A stretch of 63,712 nucleotides of DNA, filler included. It is 10 parts of 10 records of this genome, joined end to end, with 100 filler letters (N's around TTAATTAATTAA, not from the genome) between each part and the next. Parts side by side here need not be neighbours in the genome. Positions count along the whole stretch, not along the records: positions 46,107 to 50,963 come from SRR20825010_4416; 9 more parts are not named here. The stretch is one strand, 5' to 3'. Positions 1 through 63,712 of this stretch are shown here, piece after piece. The stretch's first letter is position 1; each line of letters starts with the position of its first letter. Made by a program: the position numbers and the translations under genes. Under the pieces are notes generated by a model. The model saw only the letters and a list, made by a program, of their open reading frames with translations, was not told the DNA's origin and did no database searches.

Positions 1-100
1 TTCGAAACTCGCTTCTCGCAACTCGATACTGCCTCTTCGCACCTTGAAACTTGCAGCTTGTCGCCTGAAACTCTTCTTCGCCCTGACAACCGGATGTCCC

Positions 101-973
101 ATGTTTGCCTTCGTTGAACAGCGTTACCCGACTCTCTGGCCCTATATTCAGCTGATGCGGCTGGATCGCCCCATCGGTACGCTGTTGCTGCTCTGGCCCA
201 CCTTGTGGGCGGTGTGGATTGCCGGGGCGGGCACTCCCAGCCTGACCGTCATTGTGGTGTTTTTCCTCGGTGTGGTGATCATGCGGGCGGCGGGCTGCGT
301 GATTAACGACTTTGCCGACCGGGATTTCGATGGCGACGTGGAACGCACCCAGGGCCGCCCACTGGCCACCGGCGCGCTCAGCGCCAAACAGGCGCTGGCG
401 TTGTTCTGCGGATTGGGCCTGTTGGCCTTTGGCCTCGTCCTGTTCCTCAACGAGCTGACGTTCTGGCTGTCCTTTGGCGGGCTGGGGCTGGCCGTGCTGT
501 ACCCCTTTACCAAGCGTTTCACCTTTATGCCCCAGCTGTTCCTGGGCGCCGCTTTCAGTTGGGCAATTCCCATGGCGTTTGCCGCCGAAACCGGCGAGGT
601 GCCGGAAATCGCCTGGCTGTTGTATGTGGCCAATGTGCTGTGGACTGTGGCCTATGACACCGAATACGCCATGTGCGACCGTGAAGACGACCTGAAGCTG
701 GGCATCAAGAGCACCGCCATCCTGTTCGGCGATGCGGACCGGCTGATGATCGCCATCCTCCAGGGTCTAACCCTGCTGGCACTGATCATGGTCGGCCAGC
801 GGCTGGATTTTAGCTGGCCCTGGTACGTGGGCCTGGCAGGCATGGCGCTGAGCTTTGCCTACCAGCACAGCCTGATCCGCTACCGCGAACGCTGGCCCAG
901 CTTCCACGCCTTCCTGAACAACCACTGGGCCGGGGCCTGCGTGTTTATCGGGCTGTATTTTCAGTATTTTTGA
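101..973 (+). CDS. ubiA: 4-hydroxybenzoate octaprenyltransferase
   Basis: [27 protein letters not shown] and [13 protein letters not shown] motifs; multi-TM; ATG at 101. Confidence 0.95.
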
Positions 974-1198
974 GAGACGCAGCACGCTGTACGCGCCACG
1001 CAACAACACGAACTACCCCTGCAGGGAACGGGAAACCGCATCACTTCGCGCCGGGGAGTTTCATCTGCGGCCTTCGGCCGAGCCATGCCGGACACCGTAG
1101 AAACCGCCTTTCATGGCTCGCGGCCCTCCACATTTCTGCCCTTTCGTACAAGCCCAGATCCGCGTTGTCGCATGTTGCTTGTTGCATGCTGCGTCTCT
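973..1198. repeat. Intergenic element with heptamer-repeat inverted arms
   Basis: AGAGACGCAGCA (973-984) is the exact reverse complement of 1187-1198; the arms extend imperfectly to about 37 bp; internal hairpins. Confidence 0.6.
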
Positions 1199-1200
1199 AT

Positions 1201-1229
1201 CTGTCATACGGATGTCATAAAAAGGCAAT
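1201..1229 (+). promoter_or_regulatory. Pho box upstream of phoB
   Basis: CTGTCAT-acgg-ATGTCAT-aaaa-AGGCAAT; 11-bp period matching the PhoB consensus. Confidence 0.85.
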
Positions 1230-1289
1230 CTAATAGGGCAACATTCCGGGCAGCGCATGCGCGCCCATGACAGGCAAGGAAGGTAAGCC

Positions 1290-1994
1290 ATGTCCCGTAA
1301 CCGCATTTTGATTGTTGATGACGAGCCCGCCATCCGTGAGATGGTTGCCGTCGCCCTTGAGCTGGCTGATTTCGATGTGCTGGAAGCAGAAAACGCCCAG
1401 CGCGGCCATGAAATCATCGTGGATGAACGCCCGGATCTGGTGCTTCTGGACTGGATGCTGCCATCCGTCACCGGCATCGAACTGGCCCGCCGCCTGAAGC
1501 GTGATGAAACCACCAACGAGGTGCCAATCATCATGCTCACCGCAAAAAGCGAGGAAGATAACAAGATTCAGGGGCTGGACGTGGGGGCCGATGATTACAT
1601 CACCAAGCCTTTCTCCACCCGCGAACTGATCTCGCGTATCAAAGCGGTGCTGCGTCGCGCATCCAGTGTGGCAGCGGAAAAAGCCATTGAGGTGGAAGGG
1701 TTGTGTCTGGACCCGGTCAGCCACCGCATCAGCGCTGACGATTACCCCGTGGACATGGGCCCCACCGAATACCGGTTACTCGAGTTCTTCATGAGTCACC
1801 AGGAGCGCGCCTACTCCCGTACCCAACTGCTCGACCAGGTGTGGGGCGCCAACGTGTACGTGGAAGACCGCACCATCGACGTGCATATCCGCCGGCTGCG
1901 TAAGGCCCTGGCGCCGTTCAACTATGACCGCTTTATCCAGACCGTACGCGGCACCGGCTACCGCTTTTCAGTAAAATCGGCCAAAGCAGGCTGA
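1290..1994 (+). CDS. phoB: Phosphate regulon response regulator PhoB
   Basis: REC + winged helix; LLDWMLP, GPTEYRLLEFFM, RTIDVHIRRLRKAL. Confidence 0.96.
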   Translation: MSRNRILIVDDEPAIREMVAVALELADFDVLEAENAQRGHEIIVDERPDLVLLDWMLPSVTGIELARRLKRDETTNEVPIIMLTAKSEEDNKIQGLDVGADDYITKPFSTRELISRIKAVLRRASSVAAEKAIEVEGLCLDPVSHRISADDYPVDMGPTEYRLLEFFMSHQERAYSRTQLLDQVWGANVYVEDRTIDVHIRRLRKALAPFNYDRFIQTVRGTGYRFSVKSAKAG

Positions 1995-2088
1995 GACAGC
2001 AGCCACGCAGCTGCCTATACTGGAAGCCCATTGTCGGGCCCTCGCCCGACAACCTGCGAACCCGGTAACGAATCGCGGTGACTGACGC

Positions 2089-3399
2089 ATGAAAGCCAGC
2101 CTGGCCAAGGAAGTAAATCGCATTGCCGGCCTGATTTTTCTGGCCACCCTTGCCGCCCTGGCGGTAGGGCACATCTGGCCGCTGCTGGCAGGGCTGGTGG
2201 GGTATATTTTCTGGAGCACCCGCCAACTATTCGCCCTGTACAGCTGGCTGGTTCGCGATGATCACACCGAGCCCCCGGACAGCATCGGCCTGTGGGGCGA
2301 GTTTTATACCCGCCTTGAACATTTATTCCAGAAGGAACGCCGCGCCCAGGAAAACCTGCAGGGTATTATTCATCGCGCCCAGCAATCGGTGAATGCCCTG
2401 GACGACGTGGTCATCCTGATCGACCAACACGGCTACCTGGAATACTGGAACCATGCTGCGGAACGCGCCATGGGCTTCAATGCCGGCCAGGATCTGGGGC
2501 AACCGCTCACTAACCTGATTCGCCACCCCCGCTTCACCGAGTACCTGAACAAGAGCGAGTTTGACGAAGCGCTGGAAATTCCCTCACCGGTGGACGACAA
2601 CCGCATCCTCCAGTTCCGCGTCACCGAGTTTGGTGTCGGCGAACAACTATTGATCGCCCGTGACGTGACCCGCCTGCATCACCTGGAGCAGATGCGCAAA
2701 GACTTCGTCGCCAACGTCAGCCATGAGCTGAAAACCCCGCTAACCGTGCTCAAGGGCTACCTGGAAACCCTGCTCGATACCATCCCCGATGAGCAGGCAC
2801 GCCTGCGCCGGGCGCTGGTGCAGATGGACAACCAGTCCAACCGCATGGAAGCCCTGGTCGCCGACCTGTTGCTGCTGGCCCGGCTGGAAGGCACCGAAGC
2901 CGACAGCGTCCGCCAGGCCGTACCGGTGCACGGCATGCTGAACCGCATGAAAGACAACGCGCTGGCCATCAGCAGCGACAAACACCACCGGATTGAACTG
3001 GATGTGCCCCTGGACGCCCGCCTGATCGCCAACCCCGCCGAACTGGAAAGCGCCTTCGGTAACCTGATTACCAACGCGGTGAAGTACACCCCGGCCGAAG
3101 GTACCATCCACATCCGCTGGTGGCAGGATGCCCACGGCGCTCACCTGTCCGTCACCGACAACGGCATCGGTATCGACCCGGCCCATATCCCCCGGCTGAC
3201 CGAACGTTTTTATCGACCGGACAACAGCCGCGTCACCCAGACCGGCGGCACCGGTTTGGGGCTGGCCATCGTCAAACACGTGATGATCCGCCATAACGGT
3301 CGCCTGGAAATCACCAGCGAACTCAGCAAGGGCAGCACCTTCACCTGCCATTTCCCGGCGGACCGGCTGGTAAGCAAGCCGACAGCGGTTGCGGGGTAA
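2089..3399 (+). CDS. phoR: Phosphate regulon sensor kinase PhoR
   Basis: N-terminal TM, PAS, FVANVSHELKTPLTV H-box, GGTGLGLAIVKH; follows phoB. Confidence 0.95.
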   Translation: MKASLAKEVNRIAGLIFLATLAALAVGHIWPLLAGLVGYIFWSTRQLFALYSWLVRDDHTEPPDSIGLWGEFYTRLEHLFQKERRAQENLQGIIHRAQQSVNALDDVVILIDQHGYLEYWNHAAERAMGFNAGQDLGQPLTNLIRHPRFTEYLNKSEFDEALEIPSPVDDNRILQFRVTEFGVGEQLLIARDVTRLHHLEQMRKDFVANVSHELKTPLTVLKGYLETLLDTIPDEQARLRRALVQMDNQSNRMEALVADLLLLARLEGTEADSVRQAVPVHGMLNRMKDNALAISSDKHHRIELDVPLDARLIANPAELESAFGNLITNAVKYTPAEGTIHIRWWQDAHGAHLSVTDNGIGIDPAHIPRLTERFYRPDNSRVTQTGGTGLGLAIVKHVMIRHNGRLEITSELSKGSTFTCHFPADRLVSKPTAVAG

Positions 3400-3405
3400 A
3401 AACAC

Positions 3406-3549
3406 TGCAGGAGTTCCTCTTGAGGGACGAACCGAGCGTAGCGAGTCTACAGAATAGCCGCCCGCAGCGACCCACTCTTAAACAGAGGCGGCGAGTTCTG
3501 TCCCTTTCCCATTTACTCACGGATTCGCGCCTCAAGAGGCACTCCTACA
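3406..3549. repeat. REPIN-like inverted REP doublet (GTAG family)
   Basis: Left end TGCAGGAGTTCCTCTTGAGGGACGAA; right end reverse complement TGTAGGAGTGCCTCTTGAGGCGCGAA; related to 11583-11743. Confidence 0.7.
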
Positions 3550-3608
3550 GCGGCCTTCTAAAAATATTTGTACCGCGTCTCCATCTGCACAGAGCTTGAG
3601 CGAAACTT

Positions 3609-4193
3609 ATGAAAAGAATCTGCGTCTATTGTGGTTCCAGCCCCGGCAATAATCCGGTCTACATTCAGGCCGCCGAAGCTCTGGCCGATGCATTGGTTAG
3701 TCGTAATATCGGGCTGGTTTATGGCGGCGCCAGCGTCGGCGTGATGGGCGCCATTGCCAACGCAGTGATGCGCCAGGGCGGTGAGGTCATCGGCATTATT
3801 CCGCAGGCCTTGATCCGTCGTGAGATCGGCAATGATCATCTGACGGAACTGCAGGTGGTCGATTCCATGCATGAGCGAAAAGCCGCCATGGCGGATCAGT
3901 CCGACGGCTTTATTGCCCTGCCTGGCGGCATGGGCACCCTGGAGGAAATTTTTGAAATTCTTACCTGGGCACAACTGGGCTTTCACCAAAAACCCTGCGC
4001 GCTGCTAAACGTGAATCACTATTACGATTCCCTTCAGAACTTTCTGGAACACAGTGTGGCGGAAGGCTTCCTGAAAGCGGAGCACCACCAACTTTTGCAA
4101 GCCCACACGGACCCGGCCACACTGCTGGATCATTTTCAGAATTTCTCTCCACCCCCGGTGGATAAATGGCTGAATCGCCAATCTCAGCTGTAA
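3609..4193 (+). CDS. LOG family nucleotide phosphoribohydrolase (TIGR00730-type)
   Basis: ICVYCGSS, SMHERK and PGGMGTLEE motifs. Confidence 0.92.
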   Translation: MKRICVYCGSSPGNNPVYIQAAEALADALVSRNIGLVYGGASVGVMGAIANAVMRQGGEVIGIIPQALIRREIGNDHLTELQVVDSMHERKAAMADQSDGFIALPGGMGTLEEIFEILTWAQLGFHQKPCALLNVNHYYDSLQNFLEHSVAEGFLKAEHHQLLQAHTDPATLLDHFQNFSPPPVDKWLNRQSQL

Positions 4194-4311
4194 CAAAAAC
4201 AATGTGAAAGAAGGTCAAATAGTCGAATCGTTCCGGGCCAACACCAACCGGAACGCGTTACGGTGACATGGACAGTGCAATCACACACCAACCATGGACG
4301 AGGTAACGGTT

Positions 4312-4488
4312 ATGCTTGGATGGGCTCTGACATTTCTTATTGTGGCAATTATTGCCGGCGTGCTCGGCTTTGGCGGCATCGCCTCCGGCGCGGCCTCCAT
4401 TGCCAAAATTATTTTCTTTATCTTTCTGGTATTGCTGGTCATCAGCCTGGTGGCCAATGCGGTGAGAGGCCGCGGCCCGAAGATATGA
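4312..4488 (+). CDS. DUF1328 small membrane protein (YtjA-like)
   Basis: [24 protein letters not shown]...[16 protein letters not shown]. Confidence 0.9.
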
Positions 4489-4500
4489 CAGTGGCAACAC

Positions 4501-4531
4501 GGGTGGGCTATGACTTGGTCGTAGCCCACCC
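4501..4531. terminator. Hairpin between convergent genes
   Basis: GGGTGGGCTATGAC-ttg-GTCGTAGCCCACCC followed by a T-rich tract. Confidence 0.7.
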
Positions 4532-4586
4532 CTTTCATTTTCTGTTATCGGGTTGCCGTTAATCGACAGCCCCACAGAGGAAAAGG

Positions 4587-5129
4587 TCACGACAACCGTT
4601 GATGCCATTCCTGTAAGGCGACCAGTTGTTTGGCCACCATCTCCCGGGTTTTCTCATCCACCAGATCGCCGTTCTCATCGCATTTCTCATGAGCGGCCGA
4701 GACAAACACTTCCGGTTTGTTCAGTGGATGCATGTCCAGAAACACCAGTACCTGGCGCAAGTGATACTGGCTGCGGCTGGTGCCCATACCGCCCATGGAC
4801 GCGCCCATAATGACCGCTGGCTTACCCGTAAAAATATCACCCGGCACACGCGACAACCAATCGATGGCGTTCTTTAGCACGCCGGGAATCGAGTAATTGT
4901 ATTCGGGGGTGGCAAACAACAAGGCATCCGCCTGAGCTACCTGCTCGGCCAGCGCCATCACAGACGCGGGCCGGTTATCCCCGTCATCATCACCGTTGTA
5001 CAGCGGCAGCGGGGCGATGTCCCCGATGGAGAGGGTCATGCCGGATGGAGCCAGTGCCTGAGCGGCGCGCACCAGACCCCGGTTATAGGATTGCTCCCTG
5101 AGACTGCCTGCTATCGCCAGAACCTTCAT
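4587..5129 (-). CDS. NADPH-dependent FMN reductase (ChrR/YieF-like)
   Basis: GSLREQSYN and TPEYNYSIPGVLKNAIDWLSR. Confidence 0.92.
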   Translation of the reverse strand: MKVLAIAGSLREQSYNRGLVRAAQALAPSGMTLSIGDIAPLPLYNGDDDGDNRPASVMALAEQVAQADALLFATPEYNYSIPGVLKNAIDWLSRVPGDIFTGKPAVIMGASMGGMGTSRSQYHLRQVLVFLDMHPLNKPEVFVSAAHEKCDENGDLVDEKTREMVAKQLVALQEWHQRLS

Positions 5130-5326
5130 ACCATTACTCCCTGTTTCCTGAATCGGTCAGCGCGAAGCCACACTAAAGCGAACGCGCATCTCAGCTTCCT
5201 CCACCCGCGCGCCAGTGACAAGAGATAAGCCTCATCATCGCAGGGCTATTTATCCCCCATATGGGTGACGCATTTCTGTCATGCCCCGCATACAATTCCT
5301 GAACGATTCACGGATACCTGATCGCA

Positions 5327-5815
5327 ATGCCCATTGATATCACCCCCTCCAGCGCGCCCTTTATTCCCGGCCCGGCCCTCTACCAACAGCTGGCTATTCT
5401 CAATGGTTTGTTGATTCTCGGGCTAAGCGACAAAAAAAGTGAATCCCAACAAATCCAGCACCTGAGCCTTGATCACCAACAACACATTACGCTGTTTCGT
5501 GGCAGCAGCCAGAGCCGCTTTGGCATGGCCTTCCGCTTTCATCGTCAGGATGTGGAACAAATTGAAGGGGTAACGCTGGAAGGAGGGCGCGGGCATCTGC
5601 TTTTGCACACCCGGCCCGGTGCGATTCAAAGCCTGACCTTCATGCCTGGCGCCGCCGCCAGTGATAACGGTTACAACGGTGGCACCCGCAACAGCGTTGA
5701 CCTGCTGGTCCCCGCCAAACGGCTGGAGCAGGCGGAAGCCGCGCTCATTCGTATCTTTCGAACGGCCGGCTCTACCTGGTATCCCGATCTACCGCCCCAT
5801 TGGCGAGGCGACTAG
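5327..5815 (+). CDS. Hypothetical protein
   Basis: 162-aa ORF filling the gap between two minus-strand genes; no family recognised. Confidence 0.55.
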   Translation: MPIDITPSSAPFIPGPALYQQLAILNGLLILGLSDKKSESQQIQHLSLDHQQHITLFRGSSQSRFGMAFRFHRQDVEQIEGVTLEGGRGHLLLHTRPGAIQSLTFMPGAAASDNGYNGGTRNSVDLLVPAKRLEQAEAALIRIFRTAGSTWYPDLPPHWRGD

Positions 5816-5821
5816 CAGGTG

Positions 5822-6682
5822 CTATAGCCGTGACGCTTCTGCTGTCAGCGTGCCATCGCGATAATCCCGCAGGGCCTGATTAATTTCGTCCTGGGTATTC
5901 ATCACAAAAGGACCGTACTGGGCAATGGGCTCACCCAGTGGTTTACCCGCCAGCAATAACAAGCGCGCACCTTTCTTTCCCGCCACCAGAGTAACGCTAT
6001 CGCCATCGGTGAAGGTGGCCAGGTGATCACTTTCCAGCGTCGCCTCCACCACACTGACACGGCCCTCGAACAAATACATGAAGGCGTTATAGCCGGACAG
6101 TACAGGCACCGTCAGGGTTTCATCCGGGCGCAGGATCACGTCCAGATACAAGGGATCGGTTTTGCCCCCTTTCAGCGGCGCGCTCAACGTCTGCCCGGCG
6201 ATCGTCACTTCACCGGCGATGGCTTTGACCTGACCGCCACTGGCCAGGTCCAGCCGCGGCATCTCATGGTCGGCAACATCCCGATACCCGGCAGGCTGCA
6301 TTTTTTCCGCCGCCGGCAGGTTGATCCACAATTGAAAACCGCGCAGCAAGCCATCTTTCTGTTGCGGCATTTCTTCATGAATAATGCCACGTCCGGCCGT
6401 CATCCATTGCACGCCACCCTGTTTAAGATCGCCTTCATTGCCCAAGTGATCCCGGTGACGCATATGGCCTTCCACCAGATAGGTGACGGTTTCAAAACCG
6501 CGATGTGGATGCGGCGGAAAACCGGCGATGTAGTCCTCCGGGTTGTCGGAGGAAAATGCATCCAGCATCAGGAACGGGTCCAGGCGCACGGCAGGCGTCG
6601 ACCCCAGTGCCCGCTTCAGCCGAACACCGGCACCGTCGGATGTATCCATCGCCCGAAGCGTATTGAGTATTGTGCGTTCCAT
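5822..6682 (-). CDS. Pirin family protein
   Basis: LDPFLMLD, HPHRGFETVTY, QWMTAGRGIIHEE, QYGPFVMN. Confidence 0.95.
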   Translation of the reverse strand: MERTILNTLRAMDTSDGAGVRLKRALGSTPAVRLDPFLMLDAFSSDNPEDYIAGFPPHPHRGFETVTYLVEGHMRHRDHLGNEGDLKQGGVQWMTAGRGIIHEEMPQQKDGLLRGFQLWINLPAAEKMQPAGYRDVADHEMPRLDLASGGQVKAIAGEVTIAGQTLSAPLKGGKTDPLYLDVILRPDETLTVPVLSGYNAFMYLFEGRVSVVEATLESDHLATFTDGDSVTLVAGKKGARLLLLAGKPLGEPIAQYGPFVMNTQDEINQALRDYRDGTLTAEASRL

Positions 6683-6781
6683 GGGTGCCTCCTGATAAGC
6701 CGTTTCGAGACTCGAGTATCGAGTTTAGAAACGCAAAATACACAATGCTTTTGCCTTTCGATTCTCGTGACTCGTCACTCG

Positions 6782-7786
6782 TTACTGGTTAATAATTTCT
6801 CGCTCGCCCAGACGTTCGCGGCCGTGGGGCGAAGTCCAGTCCAGCTGTGGCCCGATGGAGATAATCCCGTGAGGGTTTACCGTCGGGTGACTGCAAAAAT
6901 AATGATGGCGAATATGCGCCATGTTCACGGTGTCGGCCACACCGGGTAGCTGATATAGCTCTTGCAAGAACCCCTGCAGATTCGGGTAATCACTTATGCG
7001 CTTGCGGTCACACTTGAAATGCGTGACGTAAACCGGGTCAAAACGCACCAGGGTAGTCCACAGCCGAATGTCCGCTTCGGTCAGGGTGTTGCCGACCAGA
7101 TAGCGGCTTTCGCCCAAGCGCTGCTCCAATTCTTCAAGACGGTCGAACAGGGTCACCACCGCTTCGTCATACGCCTCCTGACTGGTGGCAAAACCGCTCT
7201 TGTACACGCCGTTATTCACGTCGTGATACACCCGCTCATTAATGGCATCAATGTCCGACTGGAGCGCTTGTGGATAATAATTTCCCGGCGTAGCACCCAG
7301 AGCATCGAAGCTGGTGTTGAGCATGCGAATGATGTCTGCAGACTCATTGCTGACGATGGTTTCCCGTTGCGTGTCCCAGAGCACCGGCACAGTCACACGG
7401 CCGGTGTAATGACTGTCCGCTTTCAGGTACAGCTCGTACAATTTGCTGAAACCGTACAGGGCATCGCCGGTGGCACCATCAAACCCGTCATCCAGTTCCC
7501 AACCACTTTCCAGCATGTGCGGATGCACCACGGACACACCGATGTGATTCTGCAGCCCTTTCAGGGCACGCATGACCAGGGCGCGATGGGCCCAGGGGCA
7601 CGCATAGGACACATACAAGTGATAACGCCCGCTCTCAGCCGCAAAACCACTGTCTCCCGTGGGCCCGGCACTGCCGTCCGCCGTCACCCAGTTTCGATAC
7701 TGACTTTCCGAGCGCTTGAATCGCCCGCCAGTGCTTTTGGTGTCGTACCACTTGTCTTGCCATTTGCCGTCGACCAACAGTCCCAT
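6782..7786 (-). CDS. yqjG: Glutathionyl-hydroquinone reductase (Xi-class GST, YqjG-like)
   Basis: MGLLVDGKW N-terminus, YVSYACPWAHR, TVPVLWD, NESADI; GGAGG RBS. Confidence 0.9.
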   Translation of the reverse strand: MGLLVDGKWQDKWYDTKSTGGRFKRSESQYRNWVTADGSAGPTGDSGFAAESGRYHLYVSYACPWAHRALVMRALKGLQNHIGVSVVHPHMLESGWELDDGFDGATGDALYGFSKLYELYLKADSHYTGRVTVPVLWDTQRETIVSNESADIIRMLNTSFDALGATPGNYYPQALQSDIDAINERVYHDVNNGVYKSGFATSQEAYDEAVVTLFDRLEELEQRLGESRYLVGNTLTEADIRLWTTLVRFDPVYVTHFKCDRKRISDYPNLQGFLQELYQLPGVADTVNMAHIRHHYFCSHPTVNPHGIISIGPQLDWTSPHGRERLGEREIINQ

Positions 7787-7886
7787 CATTGCCTCCCTAG
7801 ATTGACTATCGAGGAGCGAGTGACGAGAAACAAAAGACAAAACTCTGTCCTGGTTTTCGAAACTCGCAACGCGTCACTCGCGCTTA

Positions 7887-8477
7887 CTAACCCGCCAGCG
7901 CCGCCTGTGCTTCGCTCATGGCTTGCTCTTTCGTCTCGTCACCCATGTTCAACCCCTCTGCGTAAACGAAGTTCACATCAGTGATACCGATAAATCTGAA
8001 GAAAAATTTGATATACGGAGTCACCGTATCGTTCTCTGTGCCGGCATACAGACCACCCCGGGCCGCCAGCACCGTCACGGGTTTGTCGTCCAGCAAACCC
8101 TGCGGGCCATTTTCGGTATAGCGGAAAGTAACACCCGCCCGAGCCACATGATCGATCCAGCTCTTCAACTGGCTGGGAATACCAAAGTTGTACATGGGCA
8201 AACCCAGGACGATGTGATCTGCCGTTTTCAGTTCGTCGATCAGCGCCATAGAAAACGCGTCCACCGCCTGTTGATCCTCACTACGCTGGTCTGCCGGTGT
8301 AAAGAAGGCCCCTACGCGCTCCCCGTCCAAGTGTGGAATCGGGTCTGTGGAAAGATCACGGACCACCACGGTGGCATCCGGGTGCTGTGCTTGCAGCGTC
8401 GCCAACTGGGTATTGACCAGCGCAGACGAGTTACCGTTATCGCCGAAAACACTGCTTTTGATGACCAGAATATTCAT
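7887..8477 (-). CDS. azoR: FMN-dependent NADH-azoreductase
   Basis: PMYNFGIPSQLKSWIDHVARAGVTFRYTENGPQGL, ARGG. Confidence 0.92.
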   Translation of the reverse strand: MNILVIKSSVFGDNGNSSALVNTQLATLQAQHPDATVVVRDLSTDPIPHLDGERVGAFFTPADQRSEDQQAVDAFSMALIDELKTADHIVLGLPMYNFGIPSQLKSWIDHVARAGVTFRYTENGPQGLLDDKPVTVLAARGGLYAGTENDTVTPYIKFFFRFIGITDVNFVYAEGLNMGDETKEQAMSEAQAALAG

Positions 8478-8618
8478 GACCCCAACTCCTTTTTCTGTCT
8501 TTGCATGGTGCGGTCGGCGCCCATGCGCCGACGGGATTGTTTCGATGGGGCTATTGTGGTCTCAGTAAATAAGATATAAAACGGGATAAAACTGCACATT
8601 TAGCTCAGGAATTTCGAT

Positions 8619-9518
8619 ATGTCAGCCAAAATCACGCTGGATCAATGGCACGCCCTGCTCGCCGTGGTGGATGAGGGCGGCTACGCCAGCGCCGCCGAAG
8701 CGCTGGACAAAAGCCAGTCGGCGATCAGTTACGCCGTGCAGAAAATCGAAACCGAGCTGGGGGTGCGCGCCTTCACCCTGGAAGGGCGCCGCGCCAAACT
8801 CACCGAAACCGGGCAAATGCTGTACCGCCAGGCCAAGGTGCTGGTGGAAGAGGCCAGCCGCATCGAAAGTGCCGCCATCCAGCTCAGCCAGGGCTGGGAG
8901 CCGCTGGTACGGGTAGCCGCCGACGGCCTGTTTCCGCAGCACTGCATGCTCTCCGCGCTGGATGCCTTCGCACAGCACAGCCCGCTGACCCGGGTGGAAT
9001 ACAGTGAAACCATCCTGTCCGGCTCCGATGAAGCCTTGTTGCGCAAGGAAGCGGATGTGGTAGTGGGCGGGCGCGTCCCGCCCGGTTTCTTTGGCGACCC
9101 ACTGATGCGAGTGCGTTTTCTGGCGGTGGCCGCCGCCGACCACCCGCTGGCCCAGGCCGAACACCTGACCCACGAAGACCTGCGCCAGCACCGCCAGATC
9201 GTGATACGCGATTCCGGCAGCCGCCGCATTGATTCCGGCTGGCTGGGCGCCGAACAGCGCTGGACCGTCTCCCACGCCACCACCCGTATCGCGGCCATTC
9301 GCCGTGGGCTGGGCTTTGCCTGGGTGCCGGAAGCGGAAATCGGCGACGGCCTGGACACTGGAGCGCTGAAGATACTGGCGCTGGATGAAGGCGTGGAGCG
9401 CATGGTGGACCTGTACCTGATTTACGCCGATGGCCAGTATGCCGGCCAGGCCGCACGCTATCTCGGGGAACGGATTCGCGATGCTGCTGCCTTATCCTGT
9501 CCGGGGGTCACGGTTTAG
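8619..9518 (+). CDS. LysR family transcriptional regulator
   Basis: HTH AAEALDKSQSAISYAVQKIE; divergent from azoR. Confidence 0.93.
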   Translation: MSAKITLDQWHALLAVVDEGGYASAAEALDKSQSAISYAVQKIETELGVRAFTLEGRRAKLTETGQMLYRQAKVLVEEASRIESAAIQLSQGWEPLVRVAADGLFPQHCMLSALDAFAQHSPLTRVEYSETILSGSDEALLRKEADVVVGGRVPPGFFGDPLMRVRFLAVAAADHPLAQAEHLTHEDLRQHRQIVIRDSGSRRIDSGWLGAEQRWTVSHATTRIAAIRRGLGFAWVPEAEIGDGLDTGALKILALDEGVERMVDLYLIYADGQYAGQAARYLGERIRDAAALSCPGVTV

Positions 9519-9599
9519 CCGTCCTCACCCGGACATGACGCACAAGGCGTACAATGCAAGACGTAGATGAGAGTACCAGCTCAACGTCAGGAGATTGCC

Positions 9600-10127
9600 A
9601 TGAAAGGATTACCGATTCAGGCATTATGGGTTTTCGCCGCTACACTGCTGCTCAGCGCCTGTGTCAGCCCGGTGGTGATCGACAGCCAGTCAGGCGCCGA
9701 TTTGCAGCAATACCGCACCTACGCCTTTGTGTCCCAGGACGAGGACAAACCCCGCGAACTGGATGACCAGCGCACCCAGGCCGCCCTGAAAAAAGCGCTG
9801 GCCGCCAAGGGCCTGACGGCCGCCACCGCTGCCCAGGCCGATGTGCAGGTAAAACACTTCTTTAAACGCGAGCAGCGCTTCGATGGCTCCACCTTACAGT
9901 TCGGCTTCGGCTTTACCCGCAACAACATTGGCCTGGGCGCCAGCACTCCCACCGAGGGTGAAATCACCGAGGAATACAAACTGGTGGTGCAACTGATCGA
10001 TCAGCAAAGCAAGGATGTGGTCTGGCAGGCCACCAGCCGCGACGAGCTCCACGACGACATGAGCAGCGAGCGCCGCAGTGCGCATATCGAAAAAGCCGTC
10101 GAGAACATGTTCAAGCGCTACCCGTAA
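9600..10127 (+). CDS. DUF4136 lipoprotein
   Basis: Lipobox LSAC; YRTYAF; LVVQLID..VVWQA; AGGAG RBS. Confidence 0.75.
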   Translation: MKGLPIQALWVFAATLLLSACVSPVVIDSQSGADLQQYRTYAFVSQDEDKPRELDDQRTQAALKKALAAKGLTAATAAQADVQVKHFFKREQRFDGSTLQFGFGFTRNNIGLGASTPTEGEITEEYKLVVQLIDQQSKDVVWQATSRDELHDDMSSERRSAHIEKAVENMFKRYP

Positions 10128-10185
10128 CAACCGTAGAGCAAGCCGCGCGCTTGCATGCTCACCCTGGCCCTGCCCTGGAGTCCCC

Positions 10186-10995
10186 TTGGACGCAATCAAT
10201 ATCGGCCCGCTGGCCTTGCCAGCTGGCGTGGCCATCCCGCTGCTTGGCCTGTTCGCCGCCCTCACCACTAACGCCCTGTGGCAACGACGCGGTCAATCCA
10301 CTGAAAAAGCCATCTGGTGCACCGCATTCACTGCCCTGATCGGGGCCCGCACGGCTTTTGTACTGCGCTACCCGGATCAATATTCCACCTTGCAAGGCAT
10401 CGTGGATATTCGCGACGGAGGCTGGTGGTGGCCGGGCGCCCTGGCGGCCTTGCCGGTGCTGCTGTTTTTCCTCTGGCGGCAACGCCACCGCAGGCCCGCA
10501 TTGCTCAGCAACCTGGCCGCCTCATTGGTGGCAATGACGCTAACCCTGGCGACGCTGCAAGCATTCAGTCAGCCGGCCGAGGCCCTGCCTGACATCACCC
10601 TGTATGACCTGAAAGGCAGTCCTAAACCGCTTCAGCAAGAAGGCGGCCATCCCATGGTCGTGAACCTCTGGGCCACCTGGTGCCCGCCCTGCCGGCGAGA
10701 AATGCCGGTGATGGAAGCCGCCCAATCACGCTACCCCACCGTGAAATTCCTGATGGCCAACCAGGCCGAAAATGCGACCGCCGTACGCCACTACCTCACC
10801 AACGCGCAGCTGGCGTTTAACTCCTTACGGCTGGATCCCCATTCGGATTTGAGCCGTTTCGCCGGCAACCCCGGCCTGCCGCTGACATTGATTTTTGATA
10901 GTGACGGCAACCAGGTAGCACGCCACTTCGGCCCACTGTCCTCTGCCAGTCTGCACCACCTTCTAAGTGAACATTTTCCTGAGGTCGCCTTATGA
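10186..10995 (+). CDS. TlpA disulfide reductase with N-terminal Lgt-like membrane domain
   Basis: TTG start after GGAG; GARTAFV..DIRDGGW membrane region; VNLWATWCPPCRREMP. Confidence 0.85.
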   Translation: MDAINIGPLALPAGVAIPLLGLFAALTTNALWQRRGQSTEKAIWCTAFTALIGARTAFVLRYPDQYSTLQGIVDIRDGGWWWPGALAALPVLLFFLWRQRHRRPALLSNLAASLVAMTLTLATLQAFSQPAEALPDITLYDLKGSPKPLQQEGGHPMVVNLWATWCPPCRREMPVMEAAQSRYPTVKFLMANQAENATAVRHYLTNAQLAFNSLRLDPHSDLSRFAGNPGLPLTLIFDSDGNQVARHFGPLSSASLHHLLSEHFPEVAL

Positions 10996-11573
10996 CATCC
11001 CTAGTTTCCCGGCTCTGCACACTGATGCTGGCCAGCTTGCTGCTAGCCCCTATGGCGGCGCAGGCCGGCGACAAAGCCGAGCCCTCCATGGACAGCCTGC
11101 TGGCCAAGCTGGAAGCCAGCAGCTGGGTGGCGGAAGGCGCACGGGAACCCAAACGAATAGCCTATGTATTCACGGATATGGCCTGCCCCTACTGCGCCAG
11201 ATTGTGGGAAAATATGCAGCCAATGATCGAAGACGAAGATAACGTGTTGCAGGTACGCCACATTATCGTCGGGCTGATCAATCCCAAACGCAGCTTCACC
11301 CAGGGCGGTGCCGTGCTGGCTGCCCCGGACCCGGCCGCCGCCCTGGCGGAGCACGAGGCGCACTACGATGACGGCGGCATTCGCCCGCTGCAACGGGTGC
11401 CCGATGCCATCCGCAGCCAGATCCAGAGCAACACCGGGCTGATGATCGGGCTCGGCCTGCAAGGCACACCGGCCCTGATTTTCCAGGACAGCAAGGGGCG
11501 CTGGCGTGTGGCGCCGGGGGTCGTTGGGGAGGAGGCGTTGCGGGTGGAGGTGTTTCAGCTGGACAAGGGGTAA
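10992..11573 (+). CDS. DsbG-like thiol:disulfide interchange protein
   Basis: Signal peptide, YVFTDMACPYC, GTP cis-Pro loop; short, appears to lack the dimerisation domain. Confidence 0.8.
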   Translation: MTSLVSRLCTLMLASLLLAPMAAQAGDKAEPSMDSLLAKLEASSWVAEGAREPKRIAYVFTDMACPYCARLWENMQPMIEDEDNVLQVRHIIVGLINPKRSFTQGGAVLAAPDPAAALAEHEAHYDDGGIRPLQRVPDAIRSQIQSNTGLMIGLGLQGTPALIFQDSKGRWRVAPGVVGEEALRVEVFQLDKG

Positions 11574-11582
11574 GTCGCACTG

Positions 11583-11743
11583 TGCAGGCGTTCCCTTCCA
11601 GGGGACGAACCGCGCGTAGCGCGATATTGGCGAAAGCCAATCCTCCGTCCACTGGGTGATGCGTTTCCTCTAAGGCGAGCTGCAGTCAAAGGCGGCCACT
11701 GCTTCGCTGCGCTCAGTTCGTCCCCTGGAAGGGAACTCCTACA
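11583..11743. repeat. REPIN-like inverted REP doublet (GTAG family)
   Basis: TGCAGGCGTTCCCTTCCAGGGGACGAAC...GTTCGTCCCCTGGAAGGGAACTCCTACA; the contig ends exactly at the repeat end. Confidence 0.75.
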
Positions 11744-11843
11744 NNNNNNNNNNNNNNNNNNNNNNNNNNNNNNNNNNNNNNNNNNNNTTAATTAATTAAN
11801 NNNNNNNNNNNNNNNNNNNNNNNNNNNNNNNNNNNNNNNNNNN
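11744..11843. other. Artificial contig spacer (first of nine; others at 19732, 25219, 32244, 41068, 46007, 50964, 54470, 59745)
   Basis: N44-TTAATTAATTAA-N44, 100 bp each, with stops in all six frames; gene context changes at each spacer. Confidence 0.98.
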
Positions 11844-12519
11844 GTCCCGCGATGATCAGCCACCACAAAACGCGCGCGTCAAAGCCGTCGACCCATTGTT
11901 CGCCCCGGCGGTTGATATTGCCGCCCAATGCAAACCATGCGTCATAGATCCAGCCAAAGACCTCTCCGCCAAACGCCCATGCGATCCAGCTTTCCTCTTT
12001 GAAATCAGGCAGGCCCGAAATCTGCGTCGACTGGTTGATCAGGCGAAACGACACTTCTGTGGTGCCGCGCAGGAAGAATAGGAACGCAAGGCTGACGATA
12101 AAGCTGGACAGGCCAGAGCGCACGACGATGGTGCCGATCAACCAGCCCAGCGAGAGAGTCATGGCGAGGGTAATGATGAAGGCAAGGAAGGGCGTCGCCT
12201 CGCCCAGACCAAAAGGCAGGCCCCATTTCAGCATCATGGCCATCGACATGCCCGCAAAGCCGATCATAGAGCCGATGGATAGATCGAATTCGCCGCCGAT
12301 CATCAGCAACGCCGCGCCGGTGGCGATGATGCCAAACTGGGCGATGATGGCCAGATTATTCTTCAGCCCCAGTGCGTTGAACGCCTTGAAGTCCGAGGCA
12401 AAAGTGATCATCGTCACCACGACGATCATGACGATGAAGGCACCCGCCTCCGGGCGGCGAACAAGGCGCGCCAGGGCAGATTCCTGAGCCAGTCGGTCCG
12501 CTTCGCTGCGGTCAGACAT
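11844..12519 (-). CDS. Sugar ABC transporter permease (3' truncated)
   Basis: LLMIGGEFDLSIGS, SSFIVSL; follows the binding-protein gene. Confidence 0.9.
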
Positions 12520-12548
12520 GAGACCCCCCAATGCTGTTTGGATGTATC

Positions 12549-12581
12549 AAAAAAGGGGACAGCCGTTGCCGTCTGTCCCCC
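12549..12581 (-). terminator. Hairpin/terminator after the SBP gene
   Basis: GGGGACAG...CTGTCCCC with an A6 tract (U-tract on the minus strand). Confidence 0.65.
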
Positions 12582-12606
12582 AAAATGGTCCGGTGGGAGC
12601 CCGCGT

Positions 12607-13518
12607 TCAGCGGTTCACGCCCGCCTGAGATTTGACGTCACCCGCATTGGTTGCGTCGACAAAACCGGGACCGGACGGCACGTTTGAGCCGGGCAACATC
12701 CCTGCGTTGGTGTTGTAGAGGTGCAGGACAATGACCGGCATGTAGCCCTGAAGGCGTTGTTGCTGGTCGATCGTGTAGGCGACATTGCCCGCCTCGATCA
12801 GGTCCATTACACCGGGTGACAGGTCAAAGCAGGCCAGATGAATGTCGGCACCCACTTCTTCGATGGCGGCCCAGGCCGCTTCGCAGACGTGGGGACCAGC
12901 AGCCAACAGGCCGTCAATGGACTCGTCCGCCTGAAGGGCGGCGGCGGTACGGGTCTTGATCTGGGTGACGTCGTTCGACACGTCGATCTGGTTGAGCTCG
13001 GCGCCGAAGGCGTCGAAATAGCCGGTGCAGCGATCCACCAGCGCGGTGTTATAGGCTTCTTGGTTGAGGCACAGGCCGTTGGTCACGCCTTCGGCCTTGG
13101 CGCGTTCACCGGCAGCCTTGCCTGCGTCATATTCAGGCTGGCCCACATGCATCAGGGCACCGACATCCTTGGAGAATTCAAGGCCGGAATTGATGGTGAT
13201 GACCGGAATGCCGGCATCGACCGCATCACGGATTGCCCCGCCAAGCGCGTCGGCGTCAGGCAGCGAGACAATGATGCCATCGGGCTCTGTTGCGGCGGCT
13301 GCTTCGATCAGCTTGGCCATGCCGGACATGTCGCCGGAAGGGTCAAAGTTATACTCAAGATCGGCGCCGATTGCGGCGGCTGCGTCCTTGGCGCCCTTTT
13401 CAACCACCGGCCAGAACGGATCGGTTCCCTGCGTGTGGGTGATCAGGACGTAACGCTCGGCGGCGGCGGCGGATGCCATGACTGCGAGGGCCGCTGTGGC
13501 CAGCAGAAATTTTTTCAT
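12607..13518 (-). CDS. Sugar ABC transporter substrate-binding protein
   Basis: Signal peptide MKKFLLATAA; DPFWPVVEKG, IPVITINSG, IDQQQRLQGY. Confidence 0.92.
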   Translation of the reverse strand: MKKFLLATAALAVMASAAAAERYVLITHTQGTDPFWPVVEKGAKDAAAAIGADLEYNFDPSGDMSGMAKLIEAAAATEPDGIIVSLPDADALGGAIRDAVDAGIPVITINSGLEFSKDVGALMHVGQPEYDAGKAAGERAKAEGVTNGLCLNQEAYNTALVDRCTGYFDAFGAELNQIDVSNDVTQIKTRTAAALQADESIDGLLAAGPHVCEAAWAAIEEVGADIHLACFDLSPGVMDLIEAGNVAYTIDQQQRLQGYMPVIVLHLYNTNAGMLPGSNVPSGPGFVDATNAGDVKSQAGVNR

Positions 13519-13779
13519 TGATGTCTCCTCCATTGGACAGAATGCCCAGATTCCCGGGCTTATCTTGACGGATCGGCCCTGTCCCGGACCGTGTTCCGAG
13601 GCCAAGCCTAGCAATGCACCGGGGTTTTGTCAGCAGAGTTTCTCTGCGCCTCCTACCGCCCCGGATCCGGCTCGTTATCGCTAACAAGTCGTGCCTTCTG
13701 CGTCGAGCAAATGGCGTTCGGAGCGGGCCGGTTTCCGTCATTCATGATGGAAACTTGCAGCGATAATGATGGAAAACTT

Positions 13780-15072
13780 TCAGGTTTCGGTCTGTGGGCC
13801 GATTGTCCTTGCGTCCTTGGGCAGAGTCGGAGGGGCGGCGTTCAGCGCCTCGATGGCAAAGCCTGCGGCGGCTTTGTAGTCGGCCAGAAAAGCCGCGCGT
13901 TCGGCCGCGGGCAGCACGGCGTCAATGTCGTCGAAATGGCCGCCGCAGCGTTCATCGACGATGTCGAGAAGGCCAAATGGGCCAGCGCCACGGTTGCGCA
14001 GTACCAGTTTGGACACCGGGCCGCACAGCTTGTCGTCATATGCCTTTAGCGCGGCCTGTCCGACGCCATGCGCCACCAGACAGGCCCCCAGCGTGCGGGC
14101 ATCGACCACCGCCTGACTGGCACCGTTCGATCCGGTGGGATACATCGCATGCGCCGCATCGCCCAGAAGGGCCACACGCCCCTGCACCCATGTCGGGATC
14201 GGGTCGCGGTCGATCATCGGGTTCTCGAACGCGCGAGAGGCCCCCCGGATCAGGGCGGGCACATCCAGCCAGTCATAGCGGAACCGGTCAAAATGATGCG
14301 CAAAGCTGTCGATTGGCACCTCGTTGAACCAACCGGTCTGTGACCAGTCCTCGCCAGCGTCCAGCGTGCGTTCGGCGATCCAGTTGATCTCTGCCAGTCC
14401 GTCGGCATCAGGACGCGAGATCGGGTAGATCACCATGCGATGGCGCGAGGTGCCAAGCCCGACAAAGCTGGACCCGGTGCGGATGGGTTTGGCGCGCGTG
14501 GTGCCACGCCACATCAGCGCGCCGCCCCAGTGGATTGGCGGCTGGTCAGGATACATCTGCGCGCGGGTAGGTGAATGGATGCCCTCGGCCCCGATCAGCA
14601 AAGTGGCGGTTTCGGTCGTCGGACCGCTGGCTGTCTGGAGGTGGACGATCACACCGTCGGCAGTCTGGTCATGACCCGTGACGCGACAGCCGGTGCGGAT
14701 GGCCTGCGGTCCCAGTCGATCCTGCACCGTCTTGTAGAGCATCATGTGAAAGCGGCCCCGGTGGACGGCGTATTGCGGCCAGTGATAACCCGCCTCCAGC
14801 CCGCGCGGCTCGGCGTGGATCTCGGACCCGTTCAGGCCGACCAACGCCCATTCGCGGGCGGGCAGGCCGACCGTGTCGAGCCGGTCCGCGCCGATGCCCA
14901 GATCGAATAATTCGCGGACGGCGTTGGGCTGCAGGTTGATGCCGACGCCCAGCGGTTTCGGATCACGGACGGATTCAAGCACCGTGCAGGGCAAGCCGAT
15001 CTGGTGCAGCGTCAACGCCGTCACCAGACCGCCGATGCCGCCACCGGCGATGAGGATGTGGGGAAGGGTCAT
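13780..15072 (-). CDS. FAD-dependent monooxygenase (aromatic hydroxylase family)
   Basis: ILIAGGGIGG, GAEGIHS (DG-motif variant), LLGDAAHAMYPTGSNGASQA. Confidence 0.88.
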   Translation of the reverse strand: MTLPHILIAGGGIGGLVTALTLHQIGLPCTVLESVRDPKPLGVGINLQPNAVRELFDLGIGADRLDTVGLPAREWALVGLNGSEIHAEPRGLEAGYHWPQYAVHRGRFHMMLYKTVQDRLGPQAIRTGCRVTGHDQTADGVIVHLQTASGPTTETATLLIGAEGIHSPTRAQMYPDQPPIHWGGALMWRGTTRAKPIRTGSSFVGLGTSRHRMVIYPISRPDADGLAEINWIAERTLDAGEDWSQTGWFNEVPIDSFAHHFDRFRYDWLDVPALIRGASRAFENPMIDRDPIPTWVQGRVALLGDAAHAMYPTGSNGASQAVVDARTLGACLVAHGVGQAALKAYDDKLCGPVSKLVLRNRGAGPFGLLDIVDERCGGHFDDIDAVLPAAERAAFLADYKAAAGFAIEALNAAPPTLPKDARTIGPQTET

Positions 15073-15145
15073 GTGGGGCCTCGTGTGGGGGATGCAACGG
15101 GTTCTGCGGTGGCTTGCTTGGAGCTTGGGTGTTTGTGGTTGGTGC

Positions 15146-15210
15146 GGGAGGGGGCGCTGCCCCCGTTGGCCAGGGGCCAACGCCCCCGGGATATTTCAGG
15201 ACAGAAGAAA
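15146..15210. repeat. Rhodobacteraceae-type intergenic palindromic repeat
   Basis: GGGGGCGCTGCCCCC and GTTGGCC..GGCCAAC hairpins followed by CCCCCGGGATATTT...AGAAGAA. Confidence 0.55.
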
Positions 15211-15242
15211 CATGGGGGGCCGCGCAGTTAGGGGGCAGGGCG

Positions 15243-16121
15243 TCAGATCTTGAGCAGGCGGCGGGCGTTGTCCTTGAGGATCAGGGGGCGCACCTCTTCG
15301 CGGATGTCGAGCGCTTCGAAGTCCTTGAGCCAGCGGTCGGGTGTGATGGCAGGCCAGTCGGAGCCGAACAGCATCTTTTTGCGGAGGATCGTGTTGGCGT
15401 ATTGCACGAAGATCTTGGGGAAATATTTCGGCGACCAGCCGGACATATCGATGTAGACGTTGGGTTTGTGCTGGGCGACCATCAGCCCCTCTTCTGTCCA
15501 AGGGAACGAGGGGTGGGCCAGCACGATGGGCGTGTCGGGAAAGTCGACGGCGACGTCGTCGACGTGCACCGGGTTGGAGTATTTCAACCGCATTCCCATG
15601 CCGCCGCGCATGCCCGATCCGACGCCTGTCTGGCCGGTGTGAAAGAGCATGATCGCGCCTTCGTCGGCGATGGCCTCGTAGAGCGGGTAGGCCCAGCGTT
15701 CATTGGGATAGAAGCCCTGCATCGTGGGGTGAAACTTGAACCCCTTTACGCCGAACTCCTTGACAAGGCGGCGGGCCTCTCGCGCGCCGGCCTTGCCCTT
15801 GGCTGGGTCGATGCTGGCGAAGGGGATCAGGATGTCGTCGTTCTCGGCGGCGATCTGGGCCACTTCTTCGTTCGAGTAGCGCCGGAAACCGGTTTCGCGT
15901 TCGGCATCGACCGGAAAGATCACCGCGCCGATGCGGCGCTCGCGGAAGTATTCGGCAGTTTGCTGAACGGAGGGCAGCATGCCGGAGGCCCCGGCGGGGT
16001 TCTTGAAGTATTTCGCCATACCGGCCTGGAAGTCGTCGTAGCCATCGTCGCGCGGGCCGCAGCAGGGTTCCTCGGCATGGGTGTGAAAGTCTATGGCGAT
16101 CAGATCGTCGGCGTTTAACAT
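15243..16121 (-). CDS. Amidohydrolase_2 family, CouO/Atu1421-like hydroxyphenyl-beta-ketoacyl-CoA hydrolase
   Basis: IDFHTHAE, GFKFHP, FHTGQTG, LAHPSFPW, LFGSDWP. Confidence 0.8.
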   Translation of the reverse strand: MLNADDLIAIDFHTHAEEPCCGPRDDGYDDFQAGMAKYFKNPAGASGMLPSVQQTAEYFRERRIGAVIFPVDAERETGFRRYSNEEVAQIAAENDDILIPFASIDPAKGKAGAREARRLVKEFGVKGFKFHPTMQGFYPNERWAYPLYEAIADEGAIMLFHTGQTGVGSGMRGGMGMRLKYSNPVHVDDVAVDFPDTPIVLAHPSFPWTEEGLMVAQHKPNVYIDMSGWSPKYFPKIFVQYANTILRKKMLFGSDWPAITPDRWLKDFEALDIREEVRPLILKDNARRLLKI

Positions 16122-16142
16122 GGTAAATCCTCCCGGTGGGCC

Positions 16143-16946
16143 TTAGTGCGCGTCGGGCGCTTGCACCTTGGGGCTGCGTTTTTCCAGAAAATCCTTCAGG
16201 CGTTGTTTGGCCTCGGGCGTCATTGTGGCCAGTGAGGCCACCATTGCCTCTGTGAACAGGCCGCTGTCGGCGGACATGTCGGCGATGCGGGGCAGTGCGT
16301 TCAGGATGGCGTAGTTGGTGAATTCAGCGTTCTGCGCCATGCGGTGGGCGATCTCTGTCGCGCGCTCCAGCGCGGTGCCGGCGGGTACGACATAAGACAC
16401 GCCGCCCCAGCGTTCCATGTCAGTAGCCGACACCGACCGGCCCGTCAGCATCATGTCCCCCATCCGCGCGGACCCGATCAACCGGGAGATGCGGACCGAT
16501 CCGCCGCCTCCGACAAAGATGCCGCGCGTGCCTTCGGGCAGGGCAAAGAACGCCGTTTCTTCGGCCACGCGGATATGGCTGCTGGCGGCCAGTTCGAACC
16601 CGCCGCCCACCGCCGCCCCGGTGATGGCGCAAACAAACGGGATCTCTCCCATTTCGATGGTTTCAAACGTGCGGTGCCAGAGACGCGAGCCTTTGACCGC
16701 CTCAAACAGCGGCTTTTCCGAATGTTCGGCAAGGTCCAGCCCGGCGCAGAAGTGAGTGCCGTGGCCATGCAGGACAGCGGCGCGGGCCTCAGCCGTGGCG
16801 CGGGCCACCGCCGCGCCAAGGGCGATCACGAAGCGATCCGACAGGGCGTTGCGTTTGTCCGGGCGGTTCAGACCGATCAACGCCACGTCACCGTCAACCG
16901 AATAGGTGATCAGGCCGTCGCCCTTGGTCTGCGGATGCGCTGTCAT
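16143..16946 (-). CDS. Enoyl-CoA hydratase/crotonase
   Basis: LNRPDKRNAL, FCAGLDL, GGGFELA, LPEGTRGIFVGGG. Confidence 0.9.
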   Translation of the reverse strand: MTAHPQTKGDGLITYSVDGDVALIGLNRPDKRNALSDRFVIALGAAVARATAEARAAVLHGHGTHFCAGLDLAEHSEKPLFEAVKGSRLWHRTFETIEMGEIPFVCAITGAAVGGGFELAASSHIRVAEETAFFALPEGTRGIFVGGGGSVRISRLIGSARMGDMMLTGRSVSATDMERWGGVSYVVPAGTALERATEIAHRMAQNAEFTNYAILNALPRIADMSADSGLFTEAMVASLATMTPEAKQRLKDFLEKRSPKVQAPDAH

Positions 16947-16988
16947 CGCGGAATGCCCCTGCTGTTCGGTCGCCAGAATGTCGAGAAT

Positions 16989-17008
16989 TTGGTTTCCAAG
17001 TAAACAAT
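16989..17008. promoter_or_regulatory. Candidate MarR-type operator
   Basis: Imperfect palindrome GTTT-CCAAGT-AAAC in the AT-rich divergent promoter region. Confidence 0.35.
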
Positions 17009-17128
17009 ATTTGAGGAGCGAGTCAATCTCGGGGTGGCGCAGCACCCGGAGGCTTTGTCGCTTTTCCTCGCCTGCATTCCGGTATACCAAAATTGCAAAC
17101 GGGGGCCCGAGCGGGCCGGGGAGGGACC

Positions 17129-18298
17129 ATGACCGAACTGAAACTCGCCGCTGGATTGTCGCGGCTGGGCACTGAATCCGCCTTTGTCGTTCTGGCGCGC
17201 GCGGGCAAATTGGCCGCAGAGGGCCACGACATTATCAACCTTGGCATCGGCCAGCCGGATTTTCAGACTCCGGCGCATATTGTCGAGGCCGGGATCAAGG
17301 CGCTGCGCGACGGCCATCACGGCTATACGCCCGCCAACGGTCTGCCCGCGCTGCGGCAGGCGGTGGCCGCCGATCTGCACCGTAGGCATGGGGCAGAGGT
17401 GAACCCCGACAATGTGGTGGTGGTCCCGGGTGGCAAGCCGACCATGTTCTTTGCGGTGCTGATGTTCGGCGAACCGGGGGCAGAGATCATGTATCCCAAC
17501 CCCGGTTTCCCGATCTACGAGAGCGTCATCAAGTATTCCGGCGCGACCCCGGTGCCGATTGCACTGAAGGAAGAAAATGGCTTTGCCTTCAACGCCGAAG
17601 AGGTCCTGGGCCAGATCACCGACAAGACGCGGTTGATCATCATCAACTCACCCGCCAACCCCACAGGCGGAGTGACCCCCAAGGCGGAGATCGACAAACT
17701 GGTTGCCGGTCTGGCGGATCATCCGCAGGTCGCGTTGATGTCGGATGAAATCTATTCCAACATGCTCTATGGCGGGCGCGAACACACCTCACTGCTGAAC
17801 TACCCGGAAATCCGCGACCGGTTGATCATGCTGGACGGCTGGTCCAAGACCTATGCGATGACCGGCTGGCGGTTGGGCTATGCGGTCTGGCCGGACGCCT
17901 TGGTGGACCACGCCACGCGGCTGTGTATCAATGATCATTCCTGCGTCAACGCGGCGACGCAATACGCCGGGATCGCGGCACTGGAGGGTCCGCAGGACGC
18001 GGTGCGCGACATGGTTGCCGCCTTTGACGAACGGCGTCAGGTCATCGTGCGCGAACTTAACGCGCTGCCGGGGATACGCTGTGCCGATGCGGCGGGGGCG
18101 TTTTATGCGTTCCCGAACGTCGAAGGCACCGGCATGACCTCCAAGCAGGCAGAGACGCGGTTCCTGGAAGAGGCGGGCGTGGCGACGGTGGCGGGCACCT
18201 CTTTTGGCGCGTGGGGAGAGGGCTATCTGCGCTTTTCCTACGCCAATTCGACCGACAACATTCTGGAGGCGCTGTCGCGCATCCGCAAACTTCTGTGA
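17129..18298 (+). CDS. PLP-dependent class I aminotransferase
   Basis: GIGQPDF, NSPANPTG, SDEIY, GWSKTYAMTGWRLG. Confidence 0.93.
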   Translation: MTELKLAAGLSRLGTESAFVVLARAGKLAAEGHDIINLGIGQPDFQTPAHIVEAGIKALRDGHHGYTPANGLPALRQAVAADLHRRHGAEVNPDNVVVVPGGKPTMFFAVLMFGEPGAEIMYPNPGFPIYESVIKYSGATPVPIALKEENGFAFNAEEVLGQITDKTRLIIINSPANPTGGVTPKAEIDKLVAGLADHPQVALMSDEIYSNMLYGGREHTSLLNYPEIRDRLIMLDGWSKTYAMTGWRLGYAVWPDALVDHATRLCINDHSCVNAATQYAGIAALEGPQDAVRDMVAAFDERRQVIVRELNALPGIRCADAAGAFYAFPNVEGTGMTSKQAETRFLEEAGVATVAGTSFGAWGEGYLRFSYANSTDNILEALSRIRKLL

Positions 18299-18312
18299 CG
18301 AAAGGCCGACCC

Positions 18313-19260
18313 ATGAGCGATACGCATCTTCTGATCTGCGGCAAGAGCTTTAACGACGTTGACCGTGACCGGCTGAGCACGGCCTATCCGGCCGTCTATG
18401 TGGAAGCGCCTGCGGATATGGCGGCGCTGGAGTCAGGGTTGCGCGCCAGCATTCGGGCAGTGGCCTTCAAGGGGCACACGCCCTTTGGGGCCGAGGCGAT
18501 GGATCTATTCCCGCAACTGGGTCTGATTGCCAACTACGGTGTTGGTTATGACGCCATCGATGTGGACGCGGCCAGCGCGCGCGGCATCGCCGTGACCAAT
18601 ACGCCGGACGTGCTGTCCGATGATGTGGCCGATCTGGCGGTGGCGCTGATGATCACACAGGCGCGGACGATGATCCGAGGCCATGCACATGTCGCCTCTG
18701 GCCGCTGGGCGGCAGAGGGTGAGATCCCGCTGAACCGCAAGGTGTCAGGCTCGACCGTGGGGATTGTCGGTCTTGGCCGCATCGGGCGTGAGATCGCGGA
18801 TCGGCTGGCGGCGTTCAAGATGGACATCCACTATACCTCGCGCTCTGAAAAAGAGACGCCGGGCTGGACCTATCACAATGATGTGGTGTCGCTGGCGGGG
18901 GCGGTGGATTTCCTTGTCGTCGCGCTGGTCGGTGGGCCGGACACCAAGGGCCAAGTCAGCCGCGAGGCGATTGCCGCTTTGGGGCCGCGCGGCGTGGTGG
19001 TCAATATCTCGCGCGGGTCGACCATTGACGAAGGCGCGCTGCTGGATGCGTTGGAGTCGGGCGACATTGCGGGCGCGGCGCTGGACGTCTTCGAGAATGA
19101 GCCAAACCCCGATCCGCGTTTTCTCAAGCTGAGCAACGTGGTTCTGCAACCGCATCAGGGCTCGGGCACAGTCGAGACGCGCACCGCCATGGCAGAGCTG
19201 CAACTGGCGAATGTAACGGCCTTTCTTGAGGGGCGGGATCTGCTGACGCAGGTGAACTGA
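18313..19260 (+). CDS. D-2-hydroxyacid dehydrogenase
   Basis: GVGYDAID, VTNTPDVL, GLGRIG, NISRG, LDVFENEP, PHQGS. Confidence 0.93.
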   Translation: MSDTHLLICGKSFNDVDRDRLSTAYPAVYVEAPADMAALESGLRASIRAVAFKGHTPFGAEAMDLFPQLGLIANYGVGYDAIDVDAASARGIAVTNTPDVLSDDVADLAVALMITQARTMIRGHAHVASGRWAAEGEIPLNRKVSGSTVGIVGLGRIGREIADRLAAFKMDIHYTSRSEKETPGWTYHNDVVSLAGAVDFLVVALVGGPDTKGQVSREAIAALGPRGVVVNISRGSTIDEGALLDALESGDIAGAALDVFENEPNPDPRFLKLSNVVLQPHQGSGTVETRTAMAELQLANVTAFLEGRDLLTQVN

Positions 19261-19418
19261 CCGGGTGTCGCGGGGGCGGGTCGAAAGCCCGCCGCCCGCT
19301 GGTGGCCCCGCTTCTCACAATCGTATCCGCCCGTACAGGCACATTTGTGGTAGGCTGTCGCTGAACAGAACGCCCGGTGTGCAGACCTGCGCGCGGCTTT
19401 TCAGGGAGAAGACCCACC

Positions 19419-19731
19419 ATGACCCAACGGACGACAGAGGGGCGCGGTCAGCGCTACGACAGTGTGCTGGACACCATCGGCAACACGCCGGTGATCCGCC
19501 TCAACCGGATCGCGCCCGACCATGTGACGGTCTACGTCAAATTTGAGGCGTTCAATCCCGCCGGATCGGTCAAGGATCGGCTGGCGGTCAGCATCATCGA
19601 GGCGGCGGAACGCGACGGCAGCCTGAAACCCGGCCAGACGGTGGTCGAGGCCACATCGGGCAACACCGGAATCGGGCTGGCGATGGTTTGCGCCGCCAAG
19701 GGATACCCCCTTGTTGTGACCATGGCCGAGA
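19419..19731 (+). CDS. cysK: Cysteine synthase family PLP enzyme (3' truncated)
   Basis: [30 protein letters not shown]. Confidence 0.85.
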
Positions 19732-19831
19732 NNNNNNNNNNNNNNNNNNNNNNNNNNNNNNNNNNNNNNNNNNNNTTAATTAATTAANNNNNNNNNNNNN
19801 NNNNNNNNNNNNNNNNNNNNNNNNNNNNNNN

Positions 19832-20105
19832 GGTCAAAACCTTCGTCGATCCCTCCATCCCGACCGACGGCATCGAGCCCGACCCGGCCCTTACCGTCGA
19901 TTCGGTGACCGACATCTGGCCCGGTGCTGAGTGGACCGAGCGCGAGGTGTTCGATATGTTCGGGATCCGTTTCCGGAATCACCCGGACCTGCGGCGGATC
20001 CTCACCTGGGAGGACTACCCCGGCCACCCGCTCCGCAAGGACTACCCGCTCCGCGGCCGCGGCGAGCGGGAGAGCTACCGGGTCGTGGACCGGACCTCCT
20101 CCTGA
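19832..20105 (+). CDS. nuoC: NADH-quinone oxidoreductase subunit C (5' truncated)
   Basis: [24 protein letters not shown]...[10 protein letters not shown]. Confidence 0.93.
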
Positions 20106-20164
20106 CGGCTGTTCGCGCAGGGCGCGATGACCCCATCCTCTCAAGGTACAGGTTGCCCGTCTGA

Positions 20165-20203
20165 TTGCGGACTAATTAATGATCAATTAGTTCGCGTCCG
20201 CAA
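20165..20203. promoter_or_regulatory. AT-rich palindrome upstream of the PEP-CTERM gene
   Basis: GCGGACTAATT-N7-AATTAGTTCGC, plus outer TTGCGGAC/GTCCGCAA, in a very GC-rich contig. Confidence 0.45.
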
Positions 20204-20325
20204 ACCTTGAAAAATCTTGTTGCATGCCGGTGCTATTTGGTGCATGCTAAGAGCCTCAGCGGGGATTCCCCCGAGCCGCGCGATGTCGCGTGGGGTTGGA
20301 TTTGTGGACAAGAAGGAGAGTTGCT

Positions 20326-20928
20326 ATGAGGAGTTCGCTCGTCAGGGCCGCGATCTGCGTGGTCCCAGTTCTGATTGTGGGCCAGGCCGCGACGGCCCAG
20401 ATCATTCACCCGCTGGAGGGTCTTGATCCCTCCGGATTCAACACCAACAACCCGGGATCGTGGTTCCGCGGCTACGAGTTCACCGTGGCCGGCGACGGCG
20501 TGACCGCCGTCGAGATCGGCATGCGGACCCCCGCCTCGGGCGAGGCCGTGACGCTGCAGATCTGGGATGTCAACTCACAGACGCTGCTCACGTCCGCCGC
20601 GGCCAGGACCCACGGCAACTCGTGGCAGTACTACGACGTCCCCGACGTCGCTCTCGCCAACGGCGGCACCTACGTCGTCGGCATCCTCGCGCAGAACAAC
20701 AGCGCGAACTACTTCTTCCAGAGCGGCCTCGGCAACGAGTGGTACCCGACCGGCGTGATCAACTACAACACGATGCGCTTCAACGGCGGTGACGGCTCGT
20801 TCCCGACCAGCACTCTCGACGGCTACCACTACGGCGTGGTCGATCTCGGCTACACCATTCCCGCCCCGGCCAGCGCCGCGCTGCTGGCGATGGGCGGCAT
20901 CGCCGCCGTGCGTCGCCGCAGGGCCTGA
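20326..20928 (+). CDS. PEP-CTERM (PAP variant) exported protein
   Basis: AAGGAG RBS, signal peptide, C-terminal IPAPASAALLAMGGIAAVRRRRA. Confidence 0.88.
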   Translation: MRSSLVRAAICVVPVLIVGQAATAQIIHPLEGLDPSGFNTNNPGSWFRGYEFTVAGDGVTAVEIGMRTPASGEAVTLQIWDVNSQTLLTSAAARTHGNSWQYYDVPDVALANGGTYVVGILAQNNSANYFFQSGLGNEWYPTGVINYNTMRFNGGDGSFPTSTLDGYHYGVVDLGYTIPAPASAALLAMGGIAAVRRRRA

Positions 20929-20969
20929 GTGAACCCCGGATCCAACGATCCGTGGCAAGCACGCAACCG

Positions 20970-21004
20970 AACCGCCCGGCCCGCACGGCCGGGCGGTTTC
21001 TTTT
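20970..21004 (+). terminator. Rho-independent terminator
   Basis: AACCGCCCGGCC-cgcac-GGCCGGGCGGTT-TCTTTT. Confidence 0.8.
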
Positions 21005-21036
21005 GAGATGCAGAGCGCGTTCCCTCGGGCGGGTGA

Positions 21037-24000
21037 TCAGCGGGGGATGACAACGGTGCTCGGGTCGACCACGTCCACACGGTCGCTCAGCAGGTCCCAG
21101 ATCAACGCCGACGCCGTCATCGGTGAGCCGGTCTGCCGGTCCAGGATCCGGACAGTACCGGATCCCTCGGCCAGCGCTCGCGCGATCCCCGCGTCGGGGT
21201 CATACTCCACGACGTCGGCGGTGAGCTCCTGCGTGTCGGTGCGCAGATAGACATTCTCTGTCGCGATCGCCGACCGGAGGCCGCCGAAGAGGTCTTCCGG
21301 ATCGTCGCCCTCACTGGGAGCGAAGTTGATCCGCAGCCGCATCGATTCGAGGATCGCTCTGGAGCCGTCCCGCGTGTTGGTGTGGCTCATCTGCACGGTG
21401 TCGAGCATCTCGGCCTGGCCCAGCGCGCGGTCGGCGTGGAGCGAGCCGGCCCAGTCGAACAACGCGGCCCCGCGCTGATCGCCATCGTCCGCCGGTGCGT
21501 CGGGCGTCTCATCGGCCGGCACGCGCAGATCGGCGACGAACAGCCGTCCGCGCCCGGGAACGTCAAGCGTCCCCGCGGTGTTGTCCGAGACGATCTCAAT
21601 GCCGCTCAGACGGAACGCACGCTCGAGCGGGGGCTCGGACTCCGATGCATCGGACGGATCCGGCAGGGGCTCGACGAAGCGTGCGGACTCGACCGTCGCG
21701 AGTTCCTCACCGAGTCCCAGGTGCGCTGCGCTCGCCGCGTAGACGGTCCGGATCGGCCGGTCCTGCCCGCCGAGCGCGTCGAGGCCCTCTTCGCTGCCGT
21801 CGTCGGTTGTGGCCGACGCCGTTTCCGCAACCGCTGGCTCGAGCTCCACGCGCAGCTCGGCCGCGGCGATGGTCTCGCGAGTCCAGGGGTCGGGGCGGTT
21901 GATCGCCCGCACCTCGCCCGCGGCTTCGAGCAGGCCCGCCGCGTCGTCAAACGCCATGCCCTGAGTCCACTCTGCGGTGACCCGTGAGGCGGTATCGCCC
22001 TTGCCGGCGCTGTGGTCGAACATCCCCGGTCCGGTCACGATCGCGGTTCGTTCGAGCCCTCGCAGCGTGACCGATTCGCCCTTGATGACCGTCGGGCCGC
22101 GGGCGACGTGGGCGAGTGCGCCGTCGTGCTGGACCTCGAGCAGTTCGGCATCGAGGTCGGCGAACAGCTGTTCGCCGCGGATCTCGATCTGGTCTGTGTA
22201 CCGCCGGAACCGGACCGCGCCGTCACCCCAGGCCTTTGCGACCTCGAGGCCGCCGCCCTCGGGTGTGCGGAGGGTGGCGTACAGGTGCTCGGCGTCGACC
22301 TTGGCGGTCCGGTCGCGGAAGCTCGCCCGGCCCTGCGCGTCGAAAGACGTCGGCTGGGGTTCATCGGTGTTGGGCGCGAAGGCGACATCGAGCGCATCGC
22401 ACGTGCCGCCGTTGCCCTGGCCGTCGCTCAGGCTCACCGTGTCGCGCGCGATCAGGCGGCGGAGCTTGGAGCCGCCGGATTCCCCGATGTCGAAGTAGGC
22501 GTGCAGGAAGTCGGACTTGAGGGTCGAGTCGGCGTCGGAGGCGACCACGCTGCCCTCGCAGATCACCTCGCGCAGCTCGCCGGTGACACGCCCGTCGCGG
22601 GCCGCGAACCGGAGCGTCGTCCGCTCGCGCGCATCGAGCTTGCTGACCTTGTCGTTGGCGACCACGCCGAACGGCCCGGGCACGAGGCCGTCGCCGGTGC
22701 CGAGGTCGAGCTCGAGCCGTCCCATGGTGGCCCGGCCCATGGTCGGCGAGGTCAGGAAGACGCTGCTCTCCTGTGAAGGTCCGCTCAGGATCAGTCGCTG
22801 CGAGGTGAAGCCGTACTCCACCGTCGCCGCCCGACCGCTCGCGTCGGACGCCCGATCGGCGAACGTTACGACGCCGCTGCGCTCGGCGGTGAATCTGGCG
22901 AGCAGATCGTTCTCGGAGAGCTCGTCCGGCTCGAGCGCGAGCGGTTTGATCTCCAGCAACCCCGACCACCGCAGCACCGCGTCCTCGGTGACCGGAGCGA
23001 TTTCGGTCTCTGTCTCCTCGGCGGTCTCGGTCCCGCCGCTGCCCGCGGGCTGAGAACGGGAGGGTGATTGATCCTCAGCTCCCGTCGATGTCGGCCCTTC
23101 TGCTTCCACCGAATCTGGCTCCGCGGCGTCCGCGGTGTCCGCCGCATCCGCCGACTCTGCACTCGCGGGCGTGATCTCGACGCTCGCGATCGCACCCTCG
23201 GGGAGGGCGTTGTCGATCGTTCTGGCAAAGAGATCCAGGCGGTCGCTGGCGATGTTGTGCCCTGCGCGGTCGAGGCGGACATCGTCGCGCATCACGGCTT
23301 GATACAGCGTCACCACCGGCGGTGGGGGGAGGGGGGCTGGCTCGGCGTCGGCCGCGCCTCCGGACTCGGCCCGCGCCGCGCTGTCACGCGGTGTGGCACC
23401 GGCCTCCGGCGTTTCCGACGCCGGTGCCGGCTCGGGCTCGGCGGGGTCCTTCACGGCGAAGGCGGTGAGCACGCCACCCTGGCGGACGGTCAGCAGTTCC
23501 AGCCGCTCGAGCGTCTGGTTGATCAGCAGCTTCGCGTCTCCGGCCCGAAACTCGTACCCCGGGGAGCTCAGCACGAACGGTTCGGTCGTCGAGACCTCGC
23601 CCAGCGTCGCGTCGAAGGTCAGCGACTCGCCGGTCCACGTCATCGAGGGCTCGTCACGGTCCGGGTCCGGCCTGCCACCATCGAGCGGCACGCCGAACAG
23701 GCGGACAACAACGTTGTTCCGCAGCGTGCCCGTCTCCGGCGTCTTCGTGCGGTCCGGCATCACCATCGTGCCGCCCTCGGCACGGATGTGCGCGACGCGC
23801 CCGTCGTCGAGATAGAACGTCGCCCGCGGCTGCGTGACCTCGTACCGCTGAGCCTGCAGCGGCGTGATCGTCTCCGAGCGGAACTCGGCCGAGACGCGGT
23901 CCCGGTTGTCCCGGTCCATGACCTGGATCTGCAGCCCCTTCGCGCCCGAGTCCTCGCCCAGCAGGCTCCCGTCGGCACCGCTGGCAAAGGCCCCGTCGCT

Positions 24001-24135
24001 GTCGGCCTCTCCCCCGCTCGGGGCCGTGGTGACCGCGCGGACCAGGATGACTCCCACCGCGAGCACGCAGACCAACGCCGCGCCGACAGCCACGTAGAAA
24101 CCGAGCGGACGAGATGCCTTGGCGGGTGGTGTCAT
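21037..24135 (-). CDS. Large membrane-anchored protein with repeated LptC/LptA(OstA)-like beta-jellyroll segments
   Basis: Single N-terminal TM; repeated patterns such as IRAEGG, WTGESLTFD, GRAATVEY, IRGEQLFAD, LTADVVEYD, MTASALIWD; directly downstream of kdsD. Confidence 0.65.
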   Translation of the reverse strand: MTPPAKASRPLGFYVAVGAALVCVLAVGVILVRAVTTAPSGGEADSDGAFASGADGSLLGEDSGAKGLQIQVMDRDNRDRVSAEFRSETITPLQAQRYEVTQPRATFYLDDGRVAHIRAEGGTMVMPDRTKTPETGTLRNNVVVRLFGVPLDGGRPDPDRDEPSMTWTGESLTFDATLGEVSTTEPFVLSSPGYEFRAGDAKLLINQTLERLELLTVRQGGVLTAFAVKDPAEPEPAPASETPEAGATPRDSAARAESGGAADAEPAPLPPPPVVTLYQAVMRDDVRLDRAGHNIASDRLDLFARTIDNALPEGAIASVEITPASAESADAADTADAAEPDSVEAEGPTSTGAEDQSPSRSQPAGSGGTETAEETETEIAPVTEDAVLRWSGLLEIKPLALEPDELSENDLLARFTAERSGVVTFADRASDASGRAATVEYGFTSQRLILSGPSQESSVFLTSPTMGRATMGRLELDLGTGDGLVPGPFGVVANDKVSKLDARERTTLRFAARDGRVTGELREVICEGSVVASDADSTLKSDFLHAYFDIGESGGSKLRRLIARDTVSLSDGQGNGGTCDALDVAFAPNTDEPQPTSFDAQGRASFRDRTAKVDAEHLYATLRTPEGGGLEVAKAWGDGAVRFRRYTDQIEIRGEQLFADLDAELLEVQHDGALAHVARGPTVIKGESVTLRGLERTAIVTGPGMFDHSAGKGDTASRVTAEWTQGMAFDDAAGLLEAAGEVRAINRPDPWTRETIAAAELRVELEPAVAETASATTDDGSEEGLDALGGQDRPIRTVYAASAAHLGLGEELATVESARFVEPLPDPSDASESEPPLERAFRLSGIEIVSDNTAGTLDVPGRGRLFVADLRVPADETPDAPADDGDQRGAALFDWAGSLHADRALGQAEMLDTVQMSHTNTRDGSRAILESMRLRINFAPSEGDDPEDLFGGLRSAIATENVYLRTDTQELTADVVEYDPDAGIARALAEGSGTVRILDRQTGSPMTASALIWDLLSDRVDVVDPSTVVIPR

Positions 24136-24171
24136 AGGTGGGGATCGTATCGCGCCCGGCCACCCGGCGGC

Positions 24172-25218
24172 TCAGACGCCCGAGGCACCCGTCCCGCCCT
24201 GTTCGCCCCGCACCAGCCGCATCGCGATCAGGTCCTGCACGTCCAGCACGCCAACGGGCTCGCCCGCCGCGTCCACGATGGGGATCTCGTCCACGCGGCG
24301 TTCGCGGGTCAGCAGCACCGCGTCGCGGACCAGCGCCGTCTCGGCCAGCGAGACCGGCGAACGGGTCATCACGGTCGCGATCGGCTCGCGCATCCACTCG
24401 CCCGGGCCCTGCTCGGAGAGCTTCCGCCGCAGGTCGGCATCGGTGAAGATCCCCGTCAGCCGGCCGCCGGCGTCCACGATCAGCACCGCCCCGGCCCTGC
24501 GCCCGGGCCCTGCGCCGATGGCCTCGAGGATCGGCGTCGACTCGCCCACGGTCGGGCAGTTGGGGCCGATGCGGATCCGGAGGATGTCGCCGACGGGGCG
24601 GAGCAATCCGCCGAGTGTGCCGCCGGGGTGGCGCTCGGCAAAGTCGGCATCGGTGAAGCACCGCCGCCTCGCGGCCGCGAGTGCGAGGGCGTCGCCCAGC
24701 ACCAGCGTCGCCGTGGACGAGGCGGTGGGGGCCTCGGGGCCCTCGCCGGCTTCGGCAAACTCTCCGAGGTGGAGGGCGACGGTCGCGAGGCGTTCGAGGC
24801 TGCTCGGCGCGCGCGCGCTGTCGGTTTCGTCCTGCCGCGGCGGCGTTCCCCCGGTGATGCTGATGATCGGCAGCTTGTCCTGCCGCAGGATCGCCGCGAG
24901 GTTGACCACCTCGTCGGTCTCGCCCGAGCGGCTCAGGCAGATGACGGTGTCTGTCCGCCGGAAGCGGCCCAGGTCGCCGTGGGCCGCCTCGGCGGGGTGG
25001 ACGGGGTGGGAGGGGATGCCGAGCGAGGCCAGCGTCGCGGAGATCTTCGCCCCGATCAGCCCGCTCTTGCCCAGGCCGGTGACGAGCACGGTGCCGCCGG
25101 CCTCGGCGCAGGCGACCAGCAGCGAGACGGCCTCGACGAAGGACGCGTCGAGCAGGTCGGCGGTCGCCCGGATCGCCCCGACCTCGGCGGCGTAGACCCG
25201 GCGGGCGTAGGCCAACTC
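24172..25218 (-). CDS. kdsD: Arabinose-5-phosphate isomerase, KpsF/GutQ family (5' truncated)
   Basis: TGLGKSGLIG, HPAEAAHGDLG, SRSGET, APTASST, HPGGTLG, CBS pair. Confidence 0.92.
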   Translation of the reverse strand, partial: ELAYARRVYAAEVGAIRATADLLDASFVEAVSLLVACAEAGGTVLVTGLGKSGLIGAKISATLASLGIPSHPVHPAEAAHGDLGRFRRTDTVICLSRSGETDEVVNLAAILRQDKLPIISITGGTPPRQDETDSARAPSSLERLATVALHLGEFAEAGEGPEAPTASSTATLVLGDALALAAARRRCFTDADFAERHPGGTLGGLLRPVGDILRIRIGPNCPTVGESTPILEAIGAGPGRRAGAVLIVDAGGRLTGIFTDADLRRKLSEQGPGEWMREPIATVMTRSPVSLAETALVRDAVLLTRERRVDEIPIVDAAGEPVGVLDVQDLIAMRLVRGEQGGTGASGV

Positions 25219-25318
25219 NNNNNNNNNNNNNNNNNNNNNNNNNNNNNNNNNNNNNNNNNNNNTTAATTAATTAANNNNNNNNNNNNNNNNNNNNNNNNNN
25301 NNNNNNNNNNNNNNNNNN

Positions 25319-26300
25319 GCCCCCGGCCAGCCTGACCAAAATGATGACGGCCTATATCGTGGAACGGGAGCTGGACGAGGGTCGGATTTCCCTGTCCGAC
25401 ATGGTGCCCATCAGCGTGAACGCCTGGCGAACCGAGGGTTCACGGACCTTCGTTAAAGAAGGGACGGAAGTGTCGGTCGAGAACCTGCTAAAGGGCGTCA
25501 TCATTCAGTCTGGGAACGATGCCTCAGTGGCGCTGGCCGAGTATATTGCCGGCAGTGAAGGGGCGTTCGTCGACATCATGAACCAGCAGGCGCAGATACT
25601 GGGGATGAACGAGTCCAGTTTTGCCAACGCTACCGGCTTGCCTGCCCCGGATCATTTCTCCACTGCCTACGATCTGGCCCTTTTGGCAAAGGCGATTATC
25701 AACGACTATCCGGAAAACTACCCGTTGTATGCCCAGAAACACTTCACTTACAACAATATCCGTCAGCCAAACCGGAACAGCCTTTTGTGGCGTGACGACA
25801 GTGTTGATGGGCTGAAGACCGGCCATACCGAGGAAGCCGGTTACTGCCTGGTGGCGTCAGCCAAGCGCAACGACACCCGCCTGATTGCTGTGGTGATGGG
25901 AACAGACAGCACCTCGTCCCGCGCCCAGGAAGTCCAGAAAATGCTGAACTACGGCTTCCGCTATTACCAGAGCGAGCGCCTGTTCCGCACTGGCCAGGAA
26001 CTGCTGGAAGCGCGCGTATGGGGCGGGGCAAGCGATAGCCTGTCCGTAGGACTGACAGAAGATGTTTACGTCACCATTCCCCGAGGCTCAAGGGATTCCC
26101 TGGAATCCACCGTTGAACTCGACTCAGTGATCAAGGCGCCCATTTCCATGGGCGACGAATTGGGCCGGGTGACCGTCAAGCTCGGCGATGATGTGGTCGT
26201 GGATCAGCCGGTGCTGGCACTCAGCGATATCCCGGAAGGTGGTTTCTTCAAGCGGATCTGGGACGCCATCAAACTATTCTTTGTTCAGCTCTTTGAGTAA
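25319..26300 (+). CDS. dacC: D-alanyl-D-alanine carboxypeptidase PBP5/6 (5' truncated)
   Basis: PASLTKMM, SGNDA, KTGHT; precedes ybeD-lipB. Confidence 0.9.
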
Positions 26301-26332
26301 GGGCGCGAGTGGCCTGTAGGAGATAAACCGGG

Positions 26333-26602
26333 ATGAGCGAACCAAAGGCACCCAAAATCGAGTTTCCCTGTGACTACGTGATCAAGGTTATCGGGGACGC
26401 CGCGCCAGACTTTGTGGAGTTTGTGGTAGGCGTCGTGGAGCAGCATGCACCTGGCATTTCGAACGATGACGTTACGGTGAAAGACAGTCGCGGCGGTCGG
26501 TTTGCCTCGGTAAACCTCAAGATCGTTGCCACGGGCGAGCCGCAGTTGAAAGCTCTGTTCGAGGAACTCAAGGCCAGCGGCCGGGTTCATATGGTGCTGT
26601 AA
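26333..26602 (+). CDS. ybeD: DUF493 (YbeD) protein
   Basis: [13 protein letters not shown]...SRGGRFASV...VHMVL; synteny. Confidence 0.9.
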
Positions 26603-26606
26603 CCTG

Positions 26607-27245
26607 ATGGCCGAGCTGATCGTTCGTGACCTGGGTGAACAGCCCTACCTGGAAACCTGGGAGGCGATGAAATCGTTCACGGCCTCGCGAGACGCCTCCA
26701 CGCCCGATGAACTCTGGCTGCTGGAACACCCAAGGGTCTACACCCAGGGGCAGGCCGGCAAAGCCGAGCACATACTGGCCCCCGGTGATATCCCGGTGAT
26801 ACTGGTGGATCGCGGTGGCCAGGTGACGTATCACGGCCCTGGCCAGCTTGTGGTTTACCTGATGATAGACCTGACTCGCCACCGCCTGGGAATTCGCTCC
26901 CTGGTTGATGTCATTGAGCAGGCCATTGTCCGGACCCTTGCGGGGATGGGTGTGGCGGCAGCGCCGCGTCCGGATGCGCCGGGTGTCTATGTGGAACAAG
27001 CGAAGATTGCGTCGCTGGGGCTGCGTGTAAGGCGAGGATGTTCGTTCCACGGCCTGGCCCTGAATGTGGCCATGGACATGGAGCCGTTTCGCCGGATCAA
27101 CCCCTGTGGCTATGCTGGCATGGCGATGTGTCAGGTCAGCGACTTCGTCCCCGGGGCAACCGTTGCCGGTCTTGCTCCTGCTCTGTCGGATGAGTTGGTT
27201 AATGGCCTGGCGGGTGGCGCTGTTCGACGGGTAACGGGCTGGTAA
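26607..27245 (+). CDS. lipB: Lipoyl(octanoyl) transferase
   Basis: [35 protein letters not shown]. Confidence 0.96.
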
Positions 27246-27281
27246 TGCGAAGCCCAAGTACCGATTGAGGCGGTTGCCTTG

Positions 27282-28370
27282 CTAGCCGTGTATACCCTCG
27301 AAATCACACGCCTTGTTACGCCCCAGGGTCTTGGCTCGATAAAGTGCTTCGTCGGCGCGCTGTAGCAGTCGGTCCACAGACTCTGCGCCGTGGATAGTGG
27401 CGACTCCGACACTGATAGTGGTGTTGATGCTCCCGCCCTGGGTCTCTATAGGCGTTGATGCAATGGTCTGGCGTATGCGATTGGCCGTCTGGACGGCCTC
27501 AACGGTGTCGGTCTCAGGCAGCAATACCAGGTATTCTTCTCCTCCCCAGCGCGCCAGCGTATCGACCTTCCGGCTGTGTTCCCGCAAGGTCCTGGCTACC
27601 ATCACAATGGTTTCATCCCCCACCTGATGACCATGGTTGTCGTTGACAGACTTGAACAGATCAATGTCCATCAACAACACTGAGAAACCGCGCGAATTGC
27701 GTAAGTAACGCTGATACTCAGCTTCCAGTTGCTCGTGGGCTTCACGTCGATTGGCGAGCCCCGTTAACGCATCGTGTTTAGCCGCATATTCAAACTCGGC
27801 AGCCAGTTTCAGCAGCCCCAGTTTGCTGCGCCGCCGGCTCTGGTCCAGGACGTAGCAGGTGGACATCTCAAACCCCAGTACCGCAAGCATGGTGAGTCGG
27901 AAGCTGGTGCTGTACGGCGAATCGAATACCAGGTCCCCGAGTGGGCTGAATAGCAAGGCAACCCCCGCAAGTCCGCCGGAACAGGCAAGCACGCCCACTT
28001 TCGCTTCGCTGATGTAGAAGATGATGGGTGGATAGGCAAACAGCCAGATAATGGCAGAGCCGTCCTCCACCGCATTGACTGCCAGATAGGTGAAGAGGAT
28101 CGTGATCGCGGTAATAAAGCCGCGGCGTTGCAGGGTACTGTTGCGACTGAGCAGATAAACAATACCATTGACACTGAGCAGCACGGCAAAGACGATCAGG
28201 GCTGTGGCGGAGCCGGGAATTCCGCGATCCAGGGATCGCCATGCGAAAAACAGCAGGATGGGGACCGCTGCCAGAGTAAGCCAGCCGATCAACATCGGAA
28301 CCGGAATTTCACCCTTCACCCGGAACTGTGACAGTTTGGTGTCGGAGGGTCTGCTGGTGGTCTGAGTCAT
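27282..28370 (-). CDS. Membrane-bound diguanylate cyclase (GGEEY variant)
   Basis: About 5-6 TM helices; DALTGLANR, DIDLFKSVND, RKVD I-site, RWGGEEY; start trimmed to ATG 28370. Confidence 0.88.
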   Translation of the reverse strand: MTQTTSRPSDTKLSQFRVKGEIPVPMLIGWLTLAAVPILLFFAWRSLDRGIPGSATALIVFAVLLSVNGIVYLLSRNSTLQRRGFITAITILFTYLAVNAVEDGSAIIWLFAYPPIIFYISEAKVGVLACSGGLAGVALLFSPLGDLVFDSPYSTSFRLTMLAVLGFEMSTCYVLDQSRRRSKLGLLKLAAEFEYAAKHDALTGLANRREAHEQLEAEYQRYLRNSRGFSVLLMDIDLFKSVNDNHGHQVGDETIVMVARTLREHSRKVDTLARWGGEEYLVLLPETDTVEAVQTANRIRQTIASTPIETQGGSINTTISVGVATIHGAESVDRLLQRADEALYRAKTLGRNKACDFEGIHG

Positions 28371-28629
28371 TGTTGCTGTCTTGTTGTTTTTGGGCATCAG
28401 TGGCCAGGTCATCGACCACATTTTTATACTAAACCGCTTTGGACGTGGGGTCTGTGTAAAAACGTAAAACCTTTCGCCAACCACAGAAGTAAACACAGAA
28501 GAGGCGGTTTGCATTGGCCCCAAGGGCAATGAATCGACGGCACGCCGGTTAGGTTTGCGGGCCCGGGTATCCGTATAATGGTTATAAAGGCTGATAGCGC
28601 CAACACTTACAGAACCGAGCAGGTTTTTG

Positions 28630-30072
28630 ATGGCATCCAGACCCAAAAGCACATCTGTTGCACGTATCAAGACCGGCAGCTTTGAGCGTCGGCTTACCCT
28701 CACCAGGGCGGGGCTTTTCGCAGGCACCCGGATGGCCTCCCATATGGCCACCAACTGGTTCAGCAGCAAGGACAAGCGGGAGGCCCGGCACCGGGCCATG
28801 CTATCCAGCCAGGCGGAATTCCTGGTGGACGAGTTGGGCAAGCTCAAGGGCAGTGTCGTCAAGATCGGGCAGGTGATGGCTCTCTATGGCGAGCACTTCC
28901 TGCCTGAGGAAGTAACCGAAGCACTGCACACCCTGGAAGACCAGACCACCTGGCTGGAATGGCCGTCGATCGAGCGTGTGCTTAAGGCTGAACTGGGTGC
29001 TGACCGTTTGGCGGAACTGGACGTGGATCCCGACCCGATTGGTGCGGCTTCGCTGGGGCAGGTTCATCGAGCGCGCCGGCGTAGCGACGGGTTGGAACTG
29101 GTGCTCAAGGTCCAGTACCCCGGCGTTGACGAAGCAGTCGACAGTGACCTTAACGCAGTTGCACATCTGCTCAAGATAGCCCGCCTGGTCTCCTTCGGCC
29201 CCGAGTTCAACGACTGGCTGGAAGAAGTGCGGGACATGATGCACCGGGAGGTGGATTACCGCCTTGAAGCCCGTACCACCGAAAAGTTCCGCCAGATGCT
29301 GCTGGACGATCCTCGTTTTGTGGTGCCCCGTGTTCTGGACGAGTACTGCACGGCCCATGTCATCGCCTCCACCTACGAGCCGGGCCACTCAGTGAGTTCA
29401 GTGGCGGTAAGGGAGCTTGCTCTTGATCGTCGCAGCGAGTTGGGCCGCGCCGCACTGGAACTGTTCTTCCGTGAGCTGTTCATTTGGGGTGAAATCCAGA
29501 CCGATCCCAATTTCGGCAATTATCGGATCCGCATCGCTGGCGAGGAAGGCGCGAACAGCGAAACTGACCAGATAGTGCTACTGGATTTCGGGGCGGTACA
29601 GGCCTACTCCGCGAGCTTCCTGGACCCGGTCATCCAGATGATCCGCTCCTCCTATGAGGGCGACCTGCCGGGGGTGGTTGATGGCGGTATCCGGTTACGT
29701 TTCATGAGCCAGGATTGGCCCGAGGACGTTCTGGACACGTTCGGCAAGGTTTGCATGTCGGTATTGGAACCTCTCTCCAGGGATCGCAGCAACTGGCCCG
29801 ATGAGGCAGTGAACGACCGCGGCCAGTACCGCTGGAAGCAGAGTGACTTGCCGTCGCGGGTGGCGCGCCAGGCCGCGCGATCAGCCATCAGCCGCTATTT
29901 CAAGGTGCCGCCGAAAGAATTTGTATTCCTGAACCGAAAGTTGATTGGTGTCTATACGTTCATCGCGGTGCTGAATGCGGAATTCAACGGTGAGGATCTG
30001 CTCCGGGAATACCTCTACGGTGATCCCGGCACCCCCGATGCTTCCAGCACCAACCAGATGACCAAGCCGTAG
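28630..30072 (+). CDS. ABC1/UbiB family atypical kinase (COQ8-like)
   Basis: KGSVVKIGQ, AASLGQVH, KVQYPG, QTDPNFGNY, LLDFG. Confidence 0.9.
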   Translation: MASRPKSTSVARIKTGSFERRLTLTRAGLFAGTRMASHMATNWFSSKDKREARHRAMLSSQAEFLVDELGKLKGSVVKIGQVMALYGEHFLPEEVTEALHTLEDQTTWLEWPSIERVLKAELGADRLAELDVDPDPIGAASLGQVHRARRRSDGLELVLKVQYPGVDEAVDSDLNAVAHLLKIARLVSFGPEFNDWLEEVRDMMHREVDYRLEARTTEKFRQMLLDDPRFVVPRVLDEYCTAHVIASTYEPGHSVSSVAVRELALDRRSELGRAALELFFRELFIWGEIQTDPNFGNYRIRIAGEEGANSETDQIVLLDFGAVQAYSASFLDPVIQMIRSSYEGDLPGVVDGGIRLRFMSQDWPEDVLDTFGKVCMSVLEPLSRDRSNWPDEAVNDRGQYRWKQSDLPSRVARQAARSAISRYFKVPPKEFVFLNRKLIGVYTFIAVLNAEFNGEDLLREYLYGDPGTPDASSTNQMTKP

Positions 30073-30455
30073 CGCAATCCCTTGCCAATGGCCACCAGGA
30101 TCACAAAGTTGAGCCATGGCACGCGCATGATCCCGCCAACCAGGGTCAGTGCGTCGCCTCCCAGTGGCAGCCAGCCCAGAAGCAGTGACCATTGCCCGTA
30201 ACGGTTGAAGCGGGTGCGGGCCTTTTCGAGCTGGGATTCGGAGATCGGAAACCAGCGTTTGTGCTTAAAGCGATCCACCTGCCGGCCGATAACCCCATTA
30301 ATAACCGAGCCTGCGGTGTTGCCCGCCGTTGCCCAGAACCATATCCACCAGAGCGAATAGCCTTGAGTCACCATGCCGCCAAGGAGAATTTCCGAATAGG
30401 CCGGCAGTATTGTTGCTGCGGCCAGTGCGGTCATGAACAAAGTGAGATAGGCCAA
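30015..30455 (-). CDS. yqaA: YqaA/DedA family membrane protein
   Basis: AATILPAYSE, ATAGNTAGS, WSLLLGWLPLGGD, GKGLRY. Confidence 0.85.
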   Translation of the reverse strand: MAYLTLFMTALAAATILPAYSEILLGGMVTQGYSLWWIWFWATAGNTAGSVINGVIGRQVDRFKHKRWFPISESQLEKARTRFNRYGQWSLLLGWLPLGGDALTLVGGIMRVPWLNFVILVAIGKGLRYGLVIWLVLEASGVPGSP

Positions 30456-30560
30456 TGGACGCTCCTGGTGAGATGAATGCCGATCAGGCTCTAATGGCAG
30501 CCGTGCCTTCAGGGCACTAAGCTGATAATGAATCCCTATCTGAGACAGGTTGCTGTACCA

Positions 30561-32243
30561 ATGAAAAAACTGTCACTGCGTTTCAAACTCTATGCTCTGG
30601 TTATTACGCTGCTGCTGGTTATGGGAATCAGTATTGTGGTGACTGCCCAGCTTTCCCTGGGACAGATGGAGCAGCGAATCACCTCCGAAACCCGTGATAC
30701 GGTGCGAAGCCTTGCCATCGACCGGCTGAGCGCAACCGCCGGGAAATACGGTGAGGTTGTCAGCGGCATGTTTGCCACAGCGTATCGGACACCGGAAGTC
30801 GTCCGCAACGTCATCAGTCGGAATATACAGGCGGACAGTTCCGGCCGCATCAGCCGCGTTGCCCTTCAGGAAACGGTGGGTGCGGTTCTGGAAGAGCAGG
30901 ATGGGCTGAGCTCGATCTATGCCCAGTTCGAACCGGACGCCTACGACGGCCAGGACCGCTACTTCACCGGTGGTGTTGAAGAGCACAGCAGCGATGAAGG
31001 CACCCTGGAAATCTATTATTACCGCTCTCCCGAGGGCGATGTGGTCTTTAGTCGCACTGAGGATCCGGCTACCAAGTATCTGGATAACCGGAATGAGTTC
31101 GGTATTCGCGAGGCGGAATGGTACCTGTGTTCCAAGGATACCCTGTCCCCTTGCATCATGGAGCCTTACGAATACGAAATTGAAGAGGGCTATACCGAAC
31201 TGATGACCAGCCTGGTCGTGCCCATTATGAACGGGAACGAGTTTGCGGGCGTGGCCGGCGTTGACCTCAACCTGTCAACGCTCCAGAAAGCGATCCAGAA
31301 TGTCAGTGATAACCTCTATGACGGCGCATCAAGGGTGACCCTGCTGAGCAGTAAGGGGCTGATTGCTGCATCCAGCCACTACAGTGAACATCTAGGCCGG
31401 CCGTTGTCAGAAGCATTGCCTGAGCAGGCTGAAACATACGCTTCCCTGCACAATGACGGCGGTACCTACGACGATGGCGACACGCTGGCCGTGTCTTACC
31501 CCATCGAGATTGACCTGCCGGATGCCCAGTGGTCACTGTTGATCGAATTACCACGTCAGACCGCGCTGGCTGATGTTGCCGAAATCACCGGCCTGCTGTC
31601 CAGCGAGGTGGATACCACCGCCGGGCGTCAGACCATGGTGGGTGTACTGGTGTCGGTAGTGGCGATCCTGATTCTGGTGGTGCTGGTTCGCTCGGTAACC
31701 AAACCCTTGAACGAAATCCGTGACCGGATGAAGAACCTGGCCAGTGCTGAAGGGGATCTGACCAGTGAGTTGAACATTGATACCCACTCGGAGCTGATCG
31801 AGCTGGCCGGCGGGTTCAACCAGTTCCTGGGCCGGTTACGGGAAATGATCAACGACCTGAAAGATGTCAACGCCAAGGTCAGCCAGCAGGCGGCAGACGT
31901 GGATGTGATCGCCAAGGAAACGGATGAGCAAACCGAAAGCCAGCATCAGGACATCGAAAGCGTGGTTACCGCCATGAACGAAATGTCCGCCGCTGCCAGT
32001 GAAGTGGCAGGTTTCGCGGGTGAGGCAGCTGAAAACGCGCAGATGGCCCAGGATGGCATCCGTTTTACCCAGGATACGCTGACGTCTGCCCTCGACGGCG
32101 TGGGTGCATTGGCGGGCGATATGGATGAGGCCAGCACTGCGATAGGGCAGGTTGCCACTCGCAGTGAGGACATTAACCGTATTATCGAAGTGATCCGGGG
32201 AATCGCGGAACAGACCAACCTGCTGGCGCTGAACGCCGCCATT
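30561..32243 (+). CDS. Methyl-accepting chemotaxis protein, dCache-HAMP-MCP (3' truncated)
   Basis: Two TM, EWY..PCIMEPY sensor, HAMP, IAEQTNLLALNAAI. Confidence 0.95.
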
Positions 32244-32343
32244 NNNNNNNNNNNNNNNNNNNNNNNNNNNNNNNNNNNNNNNNNNNNTTAATTAATTAAN
32301 NNNNNNNNNNNNNNNNNNNNNNNNNNNNNNNNNNNNNNNNNNN

Positions 32344-32832
<489 letters not shown>

Positions 32833-32836
32833 ACCT

Positions 32837-33385
32837 GTGCTGAGAGCAGGCCATAACCGCGCAAAGCAATGGCGGCCGGCTCTGCTGGCACTGCTCACGC
32901 TCGGACTCAGCGCAGGGTGTTCGCCGGAAGTCAGCGTCAGTGAACCTTCGGACGACTTCCCGCAGATGCGGACCTATACTCTGGAAAAATCAGCACTACC
33001 CTCTGCAGCCGGCCCCGGTTTTCACAACGTGGCCCTCTGGGCCAGCACGGTTCGCAATAACCAGCGCCTTCTCTCCGAAGAAAGCGTCGCGTTGATGTTC
33101 GCCCTGCGAGCGCCTGAGCATCAAATCGAAGCGGACAATCCGGTCACCCTGACAATCGATGGCGAAGCGCACCGTGTTGGCAAACCGTTTTACGATGGTG
33201 GCATGCGTTACGGTGATGAAATCCGGGAAACGGTAGGCCTGGACCTGCCCTTCCCGTTGTTCCGGTCCCTGGCCTATGCCGACGCCGTGTTTCTGGCTCT
33301 GGGAAACAAGACCATCCCACTCTCCCACCACAACCGAGAAGGGCTACGCAGCCTCACTGAACAACTGCAAAGCAGCCCTCAGTAA
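32837..33385 (+). CDS. Hypothetical lipoprotein
   Basis: LLALLTLGLSAGC lipobox-like signal; start codon uncertain (GTG 32837). Confidence 0.55.
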   Translation: MLRAGHNRAKQWRPALLALLTLGLSAGCSPEVSVSEPSDDFPQMRTYTLEKSALPSAAGPGFHNVALWASTVRNNQRLLSEESVALMFALRAPEHQIEADNPVTLTIDGEAHRVGKPFYDGGMRYGDEIRETVGLDLPFPLFRSLAYADAVFLALGNKTIPLSHHNREGLRSLTEQLQSSPQ

Positions 33386-33522
33386 CCCCCTCAACACCCT
33401 GTTGACTGGCTTTTGAAGCTTTCTTTACCACCAACCCTGCCAATGTAAAACCGCCTCATCTGGCTATTATTCCACCGTTTTCTGCTGATTTTATTGGGTC
33501 ACTGACCCGAGGAGTAATACCG

Positions 33523-33651
33523 ATGCGCACTCTATTGATCGTGCTGGGCCTTGCCGTGTCCACCCTTGCCACTGCCGAAGCCCGCGCCCCCACCGATGCC
33601 GAAATGCAGCAACTGGATATCATTCAGCAATCCTGGATTTTTCAGGGCTGA
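33523..33651 (+). CDS. Small secreted peptide, 42 aa (not in the ORF track)
   Basis: GAGGAG RBS; MRTLLIVLGLAVSTLATAEARAPTDAEMQQLDIIQQSWIFQG; followed by its own terminator. Confidence 0.7.
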   Translation: MRTLLIVLGLAVSTLATAEARAPTDAEMQQLDIIQQSWIFQG

Positions 33652-33660
33652 TTGATTCCC

Positions 33661-33690
33661 GCAAAAGCCGGCCCCTGCGCCGGCTTTTGC
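33661..33690 (+). terminator. Rho-independent terminator
   Basis: GCAAAAGCCGGC-ccctgc-GCCGGCTTTTGC. Confidence 0.8.
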
Positions 33691-33816
33691 GCTTATGCCG
33701 CGCTTTCTCCACCCCTCCCCCCCTTTTGCCTCTTTCTGCCACGCACTGCTCGCGATACTCTTGATCCATACTCGGCAACGCCGTGTGATCGGCACGAACA
33801 CAGAATGATTTTCCGG

Positions 33817-33845
33817 CTGTCATTACCGTGTCACATTAATGTCAT
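33817..33845 (+). promoter_or_regulatory. Pho box (three half-sites) upstream of ppk1
   Basis: CTGTCAT-tacc-GTGTCAC-atta-ATGTCAT with an exact 11-bp period. Confidence 0.85.
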
Positions 33846-33887
33846 GGAATAGGAACTCCACAATCCGGTTCCGGTCAGGACGACACC

Positions 33888-36002
33888 ATGAATTCTTTCT
33901 CCAGCGAACAGGGCGTCAACGAACAGAGCGCCGTCGACCTCAACAGCAGCGACTTTAACAACCCGGATTACTACCTGAACCGGGAACTCAGCCTGTTGCA
34001 GTTCAATCTGCGCGTCCTTGAGCAGGCCATGGACGAGAATCATCCCTTGATGGAGCGGCTGAATTTCCTGCTGATTTTTTCCAGCAACATGGACGAGTTC
34101 TTCGAAATTCGCGTGGCCGGCCTGAAGAATAAACTGGAAACACACACCGGCCAGCCCGGCCCTGATGGCATGCTGCCCGATGAACTGTTGAAATCCATCA
34201 GTGCCATTACCCACGAAGCCGTGGACCGCCAGTACCGCATCCTCAACGACGTACTGCTTCCCGCCCTGCGAGAAGAAGGGGTGGATTTTCTTCGGCGCGA
34301 AGACTGGACCGAAGCCCAGGTTGAATGGGTTAAAAAATATTTTCGCGAGCAAATTTATCCCGTGCTCACACCCATCGCACTGGACCCGTCACACCCGTTC
34401 CCGCGCCTGGTGAACAAAAGCTTGAACTTCATTGTTCCGCTGGACGGCAAGGACGCTTTTGGCCGCTCTACAGGCCTGGCCATTGTGCCGGCACCGCGTT
34501 CCCTGCCCCGCCTGATTCGTATTCCCGACGAAATAAGCGAAGGGGGTGACGACAATTTCGTGTTTCTTTCCTCCATGATCCATGCCCACGTATCCGACCT
34601 GTTCCCGGGCATGAAGGCCACCGGTTGCTACCAGTTCCGGGTAACCCGCAACGCCGATATGGAAGTGGACGAAGAAGTCGAAGACCTGGCCAGCGCCCTG
34701 AAAGGCCAATTGCTGTCACGTCGTTACGGGGATGAAGTACGCCTGGAAGTGGCCGACAACTGCCCGCGCCACCTGATGCATTATCTGCTGGAACAGTTCG
34801 AACTCACCGAGGAAGATCTGTACGAAGTGAACGGCCCGGTGAACCTGGCGCGCATGTTTACCAGCGTCAACCGCCCGCGACTGCACTACCCGCCCTTTAC
34901 CCCCAAGCTGGCGCCGGCGGTGAAAAAAAATGAAACCATTTTTGATGCTATCGACCAGGGCGACATCCTGCTGCACCACCCCTACGAATCGTTCCAGCCG
35001 GTGATTAACCTGCTGGCAGAAGCCGCGCGTGACCCCAAAGTACTGGCCATCAAGCAGACCCTGTATCGCACCGGCACCAAATCGGAAATTCTCGACCACC
35101 TGGAAACGGCCGCACGCAATGGCAAGGAAGTCACCGCCATCGTGGAACTGCGCGCCCGCTTCGATGAAGAATCCAATATCGAAGGTGCCCGGCGTCTGCA
35201 GGAAGCCGGTGCCATCGTGGTGTACGGCGTGGTGGGCTACAAGACCCACGCAAAAATGCTGCTGGTGGTACGCCGTGACGGCGATGGCATCAAACGCTAT
35301 GTGCACCTGGGCACCGGTAATTACCACACCAAGACCACCAAGCTGTACACCGATTACGGTCTGATGACCTGTGAAAAAAGCATGGGTCAGGACGTGCACA
35401 AAATCTTTCAGGAACTGACGGGCATGGGCAAGGCGGCACGGCTCAAGCAGCTGAAACATTCACCGTTCACCCTGCACCCCTCCGTTATCGAGTGGATCGA
35501 GTTTGAAACGGAACAGGCGCTGGCCGGTAAACCGGCGCGCATTATTGCCAAGTTCAACTCACTGACCGAAGAGAACATCATGCAGGCGCTCTATCGGGCC
35601 AGCCAGGCGGGTGTGGAAATTGACCTGATCGTTCGCGGCATCTGCTGCCTGAAACCCGGCATCCCCGGGCTTTCGGAGAACATTCGCGTACGCTCCATTA
35701 TCGGCCGGTTCCTGGAGCACACCCGTATTTACCATTTTCACCACGGCGGTGACGACCTGGTGTACTGCTCCAGTGCTGACTGGATGGATCGCAACCTGTT
35801 CAACCGCGTGGAAACCTGTTTCCCGGTGAATGATCCGGTACTCAAGGCACAGATTCTGGAACAGGGCCTGCATATCTATCTGCGCGACAACACCCGCGCC
35901 TGGGAACTGCAACCGGACGGCCGCTACCAGCGAGCCCAACCGCAAGAAGGCGAGGAGAGTTTCATCGCCCAGCAGAGTCTGCTGGATACGCTGGGAGGGT
36001 AA
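33888..36002 (+). CDS. ppk1: Polyphosphate kinase 1
   Basis: [44 protein letters not shown]. Confidence 0.97.
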
Positions 36003-36023
36003 GACGACTTCTAGCTACTAGCT

Positions 36024-36065
36024 TTCAAGAGGGTGCCCCGCCCGAAGCGGGACCCCCCTCTTGAA
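36024..36065. terminator. Hairpin between convergent ppk1 and ppx
   Basis: TTCAAGAGGG...CCCTCTTGAA with an inner stem. Confidence 0.6.
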
Positions 36066-36079
36066 TAGCTGTTTTATTC

Positions 36080-37570
36080 TCACGCCAATACAAGCTGGTA
36101 GCCTGCCGCCAGGAAGTAGTCGTGTTCCTGCTCCAGATCCGCCTGGGTGAGCGGGTGCTCCTCCAGCCACCCGGGCGGGAAGGTGATGGCAAGCCGTTCA
36201 CCACGAGCCTGCAAGCGAATCTCCGGGACATCTTCATCACTGCGTGCATGGTGCAAACGCACCGCCAAACGCAACACAAGACACAGCCGCAACAATCCGG
36301 TTTGCTCATCGTCCGGCAATTCCGCCAGCGCGGCCAACGGCACCTTGCGACGGTGCCCACGCACCATCAGCGCCACCATCTGCTGCTCCTGACGGGAAAA
36401 ACCCGGCAAATCAGAATTGGTAACCAGATAAGCACCATGCTTGTGGAACTGACTGTGCGACACCGCCAGTCCCACTTCGTGGAGCAGCCCCCCCCAACGC
36501 AAGGTATCGGCAGCTTCATCGCCTTCGATTTGCCAGTCACTGGCCACCTGCTGGTAAAACGCCTGCGCCGTGGCACACACCCGCTCCGCCTGACTGCTTT
36601 CCACATGATGGCGATTCATCAACGCCTGAATACTGCGGTCACGCACATCCTCGTGGCCGAAACGGCCCAGCAGGTCATACAGCAACCCTTCACGCAGGGC
36701 CCCGCTGGACACCTCCATCTGATCAATACCCAGCTGCTCGAAAATGCCGTACAAAATAGCCAGGCCGGAAGCAAAAATGGGTTGCCGGTCTTCTCGCAAG
36801 CCTTTCAGATCCAGCTTGTCCACGGACCCAGCCTTGATCACCCGCTTGCGGACTTTTTTCATGCCTTCCAGCGTGATGCCAAACTCGGACCAGCCATTGT
36901 CCACGCACACCTGGCTGATCGCCTTGATGGTGCCGGACGCCCCCACTGCCTGCTGCCAGCCCAGGCGTCGGTAGTTGGCATGAATGGACAACACTTCCTG
37001 GCGCGCTGCCGTCACCGCCCGGTCAAAGGCTTTTTCGGTAATCTCCCCGTTAGGGAAAAACCGCTGGGCAAAGCTGACACACCCCATATGCAGCGATTCG
37101 GTTTCCGTGGACTCAAACCGCTCCCCGATGATCAGCTCCGTGGAGCCACCACCGATATCCACCACCAGCCGCTGCCCCGCGTCATCAGCAAGAGTGTGGG
37201 CGACCCCCAGATAGATCAGACGTGCCTCTTCCCGGCCAGCCACCACTTCAATGTCGTGGCCCAGCACCGCCTCTGCGCGGCGGATAAACTCCCGGGCGTT
37301 GCGCGCCTGGCGCAGGGTATTGGTCCCCACCACCCGCACGCTACCGCGCGGAATACCGGCTATACGCTGGGCAAACCGGCCCAGGCATTCCAGCGCTCGC
37401 TCCTGGGTATCCGCGTCCAGGCGGTTTTCTCTGTCCAGCCCCGCCCCCAGTTGCACCTTCTCAGACAGCCCGTCGAGGATCTGGATTTCCCCCTGTGCCT
37501 GGCGGGCTACCACCATATGAAAACTGTTCGACCCCAAATCAATGGCAGCCAGATGTTCGCCATGCTCCAT
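36080..37570 (-). CDS. ppx: Exopolyphosphatase
   Basis: AIDLGSNSFHM, GREEARLIY, DIGGGSTE, GALREG, LHEVG; AAGGAG RBS. Confidence 0.95.
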   Translation of the reverse strand: MEHGEHLAAIDLGSNSFHMVVARQAQGEIQILDGLSEKVQLGAGLDRENRLDADTQERALECLGRFAQRIAGIPRGSVRVVGTNTLRQARNAREFIRRAEAVLGHDIEVVAGREEARLIYLGVAHTLADDAGQRLVVDIGGGSTELIIGERFESTETESLHMGCVSFAQRFFPNGEITEKAFDRAVTAARQEVLSIHANYRRLGWQQAVGASGTIKAISQVCVDNGWSEFGITLEGMKKVRKRVIKAGSVDKLDLKGLREDRQPIFASGLAILYGIFEQLGIDQMEVSSGALREGLLYDLLGRFGHEDVRDRSIQALMNRHHVESSQAERVCATAQAFYQQVASDWQIEGDEAADTLRWGGLLHEVGLAVSHSQFHKHGAYLVTNSDLPGFSRQEQQMVALMVRGHRRKVPLAALAELPDDEQTGLLRLCLVLRLAVRLHHARSDEDVPEIRLQARGERLAITFPPGWLEEHPLTQADLEQEHDYFLAAGYQLVLA

Positions 37571-37757
37571 AGTCACTCCTTCCTTTGGACCGATTCTATC
37601 CAAAAATCATGGCGTTACGATGTCATAGGCAGCAACTACAGCGATAATTAACTGCCTCGCTTGAAATTCATCACCCGCAACCTGATATTATTCCCCATCG
37701 CAGAGGCCAGTTAACAACCCTGACTGATCTCTGAAACCTTTATATCAGGAGAATTCA

Positions 37758-38084
37758 ATGAGCGGCGAGATTATCAACGTGACCGACGCGGACTTCGAAG
37801 CCCAGGTCATCAACGCAGACGGCCCCGTGCTGGTCGACTACTGGGCCCCTTGGTGCGGCCCCTGCAAAATGGTCGCGCCGATCCTTGAGCAACTGGTTGG
37901 CGAGTACGGCGACAAGCTGACCATTGCCAAAATCAACATCGATGACAACCCGGAAACCCCCAAGAAGTACGGCGTACGTGGCATTCCCACCCTGACCGTA
38001 TTCAAGAACGGCAACGTGGAAGCCACCAAAGTGGGCGCTCTGTCCAAGAGCCAGCTGACCGCATTCCTGGACAGCACCCTCTAA
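37758..38084 (+). CDS. trxA: Thioredoxin
   Basis: WAPWCGPCK; ppx-trxA-rho synteny. Confidence 0.97.
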
Positions 38085-38101
38085 GAAAGCCGGCACGCCC
38101 C

Positions 38102-38127
38102 AACCCTCCCCCTCAGGGGAGGGTTTT
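38102..38127 (+). terminator. Terminator after trxA
   Basis: AACCCTCCCC-ctca-GGGGAGGGTT-TT. Confidence 0.75.
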
Positions 38128-38369
38128 CCTGCTTGCAGCGTGTTACATGTTGCGTGTTGCATGCGGGCCCCCACAGTGATAGATTCCAGAACCAGCTTTA
38201 ATAAAGCACCCCCTTTAGTTAGTCCTCGGAACCTCTGGTTACCTATTTTCCTTATGGCCCTCTTTAGGCTTGCCGGGCCAGATTCCGAATAAACCGGATT
38301 ATCAAAACAACTGCAGCACCGCGGTGGTGCATCCTCTCAATTCATCCAAAGACACCAAATTAGACGCCA

Positions 38370-39629
<1,260 letters not shown>

Positions 39630-39663
39630 GAGGCGCTTCAGGCTGCATGCTTCAGGCAACACG

Positions 39664-39689
39664 CAAAACCCCGCTTCGGCGGGGTTTTG
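39664..39689 (+). terminator. Terminator after rho
   Basis: CAAAACCCCGC-TTCG-GCGGGGTTTTG. Confidence 0.88.
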
Positions 39690-39810
39690 TTGTTTTGGGA
39701 CCAGGTTTGTTAGTTTTCTTTACGTCAGACATCAAGCATCCAGCGTCTAGCATCCTTACTGTTATACTCGCCGCAGAACCCGCCCGGTTACCGAATCAAC
39801 AAGGAACGCC

Positions 39811-41067
39811 ATGAAATACCGCGATCTTCGAGACTTCATTTCCCAGCTAGAGCAACTCGGCGAGCTTAAGCGCATCACGGTGCCGGTGGACCCCAATCTG
39901 GAAATGACGGAAATCTGCGACCGCACCCTGCGCGCCGGCGGGCCCGCCCTGCTGTTTGAAAACCCGGTGGGGTTCGGCACCCCGGTACTGGGTAACCTGT
40001 TCGGTACCGAACGACGGGTGGCGCTGGGCATGGGGCGAGACTCGGTGGCAGAGCTGCGTGAGCTGGGCGAACTGCTGGCCTTTCTCAAGGAACCGGAACC
40101 GCCCAAGGGCTTTCGCGACGCCTGGGAAAAACTGCCGGTGTTTCGCAAAGTCCTGAGCATGAGCCCCAAGGTGTCCAATTCCGGCCCCTGCCAGGAAAAG
40201 GTATTGGAAGGCGACGAAGTGGACCTGTACAAGTTACCCATCCAGACCTGCTGGCCCGATGATGCCGGGCCACTGGTGACCTGGCCGTTGGTCATCACCC
40301 GCGGCCCCAACAAGGAACGCCAGAACCTGGGGATTTACCGCCAGCAACTGATTGGCCGCAACAAGCTGATCATGCGCTGGCTTAGCCACCGCGGCGGCGC
40401 GCTGGATTTCCAGGAATGGCAGCAGCAACACCCCGGCGAACCGTTCCCGGTGAGCGTGGCACTGGGCGCCGACCCGGCCACCATTCTCGGCGCCGTCACC
40501 CCGGTGCCGGATACCCTGAGCGAATACGCCTTTGCCGGTTTGCTGCGGGGCTCCAAGACCGAGCTGGTGAAATGCATCGGCAATGACCTGCAAGTACCCG
40601 CCAGTGCCGAGTTTGTCCTGGAAGGCTATCTCTATCCGGATGACATGGCCGACGAGGGCCCCTTTGGCGACCACACCGGTTACTACAACGAAGTGGAACG
40701 TTTCCCGGTATTCACCGTGGAACGCATCACCCATCGTCGCGACCCGATTTACCACAGCACCTACACCGGCCGGCCACCCGATGAGCCCGCCGTGCTGGGC
40801 GTGGCCATGAACGAAATTTTCGTGCCGATCCTGAAAAAACAGTTTCCGGAAATCGTGGATTTTTACCTGCCCCCGGAAGGCTGCTCCTACCGCATGGCGG
40901 TGGTGACCATGAAGAAACAGTATCCCGGCCACGCCAAGCGCGTAATGATGGGCGTGTGGTCTTTTCTGCGGCAATTCATGTACACCAAATTCGTGATCGT
41001 CTGCGATGACGATGTAAATGCCCGTGACTGGAAAGATGTGATCTGGGCCATGACCACCCGCATGGAT
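39811..41067 (+). CDS. ubiD: 4-hydroxy-3-polyprenylbenzoate decarboxylase (3' truncated)
   Basis: [28 protein letters not shown]; follows rho. Confidence 0.96.
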
Positions 41068-41167
41068 NNNNNNNNNNNNNNNNNNNNNNNNNNNNNNNNN
41101 NNNNNNNNNNNTTAATTAATTAANNNNNNNNNNNNNNNNNNNNNNNNNNNNNNNNNNNNNNNNNNNN

Positions 41168-41633
41168 GGATCTGGCAATGCCCGCCGGATACCAGCAGTA
41201 ACAGATAGGGGAACGGCACGTCGTCTGCGAGCCGCACGGTCAGCGCGTGCCCTTCAAGGTGGTTGACCGAAACAAACGGTTTGCCGGTGGCTTGTGCAAT
41301 CGCCTTCGCTGTCATCACACCCACCATCAAACCGCCCACAAGGCCGGGCCCTGTGGTGGCAGCAATGGCGTCCAGATCATCAAAACCGATACCGGCGTCC
41401 TCCATCAGGGTCGCCAGCAGGTGGTCAAGGTGTGAGATATGCTGCCGGGCCGCAATTTCGGGCACCACACCACCAAACTCTGCATGGTCGTCAATTTGTG
41501 AGAGCACGCGGTGCGCCAACACAGTTTTATCGGCCGTAACAATGGCCGCGGCGGTCTCGTCACAGCTTGTCTCAATCCCCAGCACAACCGGGCGGGCCAG
41601 CGCCTTGGCATTATGACTTGGGGTTTGGGTCAT
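41168..41633 (-). CDS. tsaD: tRNA threonylcarbamoyladenosine transferase TsaD (3' truncated)
   Basis: [34 protein letters not shown]. Confidence 0.96.
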
Positions 41634-41754
41634 GCGAATTCCTGTGTTTGGGGCTTGGGCGACACGCTCTTACGCTCTATAAGCCATATCTTGAAGAGCA
41701 TCAAAGAGAAGCGGCACCCATATGCCGCGTCCGATACCACTGAGAGAGGGTTTC

Positions 41755-42714
41755 GTGCAACAAAGCATTAAAATTGGTACAAGGGGCAGCCCGCTCGCGC
41801 TTGCGCAGGCAAACGACGTGAAAGAGCGGCTGCTGGCGGCACATGGTGATCTCAAGGGTAGCGATATCGAGATTGTGGTGATCAAAACCACCGGTGACCG
41901 TATTCTTGACCGGCATTTGATGAACGCGGGCGGCAAGGGCCTTTTCACCAAGGAAATTGAAGACCAGCTACTGGACGGCAGCATTGACTGCGCGGTGCAC
42001 TCATCAAAAGACATGCCGACCAAATTGCCGGATGGGCTTGAGCTCAACGCCTTCCTGCCGCGTGAGGATGCGCGTGATGTGTTTATCAGCGCCCACCATG
42101 GCTCATTTGCCGAGTTGCCACAGGGCGCGAACCTCGGCACTGCGTCGCTCAGGCGGCGGGCGATGGCGCTCCGCCTCAGGCCTGACCTCAAGGTGGTGAC
42201 TTTCCGCGGCAATGTGCAAACCCGGCTGAGGAAACTGCGGGACGGTGAGGCAGCCGCCACTTTCCTGGCGCTCGCGGGTCTCAACCGGCTTGATATGAGC
42301 GACGCGGCCACGGAAGTTTTACCGCTTGATGATTTCCTGCCGGCGCCTGCGCAAGGGGCTGTGACGGTTGAAATCAGAAGCACGGATGAAGTGATGGCCT
42401 CGCGCCTCGCCCCGTTCCATTGCAGCAAAACGGCGCTGGCGGTAACGGCGGAACGGTCCTTCCTTGCCGCGCTTGACGGTTCTTGCCGTACCCCCATCGC
42501 GGCCTACGCGGAACTGAAGGATGGCGTGCTTTCCATGCGGGCCATGCTGCTTTCGCTTGATGGTCGCACCTTGTTTGAGAAATCAGGCACATGCGAGCCA
42601 GAGCTTGATGCAGCCCGCGCTCTCGGGCAGGATATGGGGACCGCGATCCGGGGGGATGCGGGCGAAGCGTTTTTTAAAGACCTCGCGAGTGCAATTGAAG
42701 CGGAGATCGAATGA
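41755..42714 (+). CDS. hemC: Hydroxymethylbilane synthase
   Basis: IGTRGSPLAL, GGKGLFTKE, VHSSKD, RGNVQTR, LDGSCRTPI. Confidence 0.96.
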   Translation: MQQSIKIGTRGSPLALAQANDVKERLLAAHGDLKGSDIEIVVIKTTGDRILDRHLMNAGGKGLFTKEIEDQLLDGSIDCAVHSSKDMPTKLPDGLELNAFLPREDARDVFISAHHGSFAELPQGANLGTASLRRRAMALRLRPDLKVVTFRGNVQTRLRKLRDGEAAATFLALAGLNRLDMSDAATEVLPLDDFLPAPAQGAVTVEIRSTDEVMASRLAPFHCSKTALAVTAERSFLAALDGSCRTPIAAYAELKDGVLSMRAMLLSLDGRTLFEKSGTCEPELDAARALGQDMGTAIRGDAGEAFFKDLASAIEAEIE

Positions 42715-43406
42715 GCACCGTACTTGTCACAAGACCGATTGACGAAGCCGGGCCAACGGCAGAAAAGCTCGAGGCGAAGGGCCATACGGTGATCATCGCG
42801 CCGATGATCCAGATCGATCCGGTCTCGTTTGAGATCCCGTCAGAAGACCGCAGTTTGATTGTCACCAGCAAAAATGGTGCGCGGCTAGGCCTCGCCAATA
42901 TTGGCAACAAGAGCCGCCCGATTTTTGCCGTGGGCGAACAAACCGCCGCTGAGGCCCGCGCACTTGGCTTTACCAACATCACCGTCGGGCCCGGCACTGC
43001 GCGGCAAATGGTGCCGATCCTGCTGGAGTGCGGCGTTAGCGAAAAGCGCAAATACACCCATCTGGGCGGCACCAATATCTCTTATAACATCGCGGACGTG
43101 CTTCGCGGCGAGGGTATCGACGCTGATTACACCGTGACCTATCAGGCCCGCCCGGTGCGCAGCTTCTCCGCCGGGGTGCAGGAAGCCATGGAAGAAGGCG
43201 AAATTGATACCGCGCTCTTTTATTCACCGCGCACCGCCACCATCTTTGAAGAAGCGACGGCGGAATATGGCCGCTCGGACTGGTTGAACAAGATGGACGC
43301 GACCTGCCTTTCAACGCGGGTAGCGGAAAATCTGATCGGCCCGTGGCGTTCCGTGCGTTATGCCATTATTCCGACCGAAAAGGCGCTGTTTTCCCTGCTT
43401 GATTAA
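42711..43406 (+). CDS. hemD: Uroporphyrinogen-III synthase
   Basis: VLVTRP, TSKNG, FAVGEQTA, FYSPRTA; ATGA overlap with hemC. Confidence 0.92.
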   Translation: MSTVLVTRPIDEAGPTAEKLEAKGHTVIIAPMIQIDPVSFEIPSEDRSLIVTSKNGARLGLANIGNKSRPIFAVGEQTAAEARALGFTNITVGPGTARQMVPILLECGVSEKRKYTHLGGTNISYNIADVLRGEGIDADYTVTYQARPVRSFSAGVQEAMEEGEIDTALFYSPRTATIFEEATAEYGRSDWLNKMDATCLSTRVAENLIGPWRSVRYAIIPTEKALFSLLD

Positions 43407-43442
43407 AGCTGGGTACTGTCATCAGGATCAAGGGAGCTATCT

Positions 43443-44708
43443 GTGGTCACAGAGCCCAAAGACACATCATCCGATCAGGAAACCGACAGAACACAGGGAA
43501 CTGGTGCGCCGGAAACCGGCACACCGGAGCCTGAGTTTATTGATGCGGAAGTGATTGCCGAGCATGAACCCACGAGCGCTGCGCCAACACAAAAAAAGGC
43601 GGGCATGTCCTTTGGCGCAAAGGCTGGCTGGCTAACGGCCCTTGGCCTTGGTGCTTTTATATCGGGTGTTTATGTTGCGCCAACCTTTGACCCGGGCCTC
43701 ACCTACCTTGGCCTCAAGACGGAACCACCGGTGCCGCCGGGCACACAGGTGACAGACACGTCGGCGCTACAGGAAGGCCTTGAAACCCTAACGGAAGGCC
43801 TCAAGCGCCATCAGGAGATGCTGGCCCAGCATGAAGCGGCGCTGAAGGTGGCGGATGATGCGCGTGCGCAGCTCCGGTCAGATATCGCGCAAGTGGCGGC
43901 CAGCGGCGCTGAAACAGGTTTAAGCGCTAGTACAGCCGCCATGACACCGGAAGAAATCGCCTCCCTTCAGGCCGATATCGCTCGGTTGCAGGGGGATATC
44001 ACTCGGCTCTCCGACATCAGCACCACAGATGACCCGAGGGTTGCGGAACTGAGCGGTGCGCTTTCGCTCGCGCGGGCTGAAAGCTCGCATCTCAAAACCC
44101 GGTTGCAGGCGCTTGAGGGCGCGATGAAAGCGGTAGAAGCTGGCGCGCTGGAGGCTAACCCCCGCGGGCGGCTGGTGTTATCGCTTGGGCGGCTCAAAGA
44201 CAGGGCCATCGCGGGCCAACCGTTCGGCAGTGGGCTTGAGGCGCTTAGAAGCGATTTTGCCACCCTCCCGGCGCTGGACCAGCAACGCATTGGCGCGGAC
44301 TTGGTAACGCTGGAGCGCGCGGGTGCGGGCATTGCGCCCTATACCCAACTGATGAGCGACTTTGACGCCATGGCCTCAGCCGCCCTCAAGGCGACCGAGA
44401 AGGCAGACGGTAATTTCCTGACCAAACTTTTCACCGTGCGCCGCACGGATGCTGGCGCCACCGGGCTGGATGCTGCGCTCCTCAAAGCTGAACGCGCGCT
44501 GGCGGCCCGCAATATAGCGGGTGCCGTGGAGATTCTGGAAGGCCTTGAGGGCCCGGCACTAAGCGCGAGCGAGCCCTGGCGCCATGCTGCCAAAACCCAC
44601 GCCGAGACGCTTACGGCGTTTGATAACCTTATCGCAGGTGTGGCGGATGTGGGGCCAATGCGGGACGCGGGTGTGGCGACGCCAGAAGCAGAAGGAAATG
44701 GCGCGTGA
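43443..44708 (+). CDS. Mitofilin/COG4223 family protein (alphaMic60)
   Basis: N-terminal TM, long coiled coil, GQPF..L and C-terminal LFTVRR...AERAL....AV..L...W pattern; hemCD-X-hemY synteny. Confidence 0.8.
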   Translation: MVTEPKDTSSDQETDRTQGTGAPETGTPEPEFIDAEVIAEHEPTSAAPTQKKAGMSFGAKAGWLTALGLGAFISGVYVAPTFDPGLTYLGLKTEPPVPPGTQVTDTSALQEGLETLTEGLKRHQEMLAQHEAALKVADDARAQLRSDIAQVAASGAETGLSASTAAMTPEEIASLQADIARLQGDITRLSDISTTDDPRVAELSGALSLARAESSHLKTRLQALEGAMKAVEAGALEANPRGRLVLSLGRLKDRAIAGQPFGSGLEALRSDFATLPALDQQRIGADLVTLERAGAGIAPYTQLMSDFDAMASAALKATEKADGNFLTKLFTVRRTDAGATGLDAALLKAERALAARNIAGAVEILEGLEGPALSASEPWRHAAKTHAETLTAFDNLIAGVADVGPMRDAGVATPEAEGNGA

Positions 44709-46006
44709 CAAGGCTTTTGCTGCTGTTTGTAGGCATTTTGGCTGTGGCGGCCGCAGCGGCGTGGCTTGCTGACCACCCCGGCAATGTCACGATCGACTTT
44801 CAGGGCATGCGCTTTTACACCAGTTTTGCCGCCCTCACCGGCCTTGCCGCCACGCTGATGGCGTTCGCGGCGCTCACTATATGGTTATATGGCTGGCTCA
44901 AGCGCGATATGCCGTTTTTTGGCAGCAATTCGGTGATCAAACGTCAGGGCCGCGGGCTTAAAATGCTCAACCAGTCGCTGGTCGCGCTCTCGGCGGGGGA
45001 TCATAAGCTCGCCGCCAAGCTGGTGGAACAGGCGGAAGTACTGCTGCCGCCCCAGCCCATGGTGCATCTCATTGCCGCTGAAGCGGCCTCCCGCGCGGGG
45101 GATTACGCACGCGCCGCCAAACGCTATCAGGCGCTTGAAGCCTCAGACGACGGTCGTTTCCTTGGCCTGCGCGGCCTTGTGGGCGAAGCCCAGCGGCTGG
45201 GCCGGGAAAGCGAAGCCCTGCACCTTGCCCGCACCGCGTTTCAGGAAAACCGCAAAAGCCCGTGGGTTTTGAAAACCCTGTTCTCGCTTGAGGTTGCTGC
45301 GGGCAACTGGGCGGAGGCAACCACGGCGCTTGATAAAGTGGCCAAAGAAAAACTGATGAACGATAGCCGCGTTAAGAAACACCGCGGTGCGCTTGCGTTC
45401 GCGGAAGCCACGGAAGCCAACCTGAAGGGCGATGCCGCGACTGCTAAAAAAGGCTTCAAGCGGGTGCTCTCCCTCCGGCCGGATTTTGCGCCCGCCACCG
45501 CCGCGCTCGTGAAGCTTGAGATGGCATCGGGCAACAAGAAGCGCGCCACCAAGCTGATTGAGGATGCCTGGGCCACCCACCCGCACCCAACCCTTGCCCG
45601 TGTGTTCAAGGAGCTGGACGCGGCTGAAAGCGCGACAGACTGGCTCAAACGCGTGAGCACGCTCACCGCCCGCAAGCCGGATGATAGCCAGTCCATGCTG
45701 CTGCTGACCGACGCGCTGATGGACGCCCGCCAATATGACGCCGCCAAACCGGTGCTGGAGAAGCTCATCAAGATCGCGCCCACCCGCGCCGCGTGGCAAT
45801 ACCGCCTGGCCCTTGCCCATGCTTTGGGTGAAAACCCTGACCCGATCGAGAGCGCGCTCAACCACGCCGAAGAGGGCGAAGGCTGGCTTTGTGAGCCTTG
45901 CGGGCACACACCGCACGCATGGTCGCCGCTTTGCCCCAACTGCGGGGGGTTTGACACGGTTGACTGGCACGCCCGCACCGGCCACGCGGGCCCGCGCAAA
46001 AGCTAT
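44705..46006 (+). CDS. hemY: HemY_N/TPR membrane protein (3' truncated)
   Basis: WLADHPGNVTI, two TM, TPR-like helices, C-terminal CxxC...CxxC. Confidence 0.85.
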
Positions 46007-46108
46007 NNNNNNNNNNNNNNNNNNNNNNNNNNNNNNNNNNNNNNNNNNNNTTAATTAATTAANNNNNNNNNNNNNNNNNNNNNNNNNNNNNNNNNNNNNN
46101 NNNNNNAG

Positions 46109-46690
46109 GAGCCGACAGTAGCGGGTGGCAACCTGTTCAAGTCCGAGTGGCTGCAAGAGCATGACCAGCCGCCGAAGTTGAGATGGCGTGCGATCTACGT
46201 CGATACGGCCCAAAAGACCAAGGAACGAAACGATTACACCGTCTTTGAGCATTGGGGATGCGGCGAGGATGGGAAGGCATACTTGCTCGACCTGGTGCGC
46301 GGCAGGTTTGAGGCGCCGGAACTTGAAAGCACAGCTCTCAGCCTATGGGCGCGCTGCAAGGAAATGGACGCCAATCAATATGGCGTTCTTCGCAAGATGG
46401 CTGTCGAGGACAAGGTGTCTGGAACAGGGCTTATTCAGGGCCTCAGGCGCAAGTCCACCCCCGTGGTGGCGATCCAGCGCGACAAAGACAAGTTGACCCG
46501 CGGCCTCGATGCTGTGCCGGCTGTCGCCGCCGGCCTGGTGTCGATCCCCCGGAATGCGCCATGGCGCAAGACCTTCGTGTCCGAGTTGTTGGCATTCCCT
46601 GATGGCTCTTTCGATGACCAGGTGGACCCGTTCATGGATGCAGTGACGGAAATCTGTGGCGGCACAACCAATATCTGGGAAGCACTGTAG
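46109..46690 (+). CDS. Phage terminase large subunit, nuclease domain (5' truncated)
   Basis: EPTVAGGNLFK, DTAQKTKERNDY, VEDKVSGTGLIQ, FPDGSFDDQVD; frame open from the contig start. Confidence 0.92.
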   Translation, partial: EPTVAGGNLFKSEWLQEHDQPPKLRWRAIYVDTAQKTKERNDYTVFEHWGCGEDGKAYLLDLVRGRFEAPELESTALSLWARCKEMDANQYGVLRKMAVEDKVSGTGLIQGLRRKSTPVVAIQRDKDKLTRGLDAVPAVAAGLVSIPRNAPWRKTFVSELLAFPDGSFDDQVDPFMDAVTEICGGTTNIWEAL

Positions 46691-48502
46691 ATGGCCAATA
46701 TCCTGACAAAGGTTCGCGATGGGCTTGCAAGCCTGACGTCCGGTCTGGGGACAGAACGCGACAAGGCGGCGTCGGTCTACTATGCCGAGCCGGAAATTGA
46801 CGAACAGCAGCTTGTCAATGCCTATCGGGGATCGTGGCTTCCTCGGAAGATCGTGGATATCCCGGCACTCGATTCATGCCGGAATTGGCGTGACTGGCAG
46901 GCGAAGGCAAAGCAGATCGAGCTTCTGGAGGCTGAGGAAAAGCGCCTTGGCGTCAAGGCAAAGGTGCTGGAAGCGCGCAAGAAGGCGCGGTTGTTCGGCG
47001 GGGCGGCGATCTATTTCGATGTGGGTGACAATGACCCGGCCAAGCCGCTGAACCTTGAGGTAGTGAAGAAGGGGGGCATTCGCTTCCTGACCGTCCTGAC
47101 CACACGCCAGCTTACGCCAGGCGACATCGAGCAGGACCCGCTCTCGGAGTTCTACGGGAAGCCGAAGGATTACCAGATCAATTCGACCACGCTGGGCATG
47201 GTGAGGATACATCCCACGCGCCTGGTCATCTTTGTTGGAAACGAGCATCCTGACAATGATATCGCATCCGGCCTCAAGCACGGATGGGGCGACAGCGTGT
47301 TGGTATCTGTGATGGAGGCGGTGAAGCAGGCGGATGCAACCTCCGCCAATATCGCCAGTCTGGTGTTCGAGGCCAAGATCGACGTGATCACCGCTGAGGG
47401 CTTTGCAGACGCGGTGAAAGACCCGGTGCAGGAACAGGCGATCCGCAACCGCTATCGGCTTGCTGCGACGATGAAGGGCAACAACGGCATGCTGTTGCTC
47501 GATGCCAAGGAGTCATACGAACAGAAGAACGGCCAGTTTTCCACCTTGCCGGATATCATGGATCGGTTCTTCCAGAACGTGTCTGGCGCTGCAGACATTC
47601 CGATGACGCGCCTGTTTGGCCAATCGCCAGGCGGGCTCAACGCCACGGGCGAAAGCGACATGCGCAATTACCATGATCGGATCCAGTCGGCGCAGGAGCT
47701 CGAAATGCAGCCGGCCATGTTCCGATTGGATGAAGCTTTGATCCGTTCCGCTCTCGGAACCCGCGATCCAAGCGTGTTCTATGTCTGGGCACCGCTGGAG
47801 CAGATGTCAGAGAAGCAGAAGGCCGACATTCTCAAGATCAAAGCGGATGCGGGTCGAGCGATCGCCGGCACTGGCGGGGCTTCCCCGTCTCTCATGCCTA
47901 TCGAGGCCCTGTCTGACGCACTCGTCAATTCTCTTGTCGAGGATGGTAGCTTGCCGGGGCTTGAAGCCGCCATCGCCAAATATGGCGGTCTGGACGATCA
48001 AGATGACGACGACGACGATCTGGTCGCAGCGGCAGCGCCGGCACATGAAGAGCGGCAGCAAACCGCCGACGCTGCACCGCGCACGCTGTACGTGCGAAGA
48101 GATGTGGTGAACAAGTCCGATATCATCCGGTGGGCAAAGTCACAGGGCTTTAAGGACATAGTGCCCGATCTTCATGTCACCATCGCGTACAGCCGCGCAC
48201 CGGTAGACTGGTTCAAGGTCGGAAACTCATGGTCGGAGAAGCTGGATATCGCTGCCGGTGGGCCGCGCCAGATGGAACGGCTGGGCGATGACGGACGCTA
48301 TTTCGCGCTCCTGATCACCGCCAACGAATTGGTCTGGCGTCATCGCGAGATTGTCGAGGCCGGCGCCTCGTGGGATTGGCCAGACTATCAGCCACATATC
48401 TCGATCCAGATTGGCGGTGATGTCGACCTGACGAAGATCGAACCCTATCGGGGGCGCATCGTGCTTGGCCCGGAAGTCTTTGAAGAGGTCCGGGAGGACT
48501 GA
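46691..48502 (+). CDS. Phage portal (DUF1073/HI1409 family) fused to a C-terminal Acb1-like 2H phosphoesterase
   Basis: Portal motifs YRGSWLPRKIVDIPA, ARLFGGA, WGDSVL, AADIPMTRLFGQSPGGLNATGESD; tail has LHVTIAYSR and DYQPHISI. Confidence 0.88.
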   Translation: MANILTKVRDGLASLTSGLGTERDKAASVYYAEPEIDEQQLVNAYRGSWLPRKIVDIPALDSCRNWRDWQAKAKQIELLEAEEKRLGVKAKVLEARKKARLFGGAAIYFDVGDNDPAKPLNLEVVKKGGIRFLTVLTTRQLTPGDIEQDPLSEFYGKPKDYQINSTTLGMVRIHPTRLVIFVGNEHPDNDIASGLKHGWGDSVLVSVMEAVKQADATSANIASLVFEAKIDVITAEGFADAVKDPVQEQAIRNRYRLAATMKGNNGMLLLDAKESYEQKNGQFSTLPDIMDRFFQNVSGAADIPMTRLFGQSPGGLNATGESDMRNYHDRIQSAQELEMQPAMFRLDEALIRSALGTRDPSVFYVWAPLEQMSEKQKADILKIKADAGRAIAGTGGASPSLMPIEALSDALVNSLVEDGSLPGLEAAIAKYGGLDDQDDDDDDLVAAAAPAHEERQQTADAAPRTLYVRRDVVNKSDIIRWAKSQGFKDIVPDLHVTIAYSRAPVDWFKVGNSWSEKLDIAAGGPRQMERLGDDGRYFALLITANELVWRHREIVEAGASWDWPDYQPHISIQIGGDVDLTKIEPYRGRIVLGPEVFEEVRED

Positions 48503-48505
48503 ACC

Positions 48506-49636
48506 ATGCAATTCACTGACAGTATCACCGTCGCGGGAACGCGGCGGCGCGATGACGGCTACCTTGTTGCCGATGCTCGCGTGGCCAGGACCGGCATCCA
48601 GAACTATGCGGGATGGGAAGTCGGCAAACCGCAAATGCCTGTCGTGCGGGTCTATCGACCGCCTGATGAAGTTTTTTCCCGTGATGCCATGGCGTCCTTC
48701 GCCCATCGCCCGATCACAAATGATCATCCCGACGAAGATGTCACCGCCGACAACTGGAAAGAACTGGCTGTCGGGCAGTCGGGCGATGAAGTCGCAAGAG
48801 ACGGCACGTTTCTGCGCATCCCACTGATGGTGGCGGACGGGAAGATGATCTCCGGCATCGAGGGGGGCAAGCGCCAGCTCTCAGCCGGCTACATGGCCAC
48901 GCTGGATTGGACTGCGGGAAAAACTGCCGATGGTGAGCATTACGACGCCATCCAGCGCAATATTCGAGCCAACCATATCGCCGTCGTGCACCAAGGTCGC
49001 GCCGGCTCCGAGGTTCGTATCGGTGACGATGCGAATAAATGGGGCGCTGCCCCGATCACTCCAACCATGGATAAGGAGACCATCACCATGAGTGATGCAC
49101 TTCGCACTGTGGTCGTGGACGGGCTGTCGGTGAGCACCACCGATCAGGGCGCCCAGGCCATTGACAAGCTCCAGAAGGACGCGGCAGCGCTCCAGACGAA
49201 GCTTTCCGATGCTGAGACGGCCCACAAGAAGGCCCTCGACGCGAAAGACACGGAACTGGCCGAGAAGGACGCCAAGATCGCGGACCTCGAGAAGAAGGTC
49301 ATCGACGCTGCGGCGCTCGATGCGCTGGTGCAGGCGCGAGCCGATCTCGTCGGCAAGGCAAAAGCACTCGCCCCTGACGTCAAGACGGAAGGCGTTGCTG
49401 ACGCTGACATCCGAAAGGCCGTTGTCATCGCCAAGCGCGGCGAGGATGCCGTGAAGGACAGAAGTGCTGCCTACATCGATGCGGCCTTCGACTTCATTGC
49501 CGAAGACGCGGGCAAGGGCGATGGCGATCAGGTCCGCGATGCCCTGAAAGGTGGCCTCAAGGCTGCTGACGCAAACGGCGCATGGTCGGACAGCGTTTTC
49601 GCTGCCGCCGGTGTCCAGACGAAGAAGGAGGCCTAA
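48506..49636 (+). CDS. DUF2213 putative prohead protease/scaffold
   Basis: DGYL, ARTGIQNY, PITNDHP, QLSAGY, NHIAVV..GRAG..VRIGD, then a helical tail. Confidence 0.88.
   Translation: MQFTDSITVAGTRRRDDGYLVADARVARTGIQNYAGWEVGKPQMPVVRVYRPPDEVFSRDAMASFAHRPITNDHPDEDVTADNWKELAVGQSGDEVARDGTFLRIPLMVADGKMISGIEGGKRQLSAGYMATLDWTAGKTADGEHYDAIQRNIRANHIAVVHQGRAGSEVRIGDDANKWGAAPITPTMDKETITMSDALRTVVVDGLSVSTTDQGAQAIDKLQKDAAALQTKLSDAETAHKKALDAKDTELAEKDAKIADLEKKVIDAAALDALVQARADLVGKAKALAPDVKTEGVADADIRKAVVIAKRGEDAVKDRSAAYIDAAFDFIAEDAGKGDGDQVRDALKGGLKAADANGAWSDSVFAAAGVQTKKEA
49088..49636 (+). CDS. Putative nested in-frame scaffold protein (182 aa)
   Basis: TAAGGAG at 49072-49078 precedes in-frame ATG 49088, just after the protease domain. 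Confidence 0.55.
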   Translation: MSDALRTVVVDGLSVSTTDQGAQAIDKLQKDAAALQTKLSDAETAHKKALDAKDTELAEKDAKIADLEKKVIDAAALDALVQARADLVGKAKALAPDVKTEGVADADIRKAVVIAKRGEDAVKDRSAAYIDAAFDFIAEDAGKGDGDQVRDALKGGLKAADANGAWSDSVFAAAGVQTKKEA

Positions 49637-49639
49637 TCC

Positions 49640-50002
49640 ATGGCAACTCTCACCGAAGGCAAGCGTACGGCCGATTTCATCGTCTCCGAGGCGAACGGCT
49701 ATCGCTCCCGTGAAAAGGGCATCATCGATACCGGCGTTACCGGCACGATTGAGCCCGGCACTGTGGTCGGCATCGTCACCGCGACGGGCCATTACGCCAC
49801 CTACAATCCCGGCAATGCGGACGGGACAGAAACGGTTGCGGGCGTTCTCTACGAGGGCGGCGCGGCTGATGACGAACGCACTGTGATGGTGCGGGATTGC
49901 GAGGTTCGCGCCTCTGATCTCGCTTGGTTTGACGGTGCCACCACCAACCAGATCGAAACCGGGACGGAAGCACTCGCCGCTCTCGGGATCGTGGCACGAT
50001 AA
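49640..50002 (+). CDS. Head decoration protein (lambda gpD-like)
   Basis: FIVSEANGYRSRE, PGTVVG, YNP...DGTE...GVL, LAALGI; lies between protease and capsid genes. Confidence 0.85.
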   Translation: MATLTEGKRTADFIVSEANGYRSREKGIIDTGVTGTIEPGTVVGIVTATGHYATYNPGNADGTETVAGVLYEGGAADDERTVMVRDCEVRASDLAWFDGATTNQIETGTEALAALGIVAR

Positions 50003-50016
50003 GGAGGGCCGACAAA

Positions 50017-50963
50017 ATGGCTTCCATGGACGTCTTCAATTCCTCGGCCTTCAGCATGGTCTCGCTGACCGGGGCAGTCGACAAGATCGACTACAAGCCG
50101 CAGTTGCTCGGCCAGCTCGGAATCTTCGAACCGATGCCGGTGCGAACCCGCACTGTGTTCGTGGATCGGCGCAACGGCTCGCTGACGCTCATCCCGTCCA
50201 GCCCCACCGGTGCACCTCCCACGGAACTGGAAGGCGATGACCGCGACGCGGTATCGCTACGCACCACGCGCCTTGCAAAGAGTTTCACGCTCTACGCCGA
50301 GGAAGTGCAGGGTATCCGCCAGTTCGGATCCGAAACCGAACTGATGCAGGTGCAGGCCGAATATATGCGCCGCATGGCGCGCATCCGCGACGATATGGAC
50401 CTCACCCATGAGTACCATCGTCTGGGCGCCCTGCAGGGCAAGTTGCTCGATGCTGACGGAACGACCGTGATCTACAACTACTTCACGGAATTCGGCATCG
50501 CGGAGCCCTCGGCAATCGACTTTGCCCTGACCACGGACACAACCAATGTCCGCGGCAAGTGTTCGCAGGTGATCCGCTTGATGCAGCGGGCAGCCAAGGG
50601 AGCATTCACGCCGGCCACCACAGTACATGCCCTTGTGGGCGACACGTTCTATGACAACCTCATCGATCATCCGAACGTGCGCGACACCTACAAGAACTGG
50701 GCCGCTGCTGCTGAACTGCGCCAGAACCTCACTTTCCGCAGCTTCCCCTACGGCGGAATCACGTTCCACAACTACCAGGGCACGGATGACAACTCGACGG
50801 TGGCAATCGCCGCCAATGAGGCGAAATTCTTCCCGGTGGGCGCGCGTGACGTGTTCAAGAAGGCAATGGCGCCGGCCGAGTTCGGCCCGTACGTCAACAC
50901 TGCCGGGCAGGACGTATACGCCCTGAATATCCCCGACCGGGATCGTCAGGCTTGGACCAAGGG
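50017..50963 (+). CDS. Major capsid protein (lambda gpE-like, 3' truncated)
   Basis: FSMVSLT, EVQGIRQFGSE, THEYHRLGALQG, FPYGGITF; AAGGAGG RBS. Confidence 0.9.
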
Positions 50964-51063
50964 NNNNNNNNNNNNNNNNNNNNNNNNNNNNNNNNNNNNN
51001 NNNNNNNTTAATTAATTAANNNNNNNNNNNNNNNNNNNNNNNNNNNNNNNNNNNNNNNNNNNN

Positions 51064-52023
51064 ATTGAATGCTTCAACAATGGTCAGATCGGGGCGCTGG
51101 CGTTTCAGTTCAGCCAGTGCTTTGGAAACACCCTCGCCCACCTCCACTTCGCTGGCGCCCTTGCTTCGCGTAATTTCGAAACCCACCACTTCCTGGCCAT
51201 TGAGCAGTGCCTGTGAACGGCGATCGGCCACCGTGTCGGAAATGGTTGAAATTTCCGTCAGCTTCACGCGGCGGCCATTGCTCAAGACAATCGAAATGTC
51301 TTTAAGCTGATTCGCATTTTCAACTTTGGCAATGGTGCGCAAGGGTTGTTCACCCACACCCAGGTCAGCACGACCACCCGCAGTTTCCAGTTGCGTGTTG
51401 CGCAACTGGCGCGACACATCCAGCGCGCTTACACCCAGGGCCTGCATTTTCAGGGGGTCCAGTTCAACCAGCACCTGGCGGTTTACACCGCCCACGCGGC
51501 TTACTGCACCCACGCCCTTGACGCTTAACAGGGTTTTGGTGATGGTGTCGTCGACGTACCAGGACAAGCCTTCTTCATCAAATGCGGTGGACGCAATGGT
51601 GTAGGCCAAAACAGGCGAGCCGCTTAGTTCTACTTTGTTGATCACCGGGTCACGCAGGTCAGTGGGCAGATCTGCCCGCACGCGCGACACGGCCGACCGA
51701 ACATCGTCCACGGCTTCCTGCGTATTTTTCTCCAGATTGAATTCAACCGTGATGCTGACCACACCGTCCTGAATTTTGGTGTAGATGTGTTTGAGCTGCT
51801 GCAGCGTGGCCAGCGAGTTTTCAATTTTCCGCGCCACATCATTTTCAAGCTGGGAAGGCGATGCGCCTGGCAGGCTGGCTGTGACCAGCACGGTGGGCAA
51901 TTCGATGTCGGGGAACTGCTGAATTTTCATGGTGGCAAAGCTGTACAGCCCCGCCACGGTCAACAGAAAAAACAGCATGACCGAGGGAATTGGATTCTGG
52001 ATGGACCAGGTGGAAACGTTCAC
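51064..52023 (-). CDS. RND efflux permease, AcrB family (3' truncated)
   Basis: WSIQNPIP, FPDIELP, PGASP, VSRVRADLP, VELDP. Confidence 0.93.
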
Positions 52024-53135
52024 CGAACCACCTTCACGAAGTCGCCATGGGCCAGAAAGGCCACGCCACTTTTCACCACGGCTTGCCCCGGCTTCAACCC
52101 GTCCAGCACCTCGATGTATTCGCCTTGTGCTTTGTTGACCTGCAACTTGATGCGTTGAACCTGACTGGTTTTTTCATCCAGCGTGAACGCGTAGGTGAAG
52201 CCGTCGCGCTCGATCACGGAAGTTTGTGGAATCACCGTGGCGGCCTGTTCGCCAAGATCAAATTCGCCACGCAGGTACATGCCTGGTTTCAAACCATTGG
52301 CGTAAGCGTTGGCCACATCCACGTACACCATGCCGCTTCTGGACTGTGCGTTGATCACGGGGCTGATGGTTCGCACGGTGCCTTTGAAGGCCTGGCTGCC
52401 ATTGAACACGGTGACCAACATGCCTTCCTTGATGCGGCCAAGTTCGGAACCGGTTACTTCGGCCTGCCATTCCAGGCGCTGCTTGCGAACCAGCCTGAAG
52501 AGCTCCTGGCCTGGGTTGGGTACAGCCCCCAGGGTTGCGCTGCGTGAACTGATCACGCCGTCGTCCAGCGCGGTCACGGTGGTGTTTCGCAGGCGAATTT
52601 CCTGCTGTGTTTGCAAGGCTTTCGCAGACATCAAGCGCGCTTGGGCCGATTTTTCTGCAGCAAGAATCTGATTGCGTTCTTGCGCGCTAACTGCACCTTG
52701 ATCGGTGATGTTGCGAATCATGTTCGCATTCAATTTCGCTTGGTCGTACAGGGCTTGTGCTTCGGCCACACCGGCGCGGGCTTGCCCCAGGTCCGCCTTG
52801 ACTGTTTCCTGATCAAACACCGCCAGGGTTTGTCCTTTTTTTACGGTGTCGCCCACCTCAACCCGAAGGGAATCAATGCGAACGCCATTCAGTTGGGAAC
52901 CAATAACGGCCTCCTGCCATGCCGCCAAACTACCATTCACAGCCAGTTTCACCGGCATGGTTTTTTGCTCAACTGCAACCAGTTCGACCGACAAACTGGC
53001 CTTGCCGGGTGCAGCAGTTTCAGCAGCAGTGCCTTCTTCAGGTGCGGGTGAACAGGCAAATAGAAAAAACAGGGTAGCCAACGTTGCTGCCTTGCCCAAC
53101 GTTGGGCGGGCAGACAGCTGCTTATTGTTCAGCAT
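52020..53135 (-). CDS. RND efflux periplasmic adaptor (MFP)
   Basis: Lipobox LFAC; VEVGDTVKKGQ, ALDDGVI, LKPGMY, GLKPGQAVV. Confidence 0.93.
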   Translation of the reverse strand: MLNNKQLSARPTLGKAATLATLFFLFACSPAPEEGTAAETAAPGKASLSVELVAVEQKTMPVKLAVNGSLAAWQEAVIGSQLNGVRIDSLRVEVGDTVKKGQTLAVFDQETVKADLGQARAGVAEAQALYDQAKLNANMIRNITDQGAVSAQERNQILAAEKSAQARLMSAKALQTQQEIRLRNTTVTALDDGVISSRSATLGAVPNPGQELFRLVRKQRLEWQAEVTGSELGRIKEGMLVTVFNGSQAFKGTVRTISPVINAQSRSGMVYVDVANAYANGLKPGMYLRGEFDLGEQAATVIPQTSVIERDGFTYAFTLDEKTSQVQRIKLQVNKAQGEYIEVLDGLKPGQAVVKSGVAFLAHGDFVKVVR

Positions 53136-53153
53136 AAGGGTTTCCGGATTAAT

Positions 53154-53165
53154 TCAATCGATTGA
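53154..53165. promoter_or_regulatory. Palindrome upstream of the efflux operon (candidate TetR-type operator)
   Basis: Perfect 12-bp palindrome TCAATCGATTGA about 20 bp upstream of the MFP start. Confidence 0.4.
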
Positions 53166-53233
53166 TTGATTCACTGAAATGTACCAAACGAATGATCAAA
53201 CAGCAATGTTGAGATATATCACCCGACGAAGAC

Positions 53234-53253
53234 AGTGATACTATAGTGATACT
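53234..53253. promoter_or_regulatory. Candidate toxin-antitoxin operator
   Basis: AGTGATACT-AT-AGTGATACT, both a direct repeat and a near-palindrome, 24 bp before the antitoxin ATG. Confidence 0.6.
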
Positions 53254-53277
53254 TTTTACCACCAACGGGATCAAATC

Positions 53278-53535
53278 ATGAAAGTTGAGCTGGTTACCAA
53301 CCTGAAACGCCAGGCCACAAAAATTCTTGCAGACTTACATACGTCCAAAGAACCAGTGCTGATTACCGAGCATGGGCAACCATCTGCTTATCTTGTAGAT
53401 GTTCAGGATTACGAATTCATGCAACATCGGCTTGACTTGCTTGAGGGCTTGTCGCGCGGCGAGCGCGCGGTACTTGAGGGCAGAACACTTGGCCACGCCG
53501 ACGCAAAAGAGAAAATGAGCAAGTGGCTGAAATAA
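53278..53535 (+). CDS. Phd/YefM family antitoxin
   Basis: LKRQATKIL, PVLITEHGQPSAYLV. Confidence 0.9.
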   Translation: MKVELVTNLKRQATKILADLHTSKEPVLITEHGQPSAYLVDVQDYEFMQHRLDLLEGLSRGERAVLEGRTLGHADAKEKMSKWLK

Positions 53536-53837
53536 TCTGGACTGAGCCAGCGCTTCAAGAACTGAATGACATCGCTGAATACATCGCCTTGGACAACTTG
53601 ATCGCAGCCCGCAAGCTGGTTGAACGAATTTTCAAAAGCGTTGAACGTTTACAGAATTTTCCGAAATCCGGGCGCATTCCGCCCGAACTACCGAGTTCTG
53701 TTTACCGGGAAATTATTGTTCCGCCGTGCCGAATTTTCTACCGTTTAGAAGAAAAGCGAGTGCTGATTCTTTTCGTATTGAGGCAAGAAAGACAACTACG
53801 GACTTACATGCTAACGGGCGGTGATTCACCGGATTAA
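53523..53837 (+). CDS. RelE/ParE family toxin
   Basis: IIWTEPALQEL..IAEYIALDN, FPKSGR.PPE, RIFYR; overlaps the antitoxin gene. Confidence 0.9.
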   Translation: MAEIIWTEPALQELNDIAEYIALDNLIAARKLVERIFKSVERLQNFPKSGRIPPELPSSVYREIIVPPCRIFYRLEEKRVLILFVLRQERQLRTYMLTGGDSPD

Positions 53838-53894
53838 GCGCCACTGTGCTGCAGAAACTTGTTACCCTTTAACATTCAAATGCAAGCGACCGCC

Positions 53895-54469
53895 ATGACC
53901 CGCATCCCCATTCCACGCTTTGATGACAACTATTCCGAAGAGGCCGCCAAGGCCCGCCGCGAATTTTTAACGCAGCAAACCGGTGCCAACCTGCAACACA
54001 CCGGCACCTATTCCCTGCCCCCCGAAAATTTGAAAAGCAACACCGAGAATTTTATCGGCGTGGTGCAAATGCCGGTGGGCGTGGCCGGGCCGGTGTTGAT
54101 CCACGGTGAGCACGCGCAAGGCTGGTTTTATGTTCCACTGGCCACAACCGAAGGCACACTGGTCGCGAGTTATAGCCGTGGCATGCGCATGGTCAGTGAA
54201 TCGGGTGGTGTGAAGGTCACCGTGACCGAGGAATTCATGCAGCGCGCCCCGCTGTTTGAATTCGAAGATGCCCGTGCCGCCAAACGGTTTTTAAACTGGC
54301 TTGATGAAAACCTGAACACCATCAAGACCGAGGCTGAAAAAACCACCGGCTTTGGCAAGCTTCAACACATTCAAACCTGGCAAGTTGCACGCATGGTGTA
54401 CACGCGTTTTAACTACACCACGGGCGATGCAGCCGGGCAGAACATGTGCGGCAAAGCCACCCATGCGGC
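53895..54469 (+). CDS. Class I-type HMG-CoA reductase (3' truncated)
   Basis: ENFIG, PVGVAGP, VPLATTEGTLVASYSRG, TTGDAAGQNM. Confidence 0.88.
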
Positions 54470-54570
54470 NNNNNNNNNNNNNNNNNNNNNNNNNNNNNNN
54501 NNNNNNNNNNNNNTTAATTAATTAANNNNNNNNNNNNNNNNNNNNNNNNNNNNNNNNNNNNNNNNNNNNC

Positions 54571-55233
54571 ATGCATCAGGGCAACCTGAAGGTCGCGGCT
54601 AATGGCGATATCGTCGCCTATGACTTTGGCATCATGGGCCATATCGACGAATACACCCGTCGGGTCTACGCCGAGATTCTGTTTGGTTTTATCCAGCGGG
54701 ACTACAAACGCGTGGCAGAGGTACATTTCGAGGCCGGGTATGTCCCTGCGGATCGCGATGTCGATGAATTTGCCCGCGCCTTGCGCGCTGTGGGAGAGCC
54801 GATCTTTGGGATGGATGCCACGCGGATTTCGATGGGCAAACTGCTGGCCTATTTGTTCGAAGTGACCGAACGCTTTGGCATGGAGACGCGGACCGAATTG
54901 ATTTTGCTGCAACGCACCATGGTAGTGGTCGAGGGGGTAGCACGTTCACTGGACCCACGCATGAACATCTGGAAAGTCGCGCATCCCGTGGTCGAAGCCT
55001 ACATCAAGGAATCGATTGGCCCAAAGGCGGTCGCGCAAGACCTGTGGAAAACGGCTGTGGTGATGGCGCGGTTTGGTCCCAGATTGCCAAAACTCGTCGA
55101 GGCGGCACTGATCCGGCAATCCCGACCGGAAACAGCAGAATCTCCAAGTCCGTGGCCCGCCCGCATAGCGTGGATCGCGCTGGGAAGCTGTCTGGGTGCC
55201 GTAGTAATGCTGTTGGTGTTGATGGCTGGTTGA
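54571..55233 (+). CDS. ubiB: Ubiquinone biosynthesis kinase UbiB (5' truncated)
   Basis: MHQGN, YDFGIMG, LLQRTMVVVEGVARSLDP, C-terminal TM. Confidence 0.92.
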   Translation: MHQGNLKVAANGDIVAYDFGIMGHIDEYTRRVYAEILFGFIQRDYKRVAEVHFEAGYVPADRDVDEFARALRAVGEPIFGMDATRISMGKLLAYLFEVTERFGMETRTELILLQRTMVVVEGVARSLDPRMNIWKVAHPVVEAYIKESIGPKAVAQDLWKTAVVMARFGPRLPKLVEAALIRQSRPETAESPSPWPARIAWIALGSCLGAVVMLLVLMAG

Positions 55234-55273
55234 TCCTGAAGCATGCCAACCTGATCACGGTTTTGACCAAAGA

Positions 55274-55302
55274 AAAACGGCGGCTCAATGAGCCGCCGTT
55301 TT
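55274..55302. terminator. Bidirectional terminator
   Basis: AAAACGGCGGCTCA-a-TGAGCCGCCGTTTT between convergent genes. Confidence 0.85.
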
Positions 55303-55323
55303 CATGAATTCTTGGACCGAATA

Positions 55324-55509
55324 TCAGTCGGTGCCGCTGCCTGCTGCGATCGCGATGATCACAGCGATACCGCCGAGGACGGCAAGTGCGGTGAGTTCCG
55401 TATCTGCGGTCGACACGAACGGATCCTGAGTGTTTTCCTGAGCGGCCACCGGAGCGGCTGCTGCAGCTGCGATCGCTGCGGCGGCAGCAATGATCGAAAG
55501 CTTTTTCAT
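55324..55509 (-). CDS. Small exported/membrane protein (61 aa)
   Basis: GGAG RBS; Ala-rich signal peptide, short acidic linker, C-terminal TM. Confidence 0.75.
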   Translation of the reverse strand: MKKLSIIAAAAAIAAAAAAPVAAQENTQDPFVSTADTELTALAVLGGIAVIIAIAAGSGTD

Positions 55510-55927
55510 GTTGTTCTCCAAAACTGTGCAAGCTTGGACGCAGCGCGCCCGACAGCTCTGAACGTACACACAAACCGTTTCGCGTTCAAATGACAATTGC
55601 AGGCAAGCGACCAAATCCTTGCTGCACTTGCGTAAATGCGCGTCAAATCGGCAACAAACATGCCCGTTGCTGGTTTCCCTACGGTAATGTTCGGTTGATT
55701 TCTTGATTCAGAGTACAAGATAAGTATTTAGATTCAGAAAGATAGGAAAAGGCACACTGATTTTACAGTTTGCCCTTACCAACAACATCTGCCTCAGCAA
55801 TGATTCGCCAAAACACTGTGCGAATGTCTTTGAGGCCCGCTAGTATCGGGCTGCGCCTACGGTAATCGGGGGCAATTAAACAAACCTACCCCCTGTTCGA
55901 CGGCCTTGCCGGGCAACTGGATTCTCT

Positions 55928-56614
55928 TCAGACTTGCGGCGCACGCAGCCCTTCAATTTGCCCAGGTTCAAGTTCAGAGCCGTCCGACAGCCTCAATTGC
56001 AGCAGGTCGCCATCCTTTCGCACTTCTTGGATTTGGCTGTAAACTTGGGCAACTTTGGTGTCGATCAACGTCTCATCCTGATAGCTCTCGACTTCGAAAC
56101 GGTAGATGCCAATCGGAAGCGTGGCTCCCGTTTCATCCGTGCCGGCCCAGTATACCTCTTCCTGACCTGGCTCCAGGGAGAACCGTTGAACAACGGTCCC
56201 GCTCGCATCCCGCACGACCAAGGCCGCGTCGTCGGCCTCTTGTGCATAATCAGGCCGGACGGCAACCGGAGTGCCGTTGAACAACGTCGGTGCGCGCACC
56301 AGCGCCTCCATCCCGATCCATCCGCTCAATTCTTGCAGTGCATTGCCGCTCAGGGTGGCGCTGACTTCGCGCAGCAGGTCGTTAGTGAGAACTTGCTGTT
56401 CCACCGACGAAAAGGTCGCCAGTTGCGTTGCATAGTCAGTGGAATCCACCGGGTTGAGCGGGTCCTGATTCTGAAGTTGCACGGTCAGCATTTTGAGAAA
56501 CGTGTCGAAGTCCGAACTCACAGCCTGCTTGGTTTCCGTAACGACGCCCGTATCGCCGGAGACTGTAGTCGAATTGCTACTGTAAAGCGGCGGTGTTGAG
56601 GTGATTTCGGTCAT
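55928..56614 (-). CDS. flgD: Flagellar hook capping protein
   Basis: FLKMLTVQLQNQDPLNP..QLATFSSVEQ; C-terminal Ig-like domain. Confidence 0.95.
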   Translation of the reverse strand: MTEITSTPPLYSSNSTTVSGDTGVVTETKQAVSSDFDTFLKMLTVQLQNQDPLNPVDSTDYATQLATFSSVEQQVLTNDLLREVSATLSGNALQELSGWIGMEALVRAPTLFNGTPVAVRPDYAQEADDAALVVRDASGTVVQRFSLEPGQEEVYWAGTDETGATLPIGIYRFEVESYQDETLIDTKVAQVYSQIQEVRKDGDLLQLRLSDGSELEPGQIEGLRAPQV

Positions 56615-56622
56615 GTTGTCTC

Positions 56623-58794
56623 CTAGAATCTAAGGTCCAGCCCATCGGGTGCGGCTGGCGCCACCGAGGTCCGCGTTGCGCGTTGATCTTCTTGGCCCAC
56701 AAGAGCGTCGTCGCCATCCGGCGTCGGCTGCCCGTCACGTCTTCCTTCGCCTCCATCGGAAAAGGTAAAAGACGCCCCATCGTACCCGGCATCTGCAAGA
56801 TCACGCGCGAGTTGGTCGATATGGCGTCGCAACAGGTCCAGAGTCTCCGGCCGGTCTGCCGAAACATGTACAGTCATGCCCGACTCGGAGGGCACCAGTT
56901 GCATACGCACTTGCCCCAGCTCTTCGGGTGATAGCCGTATTTCGACGCTGCCCTCTGAAAGCCGTGCCATGCCTTCTGCCACCTGTCGCACTGTCGCCAT
57001 TGCATCAGCGCGATATGAAATAGATGTCGTCGGTGGCAGCTGTACGCTTGGGGTTCGCAGGTCCGCTGCGGCCCCGGTCCCCCGCAACTCGGCCGACAAC
57101 GACTCATCCAGAAAGTCAGCCAACATCGGGGATGTCACGCGGGCATCACCCAGACCGGGTTTGCCAAGGGCTGGTAAGCCAACCGGGCCAGCGTGGAAAT
57201 CTTTCCGATCAGTCGACGGCGTCTGATGCGCTCGGTCGATGGCGATCCCGTCCTCACCTGCTGATTTGGCGAAACGGAAATGGCGGTCATCAATTCGCGT
57301 TTTCGCGGATTGATGGTCTGCAATCGAAACGCTCACCTTTTCGTTTATGTCCGAACTGATCATCGCCCCAGGTTTCGACAGTGACCCGGAAACGAAGTTT
57401 TCGGCAGCAGCTTGGGGGATCTTGACCGCAGCGACCACTGATTTTTCAACTACCTCGAGCGAATCTACACCCTCACTTGTGGGTTGGATGAACTCTGGCG
57501 CAATCAGCACGCCCAAGTCTGACGGCGGCGCTACCTTTATCGCAGGTGCCGGTGCAACCGTTGTCGGCACGACGATAGTTCCTGCACGCGCCCGCCGCGT
57601 TTCGATTGCGTCACGAGGGAATGCGGATTGTGGATCTTTCACGGTGGTCGTCACTGGGACAGTGCGGCCGCGGTCCGGAGACAATTGAAACGATCCGGCC
57701 TGCCGCTCAAAAATCGGACCCGGTCCCGCCTTCGCGACCCGTGGTGTTGTGTCTGCAGGTGGGTTTGGTGCCGTTTCATCAGGAGTTTCGCCTTGTGAAA
57801 TCGGCGCGTCCAAGTCGATGAGACCATCCGTCGACGCTGGCGAACCAGACGCAACGCTCTCCATAGCGCGCTGTCCAACAAGACCGTCGATTGGGGGTGC
57901 AGTACTCCTCTGCGGAGCGGTCAGCGGCGCGTCGGTGCAGGAAAACTGTTGCGGAAATCGGTCGGCGGCAGACATATCAAGCCGAAAGACCGGCAACTCT
58001 CGCTGTACCGGCGCCCCGCGCGGAACCCGTGTGACTTTCCTTACATCTTCGCCGATATCCAACGGCGCCCTTGAATTCAAAGCTGGGTCAGTCGGATTCG
58101 GCTGGTTGGAGAGGTCGGCGGTCTGTCTTGCGTAAAACGCTGGATCTGTTGTCAGTCCGCGCGGCAAACCAATTGATGGGTCAACGGGAAGAGCGGTTGC
58201 GGTCGCTGCCGGGACAAAACCGCTGTCTTTCCGACGCGCCGCAGTCATGTCGTCCGATTCTGAAATGACCCGCGGAGCGTCCTCTTTCACGTCCACCGAT
58301 TCTTTCAGGCGCACGGTCGCGAACGCACCACCATCAACCGAAACCCGGGACGAAGTAGTGCGAGTCAGTACAGGATTGTCCGGCGGGACCGTTGCATAAA
58401 GTATTGCAACAGGGGCGTCGTGACCGCGCATTTCAAGTCGCGGATCGAGTTTGTTCTGAAATCTAACGCCCTCATCAAACCAGTCCGAATCTTCGGTCCG
58501 ATCCAACCCGGACGTCAATGGCACATCACCTTCATCCGCCTCCGCGCTCTGGGGTCCTAGGTGGTCTACGTCCACCGCGTCGTCGGATTCGGCACCTGAC
58601 AACAGGACCTCCTCCGCCTCTTCGCCCTCTTCTGTCTCGGCGATTGGACCCGAATCGAGGTGCCAAGACGGCTGCTCATCCTCAGCGCGGGCAAAAACGC
58701 TCGCAAAATCGATTGTCGGTTCTTCGCCTGTCTGGGTGTTCGGGCCCCGTGACGCGGGGGTCAGGCCCAACAGGCTGGTCAATTGGCTCAGCAT
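56623..58794 (-). CDS. fliK: Flagellar hook-length control protein
   Basis: Low-complexity N-terminal region; C-terminal EIRLSPEELGQV...ADRPETLDLLRRH...GLDLRF; upstream of flgD. Confidence 0.85.
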   Translation of the reverse strand: MLSQLTSLLGLTPASRGPNTQTGEEPTIDFASVFARAEDEQPSWHLDSGPIAETEEGEEAEEVLLSGAESDDAVDVDHLGPQSAEADEGDVPLTSGLDRTEDSDWFDEGVRFQNKLDPRLEMRGHDAPVAILYATVPPDNPVLTRTTSSRVSVDGGAFATVRLKESVDVKEDAPRVISESDDMTAARRKDSGFVPAATATALPVDPSIGLPRGLTTDPAFYARQTADLSNQPNPTDPALNSRAPLDIGEDVRKVTRVPRGAPVQRELPVFRLDMSAADRFPQQFSCTDAPLTAPQRSTAPPIDGLVGQRAMESVASGSPASTDGLIDLDAPISQGETPDETAPNPPADTTPRVAKAGPGPIFERQAGSFQLSPDRGRTVPVTTTVKDPQSAFPRDAIETRRARAGTIVVPTTVAPAPAIKVAPPSDLGVLIAPEFIQPTSEGVDSLEVVEKSVVAAVKIPQAAAENFVSGSLSKPGAMISSDINEKVSVSIADHQSAKTRIDDRHFRFAKSAGEDGIAIDRAHQTPSTDRKDFHAGPVGLPALGKPGLGDARVTSPMLADFLDESLSAELRGTGAAADLRTPSVQLPPTTSISYRADAMATVRQVAEGMARLSEGSVEIRLSPEELGQVRMQLVPSESGMTVHVSADRPETLDLLRRHIDQLARDLADAGYDGASFTFSDGGEGRRDGQPTPDGDDALVGQEDQRATRTSVAPAAPDGLDLRF

Positions 58795-58841
58795 GCATGC
58801 TCCGGGAATTCTTCCACGTCGCCACCCTAGGGCGATCCTCC

Positions 58842-58856
58842 TTACCACTTCTTTAC
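58842..58856. promoter_or_regulatory. Degenerate CtrA-type box between divergent fliK and flgJ
   Basis: TTAC-N7-TTAC(C) versus the TTAA-N7-TTAA(C) consensus. Confidence 0.45.
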
Positions 58857-58905
58857 CGCGATCAGGCCTAATCGAGCGGAGCGAGTCGAATTGGAGACAA
58901 AGAAG

Positions 58906-59175
58906 ATGGAAATTTCACTGACGCAGTCGGGCCCGTTACCGCCACAGGATCGTGCCTTGCGCGATGCCGCCCGCGAACTAGAGGCAAACTTTCTGGCCGA
59001 AATGTTGAAGGCTGCCAAAGTGGGCGAAACGCCAGAGGGATTCGGAGGGGGCGAAGGCGAAAACCAGTTCGCCTCCTTCATGCGGTTGGAACAGGCCCGG
59101 CAAATGACTGAAGGCGGTGGAATCGGCCTTGCAGAGTCACTGTTTCACGCCCTCAAGGAGAGAGCCAATGACTGA
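58906..59175 (+). CDS. flgJ: Rod-binding protein (single-domain FlgJ-like)
   Basis: AARELEANFLAEMLK, FGGGEGENQF, GGIGLAE. Confidence 0.85.
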   Translation: MEISLTQSGPLPPQDRALRDAARELEANFLAEMLKAAKVGETPEGFGGGEGENQFASFMRLEQARQMTEGGGIGLAESLFHALKERAND

Positions 59176-59515
59176 TCAAAACGTCGCCGAACGCCTAAAA
59201 GCACTACTCGAGGCAGAGCGCACCGCGCTGTTGGAAGGCGATTTTGACCGGCTTTCCACGCTGATGGAAGAAAAGCAGGCCTTGGCAGAAGCCTTGGCAC
59301 ATCGTCCGCTGTCCGTGAGCGAAGTGACCCCTCTCCGAGACGGATTGCGCCGAAATCAGGAACTATTCGACCAGGCAATGGCTGGAATCCGCAATGTTGC
59401 CACCCGCATTGGCGATCTAAACCGGGCGCGACGCGCAACCGACACTTACGACGCGCATGGCAAACGCCAGACCATCGACGCACCAGCATCAAAGCGGCTC
59501 GAACGCAGAGCCTGA
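59168..59515 (+). CDS. flgN: FlgN-like flagellar chaperone
   Basis: LLEAERTALLEGD, RNQEL, TYDAHG; lies between flgJ and flagellin. Confidence 0.75.
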   Translation: MTDQNVAERLKALLEAERTALLEGDFDRLSTLMEEKQALAEALAHRPLSVSEVTPLRDGLRRNQELFDQAMAGIRNVATRIGDLNRARRATDTYDAHGKRQTIDAPASKRLERRA

Positions 59516-59553
59516 GAATTTGTGAAAAATCCGCAGGATAGAGAAGAAGGGGA

Positions 59554-59568
59554 TTAGGGCTCCGTTAG
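59554..59568 (+). promoter_or_regulatory. Degenerate CtrA-type box upstream of flagellin
   Basis: TTAG-N7-TTAG about 150 bp upstream of the ATG. Confidence 0.4.
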
Positions 59569-59715
59569 GATTGAAAGGCCAAGTTGGCGACGCACCACAG
59601 CAGGTGGCGCAGACCAGCAAAGAGCTCGGGCTGCATTCGTCAGAAAGACGTCAGAGATGCCGTACGCGGCAAATGCAACCGGCGCAAAAGCGCCTTTTGA
59701 AAGCAAGGACACTCT

Positions 59716-59744
59716 ATGTCTAGCATCCTGACGAACAACGGCGC
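59716..59744 (+). CDS. fliC: Flagellin N-terminus (truncated; not in the ORF track)
   Basis: AAGGA RBS, then MSSILTNNG(A), the typical rhodobacteral flagellin start; position in the fla cluster. Confidence 0.8.
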
Positions 59745-59844
59745 NNNNNNNNNNNNNNNNNNNNNNNNNNNNNNNNNNNNNNNNNNNNTTAATTAATTAA
59801 NNNNNNNNNNNNNNNNNNNNNNNNNNNNNNNNNNNNNNNNNNNN

Positions 59845-60332
59845 TCGAAGACCTGATCATCCCTGCAAGGATCATGGTCACCGACTACTACGGGCATTGC
59901 GAAGTGGTGTGCACCAAGGGCGAACTGCGCCCGGCGATTGCTGCGTCCGCCGCCATCCCGGCCGTTTTCCGGCCGGTGCTGCTTGACGGGACAATCATGA
60001 TCGATGGCGGCATTTTCAATCCGGTGCCGTTCGATCAGCTGGCCGGGCTAGCCGACATCGTCATCGGCGTGGATGTGGTAGGCCTGCCCTCCGGAGTTCC
60101 CGGGCAGGCCCCGGCAACCATCGACATGATGTTCGGCGCAAGCCAGCTGATGATGCAGTCGATAATCGAAATGAAGCGCCGGGCGCACCCGCCGCAGATT
60201 CTGCTCAGGCCGGAAGTCCACCAGTTCCGCGTGCTCGATTTCCTCAAGGCGAGGGAAATCCTGGCCGAATCGCAAGGCGTCGCCGAGCAGCTCAAGCGCG
60301 ATCTCGACGCCGCGTTTGCATTCTTCAATTAG
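59845..60332 (+). CDS. Patatin-like phospholipase (5' truncated)
   Basis: AIAASAAIP, IDGGIFNPVP, VIGVDV. Confidence 0.88.
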
Positions 60333-60334
60333 TT

Positions 60335-61792
60335 CTACAGCGTCGACGCCTTGCCGCTGGTAAATGCCGACTGCCCCGCCGGCGGCGCCTGAACCGCCGG
60401 TGCGTCGGGGCCGCCTCCGTCCCGGTCCTCGATTTTCGCGATCACCCGGAAGCAGACGATGATCGAGGCGAGGCCGAACACCACCGCGCCGAGCCCGTAT
60501 CCGGCCAACGCGCCTTGCGCGCCGTACCAGTGGGATCCGAGCCAGACGAAGGGGATGACCCCGAGGGTGGAGCGGCTCCAGTTGAACACTGTCGAGTAAA
60601 GCGCATAGCCCAGATTGTTGAACGCGGCGTTGGCCACGAACAGCATGCCGTTGAACACGAAGCTGCCCGCCACGAACAGGCAGAAAAACACGATCACGTC
60701 CCGGGCTTCGCCGGTCGTGCCGAAGACATCGGCGATATGGTTTCGAAACAGCGCCAGAACCGCCCAGGTGACAAGCGTGTAGATGGTGATGAACAGCAGG
60801 CTGTCGCGCATCGTCGAGATCAGGCGGTCATAGCGCTTGGCGCCATAGTTCTGGCCGAGGATCGGTCCCACGGCGCCGGAGAGCGCGAACAGCGCACCGA
60901 AGGCCACGGGGATCAGGCGTCCGACCACGGCCCAGCCGGCGACGGCGGCATCGCCGTGCTCTGCCATGGTGGTCGTCACGAAGGTATTGCCCACCGGGGT
61001 GGCGATCTGGGTCATCAGCGCCGGCAACCCGATCGCCAGGAACGGCCGGATCTCTCGCCGCATGATCGATGCCGATGGCATGGCGACAAGATTGTGGATC
61101 CTGAGCAGCGAATAGAGGCCGATGCCGACCAGGGCAAAGCGCGAGATCACGGTGGCGATGGCAGCACCATGGATGCCGAGGTCGAAACCGAAGATGAACA
61201 CCGGATCGAGCACGGCGGTCAGCGCGCCTGCGCCCAGCGTCACGTACATCGCCCGCTTGGCGTCGCCGACGGCGCGCAGCAGGGCCGACAGGCACATCCC
61301 GATCCCCAGAACCGGCAACGAGGGCAGCACGATCTGCATGAATTCCGTTGCCAGCTGCGCGGTCTCGCCCTTCGCCCCCATCATCAAGACCAGCTCAGCC
61401 AGAAACGGATAGGCAAGCGCCACGGTGCTGGTCATCAGGATGATCATGTAGGCGATCGAGGCGCCGGCGATCTCGCGCGCCTCGGCCCGGTTTCCGCGTC
61501 CCAGCGCGCGCGCCGTAAGCGCCGTGGCGGCAATCGACAGGCCGATGGCAATGGAGGTGCTGAAGAACAGCAGGGTTCCCGCATAGCCGATCGCTGCCGC
61601 CAGCTCCTGCTGACCCAGCAGCGAGATGTAGAACAGGTTGAGCGCGTCGACTATGAACACCGCCACGAGCCCGATCGAGCCGGTGGCCGTCATCACCACG
61701 ACATGCCGCATGGTCGAACCGGTGACGAACTTCGCCGGCTCGCCGCGCGGGGCGGCCTGGGCCCGGGCTGGAGCCGGCTTTCCGGTCGTCAC
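60335..61792 (-). CDS. MATE family efflux transporter
   Basis: About 12 TM; LRAVGDAK, LDPVFIFGFDLGIHGAAIAT, GQNYGA. Confidence 0.92.
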   Translation of the reverse strand: MTTGKPAPARAQAAPRGEPAKFVTGSTMRHVVVMTATGSIGLVAVFIVDALNLFYISLLGQQELAAAIGYAGTLLFFSTSIAIGLSIAATALTARALGRGNRAEAREIAGASIAYMIILMTSTVALAYPFLAELVLMMGAKGETAQLATEFMQIVLPSLPVLGIGMCLSALLRAVGDAKRAMYVTLGAGALTAVLDPVFIFGFDLGIHGAAIATVISRFALVGIGLYSLLRIHNLVAMPSASIMRREIRPFLAIGLPALMTQIATPVGNTFVTTTMAEHGDAAVAGWAVVGRLIPVAFGALFALSGAVGPILGQNYGAKRYDRLISTMRDSLLFITIYTLVTWAVLALFRNHIADVFGTTGEARDVIVFFCLFVAGSFVFNGMLFVANAAFNNLGYALYSTVFNWSRSTLGVIPFVWLGSHWYGAQGALAGYGLGAVVFGLASIIVCFRVIAKIEDRDGGGPDAPAVQAPPAGQSAFTSGKASTL

Positions 61793-62205
61793 GAGGCGAA
61801 CACCTGTCCCAGGTCGGCAAAGCCTTTGAATTCCAGCGCGTTGCCGGATGGGTCGCGCAGGAACAGTGTCGCCTGCTCTCCCGGCTGGCCCGCGAACCTT
61901 ATGGTTGGCTTCATGATCCAGTCGATGCCGTCCGCGGCCTCAAGCTTGGCTGCCAGGTCTTTCCAGTCCTTCATCTCGAGCACTGCGCCGAAATGCGGGA
62001 TGGGAACCGAGTGACCGTCAACCGTGCCCGATGCGGCGCCGGTGCCGGCATCCGCCCGGACATGGCCGGACATCTGATGCCCGAAAAGATCGAAATCGAT
62101 CCAGCTGTCGGTGAATCGCCCCATCGGGCAGCCGAGCACGTCGCCGTAAAAGCGGCGGGTCTCTTCGATATCTCTGATCGGGAAGGCGAGATGGAAGGGC
62201 GTCAT
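61789..62205 (-). CDS. VOC/glyoxalase family protein
   Basis: PFHLAFP, FYGDVLGC, PHFG, DPSGNALEFK. Confidence 0.9.
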   Translation of the reverse strand: MTPFHLAFPIRDIEETRRFYGDVLGCPMGRFTDSWIDFDLFGHQMSGHVRADAGTGAASGTVDGHSVPIPHFGAVLEMKDWKDLAAKLEAADGIDWIMKPTIRFAGQPGEQATLFLRDPSGNALEFKGFADLGQVFAS

Positions 62206-62232
62206 GTTGTCTCTTTCTTTTCAACCGGGTTT

Positions 62233-63712
62233 TCACGCAGGGTCCGACAGGCTGATATCGTCTTTGAGCGGTTTGTCCAGCCGCTCGGATTCGCGTTTCG
62301 GCTTGATCAGCGGTTCGGGCGTGACCGGTCGCGTGTGCAGTTTTTCCCGACCTGCGAGAAGACCTTCCACGGCCTGGATTGCCAGCCGCTCTTCGTCGCG
62401 GTGGCGCACATCCTCGCTGATGGCCGCCGCCCGGTCTTCCGAGGTTCCGAGCGCTTCGAGCGTCTTGCGCCCGAACAGCATGCCGGATTCGAAAGTTTCG
62501 CGGGCCTCGTAGTCCACGCCCCGGGCGCGCAGCGACAAGGTATGGGTCCGGTCATAGGCGCGGGCGAATATCCGCGCGGTCGGGAAATCGGCCTGAATCA
62601 AGTCGACGATCTTGTCCGTGATCTCCTGCTTGTGGGTGCAAACGGCCACGATCTTCGCCCGCTCGATGCCGGCTGCCACCAGCACCTCCTTACGGGTTCC
62701 GTCGCCGTAATAGATCTTGAAACCGAATTTCGAGGCGGATCTGATCCTGTCGGCCGACTGATCGATGATGGTCACGTCGGAGCCGCCGGCGAGCAGGATC
62801 TGCGAGGCGATCTGGCCAAAGCGCGAGAATCCGATCATCAGCACATCGGAACCGGCGCCGGCGAAATCCTCGTCCATCTGCTCGTCGGCCGCCTCCCGCA
62901 TCAACCGGTTGGCCAGAAGCGCGGCAAGCGGCGTCAGCGCCATCGAAATGGTGACGATGGCCACCAGCAGTGAAGCCGTCGACTGGGCGAAAACGCCCGC
63001 AGCCGCTGCAGCGCTGAAAATGACAAAGCCGAATTCTCCGCCCTGTGGCAGCAGTCCCGCGATCTGGACGCTGTTGTTGTGCGTCGAGCCAAAGGCCCGG
63101 CATGCGCCGTAGATCACCAAGGCCTTGATGATCATCAGCACCGGGACGGCGATCAGGATAACAAGGATATTGTCGCGGATCACACTGAGATCGAGCGACA
63201 AGCCGACCGCCATGAAGAACAGCCCGAGCAGGATGCCGCGGAATGGCTCGATGTCGGCTTCAAGCTCATGCCGGTAGGAGGATTCGGCCAGCATGACGCC
63301 GGCGATGAAGGCGCCCAGCGCCATGGAAAGGCCGGCGATCTGCATCAGCGTTCCCGACGCCAGCACGACAAACAGGGCGGCGGCGATCATCGCTTCCTTG
63401 GCGCCCGTCCCGGCAATCAGCTGAAACAGCGGATTGAGCAGATACCGGCCGGCGACCAGCAGGGCCACGATCGCTCCAACCGTGATGCCGACATCGGTGA
63501 GCATCGAGCTGCCGCCATTGTCGGTTACCGGCGCGACAAGCGGCACCAGCGCCAGGATCGGCACGATCGCGATGTCCTGGAACAGCAGGATCGAGAAGGA
63601 TTGCTGGCCGTATCGCGTGTTGAGTTCGCCGCGTTCATTCAGGATTTGGACGCCGAACGCGGTCGACGAGAGCGCCAGTCCGAAACCGATCACGATGGCC
63701 GCCGCCCACGGT
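62233..63712 (-). CDS. CPA2 family K+/H+ antiporter, KefB/KefC-like (5' truncated)
   Basis: LSSTA, LLFQD, HELEADIEPF, QGGEFGFV, KTN domain GFSRFG, YGDGT. Confidence 0.92.
   Translation of the reverse strand, partial: PWAAAIVIGFGLALSSTAFGVQILNERGELNTRYGQQSFSILLFQDIAIVPILALVPLVAPVTDNGGSSMLTDVGITVGAIVALLVAGRYLLNPLFQLIAGTGAKEAMIAAALFVVLASGTLMQIAGLSMALGAFIAGVMLAESSYRHELEADIEPFRGILLGLFFMAVGLSLDLSVIRDNILVILIAVPVLMIIKALVIYGACRAFGSTHNNSVQIAGLLPQGGEFGFVIFSAAAAAGVFAQSTASLLVAIVTISMALTPLAALLANRLMREAADEQMDEDFAGAGSDVLMIGFSRFGQIASQILLAGGSDVTIIDQSADRIRSASKFGFKIYYGDGTRKEVLVAAGIERAKIVAVCTHKQEITDKIVDLIQADFPTARIFARAYDRTHTLSLRARGVDYEARETFESGMLFGRKTLEALGTSEDRAAAISEDVRHRDEERLAIQAVEGLLAGREKLHTRPVTPEPLIKPKRESERLDKPLKDDISLSDPA

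Follow-up and report, generated by a model that had tools for sequence, protein, structure and literature searches.

Organization of the locus

The window, that is the whole stretch of DNA analysed here (63,712 nucleotides), consists of 10 contigs chained by 100-nt artificial linkers, all 9 of which were mapped by a script. The genes of interest lie on a phage or prophage contig of 4857 bp (46107..50963, + strand) that has a linker at either end: the left one, read directly, lies at 46007..46106 and the right one at 50964..51063, and the linkers have the form 44 N + TTAATTAATTAA + 44 N. To the left of the first linker are hemC-hemY and to the right of the second is an acrB fragment, each on another contig. 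Since artificial linkers intervene, hemY and the acrB fragment are not true neighbours of the phage genes, and the candidate reading that a prophage has decayed to a remnant flanked by hemY and acrB is ruled out by the linkers at 46007-46106 and 50964-51063. In practical terms, the chaining of contigs makes both the seeming adjacency of genes in the window and their truncation artefacts.

The contig holds part of a head-morphogenesis module on the + strand, in the order terminase, portal, protease/scaffold, decoration and capsid. Of the gene for the large terminase subunit only the 3′ portion, coding for the nuclease domain, is present (46109..46690; Pfam Terminase_6C, TIGR01630, phrog_5573 and phrog_38), which amounts to just the last ~193 codons. 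The portal-Acb1 fusion gene (46691..48502, 603 aa; from the ORF listing, Pfam and the alignment with Pam3 gp3) has its ATG start immediately after the terminase stop codon. It is followed by the gene of a head maturation protease or scaffold-like protein with DUF2213 (48506..49636, 376 aa; PF09979 E 9.7e-56; phrog_530 E 1.7e-105, a group labelled 'head maturation protease'), by that of a lambda gpD-like head decoration protein (49640..50002, 120 aa; PF02924 E 2.2e-30; phrog_49) and by that of a lambda gpE-like major capsid protein (50017..50963; PF03864 E 1.6e-84; phrog_29), which is incomplete and runs into the linker. Both terminase and capsid genes are incomplete because the contig ends cut them, the capsid gene at 50963. 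In Nitratireductor rhodophyticola (L004) a prophage region matches the contig at 96.8% identity over all 4857 bp, and this comparison gave no match beyond the bounds 46107-50963. The terminase gene is complete in L004 (501 aa), and the complete module there adds genes for an adaptor, a head closure protein, a MuF-like protein, a neck protein and the major tail protein. A preliminary description of this DNA had placed the fusion ORF between terminase and protease; the order stands, but the terminase found there is merely a 3′ part cut by the contig end. The late expression that it proposed agrees with the position of the gene in the late head module, with the head maturation protease directly downstream.

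A portal protein with an Acb1-type domain

The ORF at 46691..48502 (+) translates into 603 aa without an internal stop. Pfam PF06381 (Phage_portal_3, DUF1073) matches aa 40-387 (46808..47851, + strand) with E 6.5e-109 (364 bits against a cut-off of 33.8), and TIGR01555 (HI1409 family) spans aa 10-395 (273.8 bits against 196.25). Portal-like sequence continues as far as roughly aa 434 (nt 47992): it is aa 1-434 to which portals lacking the Acb1 domain align, and the predicted full-length model has crown helices at 404-418 and 424-431. By sequence and fold the protein matches the portals of Pam3, E217 and Pa193. The Pam3 portal gp3 (8hds; Yang et al. 2023, PMC9942802) shares the two-domain architecture from end to end, as its chain 8hds_A is aligned to aa 9-602 of the fusion protein (Pam3 8-611) with E 1.8e-172. 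Behind the portal core come a linker (aa 435-463, 47993..48079, +), delimited from translation, pLDDT and conservation, and a domain of the Acb1 family of 2H phosphodiesterases that has no C-terminal lid (aa 464-603, 48080..48499, +; PF23474, AF2 and Foldseek). A 603-aa ORF with 98% identity is present in the independent isolate genome of N. rhodophyticola, and 119 of the 120 best matches share the two-domain architecture. Therefore the fusion is no sequencing accident, and we are practically certain that it is a true portal-Acb1-family fusion. The preliminary description had reported an uninterrupted 603-aa ORF made of portal core, acidic linker and 2H tail, and both translation and Pfam agree with it; the frame is open throughout, with no stop between portal and tail, and the two HxT/S motifs that it named, LHVTIAYSR with H495 and WDWPDYQPHISI with H569, are both present.

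The Pfam match of the C-terminal domain to PF23474 (Acb1, aa 464-603) has E 6.3e-34 and 117.2 bits against a cut-off of 27, and covers profile positions 1-140 of 144; no LigT-type family appeared at E<=1 in the Pfam search of the fusion protein. An AF2 model of the domain (pLDDT 95, pTM 0.88) was compared with solved structures by Foldseek, where FBB1 Acb1 (7t26/7t27) takes ranks 1-2 (E 1e-7, TMt 0.74, 27% identity), a Burkholderia phage PDE ranks 3-5, and LigT first appears at rank 6 (5ldi, E 6e-4, TMt ~0.51). The third-best fold match is PDE-9 of Burkholderia phage BCSR5 (9q2y/9q2g, TMq 0.72). At the sequence level Acb1 7t26 matches the domain with E 2.3e-6, and a tblastn search with the domain finds gp57B of T4-type phages as well as FBB1 Acb1 itself (E 6e-5). 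FBB1 Acb1 is thus the best match among solved structures in sequence and fold alike, and, going by the predicted model, Acb1 is the nearest solved fold of the domain. The preference of the preliminary description for Acb1 over LigT/ThpR is upheld by the Pfam match and by the Foldseek order (TMt 0.74 vs 0.51). T4 gp57B and FBB1 Acb1 have the same compact 2H fold, the same HxT/HxT(S) tetrad and a phage origin in common with the domain, although its identity to FBB1 Acb1 is only 27-29%, and Acb1 of T4-like phages is a free protein of ~150 aa whereas here it forms the C-terminus of a portal. E. coli LigT (5ldi) belongs to the same 2H superfamily and has the same pair of catalytic motifs, but it is less alike (TMq 0.56, TMt 0.51, 13-15% identity) and is a larger, cellular and free-standing enzyme, unlike the portal-borne domain.

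Catalytic residues and the missing lid

The HxT/HxS catalytic tetrad is complete in the fusion protein. The first motif, H495-V-T497 (48173..48181, +), is aligned to H44-T-T46 of FBB1 Acb1 and the second, H569-I-S571 (48395..48403, +), to H114-I-T116, so that the second motif carries Ser where FBB1 Acb1 has Thr. In alignments of 58 and of 52 relatives H495, T497 and H569 vary little or not at all: the first motif is invariant in both, and H569 is invariant among the 58 and at least 90% conserved among the 52. In Acb1, the aromatic residues Y12, W74, F107 and W147 stack on the bases and a Glu reads adenine, while a flexible C-terminal lid (residues 145-152) closes over the ligand (Hobbs et al. 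2022, PMC9117128). In the portal fusion, Y467 is aligned with FBB1 Y12 (the aromatic is kept), W561/W563, the aromatic pair that precedes the second His, with Y106/Y108, and the C-terminal Glu pair E598/E599 with E142/E143, and the equivalents of FBB1 H44, T46, H114 and E139 are also kept. At aromatic position 74 of FBB1 Acb1, however, the domain has E529, a conserved, non-aromatic Glu. Here the residue mapping rests on the alignment, because the numbering of the paper and the FBB1 sequence are offset by one after residue ~100.

The sequence also stops with ...FEEVRED, four residues past the FEEV that completes the last strand, whereas FBB1 Acb1 runs on with LDLEWSDKD, and in the alignment the lid Trp has no counterpart in the portal fusion. 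Thus the domain that the preliminary description called intact and Acb1-like is intact as regards the catalytic tetrad, but the C-terminal lid with its Trp is missing. The short end is widespread: among 335 relatives that have the GPExF motif, 175 are equally short at the C-terminus and 115 retain a Trp-bearing tail. According to the preprint of Doherty et al. 2025 (10.1101/2025.08.21.671373), T4 Acb1 without the lid was inactive in a Panoptes activation assay, and PDE-9, a free protein of the Acb1 group, has no C-terminal lid, its lid being formed by the N-terminal 15 residues.

Distribution among relatives

Among protein clusters of the size of a portal, at least 1126 contain the domain, many of them named "anti-CBASS protein Acb1 family protein". 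In 33 isolated phage genomes the fusion protein is covered to 80% or more, the structurally solved Pam3 being one of them; portal-Acb1 proteins are present in Pam3, phiPSA1, RHEph04-06, RHph_TM3_3_3, Erebus, Yong-M2-251 and HMSP1-Susan, and those of Pam3 and other isolated phages are 46-64% identical to the fusion protein. The domain is a portal C-terminal fusion in 120 of the 150 best representatives. Of 335 relatives in which the domain is fully covered, 326 retain the paired H-x-T/S motif and the other 9 have lost a tetrad residue. In four distant relatives the domain is 74-86% identical and the portal core 59-69%. The dN/dS ratio ranges from 0.075 to 0.127 in the domain (0.046-0.198 in the core), which places the domain under purifying selection. 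The portal of Rhizobium phage RHph_N28_2, of 481 aa, is 57.6% identical over aa 1-434 and lacks the Acb1 domain. Since such close portals work without it, the domain is dispensable for portal structure, and it is an optional accessory module for portals of this family.

Other arrangements were also encountered. In Edwardsiella phage ZHS the Acb1-like gene is a separate ORF just upstream of the portal gene. Two or three effector domains stand behind the portal in the relatives P0146, P0161 and P0197, one such architecture being portal-Acb1-Zeta-type kinase-ADP-ribosyltransferase, and in one relative (P0225) Acb1 is fused to the DUF2213 head protease. Two further candidates for a fusion of Acb1 with a prohead protease, raised by the annotation of tblastn matches, were rejected, as DSS3P8 gp129 is a free Acb1-like protein of 150 aa and ZHS_4 an Acb1-like protein of 199 aa, both apparently mislabelled in annotation. 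A search for a CD-NTase (SMODS) in L004, the host genome of the near-identical prophage, gave no match, so that a cognate target was not seen there.

The linker and its D-A-x-P junction

The linker starts with the acidic run DDQDDDDDD (aa 435-443), continues with an Ala-rich stretch and ends with the conserved D460-A-A-P463, which borders on the domain. No other part of the protein is so poorly conserved as the linker (46-57% identity to L001-L003 and L005), and in the full-length model the pLDDT falls below 50 at aa 437-458, which predicts a disordered linker behind the crown helices. The D-A-x-P-R junction, which lies inside the disordered stretch just ahead of the domain, is nearly invariant: D460 and P463 are kept in 90% or more of 52 relatives. 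Longer relatives have similar D-A-x-P junctions between their modules. By chance about 0.4 occurrences per 1000 aa are expected, as a rough estimate from typical residue frequencies. A search of the protease/scaffold, decoration and capsid proteins of the phage found no D-A-x-P in them, and with the L004 neighbours included there was a single occurrence, in the terminase. As this is the sole occurrence, the motif gets no backing as a protease site from self-processing sites. We therefore treat D-A-x-P as a candidate protease site in the sense of a lead only; the same stretch could instead belong to an N-terminal lid of the PDE-9 kind.

Proposed role and alternative explanations

Taken as a whole, the reading that we favour, and consider somewhat better than an even bet, is a portal gene of a tailed prophage with an accessory Acb1-family enzyme that is encapsidated for the next host. 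The Acb1-family 2H phosphodiesterase domain forms the portal C-terminus, on an acidic tether of ~25 residues that is predicted to be disordered. The C-terminus of a portal points into the capsid, and therefore 12 enzyme copies would lie within every procapsid. We hold the enclosure of the enzyme copies in the procapsid to be very likely, and the 12 copies per ring given in the preliminary description are a fair inference for tethered copies per procapsid. Like Acb1, the enzyme would cut 3′-5′ cyclic oligonucleotide alarm signals of the CBASS type by metal-independent acid-base catalysis; an active phosphodiesterase on immune nucleotides is probable, and we put it no higher because the lid is missing. 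The reason for the fusion would be encapsidation, in that enzyme already made would accompany the DNA into the next cell infected, probably once cleavage has freed it from the portal. That the domain is both released and delivered to the next cell is a good deal less assured, and we lean slightly against it. A domain that stays covalently bound to the portal cannot exit the capsid, which is a point against delivery. In the Pam3 virion coordinates 442 of 621 portal residues are modelled and the Acb1 domain is not among the matches of our domain model, and hence the Pam3 domain is flexible or gone in mature heads. The predicted disorder of the linker, the further effector domains that relatives string behind the same portal and the head maturation protease gene directly downstream also speak for encapsidation. 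The Glu at aromatic position 74, the loss of a tetrad residue in 9 of 335 relatives and the lack of a CD-NTase match in L004 count against the favoured reading. A more specific version, which we regard as rather unlikely though worth stating, is that the DUF2213 head protease cuts the D-A-x-P-R junction and frees 12 lid-less Acb1-type enzymes per capsid, which would enter the next host with the DNA. If true, cyclic-nucleotide immunity would be disarmed before any phage gene is expressed, and no anti-CBASS enzyme would have been shown before to be delivered by virions.

The chief alternative, to which we give about one chance in four, is that the enzyme acts solely in the phage-producing cell, where late-made free or assembling portal would give cytoplasmic activity and the encapsidated copies would be a by-product. 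Structural proteins trigger CBASS late, when the portal is made, and the gene sits within the late head module. The enzyme is covalently attached in the sequence, and D-A-x-P, the candidate cleavage site, does not occur in the protease/scaffold, decoration and capsid proteins. In phage ZHS the separate Acb1-like gene belongs to the same late module, and therefore co-expression alone may be the selected trait. Yet co-expression requires no fusion, and fusions to carriers inside the head recur (the 120 of 150 on portals, the DUF2213 protease and the multi-effector strings); also, 12 copies per capsid are a poor cytoplasmic dose unless the portal is in large excess.

Some other substrate, outside an anti-CBASS role, appears improbable, be it 2′,3′-cyclic phosphate RNA ends (as in LigT/ThpR-like tRNA repair), 2′-5′ oligoadenylates or RNA cut by an RNase. 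It would suit the match of phrog_755, labelled 'RNA ligase', to aa 475-574 (E 1e-14), the significance of LigT and other 2H enzymes in Foldseek (E 6e-4 to 1e-3) and the absence of the Acb1 lid and of one base-stacking aromatic. In Doherty et al. 2025 (10.1101/2025.08.21.671373) some viral 2H groups cleaved 0 of the 18 messengers tested, and an RNase role is also considered by Iyer et al. 2017 (PMC5512222). Against this, Pfam gives Acb1 and nothing of the LigT type, the Acb1 structures are top-ranked with clearly higher TM-scores, neither this module nor that of L004 contains an RNA ligase or polynucleotide kinase, and Y467, W561/W563 and E598/E599, aligned with the ligand-contacting residues of Acb1, are kept. 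That the domain is catalytically idle and serves the portal only structurally, be it as an internal plug, by binding the DNA end or by helping assembly, we consider most improbable of all: the substituted tetrad in 9 of 335 relatives and the domain not being resolved in the Pam3 virion could be cited for it, but the tetrad kept in the other 326, a dN/dS of ~0.1 and the close portals that work without the domain speak against it.

Relation to earlier work

The portal-Acb1 fusion is already known, by the thousand in Pfam-annotated databases and in cultured phages. The preliminary description had warned that it might be catalogued, and it is indeed named in databases (NCBI product name and Pfam). 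2H domains fused to portal and MuF proteins were described by Iyer et al. in 2017 (PMC5512222) and 2022 (PMC9503650), in comparative genomics work with no experiment, which proposed head packaging, injection and, through degradation of the immune nucleotides, the countering of nucleotide-based immune signalling. Their polyvalent head-packaged effectors of the 2H-portal/MuF kind have the same architecture, i.e. an effector fused to a head component among head genes, except that such polyvalent proteins string several effector domains in one polypeptide and here there is a single one. The virion role, for which the preliminary description knew of no account, had thus been put forward in both papers. 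As the fusion is common, named in databases and discussed in print, the present case is a good example and no discovery; and as the idea is already in Iyer et al. 2017 and 2022, only its demonstration and the junction would be new. We found no activity data for portal-fused members in the searchable literature, and in the literature searched no demonstration that a portal-borne Acb1 domain is active, in virions or delivered. The words 'portal' and 'fused' do not occur in Hobbs et al. 2022 or in Doherty et al. 2025, and the Pam3 genomics paper gives nothing on portal size. This experimental gap is directly testable in cultured phages that carry the fusion, such as Pam3, phiPSA1, the RHEph phages and Erebus, and the lid-less subclade is a natural test of the importance of the Acb1 lid.

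The fusion and its copy in Nitratireductor rhodophyticola

The ORF at 46691-48502 (forward strand) begins with ATG and runs for 603 codons uninterrupted by a stop. Its product carries a Phage_portal_3 domain (the old DUF1073; aa 40-387, Pfam E 6.5e-109), an acidic run DDQDDDDDD (aa 435-443) and an Acb1 domain (PF23474; aa 464-603, Pfam E 6.3e-34, 117 bits, the curated cut-off being 27) with the HxT/S motifs H495-V-T and H569-I-S. The portal-Acb1 fusion noted in the preliminary description, namely a portal core and a 2H tail in a single ORF with no stop between them, joined by an acidic linker and bearing paired motifs at H495 and H569, is confirmed. Residues 10-395 match the NCBIfam model TIGR01555 (HI1409 phage-associated family), and residues 475-574 match phrog_755, labelled 'RNA ligase'. 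The match to PHROG 146 ('portal protein') aligns aa 4-599 with profile positions 19-580 of 587, and since it spans nearly the whole protein, an Acb1-type domain is already part of the profile of that family. In the full-length model two confidently predicted bodies are connected, beyond the crown helices, by a segment (aa 437-458) with pLDDT below 50.

The phage contig is, over its whole length, 96.8% identical to a stretch of a 1.2-Mb contig of Nitratireductor rhodophyticola, with no similarity found beyond the phage contig bounds. The module there encodes a DnaB-type helicase, a 501-aa terminase, the 603-aa portal fusion (98% identical to ours), protease, decoration, capsid, adaptor, head closure, a MuF-like head morphogenesis protein, neck and major tail protein. 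Because this is an independent copy of the fusion, neither an undetected frameshift nor a false assembly join can lie between the domains. The hemC-hemY contig (41168-46006), which adjoins the phage contig in the window, matches the same genome in only two patches at 71-73% identity. This would fit either a prophage that recently spread between distant hosts or a contig binned with the wrong genome, so that the host of the phage contig is uncertain. No SMODS match was obtained in the genome with the near-identical prophage, that is, no cognate CBASS was seen in that host.

Acb1-like rather than LigT-like identity

By sequence, the domain alone matched two entries among all PDB chains, the Pam3 portal (E 2.6e-42) and FBB1 Acb1 (7t26, E 3.3e-7), the other two rows being insignificant (E 0.16 and 1). 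An AlphaFold model of the domain built from 58 relatives (pLDDT 95, pTM 0.88) was compared with the PDB by Foldseek, where the apo and product complexes of FBB1 Acb1 came out on top (E 1e-7 and 1e-6, TMt 0.74 and 0.70, 27% identity), followed by PDE-9, an Acb1-group phosphodiesterase of a Burkholderia phage, and lower down by E. coli LigT (E ~6e-4, TMt ~0.51, 13-15% identity). A tblastn search of 50,697 phage records with the domain matched 626, including the gp57B genes of T4-type phages and FBB1 Acb1 (E 6e-5). The refuting outcome named in the preliminary description, clustering with LigT/ThpR instead of Acb1, is not what these comparisons show.

For residue alignment the FBB1 Acb1 sequence was taken from its genome record. 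The tetrad H44, T46, H114 and T116 aligns with H495, T497, H569 and S571, Y12 with Y467, the aromatic pair Y106/Y108 with W561/W563, and E139 and E142/E143 with E595 and E598/E599. Two features described for Acb1 by Hobbs et al. (PMC9117128), an aromatic residue 74 and a C-terminal lid, differ: position 74 aligns with E529, within a G-G-P-R-x-x-E stretch nearly invariant across the query clade, and the query ends four residues past FEEV, where FBB1 goes on with LDLEWSDKD. Hence 'intact Acb1-like' holds for the tetrad but not for the lid. Of the 335 stored relatives that have the G-P-E-x-F strand end, a set weighted towards close relatives of the query, 175 terminate within 6 residues and lack an aromatic there, 115 have a Trp-bearing tail (...EDW...), and the remainder vary. 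According to the preprint of Doherty et al. 2025 (10.1101/2025.08.21.671373), T4 Acb1 without residues 145-152 no longer triggers Panoptes, lids may lie at either terminus, and PDE-9 with its lid deleted still degrades its preferred substrate. The absent lid lowers the expectation of Acb1-like activity without removing it.

Selection and distribution

The paired H-x-T/S motif is kept in 326 of 335 relatives with full domain coverage, the other 9 having one substituted tetrad residue each. Against five genomic relatives, dN/dS is 0.075-0.127 for the domain and 0.046-0.198 for the portal core; in the four distant ones among them, identity is higher in the domain (74-86%) than in the core (59-69%) and lowest in the linker (46-57%).

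When aa 455-603 were searched against a collection of 5.8 billion proteins, 1126 clusters reached E<=0.001 among proteins of 331-1056 aa (1518 candidates), and both Pfam domains were present in 119 of 120 among the matches listed. The NCBI/UniRef names, mostly from rhizobia, include 'anti-CBASS protein Acb1 family protein', 'phage portal protein' and 'DUF1073 domain-containing protein'. For proteins of 81-261 aa only 81 of 113 candidates matched, many from 1-2 kb contigs. An exhaustive search of 1.84 billion representatives returned 1852 matches (1418 at E<=1e-10); in the best 150 of these the portal core was detectable in 120 and not in 30, and of those 120, 86 had the domain at the very end, 20 had more sequence behind it and 14 were partial. 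Among cultured phages 33 of 1807 matching records span at least 80% of the fusion (Synechococcus, Rhizobium, Pseudomonas phiPSA1-type, Aminobacter and Sinorhizobium phages, and Pam3). The fusion is a further member of a catalogued family with a known architecture, and its modest twist is the lid-less subclade.

The portal of Rhizobium phage RHph_N28_2 (481 aa) is 57.6% identical over aa 1-434 and ends there without the domain; in Edwardsiella phage vB_EpM_ZHS an Acb1-like protein has a gene of its own, immediately upstream of the one for the portal. The domain is thus optional for the portal. In Rhizobium phage RHph_TM3_3_3 a 673-aa hypothetical protein (7201-9222 of the stored locus) lies between the portal-Acb1 gene and a DUF2213-like gene, and the related RHph_N28_2, in which the domain is absent, has a 119-aa ORF in the same place; this slot is possibly another variable head-cargo position. 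Two proteins labelled 'prohead protease', gp129 of Roseobacter phage DSS3P8 (3989-4441 of its locus, 150 aa) and ZHS_4 (2116-2715 of its locus, 199 aa, portal gene directly downstream), are Acb1-like with both His motifs, so that these labels are probably annotation errors.

Possible carriage in the head

Effector strings occur on the same portal or Acb1 in the stored relatives P0146, P0161, P0197, P0173, P0230 and P0225. They comprise portal-Acb1-Zeta-type kinase-ADP-ribosyltransferase (1467 aa), portal-Acb1-Zeta kinase (1172 aa), portal-Acb1-...-ADP-ribosyltransferase (2054 aa), portal-...-FAD oxidoreductase-Acb1 (1469 aa), Acb1 followed by three ADP-ribosyltransferase stretches (1188 aa) and, in P0225, Acb1 fused to a DUF2213 head protease (550 aa). 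The portal crown and C-terminus face the capsid interior, and from this anatomy twelve tethered enzyme copies would be enclosed per procapsid. Encapsidation is probably the point of the fusion, because head-internal carriers recur and effector strings stand behind the same portal. The chief alternative is an enzyme that just works late in the cycle, in the phage-producing cell. What the analysis shows is the architecture, catalytic residues, selection, late head context and optional nature of the domain.

Action in the next host would require that the enzyme be freed from the portal. Pam3 portal gp3, a protein of 621 aa, shares the architecture of the query, and its PDB entry has 442 residues modelled. 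The Pam3 domain, 48% identical, is absent from the Foldseek matches of the query domain model, and so it is invisible in the mature virion map, being either flexible or removed; no proteomic statement of the Pam3 portal size was found in the article text searched. Immediately before the first strand, within a low-confidence stretch, lies D460-A-A-P463-R (aa 460-464, 48068-48082), whose D460 and P463 are retained by at least 90% of the 52 relatives aligned. D-A-x-P recurs right behind the domain or between modules in seven stored relatives (P0009, P0134, P0140, P0149, P0157, P0173 and P0197), and could represent either a site of processing or part of a lid. We treat release of the enzyme domain as a tentative proposal, because D-A-x-P does not occur in the protease/scaffold, decoration or capsid proteins of the query phage and because D-A-A-P-R could, by analogy with PDE-9, act as an N-terminal lid.

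Iyer et al. (PMC5512222, PMC9503650) described 2H domains fused to portal and MuF and proposed that these could degrade the nucleotides of nucleotide-activated host defence. The words 'portal' and 'fused' do not occur in Hobbs et al. 2022 or Doherty et al. 2025, and no experimental study of a portal-Acb1 (DUF1073-Acb1) fusion was found in the literature searched.

Contig chain and gene surroundings

The window joins ten contigs (3.4-11.7 kb) by 100-nt linkers, each 44 N + TTAATTAATTAA + 44 N, at 11744-11843, 19732-19831, 25219-25318, 32244-32343, 41068-41167, 46007-46106, 50964-51063, 54470-54569 and 59745-59844. The phage contig (46107-50963, 4857 bp) lies between two of them and encodes the last ~193 codons of the terminase large subunit, the fusion, a DUF2213 protein (head maturation protease in PHROGs), a lambda-D-type decoration protein and a lambda-E-type major capsid protein cut off by the contig end. 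ORFs touching linkers look truncated because contigs end there and not through decay; these are the terminase and capsid genes of the phage contig, the AcrB N-terminal third (51064-52023), half of an HMG-CoA reductase (53859-54469), an ABC1 kinase tail (from 54571) and a patatin tail (from 59874). Truncated host genes flanking the phage piece (hemY on the left, the first third of AcrB on the right) were considered and are ruled out by the linkers in the DNA. Genes on opposite sides of a linker are not genomic neighbours, and as a practical correction the neighbours and truncations around the phage contig are to be read as contig-chaining artefacts. The contig at 19832-25218 has a G+C of 69.9% as opposed to 53.8-63.7% in the other nine, a hint that the chained contigs may derive from more than one genome. 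On a separate 3.4-kb contig, a ParE-family toxin gene (53523-53837, Pfam E 1e-20) overlaps an 85-codon ORF just upstream (53278-53535), and 53278-53837 is probably a ParDE-type toxin-antitoxin pair.
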